Below are positions 1 to 64,000 of a DNA stretch of 64,000 nt, piece after piece (within the stretch, counting starts at the first letter, position 1; the number at the start of each line of letters is the position of its first letter). This stretch comes from Saccostrea echinata. Lineage: Eukaryota. The position numbers were made by a program, and so were the translations under genes. The DNA lies in the NCBI RefSeq assembly GCF_033153115.1, contig NW_026889779.1:26722001-26786000 (forward strand). The letters are read 5' to 3'. Below the pieces are notes generated by a model. It was not told where the DNA came from and did no database searches. It saw nothing but the letters and a program-made list of their open reading frames with translations.

Positions 1-492
1 TCTGCCGCTGAGATCATTCGGCAAACCTCGGCTGATTCCGTCACCTTTGTGATATGTAGATGAGGTACATGTAGGTTGCACAACAGTATTAAATTTTGCT
101 ATATATTCTTACCAAAAATGCGCAACTTTGAGTAGGTTGTATTAATTGAAAACAACTTTTGAGAAGTTTCCTTCTCAGATCTTGTAAAACAATTCTTTAT
201 AAAGATTTTAATGCCAACAAATACATAGCCATCCAGCAAGGCACGCAAGTTTGTTTCGGTCGAAGTCGAGCAGGTGCTTGAAAATCAAGTCCAGGACCTA
301 ATCACTCCCAACTCAAATACAGTATATAGAAAAATCAGCAAGCCCTAAATTATAATGAATCTAGTCAATACAGGAAGTTTACATATTGTTTTTCATCTCA
401 TAAAAAAAATCAGCTGCAGTCTCATATTAAAATGCCCGAATCGGAACGGAAGATTCAGGAATTATTTTGCGTCAGCCATGATTTGACGTGGA

Positions 493-550
493 TCCCCACT
501 GAGAACGGCTGATAACAAGCAGCACCATCACTTGACGATTTGCAGAGCAA
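493..550 (+). repeat. Split direct repeat A1 (58 bp)
   Basis: tccccactgagaacggctgataacaagcagcaccatcacttgacgatttgcagagcaa is identical to 12365-12422. Confidence 0.95.
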
Positions 551-629
551 CAGATAAGAAGTGTATAGCCAGTGTTAAGAAGAAAAGACAAACAAGGATA
601 GGTAATATATTAATTTTAAATTAACAAAA

Positions 630-1294
630 GCAGCTGAGGGCTATTTAGCAATTCCTGCCGCTCAGGGCAGAAGTTAATGCATGACATTTTAAGCCGCTGA
701 GGGCTATACATTTTTCCTGTCGCTGAGGACAGAAGTTAATGCATGAAATTTTAAGCTGCTAAGGGCTATACATTTTTTCCTGCCGCTGAGAGCAGAAATT
801 AATGCATGAAATTTTAAGCCGCTGAGGGCTATACATTTTTCCTGTCGCTGATGACAGAAGTTAATGCATGAAACTTTAAGCCGCTGAGGGCTATACATTT
901 TTCCTGTCGCTGATGACAGAAGTTAATGCATGAAACTTTAAGCCGCTGAGGGCTATACATTTTTCCTGCCGCTGAGAGCAGAAGTTAATGCATGAAATTT
1001 TAAGCCGCTGAGGGCTATACATTTTTTTCCTGCCGCTGAGGGCAGATGTTATTGCATGAAATTAAAAGCTGTTAAGGGCAAAAGAAATGGTTCCTTAAGG
1101 CTGTACATAATTATTCCCGCCGTTGATAGCAGAAGTAAAATGCAAGCTATAAATAACCACTAGGGTGTGTTGGAACGCATGGAAGTTTAGAAGCCGCTGA
1201 GGGCCGATGTTAATGTTTGAAATTGAAAAACCGCTGAAGATTATTTATAACTTAATTTAGTACTAGTTTGTAAAGTCAAGCTGCTAAGGGCTGT
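630..1294. repeat. Tandem minisatellite (~59-60 bp unit) in the 5' region of the YR retrotransposon
   Basis: About 7 well-conserved and several degenerate copies of gccgctgagggctatacatttttcctgYcgctgaNNNcagaagttaatgcatgaaattttaa. A degenerate copy resumes at ~6634-6700, after the Kolobok insertion. Confidence 0.92.
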
Positions 1295-1298
1295 TTAA

Positions 1299-4200
1299 GG
1301 GTTTGGTTTTGTGTGCAGACAAGTGAGACTCACTAAAAATAAAAACCTTAATATCTCAAAAATTAAGCCTTGCTAACACTTGAAAACTGGTCCATGTCAT
1401 CTTCATAATGAAAACAATCTCTGGGTATATGCAGCTTAATTGACACTTGCAGTAGTTTGCAGCTATGAAGTACACAATACACCTGCAGGACTGCGCAGCC
1501 ACAGGTTTTAGTAGTGCACCAAAAAATATGAAATAGTTAAACCAATTAAGTGGCTACAACTATTTGTGAAGAACCCTTGTTTTAAATGTAAACTCACTAC
1601 AATAGGTACAATTCTTTAAATGCATACATGTTAGTTCAACAAGAAAATGTTAGCCATGAAAGTAGTCCCAACCACATGGCAATGTGTTAAAAATAGAATT
1701 AAAGAGACTCACTCTTGATCTAAAAATAGCACATTATATGAAAGCCCAGATATATCTAAAGTATTACTCTATGGTCTGTACAAAACACAGCTAAATTATT
1801 GTTAGAAAAATAATTTTCTCCTTAAGAAATATGCCAAAGAAGATGTTAAAAATTTGCAGGTGGAATGAAAGTGTGCAATTTAAATAAGAGGCCTGACCCA
1901 CCATGTTCACTTGAGTCACCTTGGTGTTCTTCAGATTTCTAAGACATTCTTATCCCCCTTAATTCTCATAAAAACTTTGAGTCAATATTGTGGCCCCACC
2001 CTGGGGTCATAAAGCCATGTATAATCCAAAACTGATTCCACAACATGAGGATATTTCATTATCAGTATGGCTAACACGGCTTATGTGTTTTCTGAAGTTT
2101 TTTTTTTCACATGTATACATGCATTTACCAATTTATATATATAATCTTATCTCAGATTTATTTGAAGAAGAAAAAAAGTGGGAAAAAATACAAATAGGAA
2201 ATATTGTAATATTATTACCAGCATAATATTAGGTCTGGACCATGATTTAGACCAACTTGATCTTCACTACTTGAGGATGCTTGCATTAAATTATGAGTAA
2301 ATCATTACCTTGTTGTTCATTAAAGGATGATTTTTTCCTATCTATTCCCATGTCAAACTTTGACACTCCTATTTTAGGGTTTAATTTTTATGGAAGACAG
2401 ATGGAGAGACTCTAGGATCAGAAAAGTTCAATATAGACTCTGTTCAGATGAGCTAAAATGTAAAATGTCTTTGATTATTGTAAAAAAAGTCACCAAGAAG
2501 AACAAAAGAAAAGGATGATAAATGAACTTTTTTTATTCTTATCACTTCCAGGATATATTATTTCTTTTAACGTGCATATGCAAGTTTGACTACTTTTTAG
2601 AAAGTTTCTTTAAAGATATAAGGTATAATTTTATAAATAAGCTTCAATTCTAACAATATAACTATAACTCTAAGATATTTGAGACCTGTGTTCTAAGCAT
2701 GTGTTTCACAAGAGTGACTTTAAAACATTTTTTGCATTTAATGCACTAAACAATAAATTAGATAAAACATTATTAAAATATCTTGTATCAAGATCCCAAA
2801 ATGTTCCTCATTGTAAACTTGTGGAAAGTTCAAATATGTACTTTTGTTTATGGTCATCATATGTTTTTTTCAGTGATGTTTGGAAAGTTCAATGTATTTG
2901 TACATACAACCATGAAATCAGAAATATTAACTTTCTCAAGTCATATCGTATGAAACTAAATCACAGTCTTCATATGTTGCTGATATTTTCTCCAACACTG
3001 CTTTCCAAAAGATCAAACCAACATGGACCAAAACCACTATCATTTGAATGATCTCCTTAACTTTGAAATCTGTAAAATATTAAATATAAATAATTTATAA
3101 CATACCACTAAAAAACCAATACTGTTGATCACTCTCAAAGAAGGAACTTGAATTGCAAGTTAAATCTTTACATCATGACTAAGTAAAAAGCATGCAAAGA
3201 TAGACATGTAAATTTCAGGGTCAAAAACTACACATCCCTCAACAATGATGGTCACGTAAATGTTGGTCAACACTGATTGTTGCATTGAATAGACATGTAT
3301 CTCATTTTAATTTACAATTGTGTAGATCAGAGTAGTTTAATCCATATAAAGATAAATGAGTTTAATCTGTTTATAAAGAGGTCAACCATAAATAAGATCA
3401 AGGTAAACCCAAGTGATGGTCATGTCATCCTGCCTTGGGAAGTAGATGAGACAAGCATATAAGATCATAATTAAATAAAGCAAACAAGTATCGGTACAAA
3501 ATCTGAAGGTTAAATGACAAGGTAAGGATTTGATGGCAGAATTTTAAAAACCTGATATGATGATATGTGTGTTAGTAAGCTACAAGAAGATGATCAGAAA
3601 CAGTTCCTTCCAAAAGATATTGAAGTTTTCAATTATTTAAAAATAACCTCTGATGCGACTTCTCTTTTTTCAGTCACTGTTTACCTAACATTTGTTTTTT
3701 ATCATTAAAGTCAACTGCAATATAAACAATTATTTTTATATCTATTTGGTTTATAATGTGACATCACAGTCATAAGGTTTGATTATTCATGATTACGATA
3801 CTTTATTCGCTCAAGCAGCCACGGGTAGGAGAGAGCTGTAGGCGGACTCCAACCATGGCTTGAGACAATGTAATGGACACATACACAACATTCATTTAAA
3901 CAAGATCTTTCTTTTCATCCAACCGCATATATATTTCTCATCATAAAAATTGTGCATTCTTTCATTTATTACCCATAGAATAACATCTGAATCCAATCAT
4001 ACAAAATGAAAATGACTAGTCAGCTCACGGTGATTATAACACCTACCTTATACCCTTATACACATGTCTATTAGATTAACAGAATCATTTCATTGCGATA
4101 TAAAACTCACCTTACAGGGGAGGTTCTTGGGAGAGCTCCAAAACAGGTATCACATGAAATGCAGAAATTGACAGTCCAGAGAAAATATCTGAGCAGTGTT

Positions 4201-6629
4201 CTTTTTTGTGAAACAAGGCATTCTGTAAACATGGTAAACATAATTATAATAAATTTTAGGAAAAAAGTTCCAAAACAATTCTTTTAAATCTAGATATTAA
4301 TATTAAACTTTGTTGAAGGTGTCAGTATTTTAACTGAATGGTATTTATTTCCTGAAACTGGCCCGATAAAACTTTTTTCTCAGACTTTATAAGAATTTTA
4401 ATAGAGTTTTGCTTCAATCTCGAGAACATCAATAAATGTGAATTTCAATTTGAATTTGATTATTGTTTGTTATTTTCATATTTCATTGAAAGTCACTTTT
4501 TTTCTTTAAGCATTTTAACCTTAATGTGTCAAACTATCGGATTTCTTGATACTTTTTATTGGTACCATATCAGGATAGTCAGGATAGAAATAACAAGGTT
4601 TATCTGTACCATTAAAATGCAGGTCCTCAAAAAAAATTATAATAATAACCTTTGAGATAAAGTGGTGGCTACATGTACATTCATTATTTTTTTTTTTTAT
4701 TTTTATAGAAAAGTATTTATTGATCAATACCAAGATTTATCCCCCCCCCCCTCCTCAGCACCTTATCTCTTCCTTACAAGTGCAACCAACAACCTATGTC
4801 TGATTGAGCATATGAAAAACTTTCATAAAATGACCATTTAATAAAAAATAAATATGCTTGGTAGCATTTGATTCAGCATGCTCAATGATAACTTAAGATC
4901 AGGTAAGACTCCCTTATTGCTCCCTATTTGATGAAATCAATGCAGTTGCAGAAAATCAATTTTTCAATCTTATCCATTTCAACTAGAAAATAATACTTTA
5001 TGCAATTTTCTTATAAAAAAAATAATTATTTTTCAATTTTGCTGCACTCTTCATTTGATAAACAATTTACATATCAAGCAAAAACCAAATTAAGTTGACA
5101 TCCTTGAAAATTTTTATCATTTGATTTATACTTTTCCCCATGAAAACTTATATGTATACTGCACTAATCTGCAAATTAGAATGACCAAGTCCAAAATGAT
5201 GGTTTGTATACATAGTACAAACTTATGTGAATATTATTTATATAAATGTAAATAATTAATAATTTATATATATATTGCACCCCTTTTACAAAAAGTAAAA
5301 CAAAAAAGCAATAAAATTTGAATATCAAAATATTCACAAAATTGATTTACAAATAACACAACTGATTTACCATATATGTGTACTACGTAGAGCCACTTCA
5401 CTTAGCTGTCAATGGACTTAACTTGGTGTGCCTGAGGCTCAATGAAGGATCTTACACAAAAAATCGCTCATTCATGAAAACAAAATTTAGTTATTTACTC
5501 TACTCATAATATTTGAAACCCTGTTTTTGAATGAACTATATTTTGATACAATGACGAATACTTTTAGTATTTTGAAACATAGTAACATTTATTAGAGTAA
5601 CCTTAAATATTACCCGCTACCAAATTGTGGTCTGCAAGAAACACGTGGAAATTCTCGGATCCTTCGTATAACGTTTAACCTTTTTAAAATTGATGTGCAT
5701 CAGATCGCAGGCGTTGTCATACTCAAAATGTATTACTGATACTGGGAGTTATATTATATATCTGAGAGAAGGCTCATAATTCACAATAAAGACAAAAAAT
5801 CTACCTACCAGCTCCTACTTTCAGTTTAGCCGAATATCGCATGACAGACAGATATAAACTATGCAGAGTGAATATAGTTCTTAATTTTCGTGCAATATTT
5901 TTTCAATATTATATGACATTGTCCTACATCTGTAGGATTAATATGCTTATTTAATAAAAAGTAATTCATAACCTTACCTGCAAAAGAAATAACAGACGTT
6001 AACTTCAGTCGGAACTGCTAAAACTGGGCGCGTATTAATTTATCCGGTGCATTGTAAAATCAAAGAGGGAGTATTCTCTGATATGGCGTAAACATCGATG
6101 TTACTCTTATGATAAATAATATTAAAACATTTCGATCGATACATTCTAATAGCTGGAGATGTTTTACGAGATGTCTCTCTAATTGCTTTGTGTAATTGGG
6201 GTACTAGAGACACCAGATTACAGAAATAGTCAGTACACTGTAGGTTTCAATACCGGAATGGCAGCCCATAGATTTCGCATGGCGGATATGCCTAGTTGAT
6301 GAAAAACAGACAGATATGGAAAAAGTACGCACAGAATTGCTAGGAACGAAACAAATAGTTGTACCCATGACGTTCAACTATCTGCACATATACAACAAAT
6401 GTCGTGTTATTGTTTTGTTAGACCTGTAGCTGTGCAGTCCTGCAAGTGTAATATGCACATTATTGCTGCAAGACACTGCAAGTGACAACCAAACTGCATA
6501 CATGTCAAGACAGCTTTCACATGGAAGATGTCATAGGTCAGTTTTCAAGAGTAAGCAAGAAGTATTTATTAAGATATAGAGATTTTTATTTCATACGAGT
6601 TTCACTTGGATGAACACAAAACCAAACCC
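1299..6629. mobile_element. Kolobok-type non-autonomous DNA transposon (TTAA target, GG...CC termini, ~210-bp imperfect TIRs)
   Basis: TTAA(1295-1298)|gggtttggttttgtgt ... acacaaaaccaaaccc|TTAA(6630-6633). 1299-~1510 aligns as the reverse complement of ~6418-6629. Purine termini fit Kolobok rather than piggyBac. No transposase ORF is seen. Confidence 0.82.
1883..2458 (+). mobile_element. Degenerate Helentron-type non-autonomous element (HINE-like)
   Basis: Starts aataagaggcc...cacttgag and ends gatcagaaaagttca...tcagatgagctaaaa, the same type of termini as the 17562-20826 and 43918-44532 copies. Confidence 0.6.
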
Positions 6630-6903
6630 TTAATGTAAATTAAAAAATTTTCCTGCCACTAAATGAGTTAAAAATTTCAAAGCCAATGAGGGTCGTCTAT
6701 AGCTATTGAATGAAATCTTAAGTATAGGAGAGTTGTTAAGAGCAGAGATAAATATATTGTTAATAAATTATGGCTACCTGAGTAATGATGCGAAAAGCCG
6801 AATTATAATATAAAAAATTCATAGGCATAACATGTTTTAGTCAACATATAACACAGCATTGGTAGCTATTTACAAATGTATATGCGTTCTACATAGTTTG
6901 TAT

Positions 6904-6950
<47 letters not shown>

Positions 6951-7168
6951 AGTACGTTCAGGCTTTAAGATTTAACTGTCTAGTATATCAAGGTAAAATT
7001 TAGTAATCATGGTAAAAAAATTTCTTATTACTAGATGCCCCCTCCGACCGTCTTGAAGCGGAGACACTCTCTGCGGGGGAAAGACTTCCCCGTCATCAAA
7101 GAGATGAGAGGGCTGGAACAGCCGGTGAAACAGTTTGCACGATATAAAATAAACCACAGCTAGAGGAG

Positions 7169-7461
7169 ATGGACAAGGATGAAGTGATTAGCGCCTTTAG
7201 AGAACTGACCGGAAAATCTGAAAAAGAGTGCATGCAGATGGCTGGTAAAGAGATGACAGAACAAAACCTTAAGACGCTTCTTCATCTAGTAATTCTGAGG
7301 GCGAATGAGTTCGGCCAACCAGCTGGCCAAGAATTAAGCACCGAGAACAAGGTATACAGTTAACTTGTACTGATAATTAATGTAATTATTGCTAGCATCA
7401 CCACCATGGGATATAATAATCAAATTACTCATTCTATGAAACTATTATTTAACTATATCAG

Positions 7462-7498
<37 letters not shown>

Positions 7499-8198
7499 AA
7501 CTTTATTAACGGATGGTGTTATAATGAATGATTTCCACACTTTGTGTATACAGGAGAGTGAGCCGGAAGAGCCACCTGCAAAGAAAGTAAAGCCGACCCC
7601 GAGTGTTGGGAAGAGGCTACAAGAACTTGAGAAAAGTCAGAGAAACGAAGACGACAAAGAAATAGAAAATGTAAAGAAAAGGTGAGGAGTTTAGCACTTC
7701 AAAGCAACCCCAGTATCCCGCTTCTCCTTGTTACTTTGGATGAGCTCGCTAGAATAACTCGGCGGAAGGGCCATGATGAGGCCTCCGTGTTTGATGAGCT
7801 TTCCCGACAAGCTAATCTGAATCAAGATAAAATTGATGTTCCAAACTTTTGTTTGAGTGTTCTCTGGGGCAAGGCTTCTGATGTAGTAGGTAAAGCATTG
7901 TCAAAAGCTGTCAAAATAAAACCCGAAACGAAATCTACAGAAACGGAGAAGATAACTTCTACTGAAACTCAATCTCCACTGTTGAATCTATACGGGCAAC
8001 CAAACTACATGGGGTATATTCCACCACAATACAATTTTGTACCTGGTACACATGCAGTGGGAACCCGGGTATCGGCGATACCAGCGCGCTCCATACAGGC
8101 AATCAAGGACTGGCTGCCTTTTCTGCGGGGCAAATGACCATTACATTCGTGAATGTGCAAAAATGAAAGCAGCAAGAGGAAAAATGAATTCTCAATGA
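7169..8198 (+). pseudogene. gag: Gag-like ORF1 of the YR retrotransposon (putative exons 7169-7351 and 7554-8198; frameshifts near 7680 and ~8050)
   Basis: Exon 2 starts ESEPEEPPAKKVK (NLS-like). A C-terminal zinc knuckle CLFCGANDHYIREC (CX2CX4HX4C) lies at ~8115-8156, with the stop at 8196-8198. The intervening 7352-7553 is AT/poly-A rich with GT...CAG ends. Confidence 0.75.
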
Positions 8199-8479
8199 CT
8201 TTTTTAACAATGTGAAAGAACTGATTTTAGTCAAGTTGAACCAGTTTCTCAGATTTGAATTGTACATTTAACGGTCATTTCTTTAGATATGATATGATAT
8301 GAATATTTAATTAGATTATTTGTCTTAAATTGACTTAAAAACATGTAGTGTTTTTCAATCTGAAAGAAAATAGAACTGATTAAATATTGGCATGGAATGA
8401 GTGTTATCGGTGTATACCTGATATCCGGGGACACTGAAGCCCTAGTGAGTACTCTCACGTGGATTGATGGTTTGGGATC

Positions 8480-10756
8480 ATGTTTTCCCATGTTATCCTA
8501 GTAGATGATGCTCAATCCGAAATAAGATTATTAAGAATAATAAATATCTCGTGTTTGCAGGAATTTAACATTTACGTTCCTGGCTGGGAGAAAAGTGACG
8601 AATTTAACCCAGAGGAAATTGTTTTACGTAAGAGAGAGCATCCTACCTGGACAACACTGGGGGAATACGGTTCCAAACCAACAATCCATGCAGATGGACA
8701 AGTATTTATTGATTCCTATAGCGACTTACTGCATTTGTCTGTAAGAAACCCTGATCGATTCGTTTCGGGTGAAATTCACAAACACAAAGATGAATGGTTG
8801 CGTATAACTCAAAGAAATTCAGACAACATGTCAACTACAATTCAAAATTGGGTCAGTAATGGCATTGACGTTAGGTCCTTCCTGCGTCCGTTCAAGGGAA
8901 ACTTCAAAGGGCAATCGTATGATAACAGACTTCCACCAAAACAGTATTTTCAAAATTCTAAGAATTGCAAAAACTTTGTTCATTTTATTAGAAAAGAAAT
9001 AAGTGAGAGACTAGTCAATGGTTCGCTGAGATTATGGGGAAGGGTGGGAACAAGCTGTCTCCCTAAGATTATCATGCCTTTGACAGTGGAACCAAATAAG
9101 CCACGACTATGTCATGATGAACGTTTTTTGAACCTGTGGACAAAGGATTTACCCTTTACGTTAGATACACTTAAAGACGTCCATAGACTTGTTGGAAAAC
9201 ATGCTTACATGGTGTGTTGCGATGAAAAATCGGGATACGATCATATTAAGCTAACCAGAGAATCAGAAAAATACTTTGGAATTCAGTTTGGGGAATGGGT
9301 CTTCACATACACGACTCTACCATTTGGCTGGAAAGCCTCTCCTTATAAATATCAAATGATTGGGATGCAAATCACATCATACCTTCGAGAGAAGGGTCTT
9401 CATATGGTCCAATACATTGATGACAGGCTCGCAGTGTGTCAGAAATATGACAAAATTGATCAATCAGAACTTAAGGAACAAGCTTGTCCGTTACAAATGG
9501 TTAAACTTATCGTGACCGAATTAACAGCCTTAGGATATACACTGGCTATCAAAAAGTGTCAGCTAATTCCAACTACAGTAGTCCGATACTTAGGTTTTCT
9601 AGTTGACTCTTCTAAACAGGCCTACTTACTTCCATTGGATAAAAAGGAAGCATTCATCAGGATACGAGAGGATATCGTGCAGACAAATGAAGTTGATGTT
9701 AAAACTCTTTAACGATTTGCCGGAAAATGTATATCCATGGCAATCGTTATACCAGGTGCCAAACTATTTACAAGAGAGATAAATTTTGCAATATCACTGT
9801 GTATGAAGAATTGTAAACAAACAACCATTTCTCGTGAGCTGCGACAAGAGATCGAACATTGGAGGTTTTTAGACGACTGGGAAGGCTTCGCGCCATGGAG
9901 ACAAGGAAAGCATCTTCAGATGTCACTGTCAACGGACGCATCCTCTTTCCGCTACGGGATTTCCCTAATGTCAGGCCAAGACAAGGGTCTATATTTTGGA
10001 GACTATTGGCCAAGCGAGGATGATCGACCGATTCATCTTAAAGAAGCATCAGCTGTCGACATTGCTCTTCAGTCCTTGGCACCAAAAATCAAGGATCACA
10101 GATTAGACATTCATGTTGACAACACCGCAGTCTTGCATGCTTGGGAAAATCAAAGGTCTCGTGACCGACAATTGGCTGACATCATGAAAAATATATTCCA
10201 GACAGTTTGGAAATTGAATATCGACTTAAGATTACACTACGTGCCATCAGCAGAAAATGTTGCAGACGCTCCCTCTAGGACTATTTCTTACACAGATTGC
10301 ATGTTACATCCCAAAACATGGCAGAGTGTTGATGCTATGTTCGGACCACATACGGTGGACTTGATGGCGACGGATACGAATGTTATGATGTCCAACTCTG
10401 GAGTACCACTGAAACATTTTACGAAAAACCCAACTCCGCAATCAGCGGGTGTTAATGTATTTGCGCAAGATTTGTCAAGTGAGAAGCGTCCCTACGTGTT
10501 TCCTCCATTTCACCTAGTATTCCCTGTATTGTGTCTCCTTAAAGAACAAAAAGTAACACAGTGCACAATTATTGTGCCAATAATATACCCGCGACCAATT
10601 TGGTGGCTGCTTTTAAGTGCTCACTGTGTAAAATTTTTCACTTTAGGTAAACAAGGTAATAAATCTGTATTACTTATCCCATCAAAGAAAGGGTTCATTT
10701 CCGATAAAATGGGACTGAAATGGGAACTTAGAGCATGTATAGTGGACTTTAGCTGA
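8480..10756 (+). pseudogene. pol: Pol of the YR retrotransposon: reverse transcriptase - RNase H - DNA N6-adenine methyltransferase-like domain; one in-frame premature stop at 9710-9712
   Basis: RT motifs DEKSGYDH, LPFGW and YIDD. RNase H motifs TDAS, IHLKE, DNT and NVADAPSR. MT motifs DLMAT and YVFPPF. ORFs 8480-9712 and 9737-10756 share a frame (TL*RFAGKCISM, probably CAA>TAA). Confidence 0.93.
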
Positions 10757-10790
10757 AATTATAATAAAATTACGGACTCTTATCTTGTAG

Positions 10791-11990
10791 GTGGAAAATA
10801 ATAAAGTTGGCCTTCCTGCTATTGACGAAAGGTTGAGCCAGCTTGAAAAGAATGAAGACAATAAGAAAGCTACAAAGAAGATGAAAAGCTTGGAGAAAAG
10901 GGTACGACTTTTCTTATCCCAGTTACCACACTCTCCGGACTTAACAAGTATGACGCCACACGACGTATGCAGATTTATGGTATGGAGTGATAGATTCGGG
11001 AAGACGCAGGTACACGAAATCTCGTGTCCACACTTGGGTAAATTAGGTTTATTTGAATGCCCATGTCCTACTAGGCTCGCGGCAGGAACTATTCATAATA
11101 TGATGCAACAGATATCTGAAATCTTGTATACTCATGGAGGAACTCGATCATGGGATGTTCATACTAAGTCTGGAAATCCCTGCTTGTCCCCTGAAGTAAA
11201 AAACTATGTAAAACTTTGTAAAGAAGAACAGGCAAGGTCCCATGTGTTACCTAAACAAGCAAAACCAATATTTTTAGGAAAGATAAAGAAATTGACATTG
11301 TTTATTGATAGAGAATTTGCTCGCCCTGACCTTTCTTTAAGGGAAAAGTTCGTCTTAATCAGAGATCAAGCGATATTCAAGATCCAGTTCTTTGCGGGAG
11401 ATAGAATCGGCGATGATTGCAATATTTTGTCGCAGGAAGTTAAAAAATTACAAGATAACTCCGGTTTTGTTTTCAACCACACCTACGGTAAGACGTTACG
11501 TGGAGATGGAAAGTCAAACACTTTTGTCGTTAAAAGATCTCAAGATAAGTCAATCTGTCCTGTTGAAGGGCTAGAGAATTACTACCTGGTCAAAACAAAA
11601 TAAGGTGGATCTGAGTCTAGGATATCTCTTTAGACCCGTATCAGAGTCAGGACGAGTACTGGATCAACAGCTGGGATATTCAGCGATTTATGAACGACTA
11701 AGGTATTACCTGGTATCTTTGGGAAACCCCACACAGTCTACGGGGCGGTTTTGCAGTAACCATGGCGATTTCAGGCACTGCGGCATCTCCCCAGGAACTC
11801 ATGAAGCCATGTCGGATGGTCGAGTGAACGATCGGCTTATTACTATAGCAGGACAAAAACCTTGACAAATGCTAGCACATTAGCAAGCAATATTGCCAAC
11901 TTGTCGGCAGACACAGACGAAATTGAAGGATTTTATAGGACACATGGAGATTTTTCCTCCTTTAATCCAGCCTTTAACTCAACAAATTAA
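10791..11990 (+). pseudogene. Tyrosine recombinase (YR) of the retrotransposon, frameshifted near 11590, 11720 and 11805
   Basis: Catalytic motifs read across frames: FFAGDR, GKT, ETPHSLRGG, HVGW, AYYYSR. Stop TAA at 11988-11990, with AATAAA at ~12045. Confidence 0.9.
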
Positions 11991-12287
11991 AGAATAAGAT
12001 GTTGTCAACCTCATATGCTAATATTTTATATATACTAGTTATTCAATAAAATCATCATTTAAATAACCTTATTACTAAATTACTTTGTATATAATCAGGT
12101 CAATACTATTGTGTAACATCCTGTGTATTTAAATCTCATGACTTGGCATATAAAAGCATGAGGGAAAAAAAATGTTTTGTTGTTATCTAATTTGAGTGAG
12201 TATTGGGTAGAGAAATTTAACTAGAAATTTAACTGGATGTACCCCTTTTACAATTATAATTAGGGCTATAAAACATACTCATATCTA

Positions 12288-12422
12288 AGTCCAAATGAAA
12301 TTACCCGATACTCTAACAGAAGTGCGTGTTGTTTCAGATAGTTATTAGTGGGGATATGTTAGGTTCCCCACTGAGAACGGCTGATAACAAGCAGCACCAT
12401 CACTTGACGATTTGCAGAGCAA
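12288..12422 (+). repeat. Internal B1-A2 split direct repeat junction
   Basis: B1 (12288-12362) matches 13093-13167 and A2 (12365-12422) matches 493-550. Confidence 0.95.
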
Positions 12423-13092
12423 TATTACCAAGGTGAAAGCCAGAGTGATGTGTATTGGTGTATTAACCGCTAATATAACACGTGGTTTTTAAATAAGATA
12501 TAACTTAAGTGAAACCGGGGTGGAAATGAAACAACAAAAATCCATTCCTGGTTAAGTGGGTTTTATTGTAGTGTTGGTGTGATTTACCATGACATTCATT
12601 CATTCAATGACCCTGATTGTAGAAAATCACTTGATCCAAAAATATTTTCAATTTAAGAACATTAAAATCAACTCAAAGAAACTTCAAAGCTCTAAGAACA
12701 CCCTCACACCCATCTGTACGCTTGGGCATGAAAACCAGTAATATTGAACAATAAAAATTCCCTCCTAAAAATCATGTGACCAGTCCAGAATGACCACTTA
12801 CTGAAAAGATCTATAAATAGTAATACAGCTACAGGTAAATCCTAAAGAAGGATAACTAGTACTTTACCTGTCTGACTTAATAAATAATAGAATAACAAAA
12901 CACATACCTTTATAGTTTGAATGAAATGAAATAAATCTTTATTAACACATTTCAATTTAAAACTCTGAAAATAATTAATATTTTAGGTCAAACAAAATTC
13001 CTGAAAATAATATTTTAAAACATATAAAATTTCTCTCCATTACTTAAGCTCTATTAAAAAAAATAAAAAAAAATAACAACACACACTTCCCT

Positions 13093-24399: not shown

Positions 24400-27300
24400 T
24401 CTCCAGAACAAGACAAAGTTTATCTATTGGACGCGTCAAAATGTTTGTTGCGGTCTTTACTTTAACTTGTCGTACCAGTCCAAAACAATCAGGAATAGTC
24501 TCAAAAACCACTCCCATGGGCCATGAATTGAGCGTTTGAATCCACAACTAAGACCACATCACCGACTTTCAGGTTCCTATTAAACTCATACCACTTTTGA
24601 CTTTCTTGTAGTAATGGTAAATATTCTTTCACCCATCGATTCCAAGAGATTGGCCTTATACTGAACTTGCCTCCAAGGACGTCTGCAGTAGTTGTCTGTT
24701 TTTGTAAATACATCAGGTGGTAAATTTGGATGTCTTCTCATCAACCAGAGATGATTTGGTGTCAATACCTCCAGGTCATCATAATGATCCGAACTCCTGG
24801 TTATAGGTCTGTCATTGAGAATCGACTCTGTTTCACACATGAGCGTACTGAGTCCTTCATCATCCAAAATCTGCTCTCTAAGAACACTGTTCATCACTTT
24901 TCTTACAGTCCTGATGATTCTCTCCAAAATACCTCATGATGGGAACCTGCTGGGGCATTGAATTCCCAATGTTTCTCTGTAACATTGCTTCGTGAATCGG
25001 TGATTCATTCCAGTCTTTAATTGTAATTCGCAACTCACGATCTGCTCCAACAAAGTCGGTCCAAATGTCCAACCGGATTTTCTTCACTTGACCTCTACGT
25101 GCAATGAAACGACGTAAGGAACTGATGTACGAATCTGTAGTAAAAGAGGAAGCAACTTCTAAATGCAAAGCACGACTGGCAAGACAAGTGAATATAACAC
25201 CATAACGTTTGACGTGGCTTCTCTTCAACTTCACCTCTAAAGGGCCAAAATAATCCACACCAACTCTAGTGAATGGCGGTTCATCAGGTACCAAGCGATC
25301 CTCTGGTAATTGAACCATTTTCTGCTCTCCAACTTTGGATCTTTGGCGACGACATACTACACATTTCGAAGTCAACTTCCTGATAGAGGAAGGTGCATGT
25401 ATTAACCACTACTTCTGTCTTAACATAGAAAACATATGATTTCTACCACTGTTTCAGTTCATAATGTATCTGTCTTGATATCAAAGTTAACACATGATGA
25501 TCCTTAGTTAAGATGATTGGATGTTTGGTTTCTAAGGGCATATTGGCTCTGTGCAACCGACCTCCAACGCGAATGAGTCCATCATCTAAAATAGGGTCAA
25601 GTTTTCTGATGTTGCTGCCTAGCTTCACATGATTTCCTTTTATCAGCTGGTCCATTTCTGGTACAAATAACTTTCTTTGGATGAATTTTAGAATGGCAAT
25701 TTCAGCTTCTTGCAAATCTTGTGCTCATAAACGTGTCTCAGTGGCTAGAGATTCTGGCGAGTTGTCACAGAACAGTTCATCACGAACAGTTTTTATCTTG
25801 TGTTGAATTCTGAAAAACAGTTTCTTCTTTATTTTGAGAATCCATGCAACACTTTTCTTCAACTTGTACCAAGATGAATGGTAGTTGATGAATCTTTCAA
25901 CACTATCATCATCCAAACTTGATTCACTTTTAATAACAGCCCTCACAGTAACCTTTTTGACCTCTGGATCATCATCATCAAGGATCTCGTCAGAAAGTTC
26001 TATTGGTGTTTCAAGCAAATTTTCTTCTTTTGTCAACAAAATTTCTGGTGCCATAATCCAATGTTTCCCTCGAAGTATATCATTTGCAGACAGGCCTCTT
26101 GATGCAAGATCAGCAGGGTTTAATTTGGTATTGATGTGTAGCCATTCATCCGGTATGGAGCCTTCATGAATTACTGCGAAGTCTGTTTGCAACAAAATTG
26201 TGAAATCTAGTTGCGGTGTTTCTTATGTACCGTATGACTGCCATGCTGTCCGTCCAAATCACAGTTTCGTCTATCAACACATCTAACTCAGACTTCAACA
26301 TCTTATAAGTGCGAACTGCAACGGTATCAACGGTTCATTCTAGTCGAGGAATAGTTATTTGTTTCAAAGGGGCAACACGAGACTTGCCAATAATGAATGA
26401 GCAATGCACTGCACCATCTGCACTGAGTTCTCTAGTCTCAAATACGACACAGTTCCATATCCATGTTCACTGGCATCTGCAAAATGATGTAGCTGTGTAG
26501 ATTTTATTTCTCCAAATTCCACAGGTTTAAAAACATCTTTTCACTTTAAAGTCAGAGAGTTTCTCAAGATCTGGTATCCATTCATTCCATTGTAGTGCGA
26601 GATGTTCTGGTATCCTTTCATTCCATCCTAGCTGAAGTTTACAGAGTTCTTGAAGTAAACACTTAGCTTTTAGGGTGAATGGGGCCAAAAATCCTAGGGG
26701 ATCAAATACACTGCTCAACAGGGATAAGATACCTCTCCTCGTCAAGGGTTGGTCTTTAATGTCCATCTTGAAATAGAAAATATCATTCTCTACACACCAC
26801 TGAATCCCAAGAGCTCGATCAATGGGAAGGGTGTCATTGTTCAAATCCAAGTCTTTAACTTCCTTACTCTCTCAAAAAATGGAATGCAGTTCATTACTTC
26901 TCTGCTATTGCTAATCCATTTAGAAATATGAAATCCTCCTTTCATTAGAAGATTTTGTAAGTGAAACAAAAGAGAAGTTGCATTAGACATAGTTTTCACT
27001 GATTTTAAACAGTTATCCACATAAAAGTTTTTGAGAACAGTGTTAATGACTTCAGTGTTGTAAAGTCCTCTGTAATCATGTGCTGTTTTCCTCAAAGTAT
27101 AGTTTGCACAACTTGGTGATCATGTCGCACCAAATAAGTGTACTATCATTTGATTTTCAATGACATGTTTACTCGGATTTCCGTCTTCCCACCAAAGAAA
27201 TCTAAGGAAACTTGCATCCTGGTCTGGAACTCTAACTTGATAAAACATGCCGTCAATGTCTTCCATAATCACAATTTCACCCTGTCTGAATCTAAGGAGT

Positions 27301-30300
27301 GTCCCAATCAGAGTATTTGTCAGATTCGGTCCTTGTAACAAGTGATCATTCAATGAAATTCCCTGGAATCGAGCTGCACAATCGAATACAACTCTCAGCT
27401 TCCTTTTCTTAGGATGGTATACTCCGTGATGAGGTAAGTACCACACTCGTCCATCTGCCTGATTAAGTTTCTCATCTGGCACTTTCACAGCATATCCTTC
27501 ATCAAGAATCTTTTTCATGAACGCACAGTACTCTTCATGAAAATTTTCATCACGACTAAATCGTTTCTAAAGTGACAGCAGTCTCTGTTCAACTTGTTTC
27601 CTATTATGAGGTAAACACATATTTTCTGACTTAAACGGCAGGCTAATTATGTAATGTCAATCTTCCAAATGAATCGAGTTTGACACACATGCTACGAATC
27701 TTCTATCCTCCTTTGAGGGCTCACACTTATCACATTAGTCCTTTCATTAAAATCATGATTGAACTGATCACGAATCTGTTCCTCCAAGTTGATCATGAGT
27801 TTCGCATCAACAGGATTAACAGATACAAATTCATTACTCGGAATTCCGATGAATTTCCAGTGGTCCATTTATCACCCAGCCTAGCAAAGCTTTTACGGCA
27901 AACGGTCCATTATCAATACTGGGTATTACATCCCAAGGTTCCATTGTCTTCGGCACATTGATTCCTATTAGAAGTCCAACATCTCCATCAATAAGAGGAA
28001 CTTCAATATTACTGAGATATGGATAGTTCTTAAGATCCTCTGGTGAAATCGCATCTGTCCTTGACTAAGATAAAACAGGTTGTGTAAATAAAATAAATAT
28101 TTTAACATAGATGATAAAACATTATGGAAGAATATATACATTTCAAAAATTCTCAATATGCATGACAAAAAGATTGCAGAATTCAACTACAAGCTGCTTA
28201 ATTGTCTGTTGAATACTAATGCAAGTGTAAGTAAATGGAATAAAGATGTATCGCCAATGTGTGAGCTATGCAATGTACTAGAAGATAGTGAACATCTTCT
28301 ATTTTCCTGTGCAATTACTAATTTTTTATGGCGAAAAACTAGTATATTTTTAAAATTTAATGTTTCATGGAAACGTATTTTGTTGGGATTTTACTGTGAA
28401 TTATCAGAAAAAACATGTATTTTGAATAATCTAATTTCATTTCTTTGTTTTACTATATATAAGTATAAAATGAAGAGTCGATTCAATAATGAAAGAATGT
28501 CAGAAGATAAATTGAAATCTTATGTTAAAAACTGTCTCATTTTACAAAACTCTATTGTGAGAAAATGTGGCAAAATAGGAAATAACTTATATAGTGATGT
28601 AGCAAATTGTTTGTAGAAAAAAAAAGAAAAATCTTATGTTACGCTAATTATGAGTAGATAATTGTATATCCAACACATGAGGAAAACAGTCCTCATGTGT
28701 GGTAGCTAGGGGTCCTCATTATGGACAGTGCTGGTGTTGAATAAGACCCCTTTAGCTACCCGGATTCAATACTTTTTTTTTTCTCTATATATATACATTG
28801 TATATCTTTTACATCAATTTATACGTGTTTTAAAAAAATTTGCTGAAAAAAAAAACACTTGATTAAAGAAAATGCTGTAAAAGTAGTAGAATGTTTATTA
28901 GACAGGTATGATGCATATTTTTTTTTCTCTCTCTCTGCAGAAGTATTATAATTCTGATATATCATTAAAATACTAATTGTAATGTATAATATAATCTATG
29001 CCCAATATGTTGTATGTTGCATATGTTTTTAATAAAAAAAAATAAAAATAAAAAAAAGGTTGTGTGTAGACTGGCGGAAGTTCCAACACATTCATACCAC
29101 TGATGTCACAAATTTCTAATTCAGAAATGACATAACAAGTCTTTGTATGCTGCTGTCCCATTGTTGTGAGGTTAAGGTTCATTTTCTTTCCTTCCACTTT
29201 TAACGATCTAGCAATGTTCTCCAAACAGAATGTTGCATTACTTCAGGAGTCAAGGAAAGCATAAGTTTCTACGTATTTGTCATTGAACTTTGACTTGACT
29301 CGACAGGTACAATTGGTAGTGCATGCTTACCAGCCCCTATATGAACAGAAGATGACGTATCTGACAACGGAGTTTCAATATCTTTATATTCTCTAGAAGC
29401 AGTGTTTGATTCTTCATTCTGTCTTGGATCAACGTGAAGAATGGATGGATGAGACTTGTTACAGTGAGCACATGACATCTTTTGTCGACAACTAGTTTTC
29501 AAATGTCCAGATTTTAGGCAAGCAAAACACAGTCCACTTGTTTTCAAGAATGCATATCTGTCTCTAAGAGGTAAGATAGTAATACTCAAACACATATCCA
29601 ATGAATGAGCTCCCTTACAGAATATACAATGTTTTAAAAATGTTTTCATCTGCGTAGCACTGTTATTATATTCAGATCTTGAGTCAGTTTTCACAGTAAA
29701 ATTTTTATGCGTTTCTGATTTCTTGTGGTCTTGTAAGCGTTTGTTGGCTGAACTTAGAGAAATCATCATTTCTCTTCCATACATGGGATCAGCTGCTTTT
29801 TTGGCTTCCTTTCGAACAAAGTCAACGAGATGGTGAAATTTCACAGATAGTTTCTTTTCTTTCAATTCATACACACAATTGCGCCATTTATCATGAAGGT
29901 AAAATGGTAATTTTTTGACCAACAGCTTCAAATTTTCTGAATATTCCAGCACACGACCCGCATCAATGTTTTCGACTGAATATTGACACTCTCATAGGAA
30001 TATAGCGAACTGATCTAAAGCTTTTGCACTGTCTTGTTTCACTAGAGCCCAGTCGAGAGCTTTCTTTACACATGCTTGCGCTATAATATCAGGGTCTTCA
30101 TAACGATCCTTTCACTCTTCCAGTGCTGCTTTGTAGCCACGTTCAGCATCCAAATATGAATAACCAGTCACAATCTTTTGCGCTTCACCGACAGTAAACT
30201 GTAATAAAAAGTTCAAACGTTCTTCATATGATTCAGTGTTGGAACAAATTCTAGCATTGAATTGTCTCAAAAATTTTGTGTAGTTCATAGGGTTTCCATC

Positions 30301-31126
30301 AAACTTTTGTTTGTTAGCCTTTGGTTTGTTCAATTCACGAGCTACAGTCTGTATTCCACTGGTTTATTCAGGTTTGGAATCCTGTATGGGTGTAAGCAAT
30401 GCTGGATTACAATATGTGGCACAGGTCGATGAATAATATTCGGAGTAGAGTTCTCACTTGCAACAACATTCAAAGGATCAAGATGAAAAGTTACATTTCT
30501 GTCTACATTTTCATTGATGAGAGAGTTTTCTAGTTGTTGGTCATGCAGTTCACTTCTTTCAAGTTCTTCCAGTAACTTTCGTTGTTCATCTAACGCTGAT
30601 GCTTTGGCTAACAATGCTGCTTTTCGTTGACCTTCCTTTAATTTCTCCAAGGAAATTTGAATCGAAGCTTTAGACGCATGTGACAGTCTGGATTTCATAG
30701 ATTTGACATCAAAAGATACTTGACTTGGTGAATGTTGTTTTGAATGTTTTGCGAACAACTGTTCCACAGAATCTTTCACTTTCTTAAATCTCCCATTCCT
30801 TTCCTGGAATTCTTTGTTATCATTTTCTCCGCCTTCAGAAGAAAGTTTCAAGAGATCCTGAAAACTTTCATGAGAAAACAACTGTTCATCATAAGCTTTC
30901 AGCCATTTCTTGTGGAGTTCTTTCACTTCATTCGCAATGTTGATGTAGTCAATAACTCTTGAATACTGTCACTCAAAGCTGCAAGTTTACCCTCACATGT
31001 GTGTCGATACTTAAATTTTCTCTCAAGCTGATATTCCAAGCTTTTTTCTGTAAAGGTTCGAGGTCTTGTCTCTCCTCCTGTAGCACCATCTGCCATGACG
31101 CCTCTTTCTTGGACTTCTACAGACAA
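24400..31126 (-). pseudogene. BEL/Pao gag-pol polyprotein with many frameshifts and stops
   Basis: Gag KFDGNP and triple zinc knuckle (CIFCKGAHSLDMC, CFACLKSGHLKTSC, CAHCNKSHPSILH). Protease AFLDS near 29250. RT YLPHHGV, LRVVFD, HLFGA, FYVDN. RNase H VFDPLG, NPADLASRG. Integrase GVDYFGP, LNDRPI, LTPNH, LKVGDVVLV. Confidence 0.95.
28086..29056 (+). mobile_element. 5'-truncated L1/Tx1-type LINE 3' end inserted in BEL pol
   Basis: 9-bp TSD aggttgtgt (28077-28085; 29057-29065) and a poly(A) tail after aataaa. ORF 28158-28616 carries the C-terminal zinc-binding motif CELCNVLEDSEHLLFSC. Confidence 0.88.
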
Positions 31127-31147
31127 GATCCTCTAAGTTGTAAATGT

Positions 31148-31977
31148 TGTACTACTATCATCAATTTCACAGAGAAGTTAACTCCCTTGTAAATGCACAT
31201 CCTCTATTGTTTAGTTCCAGTGACATCGATGTGATATGATTTACTGTAAATACATAAAAAACATGTATATAAGTATTTGATATTACACATAAACCACACA
31301 CTCTACTTTTACAAATTAACATTACTCTATTAAATAAATAAATGCTCCATGTTCTTTGTAAACAACATTTTTACAATAAATATTCCACATGTATCCTAGT
31401 AAATTAGCACATATGAAATTCATATTACTATCAAATCACACAATTTTAAATGAATTATCGTTACTAGAAAATGCTCAAACAAAATATATGATTATTGTAA
31501 AGTACACAGGCACAAAATAATTTCATGCAAAAATCACAGCAAATTTTTAACTTTCAGTATTATATTATAAATTTCAACCTATTATGACATAAATTTTCTA
31601 CACATATAGTCATCAGATCATTTATCTTTCATGCGAATTTTCTAACATGTCACTAAATGTTATACCTTAACAGGTGAACATTGAACACCTTTGTAAACAT
31701 ATAATTGATAACAATTATGCATGTAAAATTTTCTTATGAAACAATATACAAATAGATTTCATGTTAGCTTACCAACTTAGAAGTTTTCTCTCACGGGAAA
31801 ACTGAAGACAAACATGATAATCAGCACAGTGACTATTAAACACTGGTAAACAATTTCTAAAGTTGTAAAAAGCTCGTGCATCCGCGGAAATTGTATATTG
31901 GAACCAAATCCGGAAAAATCTAACATTCAAACCAAATCCGGAAAAATGTTTTTTATAATGTTAAATTTGCTATAACA
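31148..31977 (-). repeat. 5' LTR of the BEL/Pao element
   Basis: Direct repeat of 23381-24200 that begins TGTTATAGC on the minus strand. Confidence 0.95.
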
Positions 31978-32126
31978 CTCTGTTTGGGCAAAATGCTATG
32001 AATAAGATGTTTTCAATCAGGTGTTGGATATATAATTTCTTGAAAACACACACAATCTGAAAGGCTAAAGTAGAAAATGACTAAAATGTTCCTTCAACTG
32101 CCCAAAAGTACTTATAAAGAAACAAT

Positions 32127-32422
32127 GATCGGAAGGTCGTGTGTTCGAATCACGGCCGCGACTGTCCCAAGTCGATAAAAAATAGGTAGCAACTGTTCCT
32201 TCGCCAAGCGCTCGGTTCTTTGAAGGGAAAGTCTCGGGTCCTTCGGATGAGACCTTAAAAACCGAGGCACCGTGTGACGGTAGGCGTTGGCACGATAAAG
32301 AACCCTCACTGCTCAATAACCCTGAGTGCCGAGTAAAGGTCTTAATTTGAAGCCCTTCACCGGTATATGGTGAGTGAAAAATTCTCGAACGGGACGTTAA
32401 ACAACATACAATCAATCAATCA
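32127..32422 (+). mobile_element. tRNA-derived SINE (Deu/Nin-like core), 5'-truncated
   Basis: B-box gttcgaatc, core ggtccttcggatgagaccttaaaaaccgagg and (caat)n tail. Homologous to 51216-51567. Confidence 0.88.
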
Positions 32423-32967
32423 TAAACTACCTGATCAAAATGATTCATCTTTTTAACATTGTTTGGTAAATATCATTTGTATTTTCGGCATTTTGAAAAA
32501 TATAAGACTGTAAAGTCTTACGCATGTGTAAACAGCTTTAAAGGGTGTTAAAATCGGTGGTCGGCGGACCCTTTTTTGTTGTTTTTGTTTGGATTATTTT
32601 TCACTTTAATTTTTAAAATAGCATTTCCAGCGATGTTTTCTTAATTACCAGGCTATAAGGAAAATATACAACTATAACAACTTTATAACCTGGAGTATTC
32701 ATGTGTAAAAATTATTTAATTTGACATCACAAATGACGAAATTATTACGTTATTTGAACAAACACTATTCGTTAGACATTGTCAAAATGGTGACATGGGA
32801 TGACAATGCGGCGCACCAAATTATCATGCTGTACTGTGTTGAGAGGAGTATGACTCTTTTCCATACGGGGGTAGTCTGTATCATCCAGACGTTTGCGTTT
32901 ACCTCCACAAACGTCTGGACGCTTTCTATGAAAAAAATTTTTCCCACAAGGTGGCGTGAAATCCAAA

Positions 32968-33366
32968 ATGGCGACGCCCATGAAAACAAATGTGTACTTT
33001 ATCGTGCCTGATAAAAGTGTTTGTGTTGCCTGTACTAAAGATTCCAAACAGCGGTACTATATTAGAACAAAACAGGGATGTGGGGGCTGAGTTTGAAGAT
33101 GGTAAATAAGTTTAATGGTTTTTGTTTTGACCGCTCTGAAAATGATGGCGCCTTTCTTTGCATTGGCTGCAAGAGACTGATTGAAAGAATCCAAGACATG
33201 GTGTCGAAATCGGAGGAATTAAGCTCCTCTGTGGTGAAGGCTTCTCAAAAGTTTCAGTCCATGCACGTTTCAAAGAGAACGAGAGTAGATACACCTGGCA
33301 TTTCGGAAAAACGTCGGATAAGAACACCACAGCTGAAATCACCATATAGTATGAAATCGTTTAGCG
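32968..33366 (+). pseudogene. Probable first exon of the Academ plus-strand (transposase-side) gene, with CxxC...CxxC zinc-finger-like motifs
   Basis: MATPMKT...CVAC...LCIGCKR open reading, ending at the donor agcg|gtaagt. No downstream transposase core is visible. Confidence 0.5.
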
Positions 33367-33519
33367 GTAAGTATCTTTAAAATGGCATCATATATTATAG
33401 ATATAAAAAAAACAACACATTTTTGGAACAATAACATCTGTGAACATGTGTTAAACTGAGTTTAAATGGCAGAGGCACCATAATGCTCCATGTTATCAGG
33501 TCCGGCACAATATCTTGAT

Positions 33520-34175
33520 TAAGCTATATAGCATTTAGCTATATAGCTTTATTAAGCTATTCTGAATAGCTTGGTTTAGTTATTTTATTACACTTTTTTC
33601 TCAAATGTCTTAATTTTTCAGCATATACAAAAAGTTGCACTTTGGTTGAATGATAATATTCAACTTTGATTGTCTTTGAACTCTTCTGAATCCAAGGTAA
33701 AAATCACTCACCAAATTACATCACCTTGAGAGACTTAGTACTCAAAGTTCTAAAAGTTTTGGGGCTATTGATTAGTGACAATGCTGTTACTTCTTGATTG
33801 AAATTATAAAAAGGTCAGTTATTGTCAACAAGATAACTGATTAATAATAATAATTCAGCACAATGAGAAGCAATCATACTTATCCACGCCTCAACACACA
33901 CAGGGTAGTGAACAGTTACTCAAACAATGGAAAATCATCTTTAGCTTGAAATTATTCAAAAGCTGCAATGTTAGAACTATCTTTGATTTGGAATGCTTTT
34001 TGATAGTCCATAGTATATACATGTATATGAGTAATGAAATGCATGTACTTGCGACTTTTTGTGTATTTCTTACAAAAAACAAATTTGTGAAAAACTGCAT
34101 ATAAACCGCTGTATCAAGCTATTTTGAATAGCTTAATAACACTATATAGCTATTTCAAGCTATATAGCTTAGAGC
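33520..34175. mobile_element. MITE-like insertion with agctat-rich inverted repeats inside AcademH
   Basis: aagctatatagc...ttattaagctattctgaatagcttg mirrors caagctattttgaatagcttaataa...gctatatagctt. The true ends are uncertain. Confidence 0.55.
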
Positions 34176-34796
34176 TGAACACGACTCGTAAATAGGTATA
34201 CACCATTTTCGATACAACTAGTTATGATACAGGGATATACCGTTCGCATTCCTTAAACCTGACTGCTTTATTGTCACGGGTATCAGCGTGGAATGGCGAC
34301 ACGTGTTACAATACCTTTGTTTACATTTTATTGTGGTTATGAGTATTTGTGTTTGTTTGTATACTGCACTGACCTGTGCAACTGTTGTAAGTTTCTATGA
34401 TATTCATACTCTCCTGCATTAGAAGAAGTACACAGTTATATTTTGTCGCCAACACGTGCTGTATAGCATACGTCCGTCCATGCCGTTGACGATTGATTAC
34501 ACTGAACACTGATCAAGTCTTTATATAGGGGCCCTCAGATATAGGGAGAAATCAGTCGAATATGGTGGACAAATTTCTTTTACGAATCATGTTCAGCTTT
34601 AATGAAGAGATTGTGCTGGACCTAGTTATATGACAGACTGGTTCAACATAGATATATGTTCTCACAATTGTATTTACTCTTGTGGAGTGTTCATATAGAC
34701 ACTTTAGGGGAATTTTCTTTGCAGTGTCTATTGTCTAGGAGTAATCTGTACATTCTTTTTACATTTTCTTTACCTGTATTCTTTTTTATCTTTTCT

Positions 34797-37662
34797 TCAC
34801 CTATAAAATTTGTAGATACATGTATCACATAACAATTTTGCACGAAAGTCATACAATTTTTCTTTAATTTTCATTCTTTGCAGGTCATGTACAGTACGCA
34901 CTGGAGGCTCCTCAACCATGTCCACAGTCTTTACTAGGGATTCGTCATCTAAGTCCAGAACTGCAGCAGTGTCAGAAGGACAATTACCACATTCACAGTT
35001 GTGCTTGCAGTTATCACAGCACAAACACAGGCTGGAAACATTTGTGATTGTGGTATCTTCTGGTGTAAAATGTTCCAGTAAAAATTGATGTCTACATGAT
35101 TTTAACAGACAAAATTCTCTCGTGTGACTTTCGGTTGCAACAGTACTTATATCAGCTGGGTGATAGTATATAACAGACATGGATCGATTTCCATCCCTTC
35201 CAGCACGTTCACTTCGTTGCATGTATCCTTGAATACTGTGAGGAGCCCCCCCTCCCCCCTCAGTGGACAATAACACGTACGTCGGGTACGTTCATCCCAA
35301 TACCAAATGTAGTTGTTGCTATGACAACTCGCAATTCGCTATCAGTGTTAAAAAACGTGTCCATTATGATCGTTTTGTTTTGTTTTTTTTTTTGAGCAGT
35401 AGAATGATGAAACATGACAAAAAGACAGTTTTTTGCTGAACATGTCCCAATATAGGAGTTTTGAGAACCAAGTTGGCTCATTAGATATTGATAAATGAGT
35501 CCACAAGATTTAATGTTTCTGCAGTAAATAATACATTTTGTGGTATTCTCTTTCATTACATTAAGGTCATTACACAACCATGAAAAACATTCATTTATGC
35601 TTGCTGGAGCTTTTATACAGACATGCTTTATGTTTGGCCTATCACAACTCAAGATTACTTCAAGAAAATTCTTCATGCATAAAATTTCTGAAATTTTTTT
35701 TTCTATCAGACTGTGTGGCTGTAGCAGTTAAGGCTAACATATTAGCATTAGGAAGCAAACTTCTCAATTCTGCTAATCTAGAGTAATCTGTTCGTAACTC
35801 TGTACCCCTAGAAAAAAAAACTCTGCCAAATACAAGTCGTATTATAGATCTGTTTAGGTAAGAAAGTAGAAAGCTATAAAATGCATGATCTTTATATTAC
35901 ATGTGTATTATTATTTGTAGAATTTCCATTATTTTCATTTTCTAAAAAGTTTTACAGAAATTATTATATCAGTACTAGGCAGTTTTAGTTGTAGGTAGCA
36001 AAATATTATATCTTTTATAGGTCTAAAAATGTACCCCACTTATATATATATATACATTGTATTATTTTATGTACCATTGTTCAACACAGTGGCATTCGTC
36101 TATGACAACTGTGTGTAGCTGCTGTTGATATGGATCTGTGAGGATGAGCTCTCTCCAGGTGCCAGAGAAAAGACTTTCAGGACTCAACATTATCAAAGGA
36201 ATCTGTCCATCTTTAATCAAGCGCATGCGTTCTGTGTAATACATGTATATTGATTGTTTAAAAGATATTGAAAAGATGATGCATCTAGACAGTGTAAGAG
36301 TAGATATGTTTTTATACCCAACTGTGTATCACTGAATTATGCAGTCACGTGATGGTGTAATCACCACACAGTGTTTTTCTGATTGCATATCACCCCTGTC
36401 TGAAACTGATGATGTAGTACACAGTATACATGAAGTCCTTTGAAAAAATATGATGATTAATGGAAAAAAGTTGTATAATTTATTCCCAAGGTCCTCTTTC
36501 AGTATATTTAGCTAATTATGGAGGGGTATATTATATAATACATGTACATGTATTTACATTTGCAAATATTTTCTTTTATATAACACTATTGAAAGCTATG
36601 TGTATCTATATCTGTTTAAACACAGGTTCCTCACGTCATAAATGTTTGACATAATTTCTCAGTGACGGGTTGGTACGAGATCAAATTTACCATAAAGCCC
36701 ATCGGGCTTTATGGAATTTGATCTCGTGACCAACCCGTATTTATATCCCGATAGATGTTTCAAAATGATGCCTTATTTCTTAACTGATTAGTGCATGTAC
36801 CACAATACAACATTGTATATCATTTGTATTCTCATATCGTTCATTTACTATATTTATGTGTTACATGGCAATTTTGTTGTACATAAAATAGCCTTAATAA
36901 TGGCATTAATGTGGCAGTTGTTAATTTGATTTGAGCAGTCATGTAACCATTAACATGAAATAAAACTTTTTGTTTGTCCTATGATTTGAAAGAAATATTT
37001 TGTATTGACTTCAATTTTATTTTTTAAATGTAAGCTACAAGTTGACAGTTGATACAGATATCATAATTAAGTTACATTGATTGAAAGTTTGCATGAGGAA
37101 ATGAACTAGTAACAAACTGAAGTGGATTCGAACCATTGTCTCCATTGCATAAAGCAATAGCGCTTTCACCGCTAAGCTATTCAGTTTTATATAAGAGTTC
37201 ACATTTCCATAATGCAGGAGTGATGTACAGATAAAAAAAAGAAGAAATTGAGAAATCAAAACAAATCAGTATATGAATATATTAACAGACAAACCTTCGG
37301 TGTAGGGTTCTCCAAGATAAATGGAATCTACTCCAAGTTTCGTGATATTCTGTACCTGATCTTTCATAAGAGATACTAGCGGAGACACAAATAATACAAT
37401 ACATGACTCACTGTCTATCAATAGAGCTAAAACTGACACAACTTTGATTATCGGCCTGGTTTGCAGCACTTTCTCTATAACTCGCCACATTTTTGGCAGA
37501 ACGCTGTAAATAATGGACTTGCCATACCCTGTTGGTAGCACGGCAAAAAACATCTTTATCAACGGATAAATGCTCTAAACAGTAAATCTGTTTTTTCAAC
37601 GCAAAATCTATCTGCAACGAGTCAAGAGTTGCTTTCAATGTTTTTTCCATGGGCGCAGCCAT
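34797..37662 (-). pseudogene. RecQ-like SF2 helicase of AcademH (at least 3 exons: ~37662-37293, ~36235-36073, ~35808-34797; frameshifted)
   Basis: Motif I LPTGYGKS, Ia VSPLVSLMKDQV, SPE, motif II VIDECHCV, III ALTAT, DRPNI, IV IIYC, V ATTTFGIGMNVPDVR, VI QRSERAGRDG and RecQ Zn-binding CR...CCDNC. Confidence 0.92.
36666..36739. repeat. Near-perfect palindrome (short fold-back element) in a helicase intron
   Basis: acgggttggtacgagatcaaatttaccataaagccc-atc-gggctttatggaatttgatctcgtgaccaacccgt. Confidence 0.8.
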
Positions 37663-38571
37663 AACACTTTTCAACAGCCAATCAGCTGTCTTATCAGATT
37701 TCTGATAAGCCTCGCTCTGAGTTCAAATTTTTTTTCATAGAAAGCGTCCAGACGTTTGTGGAGGTAAACGCAAACGTCTTGATGATACAGACTAATACGG
37801 GGGTAGAGATGGAAACTATTGTACGACACCATCACACGTCTCGAACACTAGTGTCTTTCTGGAAAAAAGAGGTTTAAGGATGACTGGACTGGTTATCCAA
37901 TGGAAGAAGCGTTTGGTAGACTAACACTGAAAAGTCGGGAGCTGGACGTCATACGTGGAGACCGCCGCTTAACTGTGCGAGCAGTTAGGTTCATGAGCAG
38001 GTTGGGAAATTGTGTATTAAAAGAATTGATCTCGCATCCATTTGGTAATTCAAGTATGTGTGAGATGATAACACGATAACAGAAAATCAAATGCATTATC
38101 GAATATATGCTTCAAACGAATTTGGAGAAGAATGATTCTCGAACAAACGCCATGAGCTACGTTTTGACGTCGTCAGTGTTGCGCCGACAGCTATACAACT
38201 AAGGTAATAATGTTATTTATAGAGATATTTATTAAAATTTCTACGGAGTTTTTAAAAAAAGTATTGATTATGGTGCATGTCAATTTTTAAATTTATAATA
38301 TTAGTGAAACAAAAAATATTGAAAATATTTGCGTATTTCTGCGACGAACGTCGTAGGTTCACTTATATATGCATTTTATAAAACTCTGCAGATGCCCGAT
38401 AGTGATCAGTCAAGTCTGTCTGTCCGTCTGATATTACTTGCCTTGAGAAAATTTTCTCTTAACAAGGCCCAATCTAACTCAAACATATTGCATACAGTGT
38501 CCGTGGGTAGAGATTGAGCAGTGACCTTGAAACAACTTTCTACGTCAGTATACATTTCTGTGTAAAATCTT

Positions 38572-38852
38572 TGGTTGCGTTTTGCAAAAAGTCGCAAGTC
38601 GTAGACTTGGTCGTTAGACCAGTCTCAAGAGTTCAGTTACGACCGTTTTTCAAAGATTTTAGACTTGCGACTTGGTCGTAAGTCTGCGACTGCTTAAAGG
38701 TTGTGTAAAGTCGTACAAATTGTAGTGAGTCCCAAAAATTTTCGCTGTTGCTATGGTACATAAAAGCATGGCGTCATTTCCTATTATTAACGAGTGCGAG
38801 GATGAGGAAATTTTTCAGAGAAAGCCACGGGTGTTCCGAGATGGATCAAATC
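38572..38852 (+). mobile_element. Probable 5' fragment of a PIF/Harbinger transposon
   Basis: Subterminal agtcgYa/YgCgact repeats followed by MASFPIINECEDEEIFQRKPRVFRDGSN, which resembles HARBI1-type N-termini (RVFRDR.N). The fragment is truncated. Confidence 0.45.
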
Positions 38853-39739
38853 AGTGACGTATAACAAGGGGACTGCCGACTTGTTTTCGCGTCAAAATTC
38901 TGTATGTGCACTTAAGAAAGCGGGCTTCATATTTTAGCGGCTTTGGTGCGGACAACGATGCGCTAATTCACGAATACCGCTAAGAAATCATTTATTAATA
39001 CAATTCATGGCTCGTTAGTGAGGAGCGCTAATTCGAGAATACGCCAACAACTCAATACCCAGCAATTGCGCTAAATTTTGAACACGCCAATATATGTACA
39101 CGTACAGTATCTTACCGTTTTCGCAGCGCCCCCACCGGGAGTCATAGAAAGACCTGTTACATGTAAACTAGTAAAATATGGCCGATCTTGGCGAGGATTT
39201 GAGTGATGTTTTCGAAATATAAAATTTTATCTTTAATTCAAACAAGTATTTGTACATTCACCGGAAATCTAGAGTATATCATGCCGTTACCTATTTTCGA
39301 TAGTATCCTAATTTCGATAGGCTACTTTTTTTTTTTACAATCATTCGGAAACCCTGACGTCATTTTTCGGAACGCTTCTCCTAAAATTAGCATCAGACGT
39401 AGAGTGTTAAAAAAAAACAAAAAGATAGAAAATTATGCCATTTAGAGAGGTAAGATATTATTTCTCTCTTTATCTATTCAAATCACGCCCTTTCCTCATT
39501 ATGCAAAAAAATCCACCCTAAATACCCTATCTTCTAAGCCTGAAAACAACATCTGATCACCCTAAGTTGTCGTCTGTTTAAAAGCTCTGTGTTATGGTCT
39601 AAAAATAGATAAGCCTCACTGAGCAAACTTCCGCTTTAAAAAAAAAAGTATGGAAGCCCGTTACATGTATTTTACTTTAAATTTCGCGATTTTTCTATGT
39701 TTTAAGATTTTGTTTCTGTTGCTTTATTGTTTATTTTCC

Positions 39740-40655
39740 ATCCAAAGGGGAAATTACAAGAACTATAGTCCAGAGGCTTTGGATAATGCTTTCCATGCAG
39801 TAAAAGGGGGGAGTGTTCATGGTGCTGCCAAACGGTTTCAAGTTCCCCTGACAACTTTAAGAGACAGGGTGGATGGACGAATAAGTATTGATGTAGCATC
39901 ATCAGGACCTCCACCACTGTTTACTCAGGAACAGGAATATTACATAGTGGAGCATGTGAAGACAATGTCTGAGATAGGATATGGATATACCCGTGCAGAA
40001 TTTAAGATCAGCCTTCAGGAAAACTGGTATTTATCCTCTAAATTCATCAACAATTAGTGAAAGCAGGACTTTACCATCTCTTGTATACAAAGGCAAGGTA
40101 GACATCACCAAAACTTCAACAACAGCTACTGTTATCTCTGATTAAAAAGTTACTTCTACTGCTGAAAGCTTTTTCATCAAGCGTGGTGGAGAGGTCCTCT
40201 TAGCTGTGGAGAAGGCAAAAAAACCAAGAAGAAATCTCAGTTCCATAATTGCAGGGAAAGCCATAACAGAAAAGAATGTATTTGATAAAATTCAGGCATA
40301 CAATGAAAAGTCGGAACACTCAACAAAAGGAAAAGGGAAGGGAAAAGGAAAAGGGAATGCAAAGCTAGTGGAAAACCAAATTGCAGGTCCTTCTAAAGAT
40401 ACAGCAGGTCCGTCCAAGGTTTCAAATACTTCTTCTTGTCCATCAGTTGATTTGTCAGATGAGGAGTCATTAGCTGAGGAGGAAAAGTGTTGCGTCTGTG
40501 ATAGAATGGAGCCTGAACAATTGAAGTTTATATCTTACATTGAGTTTGTTAGGTGGGGACAATGCCAATGTGGACACTGGGTGCACCTTTCCTACTGTGT
40601 GAAGGAAAAAGTAATCAGAAGAGACACACAAATCAAATGCCCTCATTGTGTTTGA
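39740..40655 (+). pseudogene. pogo/Tigger-like transposase remnant: HTH_psq and CENP-B-type start fused to a C-terminal PHD finger, DDE domain deleted
   Basis: YKNYSPEALDNAFHAVKGGSVHGAAKRFQVPLTTLRDRV...GPPPLFT..QE...GYGYTR; C-terminal CCVC...WGQCQCGHWVHLSYC...CPHC. Flanking inverted motif acctattttcgatag (~39289)/ctatcgaaaataggt (~40888). Confidence 0.78.
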
Positions 40656-41870
40656 CATTTTTATTTCGGTCAATGATTCCTGACTTGAACTTTCAATTTC
40701 ATAAAATTTCAAAACAAAAAAAAATTGAAGAAATTCTATTAAAAGTTTTGGTTAATAATTATTTATTTTTGTTAAGATCGTTAAAAAAATAAATAAACAA
40801 ACAAACGAACGAACAAAACAAAACTAAAAACCAAAACATATTAATTTAATCTTATGTTTTTATGCCAAGTACTGTGCGCCATACTTGCTATCGAAAATAG
40901 GTGACGTCATTCAAAACAACTCGGATTATGGCGGATCCAAAGAAAGTTGTAACAGTACTGGAATTCTTATGATTTCAAAACAAATTAAGGTCAGATATAT
41001 TTACGTATTGTTGACTAATAATACATAAATAGTTAAGGTGAGAAAAACATAGATGCACAGATTAATTTGTGACTAAAGTTTTACACTATCGAAAACCGAT
41101 AATGCCAGGATATATTATATACGAAAAGAGCAACGTGACACACCAAACTTGACTAACAGGGGCTTGTGTAGAGAAAATAAATCAGTTAGAAAATTAGTAC
41201 CTCGGAGAAAAAACACAAGGGAGGACGCCATTTTGGATACCACCTCGCTTCATCGGCTATTTTCTCGCTTAAATTGTTAAACTAGACATACAAGCCAGTT
41301 CATATCCCTTAATAAATGTTTTTCTTGAAGGTCTTACTTGCGGTTTTAATCTTTGTTCGTCTACATTTACAGTCTTAGTCAATTTCTCGCGTAAACATCC
41401 AAAATCGACAACTCCTTGGCTTCTGCAGAAAACGAAAGTATGTCACGTGACGTAGTGTCGCTCGGTTTGTCTCAGAGCTTTACATTTACCAAGAATGAAA
41501 TCCGAGAGTTTCGAATTTTGAAAAGAAGAAAAAGCGCCAGACACTACTTTGTCATTTTCTTACCAAGAAGTGCTACTACTATCTCTTTTCATATATGGCG
41601 CTTCACTGTTGAATTAATTAATAATTGCAAGTGATTTAATGACAGCATTGAATTTATGAATTATAAATGATAATATTGAATTTATAAATTATTGCATAAG
41701 TGATTTAAGACAATATCGAATTTACAAACTATTGCAAAAATGATTTAATGACAATATTGAATTATTTTAAAAAAAAAAGATTAAATAAACAAATCATGAC
41801 CTCATTAAAATTAATGTTTCCTGTCTACAATTAAAATTAAAAAGGAAGTTGTTTAATTCTGAATTATAGT

Positions 41871-42176
41871 ACCCTGAGGCGCAGTGATTAGAACGTCTGC
41901 TCTAGAGTCGCAGAGTAAGGAGTTGATCCTTGCGTCGCAGGTTCTAATCCCACCGTGGGACGTGGAGACGAGTCCATCGAATGAGATCGAATAAATTGAG
42001 GTCCCGTGTCGCAGTAGGTGCTAGCATGAAAAAGATCCCTCACTGCTCAATGTCCCTGAGTGCCGAGTATAGGTCAAAATTTGCAGGTCTCCACCGGCAA
42101 GTGTTGGCGTCTCCATATGAGTGAATAATTCTCGAGAGGGATGTTAAACAATGCACAAACAAACAAACAAACAAAT
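41871..42176 (+). mobile_element. tRNA-derived SINE with the same core and tail but a different, longer tRNA-like head
   Basis: Head aggcgcagtgattagaacg...ggttctaatccc; core gaatgagatcgaataaattgaggtcccgtgtcgcagtagg; shared ccctcactgctcaatg...gagtgccgagta; (caaa)n tail. Confidence 0.82.
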
Positions 42177-42179
42177 ACA

Positions 42180-42897
42180 TTACAGTTTCCGAGTTGGTTC
42201 CAGCTCTAAAGCAACTTGACACAATCATAAAAACAGAAATCTTCCTTGGTGCAGTTAGTTAGAAGGCATGGCAATCATATCATCATCTCCAACCTGAACT
42301 GATTCAAAGACTCTCCAGTATAGTTAAAAATCAGCAACTTTCAGCATTTTTATCTTTAAAAACTGCTGAAGAAGTTATCAGACAAAATACACCTTTGCAA
42401 GATTCTACCTCAAATTGCTAGCACAGGCAGTATTCTCAAATCTGGAGAGAGAGATATGATTACACATAAAGCAGGTTTTGTTTTATTTAGATGTAAAAGA
42501 AATTTATTTCTTCTCTAGATCTGGAGATGATCAAACACTTTGCTTATCTTACTGACAAGGATGGTAATACAAAATTGATATCTGTTAAATCCAGGGGTGC
42601 TTTGACAGAACCATCACATGAAATAACACATTTCTTTGTAGTTCTGGAGATACTGTTTATGGATTTATGTACAGAAGTTTCAGTTCCTTCCCTTCAGAAA
42701 TTTAGTGATACAATTTGTTAGGACAAGAAAGTAACGTCCCTGTTTTATGATTGTACATATCAAACAGAACAGAAGGAAAAGATATTCTTATTAATGTGCG
42801 CATTATATCACAAAGTAAGATGCCAAGCAATATGTAGATATGTTATTGAAAAGTACTATATTAAAACAACATCTGATAGTAAACAAAAAAGCCCTTT
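42180..42897 (+). pseudogene. Decayed ORF resembling the C-terminal region of P-element/THAP9 transposases (possible second gene of the P-like element)
   Basis: MITHKAGFVLFRCK (cf. YIAGYV) and SRGALTEPS (cf. SRGGLxxPS). It converges on the minus-strand P transposase. Confidence 0.5.
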
Positions 42898-42899
42898 GT

Positions 42900-43840
42900 A
42901 AATGAAATATATGGAGATAACGAACAGTATTCAAGCTCAAAAGTCCATTAAACAATACAAAATAGGAGTAGAGCAAACACGGACCTCCAAAACATCAGAG
43001 GTGGGATCAGGTGCCATGGAGGAGTGAGCATCCCCTGCCGACCGGTCACACCCGCCGTGTGCTCCTTGTCATGATCGGGAAATAACGGGAAAATCCGTCG
43101 ACAATTCAGTGTGTAAATGATGGCCTAACAATTAGTATGAAAAACGTCAGTCAGCATTTGACTCAATGATAAATTATATTTGCGGACAAGGTCATTGTAT
43201 CGACTATAGCTATAGAACTTACGAAATGATGGCTTTAAACGAGACTGCTGATATTCTTGTTTCATCAACTTGTTTGTTAATAATTTACCTCGTTTTAGAA
43301 GTTGTACATACGTAGAGCATGCTCTTGCGTATCGAATCAACCGAAAGATATAAACCCAGTATGCAGGTGATGAAGGTATATTGCTGCATAAGTAAGGGAA
43401 GTTGACGATTGAAAAGTTAAAGTCATCACGTTTATTATAAAGCTTGGTTGTTAGATTACCATTAACGTCTTTTCCAAGTAAAATATCCAAATATGAAACA
43501 GATGTGTCAGACTCTGTGGTATCTTTTATCTCAAGCTCACCAGGATATATCGTATCGACATAAGAATGGAAATAACCATTGTTAATTAACAATACGTCGT
43601 CGATATATCTAAATGTCGAGTTGAAGGCCACAGCAAGTGTTTTCTTCTTTTCACGTATAAGATTTTGGACAAACTCTGCTTCATATGAATACAAAAAAGG
43701 TCTGCTAATAAAGGGGCGCAATTGGTACCCATGGGAATTTCAACAGATTGTTGGAAGACCTGGTCTCCAAAAACCACATAGATATTGTCAATCAGAAACT
43801 CAAGCATCTTTTTAATGTCAACTTCAGAGTACTTGTGTAT
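42900..43840 (-). mobile_element. Penelope-like retroelement (Naiad-type) 3' fragment: RT C-terminal half and 3' UTR
   Basis: QQSVEIPMGTNCAPLLADLF, FRYIDDVL, SYLD, TKLYNKRDDFNF, SNIP and LIRYARACS. The ORF ends after the thumb with no C-terminal GIY-YIG domain. Confidence 0.85.
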
Positions 43841-43917
43841 AGACTAAACCTTATTTGAACATCTATCATACAAAACAATTATTATCAAACAATTTTAAAA
43901 CAGTTTATACGGGGTAA

Positions 43918-44532
43918 TTAGCTCATCTGAGTTGAAAGCTCAAGTGAGCTTGTCTGATCAGGCGTTGTCCGGCGTCAGTCCATCTAGCTGTCCATCCGTC
44001 TGTAAATTTTCTACTTTTTCAAATTCTTCTCAAGAAACCACTGTGCCAAATTTAAACAAAGGCGATATAAAGCATCCCTGGGTAACAGGATTTCTGAATT
44101 GTTAAAACGAAGGGCCAAGCCCCCTTTCAATGGGAGCAAATCAAGAAAAGGCAAAAATAGGGTGGGCTCATTAAAAAATACATTCTCCTTAAGAACCACG
44201 GGACCAGAAAAGCTGAAACTTATGTGGAAGCTTTCAGAGCTGAGTAGATTCTAAATTGTTCAAATCGTGGACCCTTCAGGTCGTGTAGATTGTATGTTAT
44301 GTAGATCATGGTCCCTGGGGGTAGAGGATGGGGCTACAATAGGGATTACATAAAGGAAAATCTTTAAAAACCCTCTACTCAAGACGTATGATAAATCATG
44401 TACATAGGATGAGGCCACAAAAGGCAATCAAAAATTTTACGTAAGAATACATGTTCATTGGGTATAAAAGCTCATGTAGAACAGCAGGGCCAAAGTGTCT
44501 ATGGTGAGTATTGTAGCCCATGGGCTTCTTGT
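43918..44532 (-). mobile_element. HINE-type non-autonomous Helentron element
   Basis: Hairpin ttagctcatctgagttgaaagctcaagtgagct, gtcc-type microsatellite, degenerate satellite units, and the end ggtgag...gcccatgggcttcttgtt. Confidence 0.82.
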
Positions 44533-46045
44533 TTTTTTCTTCGAAATGCAAATACAAGTAATTAATTAAAGCAATAGCACTTATTAGTATATTGATGATT
44601 TTGCTGTACCAAACAGAAAAATATGTACAGGGAAAAAGAATTTCACATAATACATAATTTCTCAATTGACTTCTGTTACAACTTTTCTTAAGTGGACTGT
44701 GAGATACAATCACTGGTCCTTTCTGTCCTTGTATACTAGTGTTTCCCTTTGGGACAAATTGAACGGCCAGGCTTTTCTGAAGTCGCAGTTTGTTTTCTTG
44801 GTAACTTTATAAATAGAAACATACATGTAGCAATAAAAGCTTTAACTGATAAATTTGTTTAGAATTTTTATTTAATTCTTTTATTTATTCATAATTATTT
44901 ATTTTATTTATATCTTAGTTATCATCATTATTTTAATAAAAATAAACAATATCTAAACTGGTGAATCAGGGGCTATCCCAATTTGCCCCCAATCTTCTGT
45001 GTCTTCCGAAATGCTCCTCTAGAGGGCCCTGGCAAAAATCATTGTTCAGAACATACGGCACACCATGTTGCAGGAGGTACGTGGTGGCCTCAACGAAAAA
45101 AAAAATTATAGATTAACATGGGGAACAATATAAAGGGACGAATGATTAAAACAGGGGCTAATTAATTTTACTTGTTATAATATACTGTATTTGAAAATGG
45201 CTAATGAACTTGCCTGTCATAATTATTCGTTCCTGAGTTTGGAAGGAAAGATACATTTTGCTCTGTTCAGCCTTGGTGAATCTAGGTCTAGCTCTGACAG
45301 CTTGTAGCCATTGCTCCAAGTATTGTAGGAACTCCTGCTCAAGGAACTGCAACAATTGTGTCCAAAACGAACGGAAATAAATTCTATTGATATTAAGAAA
45401 TTACATATTAATGTTTTTTCAAGTTACAGAAGTGATTTTCCTCGAAATCTTAGGTCATTAAGAGAATTGTAAGGAGCAACATCAGGCTTTCTTGTGAAAG
45501 CTGATTCCTTCAATGATCTACCATTTAGACAGTCAAAAAATTTGTCCACCAGCTTGAAAAGCTTAGCAGTTTTTGACATATGTGAACCATCGTAGACTTT
45601 CCATTACTTTGGCCACAGAATTGCTCAGCACCTAGAAAAATACATGTACAGGTACATAAGATGGTTATCACTTCAACCATGATCACCTGAATAATATCTT
45701 ATCAATAATTAATTAAAAAGGCATTTAATTAATTATAAACAGGTATTGCCTGTATAAGCCCTTTCCACAAATTACACAAAAACATTTTTTTTCATAATTT
45801 TCCCATCAACAAAACAAAAAACAAAAATACGTTTTGTTAGAATTAAATGACTACCTGAACTGTGTACTGTAAGTTTAACAGACATTGTTGATGATGGCGT
45901 CAAATAGCCATGGTCATAGGTCAGCTTGGTTCTGTATAACTGCCTCGTCCGTAACTGTGTCACATGAGACCAGAGAATGCTCTTGTTGTTATTTTGTAAT
46001 ATGTATTATTTTGTAGCTCCGTGCCCAGATGAAAATAAATAATAC

Positions 46046-47015
46046 AACATTATACAGTCATTGACTGGATACGAGGGCAACATAATATGATTTGTTGGCC
46101 TGCGGCCTCGGGCAACATTTTCACCTTCAGGTCCAACAAATCATATGTAGGCCTTTCAACTGCCGCTAGGGTTCGATGAAAAGAACGATAACCCATTACC
46201 GGATCTTGTTTACAGCGGGTCCGAGGAAGCTAACTGTTTCTCAGCATGTCAAGTTTTAGCATTTTGTTTCTTCACTTTCAGCGAAATCCAGTGGTTTGAA
46301 AATTTAGCACAAATGTTTAACTTATTTATCATGTAGTTACCGACACTGCACAATAATATATAAGTGAAATTTTTAATAAAGTGAAATCTACCCCCCTTCT
46401 TAATTTTCACCTGATTCAATTTTTATATTTGGTCGTTCTTATTCGTGCTTAGTAAAATGAATAAGATAATTTATTGCATTTAATTGTAGAACTATATATC
46501 TTTATAGACGAAGCACAACAATGCACCCGTAAAATACATGGCATTAAATTTTCTTCTACATATACATACCAACTGTCAGAGAGAGTTAAAAATCTTGAAT
46601 ATAGTCAGTTCCCCATTCATTTGATCCAGTTATTTCATGGAGAGTGAAGACATTCCCCTTGTTTTGGTCAACCCTTTTGTGTACCGAAGAATATAAGGAA
46701 ACCTACTGTGTACATAACAATACCAACTGAAGCAGCCTATATGTCATTCCTATAAACGATAACTCATAAATCGGCACTTTGTTGGTCGTTTTTTACGCTT
46801 GAGTTACCTGTCCTTAAAACATAACATCGTACAAATCAAATACCAATATTTTTGGGATTTAATTAAATGTATGTATAGTTTACTATCTTTTTTTGAGAAT
46901 TTCACGTACCTACAGATCTATCTATAAAATGGTTTTTTCCATATGTGCAAGTTGAAAAATAAGTTGAAAGGCCTATCATATGTTGCCCGAATCCCAGTCT
47001 ATAACTGTTTTGTTA
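46046..47015. mobile_element. Short palindromic MITE (host of a nested insertion) in a P transposase intron
   Basis: acagtcattgactgg...gggcaaca...tatgatttgttgg mirrors ccaacaaatcatatg|ttgccc...ccagtctataactgt once the nested element is removed. Confidence 0.65.
46149..46974. mobile_element. Non-autonomous TIR element with a 9-bp TSD (MULE-like; could also be read as a 7-bp TSD)
   Basis: atcatatgt|aggcctttcaact ... agttgaaaggcct|atcatatgt. Confidence 0.78.
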
Positions 47016-47961
47016 AACCCTTAAGATAGGTCACTAAACTGAAAACCTTTTTAGACAGTTTTACTCAATAAATAAACATAGTTTTATAAGCTATTATTTT
47101 GGCTTTATCAATGAAAATGATATCCCAAAAATGAAAAAATTCATAAAATCATTATATCACAGGAATTATCACAAAACATAATTTTCCCGAAACGCCATTT
47201 TTCAAATAGCATACGGTTAACTTGAAACTTTGGCTATTTCCGTGTCGCCGATATTGGCCATGGACGAATGAAATTGTTAGACTGATGCAAAGAACATTTA
47301 CTTTGTTGAGCTTTTTATTTGTAATCAATACATAGAAAGTTATTTATAACGGTATGACAAACATACATATTAAATGCCATAAAAAATGAAATAATAAAAC
47401 AATGAGAAAAAAATTGATCTGAAAGACAAGCCTAGAAAACAGTTAAACTTCAACAGGATTAAGGTAAACATACCCAGAGATACTTTGTTCCACCTAGCTT
47501 TGATTTGCTGATGTTGTTTCATATGGTCGTTACTAAGTGGTAACATCTGATATAAAGTAAAGGAATCTTTCTTGATCTTCTGCAAATTCATTTTTAGCTT
47601 TCTAAACAACTGTCTCATTTCCAACTTTGTGAAGCCTGTGTACTGATAAAGGGGGTGGTTTGTCACTTAGTCTAGTAGATGTGATGACCTGCACGAGATG
47701 AAATTAGTTTTATTAATTAGCAGAATAAATAGTTCTTTATAATTTAGACTATATAAAGGCTTGATGTTAAAAGTTCAGAACTATTAAATTGTTTACTTTT
47801 AGTTCACATGTCATTTCCAGATAAGCCACAGCTCTCCAAAACATCTGCTGTTGATGTTCGGGTAGGAAAATGTCCGACGCTCATTTTGATATGAGAGTTA
47901 ATACCAATAACCATATATACCAGGACATGAGTAGCGATTTTACTCACTGCATTCTACATGA

Positions 47962-48278
47962 TTGATTGTATGTTGTTCCCATTCGAGAATTGTTCACTCA
48001 TAAAGAGACGTCACCATATACCGGTGAAGGGCTTCAAATTTTAACTTTTACTCGGCACTCAGGGCCATTGAGCAGTGAGGGATCTTTACCGTGTCAACGC
48101 CTGCGGTGACACGGGGCCTCGGTTTATACTTCACTTCAAATTGCCGAGCGCATGGCGAAGGAACAGTTGCTACCCATTTTTTATCGACTTAGGTCAGTCG
48201 CGGCCAAGATTCGAACTCACGACCTCCCGATCACGGAGCGAGCGCTCTACCGACCGAGCTACCATGAACGGTTTTATC
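47962..48278 (-). mobile_element. tRNA-derived SINE (Deu/Nin-like family) with an internal deletion
   Basis: Reverse complement of 51216-51567, with TSD ctacatga (47954-47961; 48279-48286). Confidence 0.9.
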
Positions 48279-49914
48279 CTACATGAAAGGGGAAGGAAAT
48301 GAATTTATTATCTCCACATATTTCATTTATTCAAAGTTCTGAATAATTAAAGATTCTATATTGCTAAAATTCATTTCTTTAAATAAATGTGATGCTACAT
48401 TAATACCTCATCGAATGTCCAAGTTTCTAGGTTTGTAAATCCAATTATTTGACCGCTTCTTTTGTACATGTAATCGGCCAAGTCAGCTTTGACTTTTATT
48501 TCATCATAGAGGAGTGCTACATACCTTTTCTTTGGAGGGATGTCTTTGGCTATCGTTTTAAGTTCCTAAATAACATTTAACATAGCAATAAAGAACAGTA
48601 TATGCATAGGCCATTTCTATTAAGCCTATTTTTAATGTGCAGTACACTGAAGATATTCTTAAATGGTTTAAAGAGGCATTGTATAGAATTGAAAGAAAAT
48701 CGTATACATATACTTTTTTTGTTTGTGCTAAAGTAATGGCTTATTGTCAGATCTACTTGCACAAAAGATACGTGTACCTCAAATACACATGGTTGAAAAC
48801 CAGTTGCTGGTGTTATTAGATTGGTGTAATCTCTGAGTGTTGATTTGTTGGGTAATTTTAGCACTCTAGAATCTCTTATTGACTTGTATGCTCAAGCGCT
48901 GTGGTATTGCAAAAAAAAAAAACAAATCTCATCATCATAAGATGTCACCTCATACCCTTAGGATTGGACTGAAATGCTTTTTTCTGCTCCTTCCAAACTA
49001 TAATCTGGATGATTTTCTTCTATGGAACAATAGAGCCCCTCTCCAACCTCATTTGCCACAGTTCAGTCACACCTACATGACTGTATTGGTGGTTGGAAAG
49101 AATTAATTGCAGATAAAGAGAAATGATTAAAACATATGTCAGGTATATATCATTAATTAATCAATGAAGCTATATGATAGCTGTTGTCATGGTTTCAAAT
49201 TTATAGCTTTATTCTCTTGCAATGTAGGATACGGAACATCGCCTCATATATATATGTGTGTGTTATTTTATATCTTAGTATTAAAGCAGATGTTATGAGA
49301 TAGAATAGAAATTAATTATCTGTAATCTTTTCCCTCGAAGATTATAATAAGTAGGTTTATAAATACCATTTGTCAGAGATTATATCTGAGCTTTCGCCTC
49401 TCTTAAGCTACGTCTAAATGCCTTGACTTCCTTAATCAATTCTTCGTTTGATAGACGAGAAAGTGTTGTCTTGGGGTGAACTGTGGTTTGCATGCTAGAT
49501 GACTGCTCAACAATAGCGCTATTGCCTAAAATTTTATATACTGAGCAAACAGATATGGTATCATCTGAGCTCACACCTCCAGAACATCTTTGTGATCTAT
49601 CAACATGATCAATAATGAATGTAATTGTACATGTACTCACAAGTCTTCTAGTGAAATTCTGTCAAGTCGAAAATGGGTAATACTTCATTTAAAATTCAAA
49701 ATCATAATTAATCAAGACCTCTAAAAGAAAATATGATTTGAGAAACCATTGCTGAATTAAATAATTTTCTAAAATATTCAAAACTGTAAATACTCATTAC
49801 GTGCATTTGAGTTTTCTTTTATTCAGTCTCCACTTCGGGTTTATTGTTTCTCATCACAGTGGAAACAAATCTATAAAACTTTCCACTGTAAGTAGGGCCG
49901 TTAAGTAATCCTAA

Positions 49915-62415: not shown

Positions 62416-64000
62416 GAATACAACATCGACATAATATGCAACGCATCCTCATTGCGCACATTTCATTAATATTCATTAGAGAACAGCTCAATGTGGCTTG
62501 GATGCTTGAAACATATTATAAATACAAAAGGACCCCATCTGGGTTGTGGAATTTGACCGAAAACTTGTTGGAAGTCATCGAGTAAATAATTTCGCAACTT
62601 AAATTTTAATATTGAAACGCATATCTCACTTTTTGATATATGTATGTTACAAAGTAGTACATGTAGTCTTAACTTTTGAGCAACGTGTGGTAATTTCATA
62701 AAACTCCATGAAAATGTAGAAAAAATATACAGTCGTTTTACTTATGTGAATTAAAGCCTTATTTATGTTGTTTTTAATGTACCGGCGGTAGTCTATTTTG
62801 AATAGTAAAAATGCATATAAAGGAGTTAAGAAAATTTGAAAATTATAAAGTACAGGCACGTAGTATCGTTTTTGAAAAAGGGGGGGGGGCAGCCAGAATT
62901 TTTTTTTTTTGACAACCTATCTGGAAAAAAAAACATCGACAAGCAAAAAAAAAAAAGGTAAAGTGTCCAAACTCGAAAATCCTATTTCGGGGTGGTGGTG
63001 GGGGGGGGGGGGGACCTTCCACCCTCTTTTCGAAACACATTATAATACCAAATCACTTTGATTTAAACTATACAACAAAGGGGGGGGGGGCAACCAGCTT
63101 TTCAGTGGACATTTACAATAGAAGTAGGTTATGTTTGGAAAAAAAGTGGGGGCCCCTCCTGATGCTTCGTGCCTGAAATATTTTTTTAAGAATTTAAGGG
63201 TACATATAATAGTCTATCGAAATCTGGATTGCAATTCAACTGAACTGTAACGATATTGTAAGACTAAATTCAAGAAGACATACAAGATGAACTTAATTAG
63301 CTGGAACTTGGCTACACATGCATATTTATTTTCAATGCAGATTTTGACAATAATAAATTTGCACACGGTAATAAAACAAATATTTCTTGAGGTTTCTATT
63401 CATCATATGTTTTCTTATATTTATTCGTAGTCATGCTCGAAGTAAAACAAGACCTGGTTGATGCCATTGATACACATGTACAATATTGCTATAAAGCAAA
63501 CTTTTTTTATTACTTGTACACGTATACGTACAAAATCACAAATTTTAACTCATAATCTGAATTTTAAAAATGTTAGATATGCACTTGAATAATCTTTTAA
63601 AAAGTGGATCTTGTATCAAATATGTTCCTTGAATGTTATTGAAGATTATTTTCATTTTATAATTATACAAGTCATGTTCTTTTTATAATGACTATACATT
63701 TAGGTAAAAATGTGTTATTACAAAAAATTAGTGTTCGGAAAATAATTAAAATTTTATGCATACGAATTCTAAATGTAAAGAGAATTTGTTATCTTTGAAA
63801 ATATTTGTCAAACCTCGAGATCCATAAAGAACATGATTTTTTTGCATTTTTCAAGAGTGATAAAACACGTGCTATGTTCTTTCTATTCATTATAATATCC
63901 ATTCCCATTTTCTTATTTGTAACATTGTACGTAGATGTATTTAGTAATTCACTATGTTTTTAAAATTTCTGATGTGTCATTATGGTCCAACGATTTGAAA

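Follow-up and report, generated by a model that had tools for sequence, protein, structure and literature searches.

Tyrosine-recombinase (YR) retrotransposons of the DIRS order include a PAT-like group (PAT, kangaroo, TOC3), which is defined by split direct repeats (A1 ... B1-A2 ... B2) and by the gene order gag, reverse transcriptase (RT)-RNase H plus a methyltransferase (MT)-like region, and YR (PMC3266345, PMC13465315), and in which introns have been reported in kangaroo-1 transcripts (cited in PMC1636488); classic PAT and DIRS descriptions rely on separate or overlapping ORFs. DIRS1-like elements such as Dictyostelium DIRS-1 carry RT, RNase H, an MT-like region and a YR with an ALOG-type N-terminus, but have inverted terminal repeats, an internal complementary region and overlapping ORFs (PMC3266345, PMC13465315), whereas the Ngaro group combines split direct repeats with the absence of an MT-like region and, often, an extra hydrolase ORF after YR. 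In retroviruses (env and accessory mRNAs) and in LTR retrotransposons such as Drosophila copia, plant Ty1/copia and BARE, whose gag RNAs are spliced (PMC5580714, PMC3735527), one primary transcript serves both as unspliced genome and as precursor of subgenomic mRNAs, and splicing rather than frameshifting sets protein ratios; spumavirus Pol is likewise made from a spliced mRNA. Finally, Penelope-like elements (Athena) keep spliceosomal introns through retrotransposition (Arkhipova et al. 2003, cited in PMC1636488), although these are not known to organize the expression of three proteins from a shared leader, and their enzymology (GIY-YIG endonuclease) also differs.

A 64,000-nt stretch of the genome of the oyster Saccostrea echinata (RefSeq GCF_033153115.1, contig NW_026889779.1, positions 26,722,001 to 26,786,000, forward strand; hereafter the window) contains, at 490-13167, a dead, decayed copy of such an element, which is assigned to the PAT-like group on the basis of its repeat layout and gene order. 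The same repeat layout is found in a second copy in this genome (C54); no LTRs were found, and no integrase domain appeared in a Pfam scan of the ORFs. Homologs of Pol carry PF00078 and PF17917, while about 150-200 conserved residues that follow RNase H and include a ..YVFPPF.. motif matched no Pfam model and are called MT-like only by analogy with DIRS elements. Unlike DIRS1-like elements, the terminal repeats are direct, only short A/T-rich inverted matches were detected, and the ORFs are separated by spacers of 360 and 34 nt; unlike Ngaro elements, Pol extends well beyond RNase H and no ORF follows YR before B1.

Features of the element, in window coordinates (a slash marks a splice junction; C38, C54 and C20 are other copies in this genome; X1 and X2 are public sequencing runs)
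Position	Strand	Feature	Basis
490-550	+	A1, 5' member of the split direct repeat (equals A2 at 12362-12422)	A1 region of the C54 copy (L002 233-293) matches both 490-550 and 12362-12422; A1/A2 and B1/B2 also present in C54
569-601	+	3' end of non-coding exon E0 (5'UTR); donor D0 at 601/602 (GGATAG/GTAATA)	X2 contig (record 3) carries 99 unmatched letters before the ATG region, the last 30 of which map to about 569-598 and to the same place in C54 and C38
602-7034	+	5'UTR intron I0, with a 62-bp tandem array (652-1063) and, in this copy only, a 5.3-kb insertion without ORFs (1299-6629); acceptor ..ttattactAG/ATG at 7034/7035	Acceptor directly before the ATG conserved in all three lineages; intron absent from X2 contig (record 3)
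7035-7351	+	Coding exon E1 (about 106 codons when intact), predicted folded N-terminal Gag domain; frame-broken in this copy; donor D1 at 7351/7352	46-55% amino-acid identity between lineages; 296 database relatives; AlphaFold2 pLDDT 88, pTM 0.81; dN 0.41-0.48 with dS saturated between lineages
7352-7553	+	Intron I1 (202 nt, GT..AG, AT-rich, with a 33-nt A run)	X1 contig (record 1) skips exactly these 202 nt; boundaries conserved in three lineages, interior not alignable
7554-7681	+	Exon E2 (43 codons when intact; this copy lacks 1 nt after 7672), ending at alternative donor D2, AAG/GTGAGG, at 7681/7682	D2 conserved at the nucleotide level in all lineages; RefSeq models join ..NVKEK directly to pol or YR sequence; invariant Val in an alignment of ten Gag models
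7682-8198	+	Gag body with a CCHC knuckle, read when D2 is not used and inside the intron of the pol and YR mRNAs; frame broken in this copy by a 5-nt deletion near 8066	zf-CCHC match (weak); X1 contig reads through D2 to 8217
8416-8479	+	Conserved non-coding block in the gag-pol spacer with a small hairpin (GTGAG-n4-CTCAC)	Aligns between lineages while flanking spacer does not; 7-pair hairpin with one compensatory pair; no Rfam match
8561-8701	+	Pol acceptor (8560/8561) and 47-codon mini-exon E3, ending at donor D3, CAA/GTATTT (8701/8702)	Acceptor conserved, with a stop immediately upstream in the other lineages; models P0124 and P0122 contain exactly this segment between E2 and YR; D3 absent from the second lineage and C20; Lineus Pol and YR models diverge at the homologous point
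8561-10756	+	Pol (RT, RNase H, MT-like region); broken in this copy by an in-frame TAA at 9710-9712	RVT_1, E 2.4e-17; RT_RNaseH weak; intact 731-codon pol in C54
10791-11990	+	YR acceptor (10790/10791) and tyrosine recombinase with an ALOG-type N-terminal domain; frameshifted after about 11600 in this copy	ALOG, E 8.8e-14; acceptor conserved in three lineages; full-length homologs carry PF04852 and PF00589
12288-12422	+	B1 (12288-12362) directly followed by A2 (12362-12422), internal junction of the split direct repeats	Repeat comparison in the window and C54
13093-13167	+	B2, 3' terminal repeat (99% identical to B1); about 530 bp of extra sequence (about 12510-13038) separates A2 from B2 in this copy but not in C54	Repeat comparison in the window and C54

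The initial annotation described a 61-codon, ATG-initiated leader exon (7169-7351) whose single donor is followed by three acceptors, each in phase 0 and placed where Gag-, Pol- or YR-like sequence begins, and all of these sequence features are indeed present. The ORF 7169-7351 ends AAG/GTATAC and runs into a stop four codons later (..ENK VYS, then stop), and pyrimidine-rich acceptors are found at 7553/7554 (..tgtgtatacAG/GAG), 8560/8561 (..cgtgtttgcAG/GAA) and 10790/10791 (..cttatcttgtAG/GTG). All joins are in phase 0, and gag (stop 8196-8198), pol (stop 10754-10756) and YR do not overlap but are separated by AT-rich spacers. The 5' end of the leader exon is, however, different from that proposed: the conserved ORF starts at ATG 7035 (MPPPTVLKRRHSLRGKD..), and the ATG at 7169 is an internal Met that resembles a start only because this copy has frame-breaking indels between about 7079 and 7155.

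That these sites are more than chance is indicated by their conservation, which had been set as a test beforehand. D1 and the gag, pol and YR acceptors occur at homologous positions and in the same phase in three lineages of the family in this genome (the window, C54 and C38 copies; the C33, C1, C3, C28 and C25 copies; and the C20 copy), which are only 65-70% identical in DNA and whose intervening spacers differ in length and cannot be aligned. Protein similarity begins exactly at each AG; moreover, in the second lineage an in-frame TAG or TAA sits directly at or before the gag and pol acceptors, and in C20 an in-frame TAG forms the pol acceptor AG. Conversely, the ATGs at 8480 and 10881, from which pol and YR might otherwise initiate, are not conserved.

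Removal of two introns is supported by contigs from public runs that are only guessed, not recorded, to be RNA; a DNA run holding processed copies would look the same. One contig (1111 nt, about 96% identical) joins 7351 to 7554 and, relative to the window, has indels at the places where the gag frame of this copy is broken; a second joins E0 to the ATG at 7035. The gag intron and a 5'UTR intron are therefore real if the source is RNA. No read or contig covered 8218-10872, and the joins to pol and YR are accordingly not directly observed in RNA.

These joins rest instead on conservation and on RefSeq gene models, one of which lies on the C38 sister copy while others come from about ten mollusc and nemertean species. 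P0124 (S. echinata LOC133200311, on C38) and P0122 (S. cucullata, 601 aa) read E1/E2(..NVKEK)/EFNIYVP..HADGQ/VENN..YR; P0031, P0015 and P0039 fuse E1 and E2 to a full Pol; and P0153, P0162, P0152, P0131 and P0147 fuse E1 and E2 directly to YR. Of 240 Pol and YR hits, 18 carry the leader, all of them annotated gene models in bivalve or nemertean genomes. Matched pairs of models (Magallana Gag and YR; Lineus Pol and YR) share an identical N-terminus and diverge exactly at a Val (GTN) codon, although the donor used by gene models in the Magallana family lies four codons upstream of the invariant Val.

The interpretation put forward in the initial annotation, in which one donor at 7351/7352 would splice alternatively to 7554, 8561 and 10791 so that only exon 1 is shared, is thus only partly supported. 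The analysis supports that the element has spliceosomal-type introns, that Gag itself needs splicing, that the pol and YR ORFs lack conserved start codons and begin exactly at conserved phase-0 acceptors, and that one N-terminal Gag-derived module is, in gene models, fused in frame to Gag, Pol and YR. However, the leader comprises E1 plus E2 rather than 61 codons, I1 looks constitutive, and the alternative 5' splice site is D2, with E3 also included in the YR mRNA of this family. All leader-Pol and leader-YR models inspected include E2 and leave it at or near D2, none shows a direct 7351>8561 or 7351>10791 join, and the only probable transcript contig joins 7351 to 7554. Such direct joins are phase-compatible and cannot be excluded as minor forms, but the single-donor scheme is considered very unlikely.

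It is also conceivable that only the 5'UTR and gag introns are real, with Pol and YR translated from unspliced or partly spliced RNA by internal initiation, reinitiation or their own ATGs, and that the leader fusions are artefacts of predictors that chain neighboring ORFs. In favor of this view, RefSeq models mix RNA, protein and ab initio evidence, are not independent between species, and demonstrably invent introns to step over damage (a 345-bp insertion in the C38 YR and, in another model, a 41-nt insertion in C54); the C38 model uses the pol acceptor although that copy has AT instead of AG there, and the model on C54 (P0001) starts Pol at its own ATG, the equivalent of 8480. Against it, besides the unconserved ATGs and the stops immediately upstream of the acceptors in the other lineages, AG/G acceptors and phase 0 are kept across lineages and, judging from ORF read-through signatures, across many other families; models in about ten species, some with several numbered isoforms, agree on the junctions; and a predictor artefact would not explain a conserved GT at the exact divergence points. 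This alternative is therefore regarded as unlikely.

A profile search with E1 found 296 cluster representatives; among the 150 best that were examined, most are 100-200 aa ORFs consisting of E1 plus a short read-through tail. In 21 of 47 short-tailed representatives the tail begins with VS, which is what a phase-0 GTRAGY donor encodes, 5-15 residues after the GQPxGQ motif, compared to about 2-3 expected by chance (estimated from the dipeptide frequency). ORF-called Pol proteins show pyrimidine-tract residues followed by Q (..F.Q/ = ..TTYCAG/) upstream of the PxWE motif in 14 of 20 cases by pattern match, against 31% in control windows. In the S. echinata genome all 38 E1 matches lie in open frames of 166 aa or less, and no continuous gag ORF is seen. 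E1 is under long-term purifying selection and is confidently predicted to fold on its own. That the spliced units are domesticated host genes, as might be suggested by their annotation as ordinary multi-exon "uncharacterized protein" genes and by the fact that host ALOG proteins are thought to derive from the N-terminal domain of such recombinases, appears highly improbable, because the copies are multiple and dispersed, decay independently, are bounded by split direct repeats and carry full RT, RNase H and YR coding capacity, with at least 38 E1 matches belonging to several lineages in this one genome.

In summary, the explanation that best fits these data, held with reasonable though not full confidence, is that the family is expressed from one promoter by nested alternative splicing. 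In this view, all mRNAs remove I0 and I1 to yield a common N-terminal module of about 149 residues, consisting of the E1 domain (about 100 residues) and a Lys/Glu-rich helix encoded by E2. If D2 is ignored, translation continues into the Gag body; if D2 is spliced to 8561, the module is fused in frame to Pol; and if the weak donor D3 is then also used and spliced to 10791, the module plus 47 Pol residues is fused to the recombinase, whereas in other families E2 joins the YR exon directly. The fully unspliced RNA, whose first ORF stops four codons into I1, would be the template for reverse transcription, which is how the introns are inherited; its existence is inferred from their inheritance in all copies. 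While the sites and their conservation, and the absence of I0 and I1 from contigs of probable RNA origin, are established by the analysis, the E2>pol and E3>YR joins are supported by gene models only, D3 being not conserved in the second lineage or in C20. That the shared module brings Pol and YR to Gag assemblies, a co-targeting role already suggested in the initial annotation, remains an inference, a self-association test of E1 having given no verdict, as does the idea that splice-site strength sets the Gag:Pol:YR ratio in place of frameshifting. More tentatively, it is possible, though less likely than not, that a whole clade of lophotrochozoan PAT-like retrotransposons (bivalves, gastropods, nemerteans) uses an ancient, retrovirus-like splicing program, in which a folded N-terminal Gag domain plus a helix is grafted by alternative 5' splice-site choice onto all three proteins, which would then co-assemble on the unspliced RNA, with splice-site strength replacing frameshifting and with the conserved structured block in the gag-pol spacer controlling retention or export of the intron-containing genome.

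Compared to the PAT and DIRS systems described in the papers that could be searched, in which no account was found of a leader shared by Gag, Pol and YR, of an alternative donor inside gag, or of ORFs that lack start codons and begin at acceptors, what would be new here is the expression scheme, in which spacer-separated ORFs are joined by splicing. Compared to retroviral and LTR-retrotransposon splicing, splicing here would fuse an N-terminal Gag domain in frame to both enzymes, Gag itself needs a splice, the alternative donor lies inside the gag coding sequence, and the element encodes a recombinase rather than an integrase. ORF-based transposon pipelines will score such elements as broken, because pol and YR have no ATG and gag is split, and genome annotations list their products as unrelated "uncharacterized proteins". 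How DIRS-order elements express their proteins is poorly understood outside Dictyostelium; a splicing-based scheme with a shared Gag module would be a third solution to the Gag:Pol stoichiometry problem, beside frameshifting or readthrough and separate promoters, and would also be an independent evolution of retrovirus-like complex splicing in an element that uses a recombinase.

Comparison of the region by BLAST with two sister copies in the same genome (C54 and C38, 96% and 94% identical, respectively), together with self-comparisons, shows that it is part of a longer element whose repeats adopt the split-direct layout A1 ... B1-A2 ... B2. Pfam detects RVT_1 (2.4e-17), a weak RNase H, a weak CCHC knuckle at the end of gag and an ALOG-type domain (8.8e-14) at the start of the last ORF, homologues of which carry the phage-integrase domain PF00589; the best Pol hit is LOC133172302 of Saccostrea echinata. 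The split direct repeats, a long conserved region after RNase H and the order gag, pol, YR together fit the PAT-like group of the DIRS order, and do not fit DIRS1-like elements (inverted repeats, overlapping ORFs) or Ngaro (no MT-like region), according to the criteria of PMC3266345 and PMC13465315. The copy itself is dead, its reading frames being interrupted at several points in gag, pol and YR. A 5.3-kb stretch found only in this copy, in which the longest ORF encodes 116 aa (none of 120 aa or more), interrupts its 5′UTR intron, and additional sequence between A2 and B2 increases the B1-to-B2 spacing to 805 nt, against 268 nt in C54. An Rfam scan of 6500-13300 returned no ribozyme or known RNA family, with only one chance-level hit.

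Coordinates of the features of the element and of the lesions in this copy
Feature	Position	Description
Element	about 490-13167	Full extent
A1	490-550	Repeated as A2
E0	about 569-601	Non-coding exon just after A1; donor 601/602
Tandem array	652-1063	62-bp units, 6.6 copies, 91% matches; inside the 5′UTR intron
Insertion	1299-6629	5.3 kb, this copy only
A run	6907-6948	Pure A run inside intron I0
E1 start	7035	ATG of the coding exon, directly preceded by a conserved acceptor
E1 N-terminus	7035-7080	Among the most conserved parts of the module
Indels	about 7079-7155	Frame-breaking
Intron I1	7351>7554	202 nt, GT..AG
A run	7465-7497	Pure A run inside intron I1
1-nt lesion	after 7672	One nucleotide missing
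Donor D2	7681/7682	AAG/GTGAGG; ends the 43-codon exon 2
5-nt lesion	near 8066	Five nucleotides missing
Spacer block	8416-8479	Conserved non-coding block in the gag-pol spacer
ATG	8480	Not conserved
E2>pol join	7681>8561	Inferred from gene models
In-frame TAA	9710-9712	
E3>YR join	8701>10791	Inferred from gene models
ATG	10881	Not conserved
Discontinuity	11038-11635	Skipped in one contig; non-canonical TA..GA ends
YR frameshift	after about 11600	
B1	12288-12362	Repeated as B2
A2	12362-12422	Repeat of A1
Extra sequence	about 12510-13038	About 530 bp between A2 and B2; absent from C54
B2	13093-13167	Repeat of B1

The initial annotation had described an exon of 61 codons followed by three phase-0 acceptors leading into gag, pol and YR, and everything it described is present in the sequence. 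To test these features against chance, three lineages of the family from this genome were aligned: the window, C54 and C38 copies; a second lineage (copies C33, C1, C3, C28 and C25) at 65-70% DNA identity; and the C20 copy, which is more distant still. At the end of exon 1 the coding similarity stops at a GT in all three (AAG/GTATAC, TCG/GTAAAT and TTG/GTAAGT) and resumes exactly after a pyrimidine tract plus AG, whereas the interior cannot be aligned and varies in length; the pol and YR acceptors behave in the same way, and all sites are phase 0 in all lineages. In the second lineage an in-frame TAG forms the gag acceptor itself and a TAA sits one codon before the pol acceptor, and in C20 a TAG forms the pol acceptor AG, so that those ORFs cannot be entered from upstream by translation. 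The ATGs at 8480 and 10881, whose conservation had been named beforehand as a possible refutation, are not conserved.

The interpretation placed on these sites, a single donor serving three acceptors, was supported only in part and needs correction in three respects. First, the 61-codon leader is the C-terminal part of an exon, E1, of about 106 codons, whose initial peptide MPPP(T/A)VLK(R/K)RHSLRGKD.. is conserved in every lineage and in distant species; the extreme N-terminus, ..VLK(K/R)RHSL(K/R)GK.., is among the most conserved parts of the module from oysters to a nemertean, and looks like a basic patch with an RRxS-type site. Second, the conserved acceptor directly before the ATG, together with 99 letters that one contig carries upstream of it and that map just after A1, indicates a non-coding exon, E0, and a 5′UTR intron, I0. 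The latter holds the 62-bp tandem array, also seen in the C54 copy (371-909 of its genomic stretch, L002), each unit of which contains GC-rich inverted segments (..CTGCCGCTGAGGGCAG..). Third, the donor D2, conserved at the nucleotide level in all three lineages, ends a second coding exon, E2. Long pure A runs (33-42 nt) lie inside I0 and I1 of this family and similar runs lie in the gag-pol spacer of second-lineage copies (genomic stretches L032, L035 and L036), recurring in intronic parts of different lineages. The gag-pol spacer also includes a non-coding block that is conserved between lineages although the surrounding spacer cannot be aligned; it contains a small hairpin, GTGAG-n4-CTCAC, which with a single compensatory pair, found in C20, is not established as a structure, and has no Rfam match. 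It is a candidate cis element for splicing control or for export of unspliced RNA.

Evidence from sequencing runs is confined to two small runs holding part of the stretch, whose RNA status is a guess. When aligned to 7000-12000, one contig (X1 record 1) covers 7052-7349 and then 7552-8217, skipping the 202 nt of I1, and reads through D2 into the gag body, with indels relative to the window at the places where the gag frame of this copy is broken. A second contig (X2 record 3) shows the E0>E1 join. A third (X1 record 2) joins 11038 to 11635, skipping 596 nt, and is probably a deletion derivative or an assembly artefact rather than a splice. No contig covered 8218-10872, so that the pol and YR junctions were not observed in these data.

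Searches with Pol and YR, carried out exon by exon and never with joined sequences, returned many annotated proteins, of which eighteen gene models begin with the leader. The two most relevant, P0124 (S. echinata LOC133200311, on the C38 sister copy) and P0122 (S. cucullata, 601 aa, of the same family), both read E1 / E2 ending ..NVKEK / EFNIYVP..HADGQ / VENN.. and then YR, corresponding in window coordinates to the joins 7351>7554, 7681>8561 and 8701>10791. Models P0031 (S. cucullata), P0015 (Argopecten) and P0039 (Lineus, a nemertean) fuse E1+E2 to a complete Pol, and models from Magallana/Crassostrea, a second S. cucullata family and Lineus fuse E1+E2 directly to YR. These models are not pure RNA evidence and are not independent between species; moreover, RefSeq models on the sister copies remove as introns a 345-bp insertion in the YR gene of C38 (8776-9120 of stretch L040) and a 41-nt insertion in that of C54 (about 7860-7900 of stretch L039), the C38 model uses the pol acceptor although that copy reads AT rather than AG there, and P0001, on the C54 copy, starts Pol at its own ATG. 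P0001 and P0031 also splice to the YR acceptor from a donor inside the MT-like region, which is not conserved in the second lineage and was set aside as doubtful; like the two bypassed insertions, this looks like an annotation repair and calls for caution. Two matched pairs are especially telling: a Magallana Gag model and a YR model are identical for 161 residues and then part, and a Lineus Pol model and a YR model are identical for 196 residues and then part, the unspliced reading having in both pairs a Val (GTN) at the point of divergence, as expected for an alternative 5′ splice site.

A profile of E1 searched against 1.84 billion cluster representatives found 296 relatives. Of the 150 best, most are ORFs of 100-200 aa in which E1 occupies residues 1 to about 103 and is followed by a short tail, and in 21 of 47 short-tailed cases the tail starts with VS 5-15 residues after the GQPxGQ motif, against the 2-3 or so that we estimate by chance; VS is what a phase-0 GTRAGY donor encodes when it is read through. 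The long hits are RefSeq or other gene models, from Lineus, Argopecten, Pecten, two Mytilus species, Patella and Saccostrea, that join E1+E2 to Gag, to Pol or to YR. ORF-called Pol proteins that happen to start upstream show pyrimidine-tract residues followed by Gln before the PxWE motif in 14 of 20 cases by pattern match, against 31% in control windows, which is the read-through signature of ..TTYCAG/. In the S. echinata genome all 38 E1 matches lie in open frames of 166 aa or less, no copy with a continuous gag ORF being seen among the scored matches. In an alignment of ten Gag models, the Val at the D2 position is one of only seven invariant columns, although the Magallana pair uses a Val four codons upstream.

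The shared module is conserved in E1 at 46-55% identity between lineages, with dN of 0.41-0.48 and saturated dS, precluding a ratio between lineages; within the second lineage dN/dS is 0.6-0.8, as expected for dead copies. With an alignment of 59 sequences, E1 is predicted to fold (pLDDT 88, pTM 0.81) into a small domain of four helices and a short sheet, whereas E2 is a low-confidence long helix and E3, the pol segment retained between E2 and YR, is predicted to be disordered. A Pfam scan of exon 1, exon 2 and the gag body assigned no family, and no known fold matched the E1 model convincingly: Foldseek against the PDB found nothing at E <= 0.001, a wide VIA-align search gave a best Z of 4.5, with several SAP/LEM-like helix-loop-helix hits at Z 3-4, below any meaningful level, and the ESM Atlas gave no lead. 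A complex prediction with two copies of E1 returned a score of 0.05, which is not evidence either way.

Alternative splicing is known for retroviruses and for copia and BARE elements (PMC5580714, PMC3735527), and introns are known in Penelope-like elements and have been reported in kangaroo-1 transcripts (PMC1636488). What differs here is a Gag leader that appears to be spliced onto both Pol and YR: literature searches found no paper describing such a leader in DIRS-order elements, or splicing-based expression of DIRS, PAT or Ngaro elements, although they did not extend to the main reviews (Poulter & Goodwin 2005; Poulter & Butler 2015) or the kangaroo paper and prior description cannot be excluded.

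In summary, the splice sites and their conservation are read directly from the sequence and removal of I0 and I1 is seen in contigs presumed to derive from RNA, I1 being very likely real, whereas the joins of the leader to Pol and YR rest on gene models and the function of the shared module is inferred; that it brings Pol and YR to Gag assemblies is suggested by analogy with Gag-Pol fusions and is about as likely as not. A strict scheme of one donor and three acceptors, as first proposed, is unlikely. We favor instead, with reasonable though not full confidence, a mechanism in which one transcript starts near A1, I0 and I1 are removed from all mRNAs and D2 is the switch: left unused it would give Gag, and spliced to 8561 it would give leader-Pol. 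Use of the weak donor that ends E3 (D3), together with the 10791 acceptor, would give leader-E3-YR, while in other families E2 would join YR directly, and the unspliced RNA, whose first ORF ends four codons into I1, would be the replication template.
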